A stretch of 64,000 nucleotides of DNA from Anthoceros angustus. Lineage: Eukaryota > Plantae > Anthocerotophyta. The stretch is from contig MU008159.1 in assembly GCA_010909165.1 (NCBI GenBank), positions 1,488,001 to 1,552,000 on the forward strand, written 5' to 3'. The notes beneath the pieces are model-generated. The model searched no databases, was not told where the DNA came from, and saw nothing but the letters and a program-made list of their open reading frames with translations. Below are positions 1-64,000 of this stretch, in pieces. Made by a program: the position numbers and the translations under genes. Numbering within the stretch: position 1 is the first letter of the stretch; each line of letters starts with the position of its first letter.

Positions 1-794
1 TGGCCCAGCCGCTCCGTAGTGCTACCGGCTGGTGACAGCCTCCCCGTCATGGTGTAACAGTTCCATGGAGTACCTTACACGTAAATAAAGCTCTGTTTCG
101 TCAGATTCAAGTCCTTCGCTGAGACGGTGTCCTCCCACTGTCTCCACATCAGTGTACAGCATAATCATAACTACAAAAATTAACAGGACTCGTTGGCCAC
201 AATGGCAGGTGGGCCGGGGACGCTCATGTCATCAGCTTCCTCCCTCGGGGACTCAGGTGCCGCCTGCTCCATACAGCAACTCTCGTGTTAACAATGTTCT
301 CTTTCGAAACCCTCACGAAAGAACGAGTAAAAAGCCATCAAGGCCACAGACAGAACAAACACCAGAACTCCATTAGTGCTGCATCCCATGAGTTCCTATG
401 CGAACACAAGGACACCAGAGATTTCAACGTCATAGCCTCTGGCTAGGATGTCACCTACCAAAAAGCTTCACAATGTCTACCTACAATAACTGGCAAACAG
501 GAAATCAGGAGAAGAGTAGAGTTCTAGGTGGCAATGTTGTCCTCTAATGTTAGATATTCCCCATCAATGGAGGAGACAGGCTTGTCCACCAAGCATGCCA
601 AAGAATACGCCTTAGAGGCCCAAATACGTGGCTGCCAGCCAACAAGTTCTAAGAAACGACAGCACCAAAAGCTGAATAATGAGTTCTCCATTTGGACTCC
701 ACAGAGAGAACCATCAGTCATGCATTACAGAAAGCATGGTACTGACATGGGTCTGACAGCCAAAGAGCTACGTCCATCAACCTTGTAGCAGCAT

Positions 795-2108
795 CTAATC
801 TTTGGAAGAGCTTGCCTTGTCAGATGCCGCCGACTTCTTCCCACGATTATAGCGCTGCACCCCGAACCACCATGTTTAGATTTCTCCGAGAGATATAACA
901 GACACAGAAAATACACAGCAAGCAAGAAAATATTCCAGACGCAAGATCTATTCTCATTGACGCAAGCTGGATGAGATGGCACAACAACCATCCTCACAAT
1001 GGACCCTAGTTGTTCACTCCAGCAACACCTTACAAACAAGTGAATAACACCTGCTCCTGGGGCATCAGAATAATACCTGCTTTCCGAAGGAGAAGGGCAC
1101 ATATCTGTACTTAATCATGTGTCTAATTTGCCGCTTCATTGTCAACACGAAGAGGACAACCCAATACAGCAGCAAGATTGGCCAGAACACTGGGACGTCG
1201 AAGATGGAGAAAAAAGTCAAAGAAAATGCAACGCAGAAGGCCTTAGTCAGCGCATACCTGCACATATGTCAACCATTTTAAGTCTAAACCAGTCAGCGAT
1301 CAACAACTCAATGACGCCCTGACTGCCAGATCCGCAAGCAACAGAAGAATAACATCAAGGGATAGAAGAAATCCTAGAATAAGCTGATGGCTGACCCGGA
1401 AGACAAGTCACAACGTTAACGACACAGGCAGGCTCAAGTTCCAGCTGACGTTATCATTCCAAGCCAATTGGAACTAGCACCGATATCACTAGTGCAGAAA
1501 CGGAACGGCGGCAAACCATGCTACTCACTCCGCAACAGCGAAAGAGTAATGAAAACAGCCCAATTGCAGAGGCAGAGCAACAACTAGCAGCTCGGTCGGT
1601 CAGAATACAAAGAAACAGATCAGACCTGTTCATCAGGAAACGTCAGGGGGTATGCAGCTCCATTCGATACGCATCACCTCCGAAGCTAATACAGGGGAAG
1701 AAAAAAACAGCGTCCAAAACAGGCAGAAAATGAGACACAAGCAAGGTAAGAAGCAAACCAGAATTTGAACTCCGGCAGGCGGCGAATGAAGGGCTTAAAC
1801 TCATCACTGCCCTTGGTCGGCAACGCAGGCCCCTCGTTCTCGGGGTCGATTTGAGGAGAAAGGAACCCTATCAAGAGGTTGAGGATGTAAATCCCCAAGC
1901 CATATGTGACGATGTAGAAACCCTTGACCGAATATACTCGCAGGCAGTAGATTGCGAAGGCCACGAGAGAGCCGGTCCAGCGAGCCACGGGATGCGGTGT
2001 GGACTTGTCCAGATAATACTGGAACTTTCGAGCCAGATTGTCCCTCCACTTCACAGCGGGTGCTTTGCCTGTTCCCAAGGTCGCATCATCGCCGTAGAAC
2101 CCTTCCAT
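795..2108 (-). CDS. RER1: Rer1 family ER-retrieval receptor, 3 exons (2108-1759, 1257-1077, 854-795)
   Basis: Motifs [62 protein letters not shown] and [20 protein letters not shown] junctions are phase-compatible. Last exon reads [19 protein letters not shown]. Confidence 0.95.
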
Positions 2109-2861
2109 CGCGGCTGGCTGTGCTGGCGATGCAACCTAGAGCAACCTGCGCCCCTAGCCCCTGGCAGTACCACGCCGGGACCAGGTGCTTGCAGTGTCAA
2201 ACCCTGCGATCGGAAAGGCGTGCGTCCGCAGCTCCCTACATCCATTTGCTGCAAAGCAACCCCACAGCTCCCATGGCGAAATACGGCAAGGAAGGAAAGC
2301 GCGGATCTCCCTACACAGTATTCAGTCGGTGATGACCGGCACCCAGACCGCAACTACAGTCGCGACTCAAAGATCGCCAACAACAAAAGCACAAGGCGAC
2401 TGGATTCCACGATGCCGAACATACCATCCTACTGCTAACTGGGGTTTCCACAACCACAGTTAACATTTGGTTTCTACATCCGGTTTCCACACGAATGCAT
2501 AAATATTATGTCTTAGCTAATTATTGAAAATAGGTACCTAGAAGATGCCGGTCCCTTGTCAATCATCCCTTCTTCAGACAAAGCGCAGAAACAGGAGGTT
2601 TTCGGTTTGCCTTTGAGAAATTTGCGGAACGGGTTCTTTAGGTAATGGCGAGGAGTGTGCAGCGACCGAATTCTTTCAACAGTGTGCAAAGAGTGCAGGC
2701 CACGTGATTCGAGCTTTGATACTGTACAAGCAGTTCCTACAGTTTGAGGTGATAGATGGGAGAATCCAAACAGCCTTTTAAACAGTCTACCATGTCGAGG
2801 CACTGATATATTACATAAAGAATTGATTCATAAAAATGTTCTGTACAAGCAGTGTGAAAGC

Positions 2862-5488
2862 TCAGAAGCCCGCAGGTACACCATCCTTTCTCAAGTCGCT
2901 CACTCCAATCAGCTTGCCGTAGACAAGGCCTCTTGCAACTGGACGGTCCTGAAGGGGCTTCACAATGGTACTCAGGTCTTGTACCACAACTTGGACGATC
3001 GCTCCTGATGACTTGCTCTCTAGCTTATGTCCTCTATCCTTCAAAGCTTCGATGTAGTCACTGGAAAGCTCAATATGGTCCCCTGTCACCACTGTCCAGT
3101 TTTCATACTGCACGACATTGGGGACAAGCTGCACAGGAAACATGAGAGAAACATTAGATGGAAATAGGGGGTCGCCTTATCCGTCTGTCTGGTCCAAGGC
3201 CAGCTACAAAGGGCTGTTTGACTCACCTGATGGTGCACACGGGGAGACAGCACAGAGCTCAGAGGGTCCATTCCCTTCACTAATAGATTGAGTATGACCT
3301 GGGCAATCGCTGTTATGATTTTTGACCCACCAGAAGCTCCAAACACTCCCTTAACCTGGCCATCCTGTGCCAGAAAAAAGAAGGTTTTACACACTCAAAG
3401 ACTAAAAACCTTATGATGACTGCATAGGCAAGCAAGAAAAGACGAGGCGTACCTTAACAACAATTGTCGGAGCCATGGCAGACAGTGGGCGCTTATTGGG
3501 TCTGATGAAGTTTGCCGCAGCAGGAGGCAGCTTGTCAGGAGCGATATCCGTGGGGGCTGCAAAGTCATCCATCTCATTGTTGAGCAAGATCCCCGTGGAA
3601 GGTGACATGAGGAGAGAGCCGAATACATCGTTCACTGTACTGGTGAGCGATACTGCATTGCGCTCTGCATCCACAATACCAAAGTGGCTGGTACCGTGAT
3701 CCGTCAGCTGGTTCCAACTGTAGACAAGGGCATCATCACATGTTAGGGCTTGTAGCTACAACAACTCCGAAGTAAATAATGCGGCTTCCAAAGATGACCC
3801 ACGATGAACACTTTGAACCAAGCATCACATCATGGCTTGCTGTTGCTTGTATCCTGCTGAAGAAGTAGTGGGAGCACACCTTCCACCGTAATAGTCTGCT
3901 GCGAAAGTAGTGTTGTCCACTATCTGCTCCCGAAGCTGAGAGGCAAACTTGGAAGACAGCATGTCGTTTAAAACGTTTGTCACGTCCACGAAGTCGGGGT
4001 CACCTATATTCATACGGATGGCATACGTATGCTTGAAGGCCTCGACCAGGCGGTGCAACCCCAAAGTCCCAAGCACATCCGCTGGTGACTTGTAGCTGGC
4101 AAGGATGTTCAGAATCTGGGCTCCCACAGGAGCATCACAGTCAGCCACCCGTCCAACAATAGAGGCAGCAAAGCACCAAGCATTTTACACAGCCGGGTGA
4201 TGCACATGCACATACCAGAATCAAGCCTGCACCACCAGACGAGGGCGGAGGCATCCCCAGCACACTGTACCCCATCACCTCAGCATAGACAGGCTTCCGC
4301 ACCTTCACCCGATACTCTGCCAAGTCCCTGCGAGTCAGAATGCCCCCTGCTGCGCGGACGTCCTTCACAATGGCTGCCCCAATGCTGCCTGTGTAGAACA
4401 CCCTGGGCCCCAACCTGGCCACCAGCTGAAGAGTCTTGGCCAGCTTCGGCCGATAGCACACATCCCCGGCACCCAAAACGGTCCCATTCCGAGCCAGGAA
4501 CTCCGCCAGGTCCGGGTTCCCCAAGATGACCTCGCTCTTGGACACGATCTTAGCCGCAAGGTAAGGAGTAACCTCGAATCCAGCCCCGGCAATCCTGGCA
4601 GCCGGAAGCACCAGCCTCCTCCATGGAAGCCTCCCGTGCCTCTCCCAGGCCAGGTGTAGGCCGGCCAGCTCCCCCGGAGTTCCCACCGACAGGGCCCCCA
4701 CGGACTTGGCGTTCAGGTCCTCCTCGTACATGTTCTGCGTGAGAAAAGCCAGCCGCATTGAGGCACAGCCCACAAAGCCCATCCAGCCATGCCCTGCAGT
4801 ACAGACTAGAGTAGAGCACCTCGGAAGCAGCGGCAGGAGCAGTCTCCCGCATGTCGTACGCAATGGCCTGGCCGGTGGCCAGCCTGAGCAGCATGAAGGC
4901 CCCGCCCCCCAGGCCGCTGGACTCGGGGCTCACCACCCCGAGGCACAGCGTTGTCGCCACAGCTGCGTCGATGGCGTTTCCGCCATCCTTGAGCACGTCC
5001 CGGCCTACCCCGGAGCACCTGACGTCGTCGGCAGCCACCATCCCGTGATCGGCCTCCACAACCCGGGGCTTCTGATTCTCGTACCCCGTCGCCCACCCAG
5101 AAGCGGGCTGCTGCTGCAGCACGCTCGCATTTCCTCCATCGTACACGGAGCGCCACTGCGAGACGCAAATCAGCACCACGACTGCGCTGCATGCGACCAA
5201 GCTCCCGATCACTGAAATCACGACAACAACAACATCAACTCCTCAGCAGACTGTCAGCAAAAACATCCCATTCCCAAATAAATCTCCCAATATTGCTTCC
5301 TCCTCCCGTTGCAGCTGGAATTCACGGATCTTCTCACTCAGCACAGCGGCCAACTTGGCGCCTGCGGAGGCGGGACCGCGCGCGAATTGCAGGGCTGGAG
5401 CTGGAGCTGGGGCTGAGGCTGAGGCTGAGGCTGCGGCTCCCCGCTCTGCATCGGCCAGCAGGGGCAGCAGGGGCCCGGGGTCGGCCAT
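2862..5488 (-). CDS. GGT: Gamma-glutamyl transpeptidase / glutathione hydrolase, copy A; N-terminal tail plus TM anchor, about 7 exons
   Basis: [62 protein letters not shown] (catalytic Thr), LLNNEMDDF, RPLSAMAP, GASGGSKI, SDLRKDG. Start codon inferred (MADPGPLLPLL). Confidence 0.93.
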
Positions 5489-6162
5489 CCCGAATTATTC
5501 CGCACGAGTGACCAGATGCAGGCTCCGGGGGTGTCACGCCATATGCATCAACCGAGTCCCAAGCAGGGACAGGAACGCCATGGCGATTGCACTTTCCTCT
5601 CCTCACCTACAACTGGAGCAGGAACAATGAATGGGGCTCAACAATGGGCTCTTCTGGCCGACGAAGTGGAAGGCAAGGGGAAAATGTCGTTGCGTCTTGC
5701 ATTTGGGAAGCTCAGGCCACCCGGAACCTGTGGTGGTGGGTCCCGGGATCTCCGGTGTTGGAGGGGGACTTCCCTGGCCCCTGGATCGTTCTTTGCCGCC
5801 CATGCACTGTATCCCACCCACACACGCTCAAAAGGCTTTCCTGAGTAAAATGCGGAAGATTAGGCAAGCCTCCAAAGACTTATACTAGGCGCATAGGCCT
5901 CGTACATACTATGTATATCCAAGGCTGTTTCTAGCATGAGCAGTACGCGGCTCTTTCACAAGCCGTTCATCAAGGCTGTATTCGTTTTTTCATATTGAGC
6001 TTTATAATAATTCAATTTTCACATAAGTTTTTATAAAATATTTTATCTATTTTCCTTGATTAATATAAATTATATCTATTTTATGTTGTTATCTATATCG
6101 ATATCATATCAAATGTGTGTATGAATGGCTTAGGCCAAATGGACACACATTTATAAGAACCT

Positions 6163-6356
6163 CGTGATTAAGCATCATGAGCTTAGGATGGGTTGCCTGA
6201 AGGGAGTGGATGCCCTTAGAGCGAGTAGCTTAGGCACACCATGGTACAAGTTATCGTGATTAAACATCTTGAGCTTAGATCAATACTTAGATGGGGTGCT
6301 TGAAGCGAGTGGATGCCCTTGGTGCAAGTAGCTTAGACACACCATGATACAAGTTG
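6163..6356. repeat. Imperfect tandem duplication (about 90-100 bp, 2 copies) inside an AT-rich island (about 5950-6680), probably TE-derived
   Basis: cgtgattaagcatcatgagcttag...cacaccatggtacaagtt is followed by cgtgattaaacatcttgagcttag...cacaccatgatacaagtt. Confidence 0.7.
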
Positions 6357-6851
6357 TTAAGTACAAGTCCCATGACGGAAATCCGTCCTCAGTGGACTTA
6401 CTTCTTCATACAAGATCTACATATAGAATTCATATTTAAGATATCAAACAACCCACACATAATCATGTTCATCCCAAACACTTAAAAAAGCCTATTCTTT
6501 AACCCAAACTCTTGAAAAGAAAGATTCAAGAACAAGTAATGGTTTTGACTTTATTTTATTAATAAATATTTTTTAAAATGATATTTTAAATTATATAGAT
6601 GTATGAATAACGTATAGGTATATAAAATATAAGTTGTTTGAATCTTATGAAACTAAGTAAAAGGAAAACCGTTATCTTTAGGAAGGAAGGGGACGCCTCT
6701 ATCACGCCGTGTAACGATCCGCATAATTGCCATTCAGCACTTGCCCCCTTGCACCACTAATGCCAACAAAGAAACAATCTGTGCTCGATGCCGGTTAGTC
6801 CCGTCCCCTTTGCGCCTTGTGCCAGATTTTAATTGCAAGACAAACAGAAGT

Positions 6852-7085
6852 CTAAACAAGTCCCTGCTTTCTACCAGTCCGCGACCCTGGCCAAGAGAAG
6901 CCCGCGTCCGCTCGGCTACCACCAGATGAGACTGTAGTTGTCTCGAGACGGTCAAGATCCATGGTGATGGCGAGAGATTCAGGTACAACAGTGGCGGCGC
7001 CACGAGCTACTGATCGGCATTCCACAGCCACCAGAAGACAGGCAAGCAGAACGAGACCGGCGGCAGCACGACGGGGGAACGCCAT
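6852..7085 (-). CDS. Putative small secreted protein or peptide precursor (77 aa)
   Basis: ATG in GCCATGG context. MAFPRRAAAGLVLLACLLVAVEC/RS has the n-h-c layout of a signal peptide. No family recognised. Confidence 0.5.
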   Translation of the reverse strand: MAFPRRAAAGLVLLACLLVAVECRSVARGAATVVPESLAITMDLDRLETTTVSSGGSRADAGFSWPGSRTGRKQGLV

Positions 7086-7486
7086 GGCAGTGGAAACAGG
7101 TGATAAAACGCAAACGCGGGGAGAGAGAGCCACTTATGTAACAAATGATCACCCACGCCAGTCAACTACCTGGTGCTGGCACGTCAGCACACGAATCTAC
7201 GGGACATCGGGCCATATGCATTGTCACTGGAATTTCACTGTAGAGGAGATGCCAAGCGAGATACCAAGACAAGAGGAGAAGGCCAACCTGGAGCATCGGG
7301 TACTCGCGACATGAGTGTCCGGCGCCAATGACCCGGAATCCAAAGCGCCAGACCGTGCACACGCTGCCTTCAATCTCTTTGGATGAGGTGAGCGTCAGAA
7401 CGTTGCAGACAGGCGACGCGCTCCAATATGCGAAATGCAAAAAATGAATGAACCGACAATCCGTCTCGACGACGACTCACAGGCCT

Positions 7487-9576
7487 CTACACCAGGCGTG
7501 CAAGCTTTCTCATCTCCGCGGCATTGCCGTTCGTGAGGAAGAAGAGCCTCTTCACGTGCGATTCCACCGGATCCTTTTTCAAAATATTTTGCCTGCAAGG
7601 GAACGGATGTCGTGAAGATCTGACAACGGCCTGCGGCTGAGTGATGGCGAGAACACGATGATAGAAAGAGACAGCAGCAAAGAGATCTGACCTTCGGTAA
7701 TACTGGAATGTGATCATGGCTTCTTCAGGAGTGTAACGAGGTACCTCGAACCGATTTCGCTTCAAAAGTCCAGGTAAATGCAACGGCAATTTACCTACTC
7801 CTGTGGAATGTGAGAATGCTGCTACCATGAGGTGGGATGTCTCCATACTTCGAAAGGCATGAACCTGAAGTTGTCAGCCATGCACTTTTCATCATAAGCA
7901 AGCCCCCATCAGCGGAGACTGACCACATAACGGGAGACGCCCCAGTCAGAGGAAACACAACACCAACCATTGTCAGCTCATGCGCATGTATTTGCCGAGA
8001 TGCTCGCTCCCCAGTGGACTCAAAATACCTGCTCAAGGTGAACCAGTTGTTGTACTGCAGGCACAGGCAAGATCAGAACCCGACAGTAACTTCCAAAGAG
8101 ATGTCCTGCTTATGAGTTGAAGGCATCCTGCAGAACGAAATGCCTTACCTCATCTATGGCGTAGAGCACAGGGACATTTTCTACAAGCTCCAATTCTTCC
8201 TTTAGACGCACCAGAGCACTGACTGACGCCTGACCGATAGAAACTCCTTTCTCCACCAGGTCTCTGAGAGAGGCGCCTGCTGGTAGCCCTAGTTGTTGAG
8301 CACCTCTGACATCTTGGCTGCCTGCTCCTCTGCCAAGGGCAAGAGGAAGTGCAATGCGGCAAGGCAGCGTACGGAGCACCGCCTCATGAGACTTTAGAAA
8401 GCCCTGTCATTCCAACAGCTTCAATGCAAGTTATCAGTTTACGACCAAATAGGGCTAGGTCTTGTTCGTCAAGCGCTCACAAAAATAATGTGCAAAAACG
8501 ACAGGGGGCTAGGTCTTGTTCGTCAAGCGCTCACAAACATAATGTGCAAAGACGACAGCAAGATCAGAATACCTCAAGAACTTGCTTCGCTTGAACGGGT
8601 GTGTCCCAAAAGCCAGTCTCCTCATTCTTGAAGTAGTAGTGGTTTTGAGTCCACTCCCTTCCATTCGGGACATAAAAAACAAGCCACCCTTTAGCTCGTG
8701 CCCAATGCACAAGCATTGCTAGCATGGCACTCTTCCCGCTACCTATAGGACCATCAAGAACGAACTGGCTTTGCCGTGTCACGGCTGCCATCATACAGCA
8801 CTCATTCAGCAGCTGTCCATGGCGTCCACTACGCCTTTCAAACAAACTCCAGCATAAGAGAGGAAGGAAGGAAGGCTCGTACGGAAAGGCCTCCCATTAG
8901 GAAGCTTGAACGGGATTGTATCCTCGACGTGCTTCTGCAGTCTGTTACACAGGTCCAGAAACCGGGTCCGGACAAGCAACGAAGAACCCCTCGAAGCGTC
9001 GAATTCCTTAAGCACACTACCTGGGAGTCCTTCTCCAAAACAGAGATCCCTCTCAGCGGTACTGCAGGAGCCAAAATGAACTTAGTTCCCAGCCCGATCC
9101 GTCAGCCACAACCAAGAAAACCATGCACAAAACCTCATCAGGTACCTCAGCGTGTAATATCTGTTAATATCAGAAACCGAGAATTGCAATGGACTTGTGA
9201 CTGCAGTGTACACTGCATCTCCTGCTCCTGCTAAAGCCCCACTTTCTGCCTTTCCCCTACTGCTATCCTCACCTCTAAGCGCACCATCATCCTCTTCCTC
9301 CAACCCTACCTTATCCTCCTCAGACGCCAAAGCAGACCAGCTCCTGCGTCCTGTGGATAGAGATGATTCCACCACATGCGATGTCTTTCCATCACAGAAT
9401 TCTCGACCTACTCCATTCTGGGACAGATCCCTGCTACTTCCAAATGCGAATGCTGAATAGTCTCGGCCACAATGAGCAACGCACTCCCGCGAGTCCGCAT
9501 TCCAACCTGTCGCATTATACTTCCAGCGGTGACTGCGAGTGGATCGCAGGAGGCGAGAGAGAAGGGCTGACACCAT
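7487..9576 (-). CDS. DAP3: Mitochondrial small-subunit ribosomal protein mS29 / DAP3, multi-exon
   Basis: Arg/Ser-rich presequence MVSALLSRLLRSTRSHR. P-loop VLDGPIGSGKSAMLAMLVHWAR..GWLVFYVP. VPVLYAIDE, IHAHELTMV, MVAAFSHSTGVG, and C-terminal LFFLTNGNAAEMRKL. Confidence 0.9.
8451..8560. repeat. Intronic tandem repeat, about 55 bp x2
   Basis: gggctaggtcttgttcgtcaagcgctcacaaa.ataatgtgcaaa.acgacag occurs twice. Confidence 0.85.
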
Positions 9577-9682
9577 AGCCAAAAAACAGGCTTTCCTTGA
9601 ATGAGGAAAGCCTAGATCGATCTAGAGCGACTCCATAGCTCCCACGAAAGATGGTCCTCCCTCTCCGAACCAGTGGAAGCCG

Positions 9683-9753
9683 AAACCCTAGAATTATGTA
9701 CATTTGTATCGCTTATTACTCATCCAAGTTTGACCTACGAGTTCTAAACCCTA
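9683..9753. promoter_or_regulatory. Two telo-box motifs (AAACCCTA) upstream of DAP3
   Basis: AAACCCTA at 9683-9690 and 9746-9753, 100-180 bp upstream of the ATG. Telo-boxes are characteristic of plant translation-machinery promoters. Confidence 0.55.
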
Positions 9754-9839
9754 CGCTATGTTAAACATGTACATTTGAAAACAAGCCTTCTTGAAATGTA
9801 AATAAAATCCAGAAAGGCGTGTCAAGGACGATGAAGCGA

Positions 9840-10115
9840 GAAGCCAAAGCAGGGCCCACCTGCCCAGGAAAGCCGTCGGGGAAGAGACCTCCAGTGAGAG
9901 CAGACCTGTGCCTCCAAATTGCATAGGCAGGGACGCTTGCCAGTGGGCCAAATCGCCCACAGGGCACTCAAAAGCCCCTGACCGTAGGATGTCTTCAAGA
10001 GTATCCATAATCTTCCTATTAAACCCCCGCAGCCGACACAAAAGGGTCGGAGACGGAGGCAGCGTACGGATGAGGTAACCAGGGCGCCTAGCAAAACAGG
10101 AGGAAAGAATTCCAA
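9840..10115 (-). mobile_element. Fragment of a CRE-type non-LTR retrotransposon (post-RT thumb region)
   Basis: ILSSCFARRPGYLIRTLPP ... QASLPMQFGGTGL ... AFLGRWAL resembles the LPxxxGGLG thumb motif of RLE-clade elements. Confidence 0.65.
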
Positions 10116-11479
10116 AGTTGGTTCCGTCACCCCTCGAGCTGCTCTCTTCGCCACAACTTCTAGCTATGCTGGCGCGGTTGCGGGTGGGGCCTGCTCCTCG
10201 GGTGCCCCGGTCAACAGCAAGGTAGAGGGAATTTCTTCCCAAATCTCCCTCGGTAGTGAGGGGATCCATTCCAGTCGAATGGCATTTGGAATGCCCTCCC
10301 AATGATCTTCCGCCTAGTTACGCCTGGTCTTGGGCTCCGTTGCAGGCTTGTTGTGGGTGCCCTACTCCTCCTCCTCTCTCCCTGCGATCAACAGGTGAGT
10401 GAGCCCCAAGCGGAGCGAGCGTTCCTCCTTACCCTCCCTATGGAGGTTGTGATGCCCCCAAACATGCAAGATGAAGGGGGATAACTCTGACGGAGGAGGT
10501 CGCTCCTAGCGCAACTTCTTCGCCTCCTGCTCTATACGAGCGAAAATAATTCGCGCCCCCCCGCTTGCTTCCCCCTCAGGAGCGCATGCAGGAACACCAG
10601 GAGGTTCTCCCCTTGGTGGTCCACTTTTGTGAGCATGTTCTAGTGGACGATGACCTTGGCCATTGCTCTCACACGTGCGTCCTTCAGGTTCGACATCACC
10701 CATTTCAGAACCTTTGGGCATCAGTCCTCAAGAATACTACCTTAGCAGTCTCCAGCTTCTCCTCCACCCTAAGCGGCTACGGCACCACCCCTTCGATTTC
10801 CTTCGCGAGGTGATTGTACACCGCCTAGAGCGCTTCCACCGTCCAATGCCTCAGATCCTCCCTCAAGCTCTTAGAGCGGACGGCCTTGTTCGCCACTGCC
10901 AGTGGCTTTTGGGGGTACTCCCGGACCAGCGTCACGCTATCATTAGTTCACACCGCTTGGAACATCTCCAAGCACCACTCCTGTATGAGCTCCCCCACTT
11001 CCTCCAACCACGGCTCGAAGTCCGGGTAGTGCTTGGTGATGATGTTCTTCTCCACCAGCGTCCAAGGAATAAGCGCTTCTCCTGATGTCTTCTTCGGCGA
11101 CATCTTGCTGTGCTTTGCGTCTTGCTGGGTGAAGGGTCTCCGCGCCATTACACGTCCTGCTTGTTGTGGCTCGGGTGGGTTACAGAAAGGATGGCGCTGC
11201 TTGGTGCGTTGAAGCTCTGTGAAGACGATGCTTGAACGTCGGAAGAGCAAGCGCCAAAAAGCAGAGTGTCGAAGCGCAAGGGAGTGAGAAAACTACCAAG
11301 ATACGAAAACTAAGAGTCCCTTCCTCCTCCTAGCTGTGGCGCAGCAAGCTTAAGCGTCGCGTGAGAACGTGTCCTTTTGCGGCCAAAAACTACCACCCCT
11401 CCTACATTTTGTACCACACCTTCACGCCCGCCGCCATCTGGTACCTGTCCCCGGGTCGTGACTATCGCCAGCCTATGGC

Positions 11480-12240
11480 TTCTTCGCTCCTTACTTGCGA
11501 GTGCGGCTCTGCCCTCAATGATTCTGAGGTACACCTTGCTCGTTGTCCCCACGGGGGTCATCACATTGCCACTCACGATGCCATCCGCGATGTCATATTC
11601 GCCAACGCTCGCGAAACCAGCTACATGGCCTGGAGGGAGCGGGGGTATACTCTCTGTACAGGTTGTTCAATCAAGGCTAACCTATACCTTGTCCGTGGCG
11701 ACCAGGTTTCGGTGACGGATGTGGTGGTTACCGATCCTACACGTGACACCATCTCCGCTTAGGTCATCACTAACCGTCCAGGTTGGGCTGCTGCCGGAGC
11801 AGCGGCTCTCAAGGTTCGCAAATATAGCAGGATGCAAGCGGGCCACCTCTTTATTCCGCTTGCACTAGAAACGTATGGGGCAATGGCTAAGGACTTTGAC
11901 AAATTTGTCAAGTCATGTGCCAAAGCTTACCATGCGCGCAGACATAGTGCGGGGCTATCCCTCTCGTACTTCACGGCATACTTTCGGCAACGGGTTTCAA
12001 TTGCCCTTCAATCGTCGCTCTCAACAGCGATCCTCCACAAGGCGGCGACAGTAGGTGACGCATCTTCCTCTACCTCCGTGGTTTGCAAGCCGTTTATTCT
12101 TCCTGCATATGACATTATGGGTGCAATAGGTGACTTTAGGTAGGAAGATCAATTGCTCCTCTGCACCTCGACCCCTGGGTCCCCTTTGGTTGTTCCCTCC
12201 TCGATGGGCTCTTCCCTTCGTTTTTTCACCTCAATAAAAA
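11480..12240 (+). mobile_element. 3-prime end of a CRE-type (restriction-like endonuclease) non-LTR retrotransposon, one in-frame stop
   Basis: Zn knuckle CECG..HLARCPHGG..THDAIRD, then DVVVTDP, AAALKVRKY, FIPLALETYG, FRQRVSIALQ. ORFs 11361-11762 and 11832-12143 share a frame across a single TAG. Ends near AATAAAAA at about 12233-12240. Confidence 0.8.
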
Positions 12241-12677
12241 CTCTAGTCGTCAGCTACTGAGAGGACTCAAGGTTTCAACTCAAAGTTCTTTTCGTGCCTT
12301 TTTGTGTGAATGAAAAACATTTGAACTTGTCTCGCCTTATGGAGTCATCCTTTTAATTAGAGAATAAGCTGAAAAAGAAAGCTATGATGTGAAGATTAAT
12401 TGAAATATGTTTCAGTAAAAAAAAAAAGTTTGAATGTTAAATTATTTTTATTTTTTGATATATATATTCTATTATCTACGTATATCCAGTGGGTATAACC
12501 TAGTAAGAATCACATTGTATATGTCTACCTAATATAAACAAGTAGGTTGAGTAAAGATGTCATTTTTTGTAAGATTAGTATTACGTTTGAGGCTCCCAAT
12601 TTGAAATTCTTTATAATATCATCAATCCCACACATGATGTGTTAAAATTCTCCATCTTCTTCTTCACATATCTAGAT

Positions 12678-14443
12678 ATATAATTTCAAGATTAATCAAT
12701 TGAAGATATAGTATTATGGAAGTATTAAAAATGTACTTAACCATAATTATTGCTAATTACATAAATTTATAGCAAACAAGAGAAGAATGCCCAAGTGAAA
12801 GGTGTTCACGATCAAGTTCACTATAAAAAGTGAGAGGTGTCATATTCTTGTAATTTCTTTTGATATGCTTGTTTTTCAACCAACAATAGTGTATTTTTCA
12901 TTGTCAACTAGAATTATTTTGAGGTCATCTCTTACAATAATTTTCTAACTTAACAATTTAGAGTGCACATTTAGAGTCTCCAATTTCTTCTTTCCATATG
13001 TTTTCCTAGAGCACCTTACAAGTTCATTTAATTTATGTTGAAGGAGTATTGCACTACCAACTGCCTGATTTATTCATTTTCTGCACCTATCCTGTGAACT
13101 CATATGCTTTGAAAATATGGTAGAAACTATGCTTAACATTGTGTCAATCTAACTGCCTCAATCAAGTATTGGCTCTTTAATAGCTTCTTGGGCTTGATAA
13201 TAGTGAAACTCGTTTTGTTGGCGATTCACGATAATCTTATGGGCATCAACTTGATGCATCACTTCTAGTTTTGTCCAAAAATTAGTCCCAATGCAACTAG
13301 TATTATTATAACTGTACAACTCCTAATATAATTATTTTAATTGAGTTCAGCATAGTCCTTCAATATTTATCTTTACCGGTGCAATCTCTTCACTAATATG
13401 GAAACATTTTCTTAAAAATAGATGCATATGATGCAAGAGATAACTATATTGAATGTAATACTTAGTCTATATTGAGGATAATTAATAACTGTTTAGTTTT
13501 TAATATAATAAATAACTAAAATCAAGCATCTTCTTCAAAAATATTTAGAAATATAATTTCAAGATTAATCAATTGAAGATATAGTATTATGGAAGTATTA
13601 AAAATGTACTTAACCATAATTATTGCTAATTACATAAATTTATAGCAAACAAGAGAAGAATGCCCAAGTGAAAGGTGTTCACGATCAAGTTCACTATAAA
13701 AAGTGAGAGGTGTCATATTCTTGTAATTTCTTTTGATATGCTTGTTTTTCAACCAACAATAGTGTATTTTTCATTGTCAACTAGAATTATTTTGAGGTCA
13801 TCTCTTACAATAATTTTCTAACTTAACAATTTAGAGTGCACATTTAGAGTCTCCAATTTCTTCTTTCCATATGTTTTCCTAGAGCACCTTACAAGTTCAT
13901 TTAATTTATGTTGAAGGAGTATTGCACTACCAACTGCCTGATTTATTCATTTTCTGCACCTATCCTGTGAACTCATATGCTTTGAAAATATGGTAGAAAC
14001 TATGCTTAACATTGTGTCAATCTAACTGCCTCAATCAAGTATTGGCTCTTTAATAGCTTCTTGGGCTTGATAATAGTGAAACTCGTTTTGTTGGCCAGAT
14101 TCACGCTGATAATCTTATGGGCATCAACTTGATGCATCACTTCTAGTTTTGTCCAAAAATTAGTCCCAATGCAACTAGTATTATTATAACTGTACTTGTA
14201 ACTCCTAATATAATTATTTTAATTGAGTTCAGCATAGTCCTTCAATATTTATCTTTACCAGGGTGCAATCAGCTCTTCACTAATATGGAAACATTTTCTT
14301 AAAAATAGATGCATATGATGCAAGAGATAACTATATTGAATGTAATACTTAGTCTATATTGAGGATAATTAATAACTGTTTAGTTTTTTTAATATAATAA
14401 ATAACTAAAATCAAGCATCTTCTTCAAAAATATTTAGAAATAT
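12678..14443. repeat. Near-identical AT-rich tandem duplication, period about 873 bp; possibly a decayed hAT-like transposase (weak)
   Basis: 12678-13550 is repeated at 13551-14443 with a few short indels. The minus strand has faint hAT-like traces (LLHHMHLFL, IGTNF). Confidence 0.85.
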
Positions 14444-15603
14444 GAATGACATGAAAAGTAAATATTATTATTTAAAAAATGATTACTTATAATCATTGAT
14501 ATTGACTCTGATAATCCAAGATTATCCAAATAATTAAAATCTTTTAACAACTACATATTGAAAGATTGCTCTGTAATTGCAAGGGACAACCCCAAAATCA
14601 CTATGAAGTCATCAGGGAGATGTTGAGGAGAGCCCAAAGGAAAAAGTGAAAAGGAATAATTAAGCTTTTTATCTAGATATAACGTCATACTCAAGAAGAT
14701 TGATCACCATGAAGTAGAGAGCTTTGTTGCATATATATTATTTAGTTAATGATTAAATATAAAATATAAAAATAATTGTTTTATTTTATATAATATTTAT
14801 ATAAGATAAATATTAATAATTTAATAAAATAGAAAAAATCTAATACATTTCTCGATAGAGATTGCAGAGGAACACTTGGATATACTTTCCTTCCTGCTGC
14901 CTCCGCTCAGCATGGGAGAGTTTATGTACAAGGTATAGAAAGGGTAGACCAAGTATGTAGACCTAATAATAAAGCAAGGGCATACGTTCCCGTCGATATA
15001 TGTATGTTGAATAACAATCTATGTATCGCAGATACATGCGCCAGTGTTTCCATGGCCGCGTGGGTGGCGATGCCAGTTGATGGTGCAAGGGCTAAACGTA
15101 TGGGTGAGACGTCCGAAGTCCCAGGGAGACGAGGCTCATGGTTGAAAGGCAGTGCTTGAGGTCTCGTCCAGGCTGGTTCGGTATCACTGCTACTTCTTTC
15201 CAATCGGCGATGTAAATGCTCCTTACCAAAATTCAAGTTCGGATTTACTTGATCGCCACCGAGGTCATGGTCTCGTTGAGTTCGCTGAAAGATGACAGCA
15301 GATATGTACTCAGCCCGTGCTCTGTTTAAAACCAGCTTCAATGGATGGTGAAATGGCTGGAGGTGCAGCAGCCAAGCTCACCAAGGCTTGGCACACATCC
15401 CACGCATTTCAGTCCTTCAAGCAATCGAAGGTGGCTTCAACAGGCGCATGGATAGGGATAGGGCAATCCGCAGTGGTTGGCAGAAGTGAAGGACATGAGA
15501 GATCGCCTCTCTGAATCAGGCCGTTTTCTTGCACAAATCCCAGCTATTTGGGCATTCAGACCTGAGCCCTTAAATGGAATTGGAACGGCATGCAGCGTGA
15601 AGG

Positions 15604-17193
15604 ATGAGCATGGGCGGATGCTGCCTGCCTCGCTGCCTCGGTGATCTGCGCCGACGGCTCGGTTTCCACCTATGTAGGCGGGGCATTTCAGGTAGCAGGA
15701 CAGGGGACGATGGGATAGTGGACGAGCGTTCTTGGGAAGAGGTAGGGACTGTCGGGTGACGCCTTGCTGCTTTGTGCCTGGAGGATTGTGCTGAGGTTCC
15801 GGGGGATTTTTTGGCACAGGATGCGGCCGAGGGTTTGGCAGAACAAGACCATGAGATGCAGGCCAGAATAGCGTCATACTTTCACAGGAGACCTGGGAAG
15901 CTGGCAACGCCAGTTCCCACCAGGGACAAGGAGCTGGAGGCCATCAACAGGTTCAAGCAGAGGGCGCGCAGGGCCAAGGAGTTGGAGCACAAGAGGTACC
16001 AGACCATGATGAACAAGGTGGGTGCCGCTGTGCAGCGGCAGAGCGTTGAGGATACCTTCGCTAAAGCTGAGAAGCTCTATCTGTCACGTGCTCAAGTTGC
16101 TGAGGGAGCGAAAGCTCTCAGTGTCTCGCAATGCCTGGATGCGTTGCAGGAGTCGCTGGACGAGTTGCGGTCCAGTTATGGTGATGCTGGCAGTGAGAGG
16201 GGAGGGGGTGCAAGGGGGAACCAGCAGATGGAAGTGGAGCAGCCTCTTGAGCTTGGCAAGGGAAGGGCTCGAAGACCAGAACGGTTTCAGAGCGCTGAAA
16301 CGGACCGGATCAAGGAAATTGCCGGGCGGTGGATTCAGTCAGCGAAGTCTATTGGGAATCTGCGGGTGGAGCACGAGGTTAGGACAACTCTGAAAGAGGT
16401 CTATGGAGTTGATATTGTTGAAAGGGTGGAGGATGTCCGGAAGTTCATGGACGAGCTTGACTCGGATCAAGGCCGTCTAGCACGTTATTTGAAGGAAAGG
16501 ATGAAGAGCGGTGATGTAAGGGTAGTCCCAGCGGAAACATATGAGAAAGAGGAAGAGACAGAGACAGAGTCTGAGGACATGGAGTCTGATGGAGAGCCTG
16601 TAGGGTTGGATGAAGAAGATGAAGGAGAGGGTCGTAGGGTACCTAGAACTAGACCAGGTCCGTTTTTGTATGCTCTGTGCCCAATCGCTGACATCATACA
16701 ACACTTGCGTGGTCTGAATATTATAGCTGGGAAGACAAGGTTGCCTATACCAGTGTCAAGCATCACCAATCTCCCTGATGCAACAATTATCAACTGGTTC
16801 AGAAACAAGGCATTCCTCATTCTTAAGCAGTACAGGCCAGCGAATAACCTGTGGGAATTACGAAGGTTGATCAACTATCACATCAGGTACTCTCTCATTT
16901 ACACTCTAGCCAAGAAGCATAAGTATTCCATCTCGAAGACGATCAAACTGTACGGGAAAGCTCCCTCTGTGAAGATACCAACCATGGTGATTCGAGGACA
17001 GGTGGTTCTGGAAACCATAGCCGAGTTTCCAACAGTGCATCAGGTCAATTCCATTCGCAGAGGCTTTGACAAGGAAACCATGACTCCGCAAGTGTTCGTT
17101 GATCGTCTATTAACTGGATGCAAAAGGGATGGCGCTATTGCTGATACTATCCCGGGCATGTGTAACTCAAGGATGGAGCTACAGAATTCCTGA
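15604..17193 (+). CDS. Nuclear-encoded protein with group II intron maturase domain X, no recognisable RT domain, putative mitochondrial presequence; exons 15604-15741 and 15820-17193
   Basis: C-terminal CPIADIIQHLR..RLPIPVSSITNLPDATIINWF..QYRPANNLWELRRLINYHIRYSLIYTLAKKHKYSISKTIKLYGK matches domain X. A 78-bp phase-0 intron (GAG|GTAGGG ... TTTTTTGGCACAG|GAT) joins an Arg-rich N-terminus MSMGGCCLPRCLGDLRRRLGFHLCRRGIS to the long ORF. Confidence 0.8.
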
Positions 17194-18002
17194 AGCCATT
17201 CATGTAAGGCATGCCCGCCCTATGGAGGGTTGTCACTCGAGCCAGACAGCGGTCTCTCATTTCACTGCAAGGCCAAGCAACAGCCTGATGCATGGTGAGA
17301 TTTTGTGAGGCTATATTCAGATGCAGCATCTCGCACGATGGAATAAGCTCTTCCATTCCCAGGTGAATGGACATCAACTGTGTGAGCACTACTGGCTCAC
17401 CGATTTCAACCAAAGCACAACTGAGCACCTGGTACGTGGAAGCTCTAACCCCTATGTTTCTGTGATGGCAGCTCAGGGTGTATTTCATCAGTCTAGTGGC
17501 AACGCTGTGGTTCATTGTTGCTTAAGCTCTTACATAACCTCCTCCTTTTACCCACCTTTTCCGACTTGTGCCAATGTTTAGGGCTCCGTTGGGAGATCCA
17601 GCGGGATTCAGGGCTGGCCATGCGGATGCAACCTCATGAACATGAGTTTCTCAACTGCTGGAGAGCCAGCTGTCGCCATGTCATTCCAGCACAAGTTTTC
17701 TTTTGTTCTAACAGCTCGAAAGGGTGTCTTCTCCCTAAGCGGCGGGAAAGCCTACCAGGCACAGAGACCAAGGGAATCAAAGAAGGCTGTGTCACGGATT
17801 CGTGTTATGCTAGTTAAGCGTGTCCACCTGCCTCAGACGTCAAGCGGGTGTGCAACTGTTCCACGAGGAGAATGACTGTCAGTCCAGAGGACGACAGCAA
17901 TCAAGTCATCAGTATTAGTTATCAGTGTGAAATGGCTGAGTGGACGGGGATGTTCTTCCGAAGTTTGTCCCGCCTCTGCTCCAAGCTTCTTGAATCTCTG
18001 CT

Positions 18003-20248
18003 ATGTACATGAATTTTGGAATGTCAGTGGGCGTTGTTAGAAGCGTGTTCTGGTGGCGTTTGTCAGATGTTGCGGTGGCCTTGGTCCTCCTTCTCGCAAC
18101 TCCAGGAGAAGTACGTGCCGGGGCATTTCGGGATGACAGGCCTAGGATTGTGGAAGGAAACAGGGGCGTGGTTGCTGCCGACGATGAGCGCTGCTCATTG
18201 ATAGGCGTGAGAATTCTTCGCCTTGGAGGGAACGCTGTTGATGCTGCTGTTGCTACAGCGTTGTGCTTGGGAGTAGTCAATCCTACTAGTAGTGGCGTTG
18301 GTGGCGGAGGATTTCTGCTAGTGAGGCGATCAGATGGAACTGCTGAAGCGTACGACATGCGGGAAACCGCCCCTGCTGCTGCTTCTGAGGTATCGCTATG
18401 TCCCGCCAACATGACATCCGTTTTCGCTGTACAATGGTTCTGAACTGTTCTCGTGTGCCCTCCTTGACAGGCTCTATACCTCAGCAATCCCAGCTTGCTG
18501 TTGCAGGGGATTTTGTCGGTTGGGGTGCCTGGTGAACTAGCTGGGCTTCATCTCGTTTGGCAGCGCCATGGAAAGCTGCCTTGGGAAAGGCTTTTCAGAC
18601 CAGCGACAAAGCTTGCCCGCAATGGCTTTGTTGTTTCGAGATATCTTGCTGAATTGCTTCAAGAGCTGGAAGCCCTCGTTCTGGGGTCCGAAGGGCTTAG
18701 ACAAATTTTTGCTCCCAACGGCACAGTACTAGTTGCTGGCGATATATGCTATCGTAAAACACTGGCTAGGACTTTCGGCGCTGTCGCTGAACGAGGACCA
18801 AGTGTGTTGTACAATGGATCCGTAGGTGAGAAGCTAGCGTCAGACATTCAAGGTGCTGGAGGGATTTTGAACCTGACGGATTTGCAGCAATACAAGGTGA
18901 AAATGCGACAGCCACTGAGCACAGATGTTCTGGGATTGACTGTATTGGGAATGCCTCCTCCATCATCGGGAGGAGCCTGCACAGCCTTGGTGAGTAGGCA
19001 ATTGTTCTTCGACAGTGGCGAGTGTCTCGTTTCGCTTAATCGGATGCTTACTTGTGTGACAGTTGCTCGCCGACAGATTCTCAATATTCTTGCAGCTTAC
19101 GGCCTCGGGGGTGCAACTGGTGCTGTGGGTCTTCACCGTACAGTGGAGGCTCTCAAACACTGCTATGCTGTGAGGATGAATCTGGGCGACCCGGATTCTA
19201 TCGACATTTCGGCCGTGCTGGCTGACATGCTGTCTTCAAACTTTGCCGATGAGCTTCAGAAAACGATCAATGATACTACAACGTTCGGGCCAGAGCATTA
19301 CGGTGGCAGGTACATGTGGGCATGGGAAGTAGCATGTGCAGTAGGTTGAAATACCCAACCCAGTTTGGATGTTTCGCTCTGACCAAATGCCATTCGGTTT
19401 TCCTGCCGCAGGTGGAACCCGCTCAGTGATCACGGAACGACTCACTTTTGCGTTGTCGACAAGGAAAGGAATGCAGTTGCCGTGACCTCAACCGTAAACG
19501 CACCATTTGGGTCCCGGTTTGTCTCCTCTTCTACAGGGATAATCATGAACGACGAGATGGGAGATTTTGCAATTGTTCAAAATGGGAGTGCGCTTCCAGC
19601 AAGCCCAGCTAACCTGGTAGCACCAAACAGACGTCCTTTGTCTTCCATGACTCCAACCATAGTTCTTGAGGTACTCATAATGCGGTTTGCCGCAATTGGT
19701 ATAAAAGTTCGGGTACAACCTTGTGCGTCCGATCGATTACCTCTAAATTTCTGAGCTGATGTAGAGAGGACAGCTGAGAGGCGTGCTCGGAGGGAGTGGG
19801 GGACTTCGGATTATCAGTGCAGTTGTGCAGGTGCTACTTAACGGATTTGTGAAGGGAATGGATCCGCTATCATCCGTCTTGGAGCCAAGGGTGCACCATC
19901 AGGTGAGCCACGGACTCCTGGGCTGCTTTTGAGAATTTCGATTTCTTAGCAACTTGGGTGAGCCAATCAGCTGTTTGAACTGGGTGTCTGCAGTGGCTGC
20001 CCAACGTACTGCATTACGAGAACGACACAGCCGTATCAGGGCAGCATTTTGAGGTTCAAGCTGGCTTGAGGGACGCTCTCCAAAGAAGAGGCCATGTGCT
20101 GCAGAGTGATAACAAGTCGGGTGCAATTGTTCAGCTCATAGTGCAGGAGCTGGCGGATGCGGGTCGCTCAAAGCACATCAATTCCAAGTATGGGAAGCTA
20201 ATTGGAGTGAGCGACCCAAGAAAAGATGGTGTGCCAGCAGGCTACTAG
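18003..20248 (+). CDS. GGT: Gamma-glutamyl transpeptidase, copy B; signal peptide or anchor, about 6 exons
   Basis: [93 protein letters not shown]. Intron positions are shared with copy A. Confidence 0.93.
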
Positions 20249-20455
20249 CGGCTGCAGCTGGTGCATAGCGGATTCCAGAGATAAAGATGAATACAAATAC
20301 AGCTTGCAAGCAAGCCCTTCTTTAATCGTGCAAAATGACGAACATACATAGCAATGCCAACACGCAGAGTTGCAACAAGGTGCAATCTTATTCTACGATA
20401 TAGGAACGTAACTTGGCCAAAACAGTGGTGCTTTGATGTGTGATCACAGCTCCCC

Positions 20456-21927
20456 TCACATGTGCCCCATGGAACTGCACTCGAGGTTGTGACCAGACTC
20501 GACGCCAAGGATGCGGCAGAAGCTGGAGTACATCTGGGCGCGCTGCATTTGCATGGACGGGTCCACTCCCTGCCCGCACTCCAGGTTGCCTCTCATGAGG
20601 AAGGTGGTGGCACCGAAGCTCTGGGAAGACAAGCCCATGGCGGCCTCCGTCTCTGTGGGCTTCCACTCGCCCACCATCACTTGGTGGCACGAGGGCAGAC
20701 TGAGGTCGTGGATCATGTTGCTGCCAGACCCCATGTTGATGCTGCTTGAGGTCGGGGTCATCCACATCCAGATGGCGCTGCCGAAGGACATGATGGGGTC
20801 CTGGGAGATGATTTCAGGCTTGGCCAGAAGGTCAGCTCCCAACGCCTTGCTTGCCATTCCGTAGTTGTAGTTCCTGCAAGGAGGAGTCGGTTTGTTTTCC
20901 ACACGTTAGCATCCGTCCATGACATCAGCTGCATTAAAATTGACGATGTGAGGAACTCCTTGATTCACCAGGTCATCTGGAGAGGCCCGCGTGCGTGGTA
21001 GGACTTGCCGGCCATGCATGGGTACTGGGTCTTGCTGGAATCGCAGAACGTGTTGGACGTGCTGCTGGATTGGTCGATGATGGCAAGACCTGCGGAAGGA
21101 ACTCGGCGTCACAAATGTTTCACGTGCAAATCAGTTGCGTCAACGATCAGTAGTTGAGTAGAAACGACACCGATGGTTTGATGCTCGATGTGGGCCAAGA
21201 AGGCAGCCAATTCACGCTTCTGGGTGATGATGTCCTTGGAGTTGGCGAACTCTGGGAACAATTGCATGGCCGCCATGAGGGAGTCGTATGTGTAGAAGGC
21301 GTTTTTGTTGGGAAACATTCTGGTGAAATCGTTGGATGTCATGATCGTGGATCTCGGGTTTGACATCATCTTGTTGTCGATCATTTGGTTGGCGGGGATC
21401 ATTTTGTTGTTGATCATTTGGTTGGCGGAGTTCATCTTGTTGTTGATCATTTGGTTGGCGGGGTTCATCTTCCTGGAGCTGATGGTTCCAGCCGGCTTGA
21501 TGTCGATGCTGTCAATGCTGATCCCACGAGCGGATGGTGACTCTGTGTGCGTCACGCTCCGTGCCTCGAGGTTCTCTGCATCATCCAAACAGGAACAACC
21601 CACGCCCAACATCAGGACTCGGAGCCTGGAGCTTGAACCAATTGCAATTTGCAAGAGCAGATCTAGAAGGGGTCACGAGTCCACTCTACGCTGAGAGTCG
21701 GCGGTGGCGTTTGTGAAGACGTCGACACACTGGCTCTGGCAGCGGTCCATGCAGAATTCCTTGGAGTAGCCACAGAAGCCATCCACGCTGCAGCACATGC
21801 TGTCAACGCACACAGCGTAGTTGGACTGGGGGCCACAGCGGGCAGGTCCCTTAGCCCATGACAGGGGAGCAGTGCTCACAAGGAGCACTGTTGCCAAGAA
21901 GATCCATGCTGATGGAGGGCCCGACAT
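20456..21927 (-). CDS. Chitinase-like protein: signal peptide, hevein (CBM18) domain, repeat linker and GH19 domain; predicted catalytically inactive
   Basis: CGPQ..CVDSMCCSVDGFCGYSKEFCMDRCQSQC; FYTYDSL..KRELAAFLAHIEHQT; exon at about 21090-20970 reads LAIIDQ..FCD..YPCMAGKSYHARGPLQMTW; then NYNYG, AIWMWMT, PSCHQV, LECG, GHNLEC. Confidence 0.9.
21370..21468 (-). repeat. Coding 33-bp tandem repeat x3 (MNPANQMINNK-like) in the chitinase linker
   Basis: ttgttgttgatcatttggttggcgg.g.tcat occurs three times. Confidence 0.9.
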
Positions 21928-22021
21928 GTTGGATTCTTGCTTCAGAGCAAACTGCGGTGTAGGTAGTAAGTGCAAGCGTGCGCTGGGAGAGGGCATGAGG
22001 ATTGAGGGGAACTCTTGTGTC

Positions 22022-22027
22022 TTTATA
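22022..22027 (-). promoter_or_regulatory. TATA box of the chitinase-like gene
   Basis: TATAAA on the minus strand about 95 bp upstream of the ATG at 21927. Confidence 0.55.
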
Positions 22028-22374
22028 CGGGCCTGCCCACGAAAGGCCTTTATTGCAGAACGGCTTTCACAAGCCCGTGATACTGTCCGTCCATGGTATA
22101 GTCACAAGGTTTCCTCCACAGAGGGGTAGGAACCGGCCAGCTCCGCAGCTTGCCTCTCGTTGGTCCTGCACGAGGAGGACAAGACATGCTCTCCTTGTGG
22201 CAATGTCACATACAACTGCAACTCGAGATGGTCTTGGAATGCGAGAGAGAATCACATGTTGTGAGAACCTGTTTCGGAAGCCCGAAATTTGGGACAACCA
22301 AAATCATGACTAAAAGCTTAGAACCGCTACATTACAATGCTTGGGGCTGAGCACCCCACATGGGAGCATACGGA

Positions 22375-25300
22375 TCATGGTTCACAGAAAAGCTGCAAAG
22401 CCTGTTTGCGGAGTACCCGCATCTGCTGATCATAAGCTGCAGAGTTGCTGAGAAAGAGAGAGTTGGTGGATTGTCCTTTGGATAACCAGTTGAGAAACTC
22501 TGTACCTGAGGTCACCAGTTCCAAGTTGTCCGGGTCGAGATTGGTGAAAGGAGCATCCAGATCTTTCAGCTGGGCGACCACAACCTGTCTAGCGTTCAAG
22601 TTATCTTGGATAAGGACTTGCCATTCCTCACACAAGATAATCCGGATAGTTGGAGGTACCTTCAAACCCTTCTCGACCCCTGTCTGAATCTGTGCAATCC
22701 ATGTAAGCAACAAAACCTGTGCAGCACCCACTGACGTACACGAAAGTCGGAGGACCCATTCATCATCGGACCATGTGCAGACGTCACCGAAAATGCCTAG
22801 CTCCAGGCTCGTCTCGACTACCCTTAGTGCCCTTATTTCCCAGCCTAAAACCCAAAGAGCATCAACGAGTGCATTGTGGAAGCCCCGTTGCATCCCTGCA
22901 TTCAAGCCCTCCCTATCCAATCCCTGAAGGAACTCAGCTACTCCTTGCCACCTTCCATCCTGCTCTCCAACTTCATCCAACAACATTAACTCAGCTAGGA
23001 CTGACGGCAATCCAAGGTACTTCAAACAACCAAACAGACCCACAATATCCTCAGACCTACTGGACCTTGTCAAGGCTGCCAGGAGGGCAGTGAACACAAC
23101 TACTTTGGGTGCCAACACTGCTTTAACGGATTGAAGGATAGCTACCAGTCTCCCATTCACAGCCTCATCTGCGCCGAAGGCTTCTATTAACACAGCATAT
23201 GAGGTATGATTTGGGTGAGGTCCCTTCCCAGCAACGAGGTCATCATGCAAATCCAGCGCTTCTTTGTACCGAGCTGACCGTACGTAAAACCTCAGAACAG
23301 AGTTAAACCCTCCAATGCCACCGAGCATACTCTCCTTTCTCATCTTCTCTGCTAAAGCTGCACCCTTGTCAAATTGACCACATAGGCTATAAGCCTCTAG
23401 AAGGAAAGAATATGTTTGCACATTGGGTTCCACTTTTTTGCGAGCCATGGTCTCTTGCAGCACCTGCTCTGATTTCTGCCATAGTCCCTTCCTCCCATAC
23501 CCTGCCAACGAATCAGCCCAGCAATTTCCTTAAGAACAAAAGCTAGGTAGGTGTAAGGTTCATCAGTCAACCATCCACCCAACCTTTCGCAAAATTCACC
23601 GGTAAGGATAGGGACAACATACCTAGTATCACCCAGTTGTGACAAGCCAGAGACACAGGTTGCTTCCCGTGCAAATTTGTCAGCAGCTTCTCCGCATCCT
23701 CTATGCGTCGCATGTTGCAGCAGGCACCAAAAACCGAGCTCAAAAGACTATCATTAACCTGCTTGCCAAAATTCCGCAGTGACTCTGTATAGAGTTTCAA
23801 GCAGTCATCCACCATGCCTCTCTTCCCATGAATGTCAATGAGAAGTTTGAACGATGTTACATTAGGTGCTACACCGGACCTAATCATATGATCATATACT
23901 TTCATAGCCTGGAATTGACTGCCTCGACCAAAAACAAAGATCAGAGAATTGTAGACCTCTACACTAGGGTAATAACCCGCTTGCTCCATGTCGGCCAATA
24001 TCTGCCATGCATCTTCGTACTTCCCTGCCCTTCCAAAGGTAAAGAGAAGCGTATTGTAGAACGCAAGATCAGGTCTACTTCCATGCTCCCTGAATAGCCG
24101 GAGAACCTCTTTCACCTGATACACAAACCGAGTCAATCAGTAGCCCATTATGTTAGGGTAGCTGCCTTGTGGTACATGCCCCAATGAATCACTGTCAAAA
24201 CCCTGAAGACAACAGCACTCCATGACTTGCCAAGAGGTAAACGAATCTGTAAGCATCATTCTTACCCCATCAAAGAGGCCAGCTCTCCCATAGGCATTGA
24301 GCAAGGCATTGAATGTCTTCACGTCTGGGGGAAATCCCTCGTGTTTCATTCGCCCAAACCAGAATTTTACATCCTGAAGCCGCCCTGCCTTCCCATAGAT
24401 GTCTACAAGCGTGTTGTATGTAACAAGATCCAAGGGTAACCTGGATTTACCATCACTTGCAGACATGATATCTGTCACTATTTGCTCCACTGCATCCAAG
24501 CGTCCAGCTTTTCCATAGACAGAGATCAATGAATTATAGACAGTCAGATCAGGCTGCAGGCCTGAATTCTGCATTTCCTCCAACACTAAATCTAGCTGCT
24601 CCCATTCTCGGACTCGTCCGAATGCAGTGATCAGTATTGAGCAGGTCTGCAAATCAGCAGCAACGCCAGCCTGCATCACGGACCATCGTCAGAACAGCCG
24701 CAAATAGAACGGTCCACAATAATTGAAAAGAGTAGACTGATTGGGCAGTGAACAAGGACAACCTTACGCATCCGCTTGTAATATTCAGCAACTTTTCCAG
24801 TTTCTCCGGCTCTTCCCAAAGCATTCAGAACCACATTATAGAAAACGACGTCATGCTCCAGTGTCTGCTCATTGAGTTGCTCAAACACTTCAAGCATTCT
24901 CTTCGTGTCCCCTACATAAGAAGGCAGGAGTTGAGTCCGAGGAACGAATGTGGACCCAGTTCAGACTCTCTTCATCACTGGAAAGAAAAGTGACATGCAT
25001 ATCTTCTACAATGGAACGTAGGATACCTGGCCTAACAACATCAGAAAGAAATGGGAAGCATCATCATATGTACGCTGGATAACCATCATCTCCTAGAATT
25101 GACTCCAATCAGTGCAGAAGAGGCAAATACCGAGTTTGGCGTATGAGTTCAAGGCTGCATGATATGTGGATTTGTCTGGAGTATAGCCCCGTGAAACCAT
25201 AGCTCTAAATAATTCAACAGTGTTGGTGAACCGGCCCTTGCGACAAGCCAGCAAGACTAAGCTTGTGTATGTTGCTCTATCAGGCTGCACACCGTCCTGT

Positions 25301-27663
25301 TTCATTGTGTCAAACAGCGAAAGGGCTGTTTCCCAGCCCTTTGGAATTCGAGAACATCCATCAATCATAGCATTGTACAAGGATACCAAAGGCTTCAGAC
25401 CCACCTGACGCATTCTATCAAGTGCATGGACTGCTCTGTGTAGAGATCCACTTCTTAGATAGCCTAGAACTAAGGGACTATATTCAGGTAATCCAGGGTG
25501 CAACCCATCCTTTTTCATATACGTCAACACAAGCTCCACTTTGTCTATTCTTCTGGCTTTTGTAAGAACATTTATGACGATCTGGTACAAGTTCTCGTCA
25601 GGCTGGTAGTTGGGCTGATCTTGTAACCATTCCAACACTCGTAAAGCAGTAACCCAATCCCTCTGCAAACCAAGATCTGCCATGACCTGCTTTACCTCTT
25701 GAGAGGTGATTTTGCCAGCGAACGCATTCATGAGTTGCCCCACTTCCTCACTAGTCTTGGCCACATGCAAAGATCGTATTATTTCCAAAACATTCTCTGA
25801 CTTAGAAGGAGGACTTATGGGCCGAGCTTCATTCCTCCATTTACTAACAATCATTGGGAGCCTTCTTGGTCCAGCAGCTTCTCCACTTCTATTCCATTCA
25901 TAGCTTCCTCCCTGATAGTTGGTTCCACTATCGAGTCGATTGAGACGAGATGAGAACATAGCGTCAGGAAAAACGTCAGACCTTGCTTCCATGTCGCTCT
26001 GAGCTTCCGTTTCAGAAAAATCCGCTGTTGTTATGGACAGCCCGAGCAATTGTTGCACCTTCCCTACTCCATCTAGCTGCAGTTGACCTCCTTCAGAAAC
26101 CCCAGTCTTGCCCGCAGTGTCTGCAGGCAGCTCAGGGAGAACTAGCCCGTGCTGAGCTGAACTAGTTTCATTCACAGTAAAAGGTACCTCAATTTGGGTC
26201 AGTGCTGACGAAGCATTGGTGTCCATACCGGCAGAGACTCCACCCTCCTCCAATACAGAAGCAGTTGGTAAGGAACCGGCAGAGACTCCACCCTCCTCCA
26301 ATACAGATGCAGTTGGTAAGGAACCGGCAGCCACTTTTTTCCTGGAAACTCTAGCCACTCTCGGCGATCGCTGCACCTTCGAAACTCCATCTGGCTGCGA
26401 CTGTCCTTCTCCGAGAAGGGAAGTCTCTGGATCTGCAGATACTTCAGGGGGAACTACTACCGGATCCTGAGCTGCACTAACTCCGTCTCCGGCAAATTGG
26501 CCCTGAACCTGAGTCAGTGCTGACGAAGGATCGACGTCCCTCACGGCAGACCCTCCACCCACCTCCAATACCAAAGCAGGTGACGAAGAAACTGAAACCC
26601 TTCTTTTCCTGGAAACTCTGGTCACCCTCTGTACTTGTTGTACTTTCGAAACTTCACTTAGCTGCAGTTGTCCAGCTTCCAAGACAATAGTCTCAGGGGA
26701 GCTGTCTGCAAGGTCTGTAGGCAGCTCAGAGAGAATTGAAGAATCCTGAGCTGAACGAGCTGCATCTCCAGCAGAAGGGCCCTCTATCGGGGTCAGTGCT
26801 AACGAAGCGTCGCTGTCCCTAACTGCAGGCACTCCACCTCCCTCCTGTACAGAAGCATTTTGTAAAGAAACAGCAGCCACTTTCTTTCTGGAAACTCTGG
26901 CCACTCTCGGCTTAACGGGAACCGTCAGGGTGACTCCCTTGCCATCATGTGCGGTTTCCGAAGCAAGGCTGTCAGGGCTGTCTGGAATAGAAATCTTGGT
27001 AGACCCTTTCCTTCGCACAGCTTTGACAGTCCTTTTAGGTTTGGACTTTGTGCTCGGTGCAGAGTCATCTGACCCTAGTGGATTTCCTTCCACATTGCTG
27101 ACGCTCAGCGAGGCTGCAACAGGACTTTCGACCGCAACAGCGGTCGCAAGAAGCCGTCTTCGCCTGGAACTGTCCAGGAATCCATCTACATTCCTTCCTC
27201 TAGCAGAACACAATTCGTTCCTCCGAAAATCCCACGACTGCAACCTGCAAGCCCCGGCATCGCCTACCTTGAGTGCATATACCAGTGCACATTGCATAGT
27301 CACAACCTGCACTCCCATTCCCATCTTCCGAGTGCAATCCAAGCAAGCCGCATCCTCCCTTCCAAGCCTCTTTCCAGGAGCAACGCCACCTATCTGAAGA
27401 CATCCTCCGCCAGAAAAGACTCTTTCCCCTCGTGCACCAGTGCCGACAAGCTCTCCATTGCTCACGGTATTGACACACAATGGATGCACATTCTGAGCTG
27501 GAAGGAACAGCTGGTCCCGCAATCGAACTCTCCCGTTAGTCAGAAGTACAGAATGCGACTCCCTAACAAGCAGCAGTGTGGGCGAAATCCCTTGGCTGCC
27601 CTGCGGCCGCCGAAGTCGGTAGCCCAGCTGCGGAGAACACGCACAATGCTCGGCCCACAGCAT
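22375..27663 (-). CDS. Large P-class PPR protein with pTAC2-like/SMR-like C-terminus and a long repetitive N-terminal extension, about 5 exons, probably organelle-targeted
   Basis: Many 35-aa repeats (PDLTVYNSLISVYGKAGRLD, PDVKTFNALLNAYGRAG, PDLAFYNTLLFTFGRAGKYEDA). C-terminal FHNALVDALWVLG..WVLRLSCTSVGAAQVLLLTW..PPTIRII resembles PPR-SMR proteins. Start codon uncertain. Confidence 0.88.
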
Positions 27664-29548
27664 CTAAGCAGCTCTTCCTGTCAGCACCTGCACCATCCAC
27701 TCTGCAAAGCGGAGACAGCAACCGGAACCTACCCGAATTAACAGTTTCAGACAGACAGACTAACAGAATGCAACCAAGCCGTCTTGCGAATCGTTTAGCC
27801 CAATCCTGCTGCCAATGAGCGCGCAAGATTCTCTATCCTTGCTCCGATACCAGCAGTTCATCGATATCACAATTTTTACAAGATGTTGAGTACTATTGGG
27901 CCTGGTGAACGATCATATACCTACTCGGAGGAGTTAAAGTATCCTCTTTGTGCCTGCTAATCGGGTTGCAATGCTATACGCAGTCAAGTCAAGTCAAGTT
28001 TATTCATGTAACTAACGTCTTGCGCTCAAGAATTCACTCCAGGGAGTCCGGCCAGCCCCATGACTACAAAAGTAAGTTGTACATGGCTTATCCTCTATTG
28101 ACATAATCTAAAGGGTGGTCCTCTACATCTGAACAAATTATAAGAGGTCTTGTTCGAATGAAATACGCGCCCTTGTGGAGGTTGCTTTTATTAAACCACA
28201 GTTAAATATTTTAGTTAATTATTTAAAATTTATTTACCATTGTAAACTCTACTATTGTAAATTATATTGTTATAAATAGTTTGTATCATTGTAAATATTT
28301 TCTCCCAAAAAAAAATCAAATTATTGTAAATATTTCCCTCAAAAAAAATTCAAACCATTATAATGGTTTCTTTCCTTGAAAATATTTTCCCCTAAAAATT
28401 CAAACCGTTGTAAACCTTTTCCCGCCAAAAAATTCAAACCCTTATAAAAGCTATCGTATATAAAATAATAATATGAGTTATTCAAATACTACCTACAGGA
28501 CTAAATAAGGGTAGGGATACTGCGGAGTCATATTATGAACACTTTCAATGTTGGATACATTTGCCTAGTCTGTTGCAACAACACAGCCAAAACATTGTAA
28601 GGCTATTCTAGGAATTTGTGAGACATCCACATCAAGTTCTTAGAAAGGGATAAATGAGCCTGCTGGTCCTGTGCAAGAAGCTGAGGTGTCAGCAGCAGTA
28701 GCTTGGGAAAGTAGCAAGCTGTAACTAGCAACAAGCCCCAATCAGCACATGCAATTTAGTGTTACCTTCAAATGCAAAGCATTGAATCCACAGTCTCTCA
28801 TAATTGATGATGTCTTCTCTTCTCCGAACAAGACCTAGAGTTCCCACCGCAGATCAGCAGCACATAGGACATCAGCACCCTCGAGTTCGAGCACACGCGT
28901 CCTCCATCACTCCACATCGCCTGACTTCATCCTTGTACCAGTTGCGCCTAGTTCAAAAGGAATCAGAGAGTTATCATGTGTTCCTACCAAAGATCCATCT
29001 TGCAATTTGGCTAGCAGATTGCAGAGCTCGCCTCAAATCGGCTAGAGACATCCTTGCACGGGGCTGGAAAATTAGCAGGATACCTTCACCACCATCCCAA
29101 AATGCTAGACAATGCAGAGCTCCTTATAGCCATTCCAGGGCCACAACATGAGAGGGAGTCCAACAAAGTACCGCCCTTGCCCGGTCGTGCAAGATCTGCT
29201 GCCAAGGCATCACAGTGTGGCGATGCATCATCCGCCATCTCCCTAAGTTGCCAAACCCTACCGCTTTGCCGGATGCAGCTCCACACCCCTCCTCCAGCTC
29301 CGCGGCCGCCTCCGGCCACCAATGCGCCCACCCGGAAGCACGTACTTTGATCCTGAGCCTCACACCAAGTCCAGCGTCTTGACAGAAAAAAGGAGAGAGC
29401 GTGTGTTTCCCAGTTTAGAAATTTAATGATAAAAACTAAAGACGAAAGAGTCTTACGGCGAATAAATTAGTGGATGGTAGAGGAGCTTTCACCAAAGAGT
29501 CAATTCCTAACCTCATCAGGTTGAAAACACTTTTTTTTGGTAACGCTG

Positions 29549-29624
29549 ATCTCACCCCGGGTAAATCTTTCACTCTTCCCCCTCTTACTAGAACTACAGG
29601 ATGTTCTTGCAAATTATGGCCCCC
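29549..29624 (-). pseudogene. rps12: Organelle-derived rps12 fragment (NUPT or NUMT)
   Basis: Encodes [24 protein letters not shown], matching the S12 signature [23 protein letters not shown]. Only about 25 codons are present. Confidence 0.85.
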
Positions 29625-29629
29625 TATGT

Positions 29630-31317
29630 AGTAGCAACTCGACGTGCTTTCTAGTTTTTGTAAAGCCAAGGGTCTCAATGTCAATCTGCGCAAGACCATG
29701 ATCATGCGATTCAACTCTAAGGATTACAAGGGTGATTGCGTATTCTATTATGATGGTTAAGAGGTGGAGATGGTCCGCTCCTATACGTACCTAGGTGTTA
29801 CGATTTTTAGTTCGAAGTAACTTCAATTGGACTTTTTCTGCCTCTTCCCGCGCTGCCAAGGATGGTCTTTGCGGTCCTCTGCACCGCTTTATACTGAGAT
29901 GAATATTCAAGATATCAACCCTGAAAGCAACTTTTCAACACACGTCATACCCTCCATTATTTATCTTTGTTGAGGTTTGGGGCCCGGGTCTTTCCTCTTC
30001 CTCTTGGGCTAAGATGGAAAAAGTACAAACCTCCTTTCTCCGTGCTGACATTGTCTGTAAGCATTCGACCCCCTTACCTATCATCCTTTCTGAATTTGCT
30101 GGCTTACTTCTTGAACTTGATAGCCTCTTTCGCCGGTCCTCTGCGCCGGCTTTATACAGGATGAATATTCAAGATATCAACCTCGGAAAGCAACTTTTCA
30201 ACACACTGGTCATACCCTCCATTATTTATGCTGTTGAGGTTTGGGGCCCGGGTCTTTCCTCTTCCTCTTGGGCTAAGATGGAAAAAGTACAAACCTCCTT
30301 TCTCCGTGCTGACATTGTCTGTAAGCATTCGACCCCCTTATCTATCATCCTTTCTGAATTTGCTGGCTTACTTCTTGAACTTGATAGCCTCTTTCGCCTC
30401 TCTTGTTTCCTTTACCGCCTCTTCCTCCTTGACATTGTTAACCCTTCCCTTCCATCCTCCCTTCCCCCTACTCCCCCACCATCTCCTTGCGTACAGGTCT
30501 TCCCGCTCCCTTTGGCTCAATACTGATTCCCAAGCTTCTTTTTCTTGGCTCTCCCAAGCAGCTGCTTGGCTTAAACGGCTTGACTTTGCACTGGTCCCCT
30601 TAGGCTCCCGGCTTGGCCAACTCCCCATTCCCCCCTCCCCCTTTCTCATCTCCCTCCGAACCACCTCATATGGTGGGACCTTAAATTAAGATACCTTCGT
30701 CTCACTAGGTTCCCCCTTTCATTTGCTCCTCCCCTAACGTCCAAACTCCATTTCTACAAGGAGGAGTTCCGTGTCAATCCCCCCTCTGGTTCTCTGCCCT
30801 ACCACGTTACCTTAGTTCCCCTCTCTCTTTCAAGCTCCGCACTCTCATCGGTCAATTTCTTGTTAGCTCCCACCACCCGAATCGAGACCGAATGTTGGCT
30901 TAAGCCCACACCTCCCCAAGCTGCCTGTATTTGCAAGCTCTACTCCCTTGACCCTGAATTTGAATTGCACTTCCTCTTCTATTGCCCTATCTATGCTCCT
31001 ATTCGGGCTCGCTACACTCTTCGTTTTGAGTGTGCTAGTTTTTCCTTACGCAGATTCTTTTCGTTTCATATTCCGAAGCTTACTGGCCTATGTCTCTCTG
31101 AGCTTCTTGATTTTCGGCAGACCCAGTTGGACTCTTTATAGCTCTTTTGCCTCTTATAGCTTTCCTTCCCTTTTTCCATCTTGCACCGTCTCTGTCTCTC
31201 TAGTTCAGATGTATGTATATGTACGCAGTGTTTCACCTCTTTTTACGCTATACTATCTCTTTCCCATGATGGTCCTTTCATCCTTAGTGGACATAAATAA
31301 ATTTATTGTTGTTGTTG
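29630..31317 (+). mobile_element. 5-prime-truncated LINE (RTEX-like) with an internal duplication of about 260 bp and a (TTG)n tail
   Basis: [68 protein letters not shown] at 31296 is followed by TTGTTGTTGTTG. Homologous to the element at 36013-40870. Confidence 0.88.
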
Positions 31318-34300
31318 TATGCCCACTTGCTCGAGGAAGGGAGATTGAAGGGAAATATTTTGATTTCACAATCCTTTGTCCATGTTAATATTTGTGCACC
31401 TCTTGTCCATTTGAGTATCATTTACCACTTGTTTTTTCACCTTGTAGAACAACTACGGCACCACCTCTATGTCCTTACTTTTTTACTACGGCACCACCTT
31501 CACGTGTGCAAGTGTGGCCCATCATACATGACACTTTCAAGGTGTCGTGCTTATTCACCATAGAGAAAAAACAAGGACATAGAGGTGCGGCCCATCATAC
31601 ATGTCACTTTTTAAGCATAAATAAGTACCACTCTGCTTTTTTTCTATTGTGGAATAAACACGGCACCACAGCAACACCTCCACTCTGTGCATATAAATAT
31701 CACAATGCAATTGTCCGTCGATGGATTCTATGCATATTGGATGATGGAAATGTCATTGATATGTCATTGGCATAGTGCCGAAAATTTTAAAGGTTGACTC
31801 TGGAGTATCAACAGCTGGCATGTTTTTGAAGGTCCGGTGGTTCAAACCAATTTATAATGAAGATGAAAAGGATCGTCGCAAGGGCTTGAAGATAGACACA
31901 TCCAAAATGCATATAGTGGACCTTATCGCTCTACAAGAGTCCAAGATGACCCCTTTACCCTTGTGTCACCCAAACTAGTTCAGACTTTTCTCTATGACAA
32001 TAAGATGGTTGTCGGGACTAGTGCACGAGGAAAACGACTTGTTATAGAAGGAATAAGTACATTTTGTGAGTGGTTTAATAGCTTGTCCATGTAACCCATA
32101 AACTCTCTTTGAGTTTGCTCTCTTGTAAAATGGTTTGTTTAAAACCTTAAAGTTTCTTACTTAAGAAAAAGAAAGTGTTGTAAAAAGACGCAACATTCCA
32201 ATAGAAAACTATGTCCCACAATTTACAACGTGGTTTACAATTGAGTTTTTGATTATGAAATTATTTTACTGATACTTGTTGTAGGATGAATAATTTTACA
32301 ACATCTATATTTTAATGCAAGTTACAAGAAAAAATATAAATTATTTAAAATTATAATGACCTTAGTTGTAAAATGTACGTGGCCCTATTCAACAAAAACT
32401 CTTTACTATGCAAATTACAACCCTAAATTAGAGATATTTTTAAAATAAAATACCTTCGCCTCACTAGGTTCCCCTTTCATTTGCTCCTCCCTAACGTCCA
32501 AACTCCATTTCTACAAGGAGGAGTTCGTGTCAATCCCCTCCGTTCTCTCGCCTACCACGTTACCTTAGTTCCCTCTCTCTCAAGCTCCGCACTCATCGGT
32601 CAATTTCTTGTTAGCTCCACCACCCGAATCGAGACCGAATGTTGGCTTAAGCCCACACCTCCCAAGCTGCCTCTGTATGTTTCTACTCCTTGACCTCAAT
32701 TTGAATTGCACTTCCTCTTCTATTGCCCTATCTATGCTCCTATTCGGGCTCGCTACACTCTTCGTTTTGAGTGTGCTAGTTTTTCCTTACGCAGATTCTT
32801 TTCGTTTCATATTCCGAAGCTTACTGGCCTATGTCTCTCTGAGCTTCTTGATTTTCGGCAGAACCAGTTGGACTCTTTATAGCTCTTTTGCCTCTTATAG
32901 CTTTCCTTCCCTTTTTCCATCTTGCACCGTCTCTGTCTCTCTAGTTCAGATGTATGTATATGTACGCAGTGTTTCACCTCTTTTTACGCTATACTATCTC
33001 TTTCCCATGATGGTCCTTTCATCCTTAGTGGACATAAATAAATTTATTGTTGTTGTTGTATGCCCACTTGCTCGAGGAAGGGAGATTGAAGGGAAATATT
33101 TTGATTTCACAATCCTTTGTCCATGTTAATATTTGTGCACCTCTTGTCCATTTGAGTATCATTTACCACTTGTTTTTTCACCTTGTAGAACAACTACGGC
33201 ACCTCTATGTCCTTACTTTTACTCGGCACCACCTTCACGTGTGCAAGTGTGGCCCATCATACATGACACTTTCAAGGTGTCGTGCTTATTCACCATAGAG
33301 AAAAAACAAGGACATAGAGGTGCGGCCCATCATACATGTCACTTTTTAACTGTTAAATAAGTACCACTCTGCTTTTTTTCTATTGTGGAATAAACACGGC
33401 ACCACAGCAACACCTCCACTCTGTGCATATAAATATCACAATGCAATTGTCCGTCGATGGATTCTATGCATATTGGATGATGGAAATGTCATTGATATGT
33501 CATTGGCATAGTGCCGAAAATTTTAAAGGTTGACTCTGGAGTATCAACAGCTGGCATGTTTTTGAAGGTCCGGTGGTTCAAACCAATTTATAATGAAGAT
33601 GAAAAGGATCGTCGTAAGGGCATTGCAACAAACATCGCTAAAGGAGGAGTGGTCATCGGCATCGACAATAGTCATTGAAGAGTGCGGCTGGCGACTCATC
33701 CATGCCTTTCGACACGAGTCAAGAACCACGCCATACTCGGATGCGGTCCATATCGCCTCAAAGTTATCGTTCTCCTCCATTGCTTGCTCGTCTTCAATAG
33801 TATCATTCCCAGGCCCACCATCGGTGTGGGCGCCACACAAGATCTAGGGTTTCGACCTCATCCAAAATGCATATAGTGGACCTTATCGCCTACAAGAGTC
33901 CAAGATGACCCCTTTACCCTTGTCTCCCAAACTAGTTCGGACTTTCTCTATGACAATAAGATGGTTGTCGGGACTAGTGCGAAAACGACTTGTTATAGAA
34001 GGAATAAGTACATTTTGTGAGTGGTTTAATAGCTTGTCCATGTAACCCATAAACTCTCTTTGAGTTTGCTCTCTTGTAAAATGGTTTGTTTAAAACCTTA
34101 AAGTTTCTTACTTAAGAAAAGAAAGTGTTGTAAAAAGACGAACATTCCAATAGAAAACTATGTCCCACAATTTACAACGTGGTTTACAATTGAGTTTTTG
34201 ATTATGAAATTATTTTACTGATACTTGTTGTAGGATGAATAATTTTACAACATCTATATTTTAATGCAAGTTACAAGAAAAAATATAAATTATTTAAAAT

Positions 34301-34402
34301 TATAATGACCTTAGTTGTAAAATGTACGTGGCCCTATTCAACAAAAACTCTTTACTATGCAAATTACAACCCTAAATTAGAGATATTTTTAAAAATAAAA
34401 TA
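30690..34402. repeat. Tandem segmental duplication (about 1.75 kb unit: LINE 3-prime end, CACTA-like remnant, AT-rich tract)
   Basis: 30690-32450 recurs at 32449-34402, giving duplicate ORFs 30948-31388 and 32608-33129. The junction shares ATAC microhomology. Confidence 0.92.
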
Positions 34403-34800
34403 CTGTGTTGTAAATATAGATTCATGTGTTATAAAAGCAGTGTTGTAAAATTCAAGCTATTGCTGTAAACGAAGCCCCATTGTAAAAAGCGTATTGGCTA
34501 TTGTAAAAGTATTATTGTAAAATACCAATAATTGATATAAAAGACACATTGTTGTAAAAAGCGTAGTATGTATTGCAAAAGTCATTTTGTTAAACATAGG
34601 CCAACGTTGTAAGAGACATCGTGTTGTAATTAGAGTAGACTGCGTTATAAACCTCGAGTTGTAAAACAACCGTTATCGTTGTAAATAGACATTGTGTTAT
34701 AATCATGGTAGTCGGCGTTGTATAAACCCCATGTTGAAAACTATAGCATGTTGTAATCTTGCAAACCCTCATTGTGTTGTCAAAACACACCAAGTGCAAA
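31700..34800 (+). mobile_element. Decayed CACTA-like transposon remnant (DUF4216-like traces, TGTTGTAAA-type subterminal repeats)
   Basis: FLKVRWFKP and QDDPFTL resemble the TnpD C-terminal motifs. Dense TTGTAAA/TTTACAA motifs at 32100-32430, 34400-34790 and 28230-28450. No clean CACTA/TAGTG termini were found. Confidence 0.4.
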
Positions 34801-36012
34801 AAGCCAACGACGGGTTAGGACATATGATGAACAAATGAGTGCCTTGAGTGACACTGCTAGTAGAGGGTAGCTTCTGCATGTCCGCTCGTCGTTGTCGCTG
34901 GGGGCAATTACGTTGTTAATGCCCAGGCTGCAAGCAATAGAAGCAATTCCCTTGCAAGCAATGCGCTTGTCATTAGGGTAAGTGGCAAGGGGGTGGCGCC
35001 TGATCCTCCGGAGTATCACCCTCAATAAGGGCCGATCCTACTGTGGGTGAAGAGAGCGACGTCTCCGAGGGCTGCAGTATGGGGCGCCTTCCTCCGCTGC
35101 TCCTATTGCTTCAAGAGCGAGATAGTCTCGTCTAACGGCCTTCACCTGAGTCGACCTCCATACTTGACCGCCGATGGGGAGGATTCGAATTCCCTTAAAC
35201 ACCAGCGTTTCAAAAAAGCTAAATGACATGCAAACACGATAATTTTTGAAGGGGGGGAATATAGTAACTTCTATCCACAAAGACCCCTTGTCACGAAGAA
35301 CACCTTACCTAGAATAAAGATATGTGCCCTACTTTGATAATGCACACACCCTTTACGAGGTCATACCGTTGATAAAAGACGCACTTTCAAGTGAACACCC
35401 TAGAACTGGAGCATAGTAGGGTGCGGGCCCGTCTGCGCTTTTGTAGAATGTTTAGAGGGCTTCCATTTTTATATGTTTATTACAACCGAAAACTTTTACT
35501 TTGAAGTGGTGGAACACAATGAAAACAATTGCATTAGAGGGAGTCTCATTTTAATCGTCGTAAGAACATTGCAACAAACATCGCTAAAGGAGGGAGTGGT
35601 CATCGGCATCGACAATAGTCATTGAAGAGTGCGGCTGGCGACTCATCCATGCCTTGCAAACCGAGTCAAGAACCACCGCCATACTCGGATGCGGTCCATA
35701 TCGTCGCCTCAAAGTTATCGTTCTCCTCCATTGCTTGCTCGTCTTCAATAGTATCATTCACAGGCCCACCATCCGACGGTGGACCGCCACACAAGATCTA
35801 GGGTTTGCCGACCTCATCCAAAAGGTCGCCAAATGTAGTCTTCAACCTTCCGCACTCAATGCAACCACTTGGGCTTTAAGGCAATGCCGTCCTTAAAATG
35901 AACAAAGTTAGTTGCCCATGCGCCCATGCAAGCATCCTTAAAATCAACAAAGTTGAGTTATTAAAAGATATGGGTTTTGAACCCGAACCTATTCATTACT
36001 AAACCTTTTTCC

Positions 36013-39000
36013 CAACAACAACAACAACAACAACTTTATTTATGTCCACTAAGGATGGAAGAACCATCATGGGACGTAGATAGTACAGTAAAGAGGTTTA
36101 AAAACCGAGTACACTTACGCACGTCCGAACTAGAGAAGCAGACTGTATGAGGGAAGCGAAAAGAAGGCAAAGACTACAAGGAGTCCAACAAGGACCGCCA
36201 AGATCAAGAAGCTCAGAGACATAGTCCGAGAGCCTAGGAATGTGGAAAGAGAAAAATCTGCAATGGAAGCCGCACATTCAAAAGAAGAGAGTAACGAGAC
36301 CGAATATCGGCATAGGCGGGACAATAAAGAGGAAGTGTGATTGATTCGTGATCCAAGGAGCAAAGCTTGCATCCTATCGCCTTGGGAGGGGTAGGCTTGA
36401 GCCAACCGGTCTCAATCCGAGGTGGTGGGAGCTAACACGAAATTGACCTATGAGTGTGCGGAGTTTGAAGGAAAGGGGGGAACCGAGGTAGCGGTGGTAG
36501 GAAATTTACGGAGGAGGATTAACTCGAGCTCGTCTTTGTAAAAGCGGAGTCTAGAAGTGAGAGGGGAAAAGGAAAGAGGGGACCAGTGAGGCGAAGGTAT
36601 CTTAATTTAAGGGCCCCGAATGGAGTGGTTGGGGGATGTGAGAAAGGGGAGTTGGGAGGAGGGAGAGGCTGTGGAGTCGAAAAAGGTTCAAACTCGAATC
36701 TTCTAAGCCGGTTGGCAGCTTGAGAAAGCCAAAGAAAAAGAAGCTTGTGGGTCAAGATTGAGCGAGCGAGCGGAGGACCTAAAGGCAAGGAGGAGGTAAG
36801 GGGATCCAAAATGGGATTAGCAATATCAAGGAGGTGGAGGCGGTAAAGAAAGGATGAGAGACGAAAAAGGCCATCAAGTTCGAGGGAAAGGCTGCAAATT
36901 CGTAAAGGAGGATGGGTAATGGAGTTGAACGCTTACAAGCAATGTGAGCGGAGAAAGGAAGATTGAACCCTTTCCACCTTCGCCCAAGAAGAAGGGAAAG
37001 ATCCGGCCCCAAATTTCAGCGCCATACAAGGCGGAGGGAATTACCATAGTGTTGAATACCGCTCAAGATTGATATCCTCAAGATTCATCCTCAGATAAAA
37101 GAACGCAGGCATGAGCCCATCCCTTGGTAGCGGAGGACCTAAAGGCAAGGAGGAGGTCCAGTTAAATTTAGGACCGAAAATAGTGATACCTGATAAGTAT
37201 AGGATCGAACCATCTCCACCTCCTGACCATCATAATAAAATTTGCAATCACCCTTGTAATCCCGAGTGTTGAACCGCATAATCTTGGTCTTGCGCAGATT
37301 GACAAAGAGACCCTTGGTTTTACAAAAAAGGGATAAAACATCCAGTTGCTTTTGCAGGGCCTCCGGGGAATGAGATAAAAGAACAATATCATCCGCATAT
37401 AGGAGGATAGGAATACTTTCTAGAAATAGCCGAGCACCAGGGTCGCCAGATCGAAGAAGCCATTCCTCAAGCTCATCAATATACAACCCAAAGAGATTTG
37501 GGGACAAAGGGTCGCCTAACGCCAAGTTGGATAGGGATCCGTGGGAAGACAAACCACGGGAGTCTTGATTCGAGCAAAGACCCTTTGTAGAGAAGGGTAG
37601 CAGATGCCACAAATGAGGAGGCATCTTAAGAGATTGAAGTCTCAAACAACTTATCCCAAGGCATGAGTTGAAAGCACGCTTAAAGTCAACAAAACAACGA
37701 TGACGTGCTTCTTGGATGTCGAGCCCCTTCAACAATAGCCGGAGGGTAAAAGATGATCCAAAGTATTCGACCGGGCGAAACCGCTTGGCCCCGAGCACGC
37801 ACCTTAGCCTCCTCAGCCCAGGACGTAGTCAAAGTCTCCAAACAAGAGCTAAAGATCTTAGCATAGATAGACTCCACGGTGATAAATCGGTAATTAGAAG
37901 GGAGATAAGGGTCGCCAGCCTTGAGAATGGAGTGGATATCATTCTCACACCAAGGATCAGGGAAACCGAAAGACAAAGCATCATTAAACAGAGAGGCAAG
38001 ATGCGAGGAGAAGGAGGTAGAGTCAAGAACCGGAATAAATCCCGTGGATACCATTAGGGTGAGTACCACTCGAGCTGACAGCACGGGCAACGAGATTGGC
38101 GTGAAAACCCGAGACCGTGATCGAGGAATCAAAGGTGGAGGCGAGGGATGTGGTAAAGACTATGAACATAGGAGAGGAGTTCGAGTGGCTTTGAGAAGAA
38201 TGGGTGAGCGGTGTGGAATTCCTTCCAAAAGGCGAGCCACCGGGACGCTCAAGAGAGATAAGACGGTGTGTTCACTTGGATGAATTGGGACTTTTCATGG
38301 AGATGAAGGCTTTGTAAGGCTTGATGGCTTTGTAAAGAGCGGAATGATGGGATCCGGGAGGAGATTAAGTTGGCGCAAAGTGAGATGCAATTGAGAGCGC
38401 ATGCGCTACAATCCGCATCAAACCAGGATGGCGGGGGTTGGTTTGCAGGGAGGATGGCAAAATTTGAAAGGAAAAGTGGAGCGAGGTTAGAACAGCAGAG
38501 GCTAAGTGGCTGCAAGAAAAGGGAGGTGGGGGAATGGAAGCAAGGGAGGAGCGGAGCAAGCTGGAAAATTGGGGTACAAGGTCTTGTGGAAAGGTGAATC
38601 TGGTGGAGAGTGGGAGGGAGGGGATCCCGAGGGGGCGGAGGAACAAAGATCAAAACAATCAAGAAGATGGTCGACTCCAAACATGTGGAGTCCAGTCCAG
38701 AGCCTAGAAATACGCGAGAGAAGGCCGACGTCACCAATAACATAATCCAACTCGCTAGAAGAGGAACCATCATCAAGAAAGAATTACCATTGTCTCCAAC
38801 GGGAGTCCGTTGAAAATGACCATGTTGTGGGATTCAGCAAGACGTAAAAGGGCAACACCATAGGAATTTAGTGGATGGGTGTCAGAGGAAGACCGATCGA
38901 GCCCGAGGTCGACAGGATCCAGCTGAGAAATTTTGTCGAAATCCAAGGAATCATAGATAGCAGCTTGTTGACAGCCGGTCCAAGCGTTGAAGTCCCCAAC

Positions 39001-40870
39001 GAGAAGAATATCAGCAATAGGGGAAAACTCGGAGATGGACTCAGAGAGATCCGCATATGGATTACCGCCCTGAGCATATTTGGAGGACCTTGGAGGGAAG
39101 TAACAGACGCCAACATATAAGTCACGGTGAGAAGAGAAAAGAGCAGCAGCAATTCGAACCCAGAGGACAGAGCTAAGCTCGTCATGACGAATAAGGGAGA
39201 TAAAAGGAGTCAAGGACTCCCGAAAATAGCAAGCAATACCCCCGAAAGCCTTGGGAGAGTTGCTGGAGACATGGTGTCTAAAGGTAGAAAAACATGAATA
39301 TCCGGAGAACGGCCTAAGGGGGCGGGTATGATGCTCATGAGTCTCTGATAGAAACACAATATCCCGCAATCCCGGCCGTGAGGAGATCAAGCATTCCTGT
39401 GGTGTAGATTGATAGATCCGCTTGCAATTCCAAGAAGCCGTGAGGATGCCATCACGGGCCCCGCATCCCTACGGGACATGCGCGGCAGTCTTGGGTTCCC
39501 GTATAACTAGGTCGTCATCAATGAAATAAGCCACCATACCCTCTGATTTTGCCTTCTTACAATCAAGCAACAATTGCTTCTTGCGTTCCCATTGGAGAGG
39601 AGTAAGGTCAGGGTTGACAAATATATCTTGGCCTTTCAAGTTTGTGCGTGCACGTAACACACGCAACCTGTCCTCAAGAGTAAAAAAACGCACAATATAA
39701 GTGGGGGATCGAGAATGGTCCTTACCCACTCTCCAAGCGTGTTGGAACCGAACATCGACCTTGATAACATCAGCCAAAAAACCCCTTACAGCACTTTCTG
39801 GAGTAGTTCCCGATATCCCTGTAATACGGAGGTTTCGAGATCGCTTATCGCGATCGCGGGACTCCGAAATGGTAGCAGTAACAGTGGCAGAGTTCGTCGC
39901 GGCCGTGACGGCGGCAAAAGATCGGGTCAGGGGGCCTATCCTGCAATTCTTGAATAACCTCATCATTCTTGGACATGCCAGTACGGATAGAAGTTAATTT
40001 GTCTTCAATAATAATTTCAACCTTCTCCAAAAGGCCATGTAGGTCAATCGTGGTAGCCGGAGTAGAGTGTGGAATTGTGGTCAGCTCAACGTGCTTAGAG
40101 ATCGTATTAGCCTGCTCAGAAATCTTCCCTGTGAGCTCCTTAAGAGATGTCTGAAGATCAAGATGTCAAGCCATATCCATGCGAAAGTGTCTAGAGAAGT
40201 CTGCAATAAGGTGTTCCCATTCTGAAGGCTCAAAACATCAGCCTGTGTTTGCCGTAATTCATTGAGGAGGGAATCATTGGTCGTCTGAGGGCCTCAAACC
40301 TATCGATAGATCCGAGTGCTTGGCAGAGAAATCTTGAGTCTAGCCTCCAAGATAATGTGAGACTCCATGAAAGAAAGTATTTGTCCTCCAAAACGAGAGT
40401 CACCTGCCTCAAGACTATGAACCCTAGAGAACAGATCTGCCATGTCACATTGCACCTTGGATTCAAGGGAGGACGCTTTAAGGCCATCCGCTGGAGCCAT
40501 TCCCGCTTGCCAAAATACCGTAGTAGAACACTACTGAAAGAGAGATTAGCGCGCCATAAGCAGGTTGCCCAATTACTGCACTTTGGCCTGGGCCCCACAA
40601 GACGACTGGTGGAGCCCCAAGGCCGAAAACCCCGCATTTAGGACCTAAAAGAAGCCCCGCCCACACCACCGCACTCCCACGCCAAATCCTGCAAAGACGG
40701 GCGCCGCCAAAACCGTAAGGCCCCGAACCTCCACACGCTCCGCCTCCAGAAGCGACACACCGCCTCGCACCGCACCGCCCGCACCACCCGCCCACACTGC
40801 CTCCGCACCGCCCGCCTCCGCACCGCCCGCTCCACACTGCCTCCGCACCGCCGCCCGCCACCGATCGAGC
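36013..40870 (-). mobile_element. Near full-length LINE (RTEX-like): ORF1 (coiled coil + RRM/CTD, about 40500-39469), ORF2 (APE-RT-Cys motif, about 39460-36200), (GTT)n tail; many frameshifts
   Basis: ORF1: RSRNLRITGI..AWRVGK..IVRF..IFVNPDLT. APE: SWNC, FLSETH, VCYFPP, LLVGDFNA, DYVI. RT: NYRFIT, CFVDFKRAF, GDPLSPNLFGLYID, LLYADDIVLL. AATAAA then (GTT)7 at 36040-36013. GC-rich repeats in the 5-prime UTR at 40740-40862. Confidence 0.92.
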
Positions 40871-40949
40871 TACCTCACACTAGACCAACAATCCCAAGTT
40901 ACAAACCAATTGAGCCACTACATATTCATTTTCTTAAAAGACACTATGA

Positions 40950-41335
40950 GGAGGCGCCGGCCGGCCGGCGCCCATGGGCGGTGTGCTAGGGGAGGGCGCC
41001 GGCCGGCGCCCATGGCCAAGGCATGGCGTGTTAGGAGGCGCCGGCCGCCGGCGCCCATGGGCGGTGTGCTAGGGAGGCGCCGGCCGGCCGGCGCCCATGG
41101 GCGGTGTGTTAGGAGGCGCCGGCCGGCGCCATGGGCGGTGTGTTAGGGGAGGACGCCCGGCCGGCGCCCATGGGCGGTGTGCTAGGAGGCGCCGGCCGGC
41201 CGGCGCCCATGGGCGGTGTGCTAGGGAGGCGCCGGCCGGCCGGCGCCCATGGGCGGTGTGTTAGGGGAGGGCGCCGGCCGGCCGGCGCCCATGGGCGGTG
41301 TGCTAGGGAGGCGCCGGCCGGCCGGCGCCTCCCTA
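40950..41335. repeat. GC-rich minisatellite, about 39 bp x ~10, built on the palindrome GGCGCCGGCCGGCCGGCGCC
   Basis: The unit GGCGCCGGCCGGCCGGCGCCCATGGGCGGTGTG(C/T)TAGGG(G)A repeats head to tail without spacers. Confidence 0.95.
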
Positions 41336-41339
41336 TCTC

Positions 41340-44300
41340 CACCCGCCCGCACCGACGGTGGTGCAGGAGGCGCCGGCCGCCGCCGCCTCCAAGACCGCCT
41401 GTAGGCCCACCGATGGTGGCGGGCAGAGGGAGGGCGCCGGCCGCCGGCCTTTACGCTAACCACCCATAGGGTGGGCAAACGGTGGTGCGCCTGTGACTAC
41501 CACTTCCTTGGGGGTTAAGAAATAAGTAGGGTTTTGTTTTTTCAGAGGAGCGAGGATAAAATAAAGGCGGAAAAGGAGGAATAAGCATGGATAGCACTCG
41601 GGCACTCGGAGTATACTCCGGACCGAGTGGCAACGACTGACCTACTATGGCGTGCACCGACTACGCCGGTAACGGATAAGTCCGGACCCACTCCAGTCCA
41701 AACAGATAAGTACGGAAAGTAACTTAGAAGTTGAGCCGTGAGGACTCAGGCGGCGCCACGTGGGCGGCCACGAGTGGAGGTCGGCATGCACCGCCAGACG
41801 AGCCAGGGCCGCAGGCAGTATTCACGCCCGCGGACCGGGAGGAGGCGGAAGAGGCCGGGCGTATGGTACTCCTCCGGGAGGCGGAGGCGGAGGCGGAAGA
41901 GGCGGAGGCATAAGGTCATAAGCCATGCACCTCGCTAGTGGAAGAGGCGCCTTCCGCCCAGTTACTCCCAAAGGCGCAGGAAGGCTGTCATTGCCACCGA
42001 GACACCGCAGCCTCTGCGCCCGCAACCCGGCTCGGGCGCTATCTCTTTGAGCGCCCAAGCACCTTCGAGCGTGGTTCCGCCGGGGTTGGAGCGAGCTAAG
42101 GAGGCGAGGAGGGCGCATCGTGCCGGTGAACTCCGGCCCAGCCACGAACAAGGGGAGAAGGCGATGGCACCCAAAAACTGCGGAAGTTTGGGAGCCATGG
42201 AACCTCGAGAGCGCAACATTGTGACCCGCGCTATCCGGACTTTGGGCCCGGCCGGAGGAAGCGGGAGAATTAGTGGAGGAGTGGCACTGGATGTGTTCCC
42301 GGTCCGACGCTCGACAACACCGTCCGGAGTTCGCCGAAGATGTTGGCGGTCAACAAGGAGGTTCGTCCAAGAACCTCGGGAGGACCAGGCGATGGACCTT
42401 GGAGGTCTGAGGCGCCTAACCGCCCAAAGGAGGAAGAAGGGGTGTGGTGCAGCCCCTCAAGGCGAAGGGAAGATAGGGCCGCAACACGGGCGGCGAGGCT
42501 CGAACGCAGAGGACCACCAACGGCTGGTTGATATCCGACCCGGACTGAGTAAGGCGGTAGCCGGATCATTGTCCATTGAACTCGCCACCAAGGTGGATCA
42601 CCTTGGTGATAACTGCTGGTATTCTCGCATGCGCCATGGGGAAGAGGCGGAGGAAGGATTATCTTCGCCTGCCAGAGGCCCGCAAGCTAAGGAGCGAGAA
42701 GCCTCCTGGGCCCCATACCGATCCATGTATGGGGACATTTGAACTCTGAAGGAGGGAGAGCTTGAGCGGGCGCCCGAGGTGGGGGCCGACCCTCGAGCCA
42801 AGTGGAGCGGCAAGGGCGCCCGAGGTGGGGGCCGACCCTCGAAGGCCAAGCGGACCGGGAGGAGGCGGCGGAGATGGAGGATCTCGGACTCCATACGTCC
42901 GAACGGACCCCTCACCACCCGAAGTATGGGAGGAAATCCCTTCCTCCTCCCGGTGCCCCACCGAGCAGGCAGCAGGAGGCGGCCCCGACCCAATAGCCCA
43001 CCACCACAACCACAGGAGCCCGCCGACCCGAGGCGAGAGGAGATGGAAGACCGCAAGGAGACCTTGGGCTGCGGCTCAAACTACCATTGAGAGGAATGGT
43101 AGTGCGGGGCGTCGCCGAAATGGAGAAGGAGGCGGCGGGGAGGCGGTGGAGCAGGAGGTCACCGCGCACAGCCTGCACGGTCCTGCCTCCGGCTGTGAAG
43201 AGGCAAAAGGCTTGCTCCGGACCCCTCACCTCCTCCGAGCCCTGTGAGAAAAAGGCGGAGAAGGAGCTCGCGCCAAAGGGCCAAGGAGGGTGAAGTGAGC
43301 CAAGACTCAGACCTAAGGGTCTGATTAGGTCCGAGAACCCACCGACTTACTCGGACTGGTATGGAGGTCCTCGATCATGAAATGCCGCTCCCACTACGGA
43401 CTTTGTGGGAGCCTCACTGCGGCCGTGGAAGAAACACGGCGGGTCAGCTACCGTCATGGACGGTATGCTTTGGGGTCTCGGATGGCCGAGAAGACCCGGA
43501 GGTAGAAGCCACCGGGCGTATGGTACTCCTCCGGGAGGCGGTTGGAGGGCCGGAGGCAGGAGGAAGGCCAAGCTCGGCCGAATTGAGGAAGGCGGAAGAG
43601 GCCGGGAGGCGGAGATGGAAGACCGCAAGGACCGGACTAAATTCCTTCACCGGAGGAGCACCAAGGTGCTAAGGAGGCGGGAGGCGGTGGCCGGGAGGCG
43701 GTTGGAGGGCCGGAGGCAGGAGGAAGAGGCCGGGCGCAAGCGAGAGGGCTCGGGACTGGCGGAGGCGGCCGGCTAGACGAGCCAAGCCGAGAAGCCTGTG
43801 AAGGTGGCCAGGAGGCGGAAGCCGCAGTCGACCGCGATCACTATCGGCGTGATCGAACCGGTGGAGGGAGGCGGCGGCTCCGGCTATCAAACTGGCGGGG
43901 AGGCGGAAGAGGCAAAAGGGCCAAGGAGGGTGAAGCTCGGGAGGCGAGAAGACCCGGAGGTAGAAGCCACCGGGGCGTGGTACTCCTCCGGGAGGCGGTT
44001 GGAGGGCCGGAGGCAGGAAGGCCGAAGCTCTCGGCGGATTGAGAAGGAAGCGGGAGGCGAGAGGAATGGTCCATCGCAGGCCGGACTAAATTCCTTCAGG
44101 GAGGCGGAAGAGGCGGAGAAGGAGGCGAGGACCTCTGCGAGCGGAGTGGCCGCGGGAGGCGGAAGAGGCCGGCGCGCAGAGGGCTCGGGACTGGCGGAGG
44201 CGGCTAGACGAGCCAAGTGGAGGCTCGGTGAAGGTGGCCAGGAGGCGGAAGCCACAGCAAGGCCGACCGCGATCACTATCGGCGTGATCGCCGGTGGAGG

Positions 44301-47300
44301 CGGGGGTAGCGCAGCCAATCGAAAGGCGGCGGCGGCGGAGCAAGCAGACGAGCCGTGCGAAACCAGCCAGGAAATCGGGGACCTCGGGCGCAGTGCGGAG
44401 GAGGTAGAAGGCGGCGGCTGGAGGGGCAAGGACACCTTGGAGTTACAACCCAAGACGCTGGAGCAGCAAGGGGTTCTCAACGAGAGTCCAAGACTTGACG
44501 GGAGATAGGCGCCTCCGGCTCGAAGATGGAGCAGGAGGCGGCGGAGCAAGCGCGACCACCAGCCTGTGAAGCATGACAAGGAGATGGAGGATCTCGGACT
44601 CCGTGAGGTGGAGCAAAGAAGGCAGGAGGAAGGAAGCTCTCGAATTGAGAAGGAAGCGGGAGGCGAGAGGAAGTCTGGTCCATTAGGAAGGACTAAATTC
44701 CTTCAGTGGAGGCGGTTGGAGGGCCGGAGGCCCAAGGTGAGGACCTCTGTGCGGAGGGAGGCCGGGAGGCGGAAGAGGCCGGGCGCAAGCGGAGAGGGCT
44801 CGGGACTGGCGGCGACTAGACGAGCCAAACTGGAGGCTCGGTGAAGGTGGCCGGGAGGCGGAAGCCACAGTCGACCGCGATCACTATCGGCGTGATCGAA
44901 CCGGTGGAGGGAGGCGCAGCCACGCCAATCAAGGCCGAGCAGTGCAAGAGAGCAAGCACGAGCCGCGTAAACACTCGGAGGCCAAGACCCGGAGGTAGAA
45001 GCCACCGGGGCGTGGTACTCCTCCGGGAGGCGGTTGGAGGGCCGGAGGCAGGAAGGCCGAAGCTCTCGGCGGATTGAGAAGGAAGCGGGAGGCGAGAGGA
45101 ATGGTCCATCGCAGGCCGGACTAAATTCCTTCAGGGAGGCGGGAGGCGGAAGAGGCCGAGGACCTCTGCGAGCGGAGTGGCCGCGGGAGGCGGAAGAGGC
45201 CGGCGCGCAGAGGGCTCGGGACTGGCGGAGGCGGCTAGACGAGCCAAGTGGAGGCTCGGTGAAGGTGGCCAGGAGGCGGAAGCCACAGCAAGGCCGACCG
45301 CGATCACTATCAGCGTGATCGCCGGTGGAGGGAGGCGGGGGTAGCGCAGCCAATCGAAAGGCGGCGGCGGCGGAGCAAGCACAGACGAGCCGTGCGAAAC
45401 CAGCCAGGAAATCGGGGACCTCGGGCGCAGTGCGGAGGAGGTAGAAGGCGGCGGCTGGAGGGGCAAGGACACCTTGGAGTTACAACCCAAGACGCTGGAG
45501 CAGCAAGGGGTTCTCAACGAGAGTCCAAGACTTGACGGGAGATAGGCGCCTCCCTCAAGATGGAGCAGGAGGCGGCGGAGCAAGCGCGACCACCAGCCTG
45601 TGAAGCATGACAAGGAGATGGAGGATCTCGGACTCCGTGAGGTGGAGCAAAGAAGGCAGGAGGAAGGAAGCTCTCGAATTGAGAAGGAAGCGGGAGGCGA
45701 GAGGAAGTCTGGTCCATTAGGAAGGACTAAATTCCTTCAGGGAGGCAGGAGGAGGCCCAAGGTGAGGACCTCTGTGCGGAGGGAGGCCGGGAGGCGGAAG
45801 AGGCCGGGCGCAAGCGGAGAGGGCTCGGGACTGGCGGCGACTAGACGAGCCAAACTGGAGGCTCGGTGAAGGTGGCCGGGAGGCGGAAGCCACAAGGCCG
45901 CGATCACTATCGTGATCGGCCAGGTGGAGGAGGCGGCGGAGATTGGACCACCAATCCCAAAGGCGGAGCCCAGACGAGCCGTCTGGCTCGAGCACCGGAA
46001 ATCGGGGACCTCGGCTGCGGAGGAGGTAGAAGGGGAGGCGGCTGGAGGGCAGCAAGGACACCTTGGAGTTACAACTCCAAGGCAGCGTTCGACAAGGGGT
46101 TCTCAGAGAGTCCAAGACTTGACGGGAGATAGGCGCCTCCGGCTGCACGAAGATGGGCGGGAGGCGGCGGAGCAGCGCGGACCCCGGGCCCGAAGCTCGC
46201 GACAAGGAGATGGAGGATCTCGGACTCGGCTCGTGAGGTGGAGCGGCGGCGGGGAGATGGAAGACCGCAAGGAGACCTTGAGTCATTCAAACTACCATTG
46301 AGAGGAATGGTAGTGCGGGGCGTGGTCGCGAACGCGAACGAAATAGAGCGGCCCACGCTGGACGGAGGCGATGCAGCGATGGAGCAGGAGGCGGGGCGTC
46401 GCCGAAATGGAGAAGGACTGGCGAAGCTCGCCCGCAGAGTTGCCCGACCGTCTGAGAGGAGATGGCGAGTTAATGTAATGAGAAGCGAGAGCACCGGAAG
46501 GCATAAGAAGCCGTCCAGCTTGAGGAAGGCGGAAGGGAGGTGGCGGACCTGGAAGGCTCGGAGGGAAGAAGGGCATGGGGACACAGGCGAAGCTCGCGAC
46601 AAGGAGATGGAGGCGGTGGAGCAACGGCGGGGAGGTGGCCGGGAGGCGGACTCACAGGTTCGGACTCGGCTCCGGCTATCAAACTGGCGGGGAGGTGGTC
46701 CAACAAGCAGGCGCCGGCCGGCTCCGGAGCACCTATGGCGAAGGAGTATCGGGTGCTCGGGCACACGTGGAAGAGGCCGGGCGCAAGCGGAGAGGGCTCG
46801 GGACTCGGGAGGCGGCGACTAGACGAGCCAAACTGGAGGCTCGGTGAAGGTGGCCGGGAGGCGGAAGCCACAAGGCCGCGATCACTATCGTGATCGGCCA
46901 GGTGGAGGAGGCGGCGGAGATTGGACCACCAATCCCAAAGGCGGAGCCCAGACGAGCCGTCTGGCTCGAGCACCGGAAATCGGGGACCTCGGCTGCGGAG
47001 GAGGTAGAAGGGGAGGCGGCTGGAGGGCAGCAAGGACACCTTGGAGTTACAACTCCAAGGCAGCGTTCGACAAGGGTTCTCAGAGAGTCCAAGACTTGAC
47101 GGGAGATAGGCGCCTCCGGCTGCACGAAGATGGGCGGGAGGCGGCGGAGCAGCGCGGACCCCGGGCCCGAAGCTCGCGACAAGGAGATGGAGGATCTCGG
47201 ACTCGGCTCGTGAGGTGGAGCGGCGGCGGGGAGATGGAAGACCGCAAGGAGACCTTGGGCTGACTTCAAACTACCATTGAGAGGAATGGTAGTGCGGGGC

Positions 47301-49560
47301 GTGGTCGAGCGAGCAGAAATAAAGCTCCGGCTACATTGGCGGACAGGCGATGCAGCGATGGAGCAGAGGCGGGGCGTCGCCGAAATGGAGAAGGACTGGC
47401 GAAGCCCGATCAGAGTTGCCCGGCCAAATGCAGGAGAGGAGATGGCGGAGTTAGCGGCGAGAATGGCGGAAAAGCAGGCGAAGAAAGCTGCTGGTCCGAT
47501 TGAGGAAGGCGGAAGAGCAGCTGCGTTATGGTGGCGTGGCGGAGCAGCAGGAGTTGGGCGGTGGAGCAACGGCGGTTGCGGAGGTGGCCGGCGGCCCTTG
47601 CGACCTCGCGTGCGGCCGGCTCCGGCTATCAAACTGGCGGGGAGGTGGTCCAACAAGCGCGACGCTCGGCTCCGGAGCACCTATGGCGAAGGAGTATCGG
47701 GTGCTCGGGCACCGTGGAAGAGCAATTCAACAAGTGGATTCGGACTTTGCCTATTACCACCGAGCCCCGGGCTGAGGCCTCTCCGCCTCAGAATAGACGG
47801 ACCGGAAGGCCTGAGGGAAGAAGGGCATGGGGACAAAGACGGACTCTAGTGGCCCTGTTTGGAGCGGCGTGAGGAGAAGAGCCTCAAGAGGAGGCGAGGC
47901 CGGACCTCGAGGTAAGTTCACCGCAACCTGCTCGGGAGAAGGGAGGTGACGGCCCTGAAAGGGGCGCAGAAGGAGGGAGCCAACCCGACCCAAGACAAGG
48001 GTCGGGGGGTAGGGATGAGGACCTAGCAGTACGAGGTCCACAGATAAGGGGTCCGGAGCTTGGGGACCGGACCCCGGTAATAAGTTCGGACCCTGAGGTC
48101 CGAACCCCAGAGACGAGGCCGGACCCAGCCGACCGGACTCAGGAAATAAGACGGACTCCTGGAGTTCAGACTCCGGAGTCGAGACCGGACCTCGAGGTCC
48201 GGACTCCGGCAGTAAGGAGGAGCCCCCTTCGACTTACGCTAGGGGAGCAGCCGGTGGCCCCACCGAGGGGACCCACGGGAGGCCAGGGAGGATGACGTTG
48301 TGGTAACGGCCGCCGACCGCCACGAGCCCAACCCGGCTGTGATTCCGGAGAAAGGAGGGTCCGCCTCGCGGATCATCCGATTGCGCGCCGCAATCGTGAC
48401 GGAGATTGGACCACCAATCCCAAAGGCGGAACCGGGACCTTCCCACCACCGCCGACGAAGGAGATAGGGGAGGAAATAGGATGGTAGGCGGCCGATTAGT
48501 ATACCGAGCCGCCATCACCGTAATAGGGTGTAATAAAGGCGCCGACTTGGGCGTAGTATAAGAGGGTCATGCCTCAATAAATCATCTTTCTCTTGGTGTT
48601 GATGCGTTCTTGCGAGACCTTGTGTGTCTTCTTGCTAACGTGAGTCTGAGTCAACGGCGAGCAGCGCTCGGAGAGATTGATCGTGGTCCCGTGACGGACC
48701 TAACGTGTTGTGGTGTGTGCGGGGAGGTGGCCGGCCGGCCGGCCGGCCGCGCCGCCGAACGGACCGAACGTGTGAGCCGAGGGGACCCCGGAGGGACTCG
48801 GGAGGCGTCTGAGCCGGACGGAGAGGCCAGCGAGCAGCGGAGGAGGTCCGGATCGTAACCCGCGCTGCTTTCCTAAGACTGATAAGTGTAGTGTGAGTGG
48901 AGAGAGGAACGGACTAGAGGTGCGAGTGACGAACGTGAACGATACGGACGCGAACGGGTCCTTAAACGTTTGGCCCCACCGGGCCTGTGCGGTGAACGTT
49001 GCGAGTAGTTAGACGCGAACTGATGAATGTGTGCGTTGAGACTGAACGGACGCAAAGTAAGACGAGAATCGCCTGAAACGCTGCAAACGGAGCCTGTCAT
49101 TCCCTTGGGAACGGACTCCTTCCTACAACGACACGGGATTGTGCGCGCCCGGTGCCGCCGAAGTCGCGCCACGCGCCTTAGCGGGCGCCGGCCGGCCGGC
49201 GCCCTCCCTCCGCGTGCCACCCGCCGGTGGGCCTACGTATGGGTGGTGCGTGGAGGGCGCCGCCGCCGGCGCCTGCTTGCGCCCACCCGTCGGGCATACG
49301 GCCGGTGGTGCAGGAGGCGCCGGCGGCCGGCCGGCGCCCTCCCTCCCCGCACCACCAGAAACCCCGACGGTGGTGCGGATAGGGCGCCGGCGGCCGGCCG
49401 CCGGCGCCCTCCCTCCACGCCACACCAGAGGCACGGGTGGGGAGGGCGCCGGCCGCCGGCACCTCCCTCCCCGCACCACCTTATGCCCGACGGGTGGAGC
49501 GAACGGGCGCCGGCCGCCGCCGCCTCCCTCCGCGTGCCCATTGTGGCCTCCTTCCACGCA
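41340..49560. mobile_element. Unclassified GC-rich, purine-skewed composite repeat with nested duplications of about 1 kb; possibly a non-autonomous LTR-retroelement derivative
   Basis: 43950-44860 recurs at 44985-45890, and 45790-46290 recurs at 46770-47270. LTR-like segment at about 48500-48970 (TATAAG, AATAAA) is followed by TGGCCCCACCG. The palindrome motif reappears at 49180-49530. No gag or pol motifs seen. Confidence 0.5.
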
Positions 49561-52249
49561 CTCGCAGACGTGGCACTTCCATCAAAAATTCAGTAGGCTA
49601 ACCTTAGAAGCAACCTTGGAATGAAGGCTAACCTTAGAAGCAAATGCCGTCAAATCGAGCCAAGATTTGGTCGAGTGTAGAGGGTACTCCTAAAACATCT
49701 ATATGCGTGGACAAAAAAGCGATAAGGGATAAGCTCATGAGTTGTGTGGCTTAATACAACTCGAGTCAAAGTGCTACCAAGATAATGATGACAATGGGGG
49801 AGAAGTCGACCAAGTGATGAAGGATTGAACTCGGGGATGAGTGAAATCAAATCTGCTTTTTCCGGGTCCCGAGTTAATGTTGTAAGTCCGTTGTCGATGT
49901 TAATGTGTTAGGGAAATACCGTCTGCGGCTTTTGTGGTGTCATAACAAAACCACATTTTCCTCCCAAAATCGAGTATTACTGCCCTTCCCAGAACGGCCT
50001 TCCTCACCGCTCCTACTTTGCATTATTCCGTAGGTTCGAGCCATACCACCATTCGACACAAACATTGCCGGATGGAAAGTAGTAACTTTCTTGGGTGACA
50101 CCCTTTTTCGAGCTGTTTTCGCAATGCCTTCAAAACGCTGTTTTAGGGCCCATCAAAAACCCCCTTCAGAGATTATTTGCGGAAAACCCCCTTCGAGATT
50201 ATTCACCCCCTTCAAAAATTATCATGTTTGCAAAGCAAAAGCACGAAAGAGGAGTGAGGGGATAAGGGATGGAGAGGGACAAAGGGGAGAAAGACAGTAG
50301 TGGGGCTAAGGCTGAGCTTCTAAGAAGATTGGGAATCTGTATTGGAGTTGAGCCCAACTAAATTGAAGTGTAAGAAGATCTCGCGCTTTGGTTGAGAGTA
50401 AAGTTTATCGCTACAAAAAAAAAAATCTCGCGCTTGATAGTTTTACACAAGGAAAATTACAAAAGCAGCGCCCCAAAACACTTTGTGTTGAAGTGCAAAA
50501 GAAGAACAAAAGATAGGATGACTATGGAGCAAAGAGGCACATGGGGCAACGCGGAGAGATAGGATCAAACTTTGCAAGCTTCAACTTAATAAGGAGAGCA
50601 CGGTGCCTCAACCTAGTAAAGAGAGTATGCCTGCAAGCCAGAGAAAGATTGAACCTTAGCAAGCATACTACGCCAAAGAGCTCCAAATATTTGCCCATTG
50701 CCGATCGGATAAGATGTAATGACTCACATAGTCGATCTTCCGCAATGCCTCAACACCTTCTCACCTATCAAACATGCCCAGATGACACTTCTCGAGAAGC
50801 TCCCGCACAAGTCGCTCGCTGTGGTTCCCGTGACAATGAGGACAACACCGCCGATGATATGACCATACATGCACGATCGCCCGAGCCAACTTAGTAGCCG
50901 CTGTTCCTCCGTTTCTGGCTTGCTGTGGTTCTCGTGACGATGAGGACAACATTGTCGATGATATACAGTCCACCCCCCCTAATTGGGACTGGTTTGGAGT
51001 GGCTTTAGAGGTCCCATTAAGGGAGGTGTCCCAATTATATTTTCCCTATTTAATCATAATAAAAATATTATAAAGTTTAAAAAAACCAATTTTTTTTTTA
51101 AAATTTTGATTGATAAATTTTACTAAAAATAACTTTTACCACTTCTGTATAGTTGTTTGAAAGCTAGCACTCTCTCTAAAGCAACATCAAAAAACCTCTA
51201 CCTATCATAAAGGAAAAAGCTTAGCTTAAGAATCTTAGTACCAAAGTGTGCGGAACGGCATGCCATAACTTGTCCACCTCTGTCCTGGTACCGAATCCGT
51301 GTTGATCGGACAAAACTATTGGACCCGATATCCTGGCTGCTGTTATTAAACTCGTTTACACTAGGCTGCTATTCTGAAACCCGTTCACACTAGCCGCTCG
51401 GCCGAAGGTGATATGGCCAATGACGTGCCGCACTTCTCACCGTCCAGAAAGACGTGCGCCTTGTCGATTTGCTCATGAGTTTGGTAGCAACAAACTGAAG
51501 CACTTCTGGGAGTCGGACTCTCGCTGGACCTCCCGTTACATACCTGCAGAACAGGACACCCGCACTTGTGTCACCAAACTGACAGTTACAAACTGAGGCA
51601 GGTTACACTCTTTGCTATGGCAGGTAGTGATTCCCATGATGACACGTCGAGAAGAGTTTATGATGAAGGGGAGGCAGATCGTGATCTCCATATCGGTACC
51701 CTGCGCGTCTGAAGCTAAACTGGTCGGGGATGGACGTCGGGTCGTATGCTCCTCTACAATTTTGCGAAAAGATGGGAGGAGCCTCTCCCTCGGCCCGTGA
51801 TCTCCAAGCCCTGGCCACACAGGCCGTCGGGACTCCTCCAGTCTCTGTATTTCTGAAGCCTGTTCTCACGTTCGCCATCAAGCTTTCGGACGAACCCGAG
51901 CTGAAGACGCTATTAGCGGCAAATGTCAGATGCAACGACCAGTTCCCCTAGAGGCAGTGCCCGGGAGCCCGCGGTCAGCCAAGCTCGATGGTAAGGTTGT
52001 TTCGGGGAGTCTTCTCGGATTACTCTCAGATTTTGTGAAGACGTGAGGTTGGTTGCAGCTGTGGCACGCTTGCAGCTCATATGGCACTTCCTCTGTGGCA
52101 GGTTCGGAGTATATTTGTGCAGCGTCCTTCATCACTTGAATTGTGGAATTAGGCTAGGCCAAGATGGTCTCGATGCTTTAAATTACAGGATTTTCCCGTC
52201 CTTCACGAAGAAGGAAGCCCAGGCCCGAGCTCCTGCTGTCAGGATCTGA

Positions 52250-55080
52250 GAAGGTAATTGGCCACACCTTTTCTGCTTCGATGCTTCGTATCCAATTTGT
52301 TTCCTCTTCGGATCTACAGGGCTTCTCAGCTACATCATTCGTCCAGAGCGATGGGTGACTTGAGGAGGCCTCCTGCAGGCGTGCATCTTTCAGTTCACCA
52401 CATTGTTGGTGTATCACATTTTGGATACCCAGATGAGGCCTCCTGCAGGCGTGCATCTTTCAGTTCGCCACATTGTTGGTGTACCACATTTTGGATACCC
52501 AGATATCAGGGCATTCCATGTCACCACATCCTTTGTGGCCATGCTGTCAAAAACCTGGCATGCATCTTTCAGTTAGCCACATCTTGCATACATGTCCACC
52601 AGGCAGTTGCCAACAAACAAGTTGGCAGGAATGCCACTGTGCACCACATCACAGTGCACTTTTCTGCCAGATTCCAAACATCTGAATGTGCACTTTTCTA
52701 CCAGATACCCGGTCGGCGCCAAATCTGAAGGGCCAGCTACAAAGATCAGGATCCGCCTTCTGCCCCGACCGACGCATCTTATGGTACTGTTGCGCATCTT
52801 ATGGTACCGTCGTGTGGCCTCATGAGATGTGTGCTTTACATGTGCAGATATTGTGGTATTCGTGGCCTCACTAGGCTTCCCGTGCTTGGCATGTGCGAAG
52901 ATTATGGAAAACCGCATGAAGACATCCATGGCCTCCTTTCGATTCTCATTCAAGTTGGACCAAAACATTCTTAAGCTGTACACAGGTTTGGCACAGTGCA
53001 AAACAGAGACTGAGAAATGGTAGACAGCGGCAAGTACCCAAGCGGCAGCTACGAAGATGAGTGTCCGCCTTCTCTCCTGACCTATGCATCTCATGGTACA
53101 GTTGTATATGGTAGAGCTCTATAGCAACTCAATTGGTTTCCCGAGCTTGGGATGCGCAGAGAGTTATGTGCGGAGATATCGGGAGATTACGGGAAATTGG
53201 ATGAAGACATTTTGTTTACGGGAAATTGAATGAACACATCCATGGCATCCTGCCTACCTCCACATGAATACAGGCGCGAGATATCGTTCCCCATGTACGC
53301 GTTCGACTAATACCCAAGTTTGACAGTGAGATCATGAACTCGTCGCCCCACAACCAAATCCTTCTTAGCTGTACACAGTTTTAGCACAGTATGAAACAGA
53401 GAGGGATGGAACACAGAGCGGCCAGGTATGCAAGCGCAGCTACAAATTCCGCCCTTCATTTGTCCGCCTTCACTTCTGAGAAGTGACATACGCATCTCAT
53501 GGTACAGATGTATTTGGTACAGTTGTATGGCCTCATCTGGTTTCTCGTGCTTGGCGTGCGCAGAGATTCATGTCCAGAGAATGGAAAACTGCGTGAAGAT
53601 TTGCCCACCCTGGTGAACACATCCATGGCCTCCTGCAACCTACCTCCACATGCATACATGCGCAAGATATACATGGTTCCCCAGTATGTACTCGACTCAT
53701 GCCAAACTTTTACCGCAAGATCATGAACTAGTCGGAGAGCGAGGAGTGGTTGTTTGTCTACGTCAAACGGCCTCAGCGAAAGATGCAATTGATTTTCGTA
53801 ACCTCTGTTATGAGAGGTGGATCAGTGTTAGCCATCCGTGTCGTGGATCAGTGTTAGCCATCCATGTCGTGGATCAGTGTTAGCCATCCGTGTCGTGGAT
53901 CAGTGTTAGCCATCCGTGTCGTGGATCAGTGTTAGCCATCCGTGTCGTGGATCAGAGTTAGCCATCCGTGTCGTGGATCAGTATTATCCATCCGTGTCGT
54001 GGATCAGTGTTAGCCATCCGTGTCCAGGTTTCAGTTTGGAGAGGGATGGTTTGGAGGGATGGAATTAGAATTAGGCAGAGAAGTTTCACCCGCGTAATGT
54101 GCGTTAGTTCACGGTCGAAGCACCTGCGGATAGATGCACAACGTATCCATCACTTAAAACAACGTCTTTGTGTTCAAGCCTGTCCGTATAATCTCCGTGG
54201 AACTGTGCAGTCAAACTCCAGAGCTAGTTTCTCAGCATGCCCACAAAGCACATCCTCCTTGTCCTTCCGGCCTCCTTCCTGCATTCGTGCCCTCTATCAT
54301 AAGCGCAATATGCTCTCTTCTTTCTCCTCATCACCTCAGTGGTTGCCTCCACTTTCGTTCAGAAGGCAAGCAAATGTAGCCAGGCCCTAATCCCCCATTC
54401 GTCTATACAGAACACGCGGCTCCTGGCTGAGAAGGCACCAGTCTTAGCCAAAATCAGGCCCTCCTGCTCAAGTTGTCCACACACAGCAAGTGCCTCTTGG
54501 CCGAGCCCTTGGTCAGCATACCCGGCTGTCAGCGTATTCCATGTCACAACATTCTTTGAGGCCAAGCTGTCAAAAACGTGGCGTGCATCTTGCAGTTTAC
54601 CACATTTTGCATACCCAGATATTAGTGCACTCCATGTCTCCACATTCTTTGTGGCCATGCTGTCAAAAACCTTGCGTGCATCTTTTAGTTCGGCACATTT
54701 TACAAAGATTGTCCACCAGGCATGCCAAACAAGTTAGTAGGACTGCCGGTCTGAGTCACATCACAGTGCACTTTCCTGCCAGATTCCAAATCGGCGGCAA
54801 ATGCACAAGCCTGAAGGACAGTTCTCTGCACAACCACATGAAGACATTTGATTTGCCCACCGTGGTGAGCCCATCCACGGCCTCCCGCAGCCTACCTCCA
54901 CATGCATACATGCGCAAGATATGGTTCCCCAAGTATGCATTCGACTCTCACCGAAGTTTAACAATGAGATCATGAGCTCGTCACCCCACAACCAAATCCA
55001 TCTTAGCTGTACATAGGTTTAGCACAGTGTAAAGCAACTGCGAAATAGCAGAGTTCGTCTGTGCCACAAATTCCAGGCTT
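52250..55080 (-). pseudogene. Cluster of decayed PLS-class PPR gene fragments
   Basis: GRKVHCDVVHSGIPANLFVGNCLVDMYARCG*, MATKNVETWSALISGYAKCGKLQDARHVFDSL, VLKLCTAKKDLVVGRRVHDL, MYACGGRLQEAMDVF, with stops and frameshifts throughout. Confidence 0.85.
53817..54024. repeat. 26-bp minisatellite x8
   Basis: GTGGATCAGTGTTAGCCATCCGTGTC occurs in eight contiguous copies with few substitutions. Confidence 0.97.
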
Positions 55081-55699
55081 CCCCTGTTGACATAAAGTCC
55101 TCACGGTTATAGCCGTAATGACACCCAGAAACTAGCTGCTCATCAACCATAGCTGGCTTAAGCTTGCTGTTTAACCACAGGAACTCGCCGGACCCTTCAC
55201 GCCGAAAGTCAGGCGAACGGGAGCTCTTCGCATCTCGTCTGTTGTCCCACCACAGGGTAGGGTCCAGAAAGAGTTGTTGCAGTACTCCTGCTCCTGGCGA
55301 CGACCATTGCTGGATAACTCGTCCCCACCCACCGATTATCTCGAAGTGGGAGTACTGGGCTCTTTACATTGCTGCACCTGGAGGCTTTCCTTGCCAGGGA
55401 TTGACTCCCTGAAGTAGGAGTTCCTAGCAGAATCCCTGTACGCACACAAATTTGTTGGGCCCACAACGGGTCCGATTGCCATACTGTGGCCATAGTTCAG
55501 GGACCGCTGTCGGGAGATTTCTAACAATGGACTATGGCAGGATGCCCAGGTACTGCATATGACCACACCACACTGAAGGACAGTGCAGACGCCTTTTTAC
55601 TGAGTACCCACGGCAAAAGACACCCAAACCATTGGAACCAAGTCTAACATGGTTGCTAAACACATAGGTAGATAGACACCCTGGTGCAACGAGGATGCC

Positions 55700-56080
55700 A
55701 TGCCTCACATGCGAATTTCCATTGTGCCTTGAAGAGGTGCATGGCAGAAAATGATCTCGTCTGCGGTGAGGGCGTGCATGCTCTGCTAGTCCAATGTGGG
55801 TACGGCTCGAATGCATTCTTAGGCAGTCACATCATCGGGATGTATCTACATACTCCTCGCGCGGCAGGTTGGAGGACGCTCCACAGGCCTTTTCCTGAGT
55901 GCTGGTTCCCAGCATGTCACATGTGCGCGTCCAGGAGCGCTCTGGCACATGCTCGACATGGGCAGCCCGCACCCGCCCAGGCTATCATCCTCTATCTACA
56001 ATTGTGGGTGCATGAAGCCAAATATGTAACCTCAAGGCGTGTGCCTCGGCGAAGGCCCTGTGTCGAGCAAGGAGGTTCAT
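55700..56080 (+). pseudogene. Decayed PLS-class PPR N-terminal fragment in opposite orientation
   Basis: FHCALKRCMAENDLVCGEGVHALLVQCGYGSNAFLGSHIIGMY, then a frameshift into GRLEDA. Confidence 0.7.
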
Positions 56081-56509
56081 GAACATATTCAGGCTAGTGC
56101 GGAGAGGGCGGATGGAATGATGGAAGTCCATCATTCCATCCGCCCTCTCCGCGGATGGAAGTGATGGAAGTCACTTGTGATGGAAGTGATGGAAGTCCTT
56201 GTGAACAAAGTAGTTAATACGCCAAAGCGTGAAGGCTTGAATGAGGCTCGAAAGTGGTGTTTCGACAGTTTACCCACAAGAGGTGGGAAGGTGGGAACAT
56301 GAATGTCCTCGGTTGATGAGTATTCTCGGCATGGGCTAGGGTGGATGAGCCCTAGCTTGGGGGTGCCCCTTCGCCATATGTTTGGATGTGTGTAGCAACC
56401 AGGCTGCACCCGTTGAGAGACCGTAATCAGGGTCTTGTCGAAGCCTCGCCTTGATCGAAATGGGCTCTTAACGACAAGATAATGAAGTATGTGGAGACTT
56501 CATAAAAGG

Positions 56510-56606
56510 AACGAGATAGGCAATCCCATCTACCCCGAGGCGAACGGGAATAACCCGCACGAGATGGGCAATCCCATCTACCCCGAGGCGAACGGAAATA
56601 ACCCAC
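56510..56606. repeat. 48-bp tandem repeat x2
   Basis: gagat.ggcaatcccatctaccccgaggcgaacgg.aataaccc occurs twice. Confidence 0.85.
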
Positions 56607-56895
56607 GACGGGGCACCAAGCCAGGGAGCGTGCCCTACCCTATGGCCCCCAAGAGAGGAGAAAACTTTGCAACCGGTGCAAAGGTTTTATTATTGAAAAT
56701 AGTCTAAGACTAGATATTTGAATAAATCTTTTAATTATTAATTATTTATATCTTTCCAGAGAGCCATCACTAAATTTTTTATGGAGGTTCTCCACGTAAA
56801 GAGTTTTGAGATTTCTTTTTATTTTTTTTTAATATATGAGTCATACTTATAGAGGTGTCTCAAGTTTCACATTGAATCTTATTTCATAACCGTTC

Positions 56896-57066
56896 TATTG
56901 CTTAGTTTCTCTCACTACAATGGCTCCAAGCAATTGTGAAATTTGATTGATTTATTGCTTAGTTTCTCTCACTACAATGGCTCCAAGCAATTGTGAAATT
57001 TGATTGATTTATTGCTTAGTCTCTCTCACTACAATGGCTCCAAGCAATTGTGAAATTTGATTGATT
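56896..57066. repeat. 57-bp tandem repeat x3 in an AT-rich tract
   Basis: tattgcttagtttctctcactacaatggctccaagcaattgtgaaatttgattgatt occurs three times. Confidence 0.95.
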
Positions 57067-57711
57067 TAAAATTTATAAAAATTACGATAGATAATATTCA
57101 TGATTGGTTATAAAAAATTGGTATATTTATTTTCCCATTTCTTTGCTATTGAATCGATTTGAATTATTTTCTAATAAAATATTTTATTTTATTATATTAT
57201 ACTATACATCTTAAAATTATTATTTTCTCAATAAATTTGGTTGCATGTATGGAGTGGATGATTGTATCTTATTTCGTGGAGCCAGTACATCGATGATAAG
57301 CCAGTACAGCGATAGTGGCTGACGATCCGTTTTACCCAAACGGTCATCCGGCATGCAACTACACAACCACAGTTTGCAGCGAAGACGGGTAACTTGCGCT
57401 TATCACAAGAATCAGGTGCATCTCCCCATTTTGGGGGCGCTATACCAACAACGGTATTGGGTCGGCATTCCACGTTTTGAACCCATCGACAGCCTACAAG
57501 ATTGGAAGGTTCCTATACCCAAATGATACAATTCTGAAGACACTGTGCCGGTCTGGGTGACTAGCACCCCATTCACCGCTTCCAGCTTTGCGGTGCCAGA
57601 AACCGTTTACATAGTTAGGGCAAAGACTAAACGTATGGCTGGGTCACTCCAGCGAGGGTGCAGGTTGCCCCACGGTTTGAGCCTGAGTAGAGATTCAGGA
57701 AGATGCCTCCT

Positions 57712-59582
57712 CTACTTCGCGGCTGAGGAGTAGTCAAAGCAAGGAAACTTTTTCGGGTCACTCCAGTCTTTCGTTGCCAGACTTGAAGTAGCTTCTTTGT
57801 CACAATGCCACTCCAATTCGCCATCGGACAACCTTACAAGCTGAGCAGGAAGGGAGCCAGGGAGAGCTGGCCTTTCCAACACCCTCTGCAACACGAATGC
57901 TTTGCTGCTCCCAAGCACGACAAAAGCAGCCTGTTCACCAAAAAATACCACCACGTACCGTCAGATCTGCTGCCAGACGCTGGCAAACAAGTTCACTCAA
58001 GGGCTCAACGGAGGATACGTACGTGAGCTGCTGCGTTGATCAATGGTAAGGTCATGGTGATCCGTTCTGACGGCGGTTTCGGTGAGTTTGTAATTGGCAT
58101 AACCCAGCGATTCTTTTCTGCAAGAGGCGGACTGTTTGGGAACAATGATGCAACATGACCATCCGGCCCCAATCCAAGTAGGATCTGTCACCCCTTCACC
58201 GGAACTTCTCGTTAGCGGTAGTGACCAGAACTAAGCAGTCAGGAAAGTTGAAAACAACATTTGTAACCGGAAAGTCCTTACAAGATCAAAGCGGGGGTGT
58301 TGACCCGAACTATCCAACTGGAGGACCTTTCTTTTCACAAGTTTCCTGCGACAGTACAAAGCAAGGGTTGTTGCAACGGCCATAGAGCTTTCTCGAACCT
58401 CCAATCTTGCTCATAGAGGGTGAATCACTTGCCTCAATGTATTTTCGTACTCAGATGCAGCTGTGCTCGGATCATGGAACTCCTGAATAGCATGGATGTG
58501 AGGCTGGGCGATGGGCAGCTTCGAAAGAAATTCCTCCTGCATACAACGATTTTAAATTGTCAACTACAGAGTACATACACACAAACTGGCGTGATCAGAA
58601 AAAATCGCTACCCAAAGAGAAAAAGGTGGCACTACACACACCTTCGCGAGCCTGTAGTTGCTGTCCTCATGATCTAAAGGCACAACCCTTTCATCCACCC
58701 AAAATACATGCCATTGTCTCCAGTGAACGCAAGATCGATAAGGTTCCCTCGTCAAAACATCCAAAGCCTGCGTCCCAAGAGTTCGCATCAAATCACAGCG
58801 TCAGCAACAAAGCACACCATTGCACACACTGTCAACGAAAGCATAGGAGCAGGCAGGACCTTCACGACGGAGCCTCCCGAAAGAGCTACCGTAAAGACTC
58901 TTCGAGCATACACTGCTTCCTTGGACAATCGAGCCACATACTGAGCGAAACCATCAGCAAGTTGACTGGAGCTGTCGTACTCCAGCACTGTAGCTTCCGA
59001 GGCTCCTTCCGGATACTGGAAAGGATGTGCAGGCCTCTCGTCATTGTGCACCAGCGACTCCTCAACAACAGTCGCAGATCCATTGCTCTCCGCGCCAGTT
59101 GGGTCGGTCACCTGCCTCTTCTTAGGTCGTCCTCTAGGCTTAACATCCTCAGCGCCACTGGCAGTTGAAGAAAACGCGCTAGCACTCAACCCGAGACTCC
59201 CTACCCTTCGAGGGAGGGCTCTGACGCGGCCTACACCCTTCTCGCCAGCCAAGCACTTCAGAAGAGGAGCAGACGGACAGAATAAGTCCTGGCCACCACT
59301 CCTGTATAGACGAAACCGAGACTCTCCCTGCACCGCAGCACAAGGCAGTGCATGAATAAGATTGATGGCGACAACACAAGGGAAACAGCTGAATCCGCAA
59401 TACGAACATCTGCTTCCGGAAAAACACAATGCAGCAGACTTGTTTGAAAGAAAAAGAAAGAAACCGCCTCTTAGCTGATCCAGCGCAGGACAGCAAGACC
59501 ACGAGTGTCCTACCTGCGGAACCAGAGGTTGTACAGTAGCAGACATGATCTGAATGGCACAAGCAGTCCTTGCCACCGCCAT
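57712..59582 (-). CDS. PGL: 6-phosphogluconolactonase with N-terminal extension (probable plastid transit peptide), multi-exon
   Basis: [82 protein letters not shown]. Confidence 0.93.
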
Positions 59583-60551
59583 AACGACCCGCGGCTACCT
59601 TCCCCAAGTCACCGCACCATCATCATGGAATACGCTCCTCCGAATGACTGCTACATACTTCGATTCCGCAGAGACTCCGCAGGCTCGATCCCGCAGACGG
59701 GAAAGCCCGTGGTTGTCCTTGGATAACTACCCAGTGCCGCATCCAGAATTCAGATAAGCCTTGAACCTGGGCTCGGAATCCCGGGATCCAATGGCCACCG
59801 GAGACCGGTTTGACCGGCCAGGTGCCTCTTGACAGCCGGGGCCACTCACGTTGCAACAGACTGACAGGCGGTTAACCAATATTTGTGTGCATATCATTCC
59901 ATAATGTTTCAGCAATCTAGGTACTTGAAATGTGGTACTGGAGTTACATTTGGCAATGGTTTGGACAGACGAATTTGAACTGCTATGCTATTATGCTGAT
60001 CTAGTAAAGCTACATCTATCCTGCAGGGGTTCCTGCGGGCCACTCACTGCGGTGAGGCCACAGCTCTGCTGCCATACAATAAAGGGGGATAGAAAATAGA
60101 TCGCAAAACCTTGAGCCTCAGCGGTGGGTCCAAAAGGTTTGGAGTGAGGGAGCACAAGGGAGATGATCTACCATTGTTGCAGCAGTGGCTTCTATTCTCA
60201 CAGCCACGGCGCTACAGAGCAAGAATAGGAAGGGCTCTATGATTACAGACCATGCCAACACAGGGCCTAGTAGCATAACTGAAATGGTCCGAATGTACAG
60301 CATCAGAGGGGCACCGGGCGCAGCTTGATCCATATGCCAGGCAAGGCCAAGCCAGGCCGTGCCATGCCTTTCTTCCATCCTTGCAGCGAAGGACCTGCAA
60401 TGCATGCCGAGTGAGAGGAGGAGGGCATCTCTTCTTTGGTGCTGCACAACGGAGCAGAGGAGGTAGCCAATGCACAGGACAGGCAACCCCCCGTGATGCT
60501 GGTCAAGGAGAAATATGCATCCTGGGAAGAAAAAATGTGGTGGCTCACGTG

Positions 60552-62276
60552 TTATAGAGTGACGAGAAGCATGCCCGGCTCTGTCTCCGTGAACTGCAAG
60601 TCGAGCTCCTCGGTTGCCAGGTACTGCTTGATGGCAATGGGCAATCTGGCGAGGGCCCGGGCTCCAGGTGTGTGGTGCCCTGTTCCAACACACACGAACA
60701 TCTGCTGCTTGCTACGTTGCAAGGCTGCAGCCAGACGGAGGGACTTCAACTCCTGCTTCAGCAACACAACAGCCTCCTTGACATGCAGGCCGTGCAGATC
60801 CAGCAGCCTGGCCTTGCCCTGCGTCAGCTTCTGAAACTCCCCTGCAATAGCAGCGTTCCTCTCGTGGAAAATGGCCTTCCCCGCTTTGTCGTGCGCAGCC
60901 TTCATCTGCTCGTTCAACTGATGCCCCTTGCTGCTCAACTCCTTGGCCAAGGCCCTGTTGCCTGCAATATACGCCTGCCTGGCCTGCTCGAAGCAGACAT
61001 TCCGTGCCCGGGCATGGTCTCTGGCCTCCTCCCGCATGTCAGCATACAAGTTGGACACAGCCTCCCCCGTGTTCAACCAGGGTTTGGGAGTGTGCCTCTG
61101 CGCCTTGCTGCTCAACTGAAACTTGTGCTGCTGCTGCAGCTTGTCCTCTAACCGGGTGGCCCCGAAGAAGCTATCTACCTGAGAAGTGCGGGCAACGCTC
61201 CTTCCCAACCCCTGGTAGGCGTCGGCGGCCGCCCCCTTGGCCGAGCCACTCCATCCCTTCCTGGCCACGGCTGCGAAATTAGTTGACGAGGAGCGGTAGT
61301 CATCGCTGGTGCTGAGCTTCCGCATGTCCCCCTCCAGCAGACTATACATGTTACCCCCGCTCCCGACATCCCTACTCCCCAGGTCATACCCCGCCAAGGC
61401 CGGAAAATCCGCGGGGGTGGACACCGACGGCACATGCGCCACAGACTGGTACTGCTCCGACACAGATCCCTCGTCCTGCATCTCCAGCTGCTGCAGCATC
61501 TCCACCGTCAAGCTCAAATCCCCCCCGTTAGCATACAGCAACTCCGTCAAGCTCTTGATGGCGAACCCCGGAAATCTGGCCGTGAGCAACGCCACGGGAT
61601 CAATATCCACCAGCTCATCAGGAAATGCCACGCCCCCGGCCCCCCGGGAATTGTATCCCCAATTCAGGTCCGCGTCCTCCGCCCAGCCGGCCCTGGCCTC
61701 GCTCGGGGACGAGGCATAAGCGTAGTCCGCCTGCGCCTGCAGCTGCTCCAGCACGTCCCCCCCGAGGTACAAGCTGCCGGAAATTCCCCCTTCTTGGAAG
61801 TCGGTGGCCAGCGCAGAGGAGGAGGAAGCGGAGTCCCGCGGCCTGTAGCTCCCGCCGTGCGCCAGGCTCTGCGGCGCCGCCTCAAAACCTACAGCCACCT
61901 GGTGCTGCTGCCGGTGCTCCTCCAGCCCGAAGCGCCCGCCGTCATCAAACACCTTGCTCTGCACATCGAAGTCGGAGATGAGATTCTCCGGCAGCTGCGA
62001 CAGCCAGTACTGCTGGTACAAATCATCATCGGAGCTGGCCTCCGCCGCTGCTGCCGCCGCCGCCGCCGCCTTGGCCACGGGCTCCACTGCTCCGCTCTCA
62101 AATCTGCTCAGCTCCACGCCGTCCCGGCCGCTGCTGCTGCTGCCGCTGCCGTTGTTGTTGCTGTTGTTGCTGTTGCTGTTGCTGTTGTTGTTGTTGACGC
62201 TGCTGCCGCTGCCGGGCCTCATGCCCGAGGGCACGAATTCCTGAGCATTGGGATTGAGCCTGCGCAGAGACGCCAT
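60552..62276 (-). CDS. CID7: PABP-interacting PAM2 + CUE-like + DUF1771 + Smr protein (CID7-like), single coding exon
   Basis: LNPNAQEFVP (PAM2), PWLNTGEAVSNLYADMREEARDHARARN..FEQARQAY (DUF1771), LLDLHGLHVKEAV..VCVGTGHH (Smr). ATG chosen at MASLRR; the ORF is open further upstream. Confidence 0.9.
   Translation of the reverse strand: MASLRRLNPNAQEFVPSGMRPGSGSSVNNNNSNSNSNNSNNNGSGSSSSGRDGVELSRFESGAVEPVAKAAAAAAAAAEASSDDDLYQQYWLSQLPENLISDFDVQSKVFDDGGRFGLEEHRQQHQVAVGFEAAPQSLAHGGSYRPRDSASSSSALATDFQEGGISGSLYLGGDVLEQLQAQADYAYASSPSEARAGWAEDADLNWGYNSRGAGGVAFPDELVDIDPVALLTARFPGFAIKSLTELLYANGGDLSLTVEMLQQLEMQDEGSVSEQYQSVAHVPSVSTPADFPALAGYDLGSRDVGSGGNMYSLLEGDMRKLSTSDDYRSSSTNFAAVARKGWSGSAKGAAADAYQGLGRSVARTSQVDSFFGATRLEDKLQQQHKFQLSSKAQRHTPKPWLNTGEAVSNLYADMREEARDHARARNVCFEQARQAYIAGNRALAKELSSKGHQLNEQMKAAHDKAGKAIFHERNAAIAGEFQKLTQGKARLLDLHGLHVKEAVVLLKQELKSLRLAAALQRSKQQMFVCVGTGHHTPGARALARLPIAIKQYLATEELDLQFTETEPGMLLVTL
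62130..62212. repeat. Coding (GTT/GCT)n trinucleotide tract (poly-Asn/Ser)
   Basis: gttgttgttgctgttgttgctgttgctg... encodes NNNNSNSNSNNSNNNGSGSSSS. Confidence 0.85.
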
Positions 62277-62838
62277 TGCCGCCGGCGCAGCACAGCGCTG
62301 CGCTCGCAGCGGTGCGGGCAAATCCAGGCCGCAGAGAAGCTCCAGGCAGCTGCCGCTCGCAGCCCCGCCGCCCGCGCGCTGCGGTCGTGAACCCGGGCCG
62401 GGTCGGGTCCCCAACCCTACCGTGTGCGCGCTGGATGCTGCTTTCGCGATGGGAGCTGCTGTAGCTTGCTCCTCTTGTTGCAGCCACTCCTGGCTCGCTC
62501 CGTTCCTGTTGGCGCAAGCCACCAGCTGCCGTGCGGCGATCGCATCATCATGCCTTCATCTCTTACGTCCATCCCGCAACATAAACCTGGCTTTTATAAC
62601 CCACCTTTTAACCTGCCCATGTCACCCAAAGTAAGTTTCCACTAGGTCAGTCCCTCGGTACTATGTAGATGTATCTCATATTTCTGCCAGAAGCAAAACT
62701 TCCAGCCACACTCTCGGGAATTGCAAGTTTGCCTTCCAGATCGATACTTGAGACGGACGACGGACGACGGACGACGGAAGACGCACACTGCTTTCCGTTT
62801 CCTTCAGGAACAGGTGAAGCCGATTCCAGAAGCCGGCT

Positions 62839-63625
62839 ATGGCGAGTGTTGCATCCGTGCTTCCCCCTTTGCTCCTTCCCGGGCCTGGGGGGTCGGAGGG
62901 TCGGGCTGAGCCGCGGATGCTCTTGTCCTTTCGATCTATCGGGTCGGGGTCGGGGTCGGGGTCGGGGTCGTGGGTGGGGCGGAGGCAGGAGAGGCCTGGC
63001 TCCAGGGGCGCCTCGGTTCTGGTCAGGAGCTTTGAGGTTTCAGGGCCCGGGTCTGTGGACTCTCCTCTCATCTCCTCCATGAAGCTCAAGGTGCTGACCG
63101 TTGCTTTGTTTCTGTTCAGCCGTCTGGATTGGTGATGCGCAGTCCTGGAAAGGGATGTGAGTTGTCTGTACATGTGCAGCTCAATTGTTGTTGTGTGGGT
63201 GGTGCAGATTCAGCAGCAATTGAGCACCGATCATGTGATTGTGAGGGATGAGCGTGGAGATGGTCGGCATGTCAGGTGGGGAGTGGAGTTGAGTGCCTTG
63301 CTTGCCTGTAGGTTGGGTTGCTGCTTAGGGTTGTTTTGGTCTTTATGAAGATGTGCATTGTTCCTTCTCTGCTCTGTGGAGAAATGGGCAACCAGAGGGA
63401 GGGAGGTTGCCATGAGAAGAGGTTGTGATATACTTGGTGGCTTGTGCATGTATTGTATGCAGCATTCATGTTGTTGCAGCGGCTTTTGAAGGGCAAAGTC
63501 GTGTGAACAGGCAACGAATGGTTTATAAGGCAATTTGGGAGGAGTTGCAAGGAGTTGTACATGCTGTGGACCAGCTTACAACGAAAACGCCCGCTGAAGC
63601 TGGCAAAGGCACATTGTCACCGTGA
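62839..63625 (+). CDS. BOLA4: BolA-family protein, organellar BolA4 type; exons 62839-63090, 63208-63275, 63463-63625
   Basis: [11 protein letters not shown]|[23 protein letters not shown]|[45 protein letters not shown]. Junctions are phase-compatible and the N-terminus looks like a transit peptide. Confidence 0.93.
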
Positions 63626-63714
63626 GGTCTACAACTCACTCTCCCTCGTGGGCTGCTGAGGCTCTTGCGCTCTTTTTCCCAGGGAGAAGTGCTAGCGGAT
63701 CTGAGCTGAACGAA

Positions 63715-63880
63715 CTCAATCTTCAGCAAATCAACCTGGGCCAGTGGTGACGAAGCATCCGTGTCCCTCATGGCAGACACTCCTCCGTCCTCCAATACAC
63801 GAGCACTTAGTGAGGAACCGGAAGCCCTTACTTTTCCTGGAAACTCCGCTCACTCCATGTACATGTACTTTCGAGTACCG
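63715..63880 (-). pseudogene. Isolated copy of the N-terminal repeat unit of the PPR gene at 22375-27663
   Basis: cagtggtgacgaagcatccgtgtcc...tcctccaatacac...ggaaccgg...ttttcctggaaactc aligns with 26200-26360. Encodes VSRK and EDGGVSAMRDTDASSPLAQV across a frameshift. Confidence 0.75.
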
Positions 63881-64000
63881 CATCGACAGAAATAGTTTTT
63901 TTTTAATTTTTGCGTAAGACGATATTCTCAAAAATTATGACCGACGATATATCCTATGAGTAACACCCCTCAACGGGGTGGGGAAAACCACGCAGTTAGA

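What the first reader, a model, noticed from the sequence alone, without database searches (positions are those of the whole stretch)
15604..17193. Nuclear, spliced, putatively mitochondrion-targeted maturase with domain X but no reverse-transcriptase domain
Seen: an uninterrupted second exon of about 457 codons ends in a clear group II intron maturase domain X (IINWF...N...YHIRYSLIYTLAKKHK..SKTIKLYGK). It is preceded by a long charged helical region and an acidic tract. A 78-bp canonical intron links it to an Arg-rich first exon that looks like a mitochondrial presequence. No RT motif (QG, YADD-like, FLG) appears in the gene or in the ORF track upstream, and no group II intron RNA context is evident. 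Known: plant nuclear maturases nMAT1-4 and MatR carry RT-derived domains plus X. From memory, nMAT1-type proteins have a helical insert between RT7 and X, which this middle region loosely resembles. Inference: a domesticated, RT-less trans-acting splicing factor for organellar group II introns, possibly one half of a split maturase whose RT partner is encoded elsewhere.
Basis: partly seen in the sequence, partly recalled or inferred. Interest (0 to 1): 0.85.

Follow-up and report, generated by a model that had tools for sequence, protein, structure and literature searches.

The report
Nuclear maturase gene without reverse transcriptase
A land-plant nuclear gene keeps only the RNA-gripping rear part of a group II intron maturase and has lost the whole reverse-transcriptase part. 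It is transcribed, spliced and conserved, so it is probably a stripped-down helper for splicing organelle introns.

Summary
Window 15604-17193 (+) is a two-exon gene. Exon 1 has 46 codons and is Arg-rich. The intron is 78 nt, GT..AG. Exon 2 has 457 codons.

Pfam finds domain X (PF01348, E 8e-13) and no RT. A profile of full-length RT+X maturases, run on all six frames of the 64 kb, matches only 15760-17190, at profile positions 448-797, which lie after RT7.

The "charged helical region" is homologous to a roughly 190-aa helical linker that a subset of full-length maturases carries between RT7 and X. AlphaFold models it as all helix, not as an RT fold.

Assembled contigs from the source organism and two close relatives carry the exact 15742-15819 splice. 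A more distant orthologue (57% identity by BLASTP) has a spliced mRNA contig with the same architecture and in-frame stops upstream of its ATG.

Synonymous sites between the two orthologues are saturated (pS 0.78), while pN is 0.12-0.16 in the helical block and in X. Indels in the coding region are multiples of three.

Decayed loci in two Marchantia species still join RT5 or RT7 motifs to the same linker, so the RT was lost by 5' truncation of a full-length nuclear maturase.

Function as an organellar splicing cofactor, and the organelle targeted, are inferred. I found no description of a fully RT-less nuclear maturase. I rate it a new variant of a known kind.

The parts
15300..15603 (+). Transcribed leader. 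Contigs extend further upstream, to about 15035. It holds many upstream ATGs and an in-frame TGA at 15598-15600.
   Evidence: Contigs of X1, X2, X6 and X10 cover 15300-15739 and run over the left end. uATG list and stop.
15604..15741 (+). Exon 1 coding part: 46 codons, Arg-rich and presequence-like.
   Evidence: Translation. Seven Arg and 1 acidic residue in the first 33 aa. Of 7 substitutions listed for relatives in 15618-15670, 5 are synonymous and 2 are conservative. The orthologue has a 40-codon exon 1 at the same place.
15742..15819 (+). Spliceosomal intron, 78 nt, GT..AG, phase 0.
   Evidence: Joint 'skips 78, GT..AG' in contigs of four runs. The orthologue has a 79-nt intron at the homologous position, removed in mRNA contig L002.
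15820..15918 (+). Start of exon 2 (aa 1-33), just upstream of the linker homology. May hold a vestige of RT7.
   Evidence: Homology to full-length maturases starts at aa 34-37, 13 aa after the end of RVT_1 in P0183. The RT7-vestige idea comes only from my reading of the spacing.
15919..16194 (+). Helical block A (aa 34-125). It is homologous to the first part of the RT7-X linker of full-length maturases and is the most conserved part of the protein.
   Evidence: 84% identity to the orthologue, pN 0.12. Aligned to P0183, P0138, P0009, P0003, P0031, P0062, P0006 and P0027. Helices 35-86 and 90-121.
16195..16284 (+). Variable, disordered linker (aa 126-155).
   Evidence: 37% identity with large length differences to the orthologue. 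pLDDT below 50.
16285..16509 (+). Helical block B (aa 156-230). It is homologous to the second part of the RT7-X linker.
   Evidence: 63% identity to the orthologue. 45-53% identity to the Marchantia polymorpha relic. Helices 154-195 and 197-229.
16510..16644 (+). Acidic low-complexity tract (aa 231-275, net charge -15), variable in length.
   Evidence: In-frame indels of 6, 9 and 15 nt in close relatives at 16554-16621. Disordered in the model.
16645..16965 (+). Domain X (thumb) of a group II intron maturase (aa 276-382, net charge +15).
   Evidence: PF01348 E 8e-13. pLDDT 93-98. The only structural match is LtrA 8h2h_D. All nine near-invariant family residues are present.
16966..17193 (+). 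Post-X segment (beta hairpin plus helices, aa 383-435), variable tail and stop codon. No HNH endonuclease.
   Evidence: Strands 383-391 and 394-402. Collinear with P0183 up to its aa 788 of 896, so it ends before the HNH part. 76% identity to the orthologue over aa 279-435.
17194..17431 (+). 3' untranslated region up to a further splice donor.
   Evidence: Contigs cover it up to 17432. Indels here are not multiples of three (1, 2 and 20 nt).

Best explanation
This is a free-standing nuclear gene derived from a group II intron maturase. It has lost the entire reverse-transcriptase domain and the endonuclease.

What it keeps is a short, new, Arg-rich N-terminal exon, the lineage-specific helical linker of about 190 aa that sat between RT7 and X, an acidic tract, the basic X (thumb) domain and a short post-X segment.

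Shown: the gene structure, its transcription and splicing, the absence of RT, its descent from an RT-bearing nuclear gene, and long-term purifying selection.

Inferred: the protein is imported into an organelle, with mitochondria more likely than plastids. There it binds group II intron RNA through the X domain, helped by the conserved helical blocks. It would act in trans as a splicing cofactor, alone or together with RT-bearing maturases or other factors.
For: - Domain X: Pfam E 8e-13. The model is confident, and Foldseek returns only LtrA bound to its intron. All near-invariant X residues are kept.
- No RT anywhere in 64 kb, and no intron RNA.
- The N-terminal two thirds align collinearly with the post-RT7 linker of full-length RT+X(+HNH) maturases. 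The match begins 13 aa after the end of RVT_1 in P0183.
- The splice is confirmed in the source organism and two relatives. It is also confirmed in a distant orthologue by mRNA contig L002, whose product is P0151, 568 aa.
- Against that orthologue, pS is 0.78 (saturated) and pN is 0.12-0.16 in block A and X.
- In close relatives the leader plus exon 1 differ at 47 of 440 sites and exon 2 at 47 of 1384. Coding indels are all multiples of three.
- The Marchantia paleacea locus L008 has an RT7 motif fused in frame to the linker start. The M. polymorpha locus L009 has an intact YADD motif next to linker block B. Both lack X and are disrupted.
- nMAT1-4 are organellar splicing factors (PMC3927076).
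Against: - There is no experimental or predictor-based evidence for localisation.
- The presequence-like exon is not conserved in sequence. The leader holds 18 upstream ATGs, so the start codon is not proven.
- From my own knowledge, not tested here: in LtrA, high-affinity intron binding needs the RT part. An X-only protein may therefore bind weakly or need a partner.
- The runs are only guessed to be RNA.
- I could not place the protein relative to named nMAT1-4 sequences.
Confidence: 0.7

Rival explanations
1. It is one half of a split maturase. The X-bearing protein would assemble in the organelle with a separately encoded RT-domain protein to rebuild a two-piece maturase, as proposed for Pelargonium nmatRT and nmatRX.
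For: Pelargonium is a precedent for a nuclear maturase split into two expressed genes (PMC5174742). Earlier notes from this scan report two other maturase-like genes in this genome. The conserved helical blocks could be an interaction surface.
Against: No RT-only gene was seen in the window. The two other genes are unchecked notes. The Pelargonium split lies inside the RT (after RT4), not after RT7. No binding test was run.
Confidence: 0.15
2. It is a truncated duplicate of a nuclear maturase that is transcribed but has no function and is on its way to decay.
For: The homologous loci in two Marchantia species are decayed. The leader is long and full of upstream ATGs. A 3' UTR intron could expose the mRNA to nonsense-mediated decay.
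Against: The reading frame and architecture are kept between orthologues whose synonymous sites are saturated, with pN 0.12-0.16 in the two conserved domains. Coding indels are in frame, and exon 2 diverges about three times more slowly than the leader. All near-invariant X residues are kept.
Confidence: 0.05
3. It is an RNA-binding protein that has been reused for a task other than group II intron splicing, for example RNA stabilisation, processing, or a nuclear or cytosolic role.
For: Loss of the RT removes the part that anchors canonical maturases to their intron (my own knowledge). The helical block is more conserved than X, which suggests a function centred elsewhere.
Against: Every characterised X-domain protein in plants (MatK, MatR, nMAT1-4) is tied to organellar group II introns (PMC3927076). 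The N-terminus is presequence-like.
Confidence: 0.1

Closest known systems
Plant nuclear maturases nMAT1 and nMAT2 (type I)
   Same: Free-standing nuclear genes outside any intron, with an N-terminal targeting sequence, a conserved X domain and no D/En domain. They are trans-acting splicing factors of mitochondrial group II introns (PMC3927076). The window protein's nearest full-length relatives include a Porphyridium hypothetical protein. A published maturase tree groups a rhodophyte plastid maturase with nMAT1/2 (PMC10012718). I did not establish that the Porphyridium protein is that maturase or that it is plastid-encoded.
   Different: nMAT1/2 retain a (degenerate) RT domain. This protein starts after RT7. 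I could not test orthology because no named nMAT sequence was retrievable.
Pelargonium nmatRX / nmatRT (nuclear, split matR)
   Same: A maturase gene in the nucleus that has lost N-terminal RT parts, gained a presequence and a spliceosomal intron, and is transcribed (PMC5174742).
   Different: nmatRX still encodes RT subdomains V-VII and has a known RT partner gene. It derives from matR. Here no RT subdomain is left, no partner is known, and a matR origin is disfavoured (AU p 0.05). The two lineages also differ: an angiosperm genus there, a seed-free land plant here.
MatK (plastid trnK intron maturase)
   Same: A maturase reduced at the RT end that still serves several introns in trans (PMC3927076).
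   Different: MatK is organelle-encoded, sits inside its intron and keeps RT remnants. No MatK_N match here.
Full-length intron-encoded maturases with a long RT7-X linker (P0183, P0003, P0031/P0152, P0062, P0006)
   Same: They share the linker blocks, X and the post-X segment collinearly with the window protein. P0152 lies inside an organellar ATP-synthase gene next to other maturases.
   Different: They carry RVT_1, and P0183 also carries an HNH tail. They have no acidic tract, no presequence exon and no spliceosomal intron.
LtrA (Lactococcus Ll.LtrB intron protein)
   Same: It is the only solved structure matched. Its thumb/X region aligns to aa 309-381 by sequence, and Foldseek aligns 147 columns of the model to it.
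   Different: LtrA has RT, X, D and En domains and no long linker.

Membership tests
Group II intron maturase (RT-X-D/En intron-encoded protein) | Domain X / thumb (PF01348) | tested here: met
   49 bits, E 8e-13. Foldseek match to LtrA 8h2h_D. Near-invariant residues kept.
Group II intron maturase (RT-X-D/En intron-encoded protein) | Reverse-transcriptase domain (RT0-7, PF00078) | tested here: not met
   No RVT_1 hit. tblastn and a six-frame profile search of the whole window find only post-RT7 positions 448-797. The N-terminal part is all-helical.
Group II intron maturase (RT-X-D/En intron-encoded protein) | DNA-binding / HNH endonuclease domain | tested here: not met
   No HNH family in Pfam. 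The alignment to P0183 stops at aa 788, before its Cys/His-rich tail.
Group II intron maturase (RT-X-D/En intron-encoded protein) | Encoded inside domain IV of a group II intron | tested here: not met
   No Rfam group II intron match at gathering score over the window, or at E<=1 over 12000-20000. The gene has a spliceosomal intron and nuclear neighbours, GGT and PPR genes.
Plant nuclear maturases, type I (nMAT1/nMAT2) | Free-standing nuclear gene that lacks D/En | tested here: met
Plant nuclear maturases, type I (nMAT1/nMAT2) | Retained (degenerate) RT domain | tested here: not met
Plant nuclear maturases, type I (nMAT1/nMAT2) | Orthology or phylogenetic grouping with named nMAT1/2 | not testable with these tools
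   The three homology searches and three cluster look-ups returned no named nMAT sequence. There is only an indirect link, through a Porphyridium relative and PMC10012718.
Plant nuclear maturases, type I (nMAT1/nMAT2) | Mitochondrial targeting | tested here: inconclusive
   Exon 1 is Arg-rich with few acidic residues. No predictor or experiment was available.
matR / Pelargonium nmatRX lineage | X domain groups with matR | tested here: inconclusive
   The window clade falls outside the 97%-supported clade that holds matR. Forcing it together with matR costs 22.8 lnL, AU p 0.0497.
MatK | MatK N-terminal region (PF01824) and plastid location | tested here: not met
   No such Pfam hit. Nuclear context.

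The most novel reading that the evidence does not exclude
The protein is a minimal, autonomous maturase that stands in for an organelle-encoded one. In the hornwort that this genome probably comes from, plastid matK is reported as a pseudogene (Anthoceros angustus, PMC6082510). Marchantia carries only decayed relics of this nuclear gene. I did not check Marchantia's matK status here. On this reading the RT-less X protein, perhaps together with the second RT-less X family seen in passing, would be imported into plastids and would have taken over MatK's job on plastid group II introns.
Probability: 0.1. Interest if true: 0.85.

Novelty: new variant of a known kind. Interest (0 to 1): 0.62.

Why it matters
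Maturases are the protein partners from which the spliceosomal core protein Prp8 is thought to descend. How much of the RT scaffold is needed for RNA-folding help is an open question.

All described plant maturases (MatK, MatR, nMAT1-4, Pelargonium nmatRX) keep at least part of the RT. A gene kept under selection with no RT at all is a natural deletion experiment. It says that X plus a helical linker is enough for some selected function.

The relics in Marchantia show the route: a full-length nuclear gene, then 5' truncation and capture of a presequence exon. If the source is a transformable hornwort, the function can be tested directly by knock-out and by organellar splicing assays.

A second, apparently independent RT-less X family suggests that this reduction recurs.

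Tried and rejected
- **Homology searches.** The three homologous-protein searches returned almost only the orthologue, and no named plant maturase. They used the whole protein, the X region, and alignment A1.
- **Cluster look-ups.** These gave mostly unnamed or 'retron-type RT' labels. Placement against nMAT1-4 was therefore not possible.
- **Literature.** The original nMAT paper (PMC140517) is not held. Searches for an RT-less or X-only maturase found nothing relevant.
- **ESM Atlas.** The feature search gave only generic bacterial X-domain clusters.
- **AU tests.** Both were borderline: grouping with matR p 0.0497, and with the second X-only family p 0.058. Neither relationship is firmly excluded by the 152-column X alignment.
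- **Rejected ideas.**
  - RT exons hidden upstream in the window.
  - A recent mitochondrial DNA insert as the source of the Marchantia relics. No organellar protein in the exhaustive search is more than about 30% identical in the linker, while the relics are 45-68% identical.
  - An intron-borne context.
- **Left out.** I did not submit the joined exon 1 + exon 2 protein of the window to any tool. The exons were handled separately by reference. P0151 is the database's own spliced product of the orthologue.

Full report
**The sequence.**
On the + strand an ATG at 15604 opens 46 codons ending at 15741. An in-frame TGA sits directly before the ATG, at 15598-15600.

A 78-nt GT..AG intron (15742-15819) follows. 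It holds an in-frame stop if retained.

Exon 2 runs 457 codons from 15820 to 17190, with the stop at 17191-17193.

Pfam places Intron_maturas2 (domain X) at aa 283-382 of exon 2, at 49 bits and E 8e-13. No RT family appears. NCBIfam gives nothing. By sequence, the best PDB match is the thumb region of LtrA, and it is weak.

**Is the RT really absent?**
I ran tblastn with 74 relatives of 400 aa or more against the window and the orthologous contig. Many of these carry RT plus X. Every hit fell between 15817 and 17190.

I then built a profile from 16 full-length RT+X proteins (891 positions) and ran it with all filters off on six-frame translations. It matched only 15760-17190, at profile positions 448-797. 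The same held in the orthologue.

Rfam finds no group II intron RNA in the window.

The neighbours are ordinary nuclear genes:
- gamma-glutamyltranspeptidase genes on both sides;
- PPR genes at 22-28 kb;
- an Smr/DUF1771 gene at 60-62 kb.

**What the N-terminal two thirds are.**
The exhaustive representative search gave 198 hits. Nearly all matched only aa 280-430.

A subset also matches the charged helical region: P0003, P0006, P0031/P0152, P0062, P0138, and P0183 and P0009. P0035 and P0027 line up with it in the alignment.

In P0183, RVT_1 ends at aa 439 and query aa 37 aligns to aa 452. The alignment then runs collinearly through about 190 linker residues, X and the post-X segment to aa 788. 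The alignment stops there, and the Cys/His-rich HNH-like tail (my reading of the sequence) lies in the remaining residues up to 896.

Alignment A2 shows two conserved linker blocks shared by all of these proteins. The gene is therefore the post-RT7 part of a maturase lineage that carries a long helical RT7-X linker.

AlphaFold (72-row alignment, mean pLDDT 74) models four long helices over aa 35-229 with no strand. It shows a disordered acidic tract and a very confident X domain (pLDDT 93-98) followed by a beta hairpin. Foldseek against the PDB returns only LtrA in its intron complex.

By charge, X is +15, the tract before it is -15, and block A is mildly basic.

**Expression and gene model.**
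One run from the source organism (100% identical) holds both a spliced contig, joining 15739 to 18 bases past the intron at 15818, and an unspliced contig.

Three runs from two related organisms hold contigs of 0.9-2.6 kb with the same joint. They are about 3-10% diverged. The longest contigs reach from before 15300 to 17432.

These runs are only guessed to be RNA. The presence of the spliced form is the evidence that they are.

One full-length orthologue exists: P0001, 527 aa, 57% identity by BLASTP and 66% over aligned columns.

Its genomic contig L001 has a 40-codon exon 1 and a 79-nt GT..AG intron at the homologous GAG|GAT junction.

A separate 2181-nt contig, L002, is the spliced form. 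It encodes P0151 (568 aa) and has 350 nt of leader with in-frame stops.

**Selection.**
I compared the window with L001 by Nei-Gojobori counts.

| Region | pS | pN | aa identity |
|---|---|---|---|
| Whole exon 2 | 0.78 (saturated) | 0.23 | 66% |
| Block A (aa 34-125) | 0.78 | 0.12 | 84% |
| X plus post-X (aa 279-435) | 0.80 | 0.16 | 76% |

The aa 126-155 linker and the acidic tract are free to vary.

In the close relatives:
- the leader plus exon 1 differ at 47 of 440 sites, and exon 2 at 47 of 1384;
- coding indels are 6, 9 and 15 nt, all in the acidic tract;
- 3' UTR indels are 1, 2 and 20 nt.

Of the seven listed substitutions in exon 1, five are synonymous. This supports translation of exon 1.

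**Origin.**
Two short database proteins match the linker strongly. Both come from nuclear assemblies of Marchantia:
- P0002 from GCA_014180765.2, M. paleacea (PMC11735767);
- P0004 from GCA_001641455.1, M. polymorpha (PMC8049495).

In M. paleacea a single open piece reads an RT7 motif directly into the start of block A. It is 63-68% identical to the window protein. An RT1-like bit lies upstream in another frame, and retrotransposon gag and protease ORFs lie just downstream.

In M. polymorpha an intact RT5 YADD motif lies next to block B, in another frame.

Neither locus has an X domain within 10-14 kb.

These look like decayed copies of a full-length nuclear maturase of the same lineage. The window's lineage therefore lost the RT by 5' truncation and gained a new first exon. 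An intact Marchantia copy elsewhere is not excluded.

**Phylogeny.**
On 152 X-domain columns the window protein and its orthologue form a long branch. It lies outside a 97%-supported clade that contains matR (Silene, Gnetum), Pelargonium nmatRX and a second X-only family.

Forcing the pair together with matR costs 22.8 lnL units (AU p 0.0497). Forcing it together with the other X-only family gives p 0.058. Both results are borderline.

The shared linker is independent evidence for kinship with the P0183, P0003 and P0006 group.

P0006 is a Porphyridium hypothetical protein. A published maturase tree groups a rhodophyte plastid maturase with nMAT1/2 (PMC10012718). That is compatible with a type I nMAT-like origin, but I could not test it.

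**Comparison with the known.**
nMAT1-4, MatR and MatK all retain RT parts (PMC3927076).

The nearest precedent is Pelargonium. There matR moved to the nucleus and split into nmatRT (RT II-IV) and nmatRX (RT V-VII plus X) (PMC5174742).

The present gene goes further. No RT subdomain remains, and no partner is known. My literature searches found no description of such a protein.

**Mechanism.**
Shown: the protein is a presequence-like exon, a conserved helical linker, an acidic tract and a basic X domain, all under selection.

Inferred: it is imported into an organelle, binds group II intron RNA through X, and helps splicing in trans.

Canonical maturases anchor to their intron partly through the RT (my own knowledge). 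This protein may therefore depend on the helical blocks for extra RNA contacts or for pairing with another factor.

Earlier notes from this scan mention two other maturase-like genes in the same genome. Other agents take the genome for a hornwort. I used both only as leads.

Plastid matK is reported as a pseudogene in Anthoceros angustus (PMC6082510). That motivates the speculative MatK-replacement reading.

**Limits.**
- No localisation predictor was available.
- No named nMAT sequences could be retrieved.
- The runs are of guessed type.

Noticed in passing
L004:414-1529 (P0154); L003:8001-8951 (P0011); also P0016, P0018, P0020: This is a second family of RT-less X-domain proteins, 290-371 aa. 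Each has a presequence-like N-terminus, an acidic tract and X, but no helical linker. One sits on a 1.9-kb transcript-like contig from the same SRA series as the orthologue. Another sits on a eukaryotic contig beside an intron-split phosphorylase gene. Six-frame profile search finds only X on both contigs. In the tree the family is separate from the window protein.
   Followed up: partly
window 17432-17581 and beyond: There is a GT..AG intron of about 150 nt in the 3' UTR, about 240 nt after the stop codon. The source organism's contig then continues 885 nt towards the downstream GGT gene. Relatives appear to use a different, more distal acceptor. This could mean overlapping transcripts or an mRNA sensitive to nonsense-mediated decay.
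   Followed up: partly
window 15035-15603: The leader region holds 18 upstream ATGs, including a 5-codon uORF starting at 15590 just before the main ATG. Contigs cover 15300-15603 and run further upstream to about 15035.
   Followed up: no
window 4141-4863 (-) and 18003-19349 (+): Two gamma-glutamyltranspeptidase genes flank the maturase-derived gene in opposite orientation.
   Followed up: no
window 22375-23508 (-) and 25093-27663 (-): Two long PPR-repeat ORFs (PF13041 and related). The 856-aa ORF is uninterrupted.
   Followed up: no
window 60552-62522 (-): A 656-aa ORF with a PAM2 motif, DUF1771 and an Smr domain.
   Followed up: no
window 13158-13319 (-) and 14006-14140 (-): The AT-rich stretch at 12-15 kb (32% GC) upstream of the gene holds two short ORFs that share the peptide HQVDAHKII. 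This suggests a repeated element.
   Followed up: no
L006:996-11716: This contig carries an ATP-synthase alpha/beta-type gene interrupted by several maturase ORFs, including P0152, one of the linker-bearing relatives. It is presumably an organellar genome with several group II introns in one gene.
   Followed up: no
same genome, other pieces (notes s1-670435, s1-694455): Earlier first-stage notes report a nuclear MatR-type maturase with an acquired N-terminus, and a maturase with a dead RT motif, elsewhere in this genome. Either could be a partner or paralogue.
   Followed up: no
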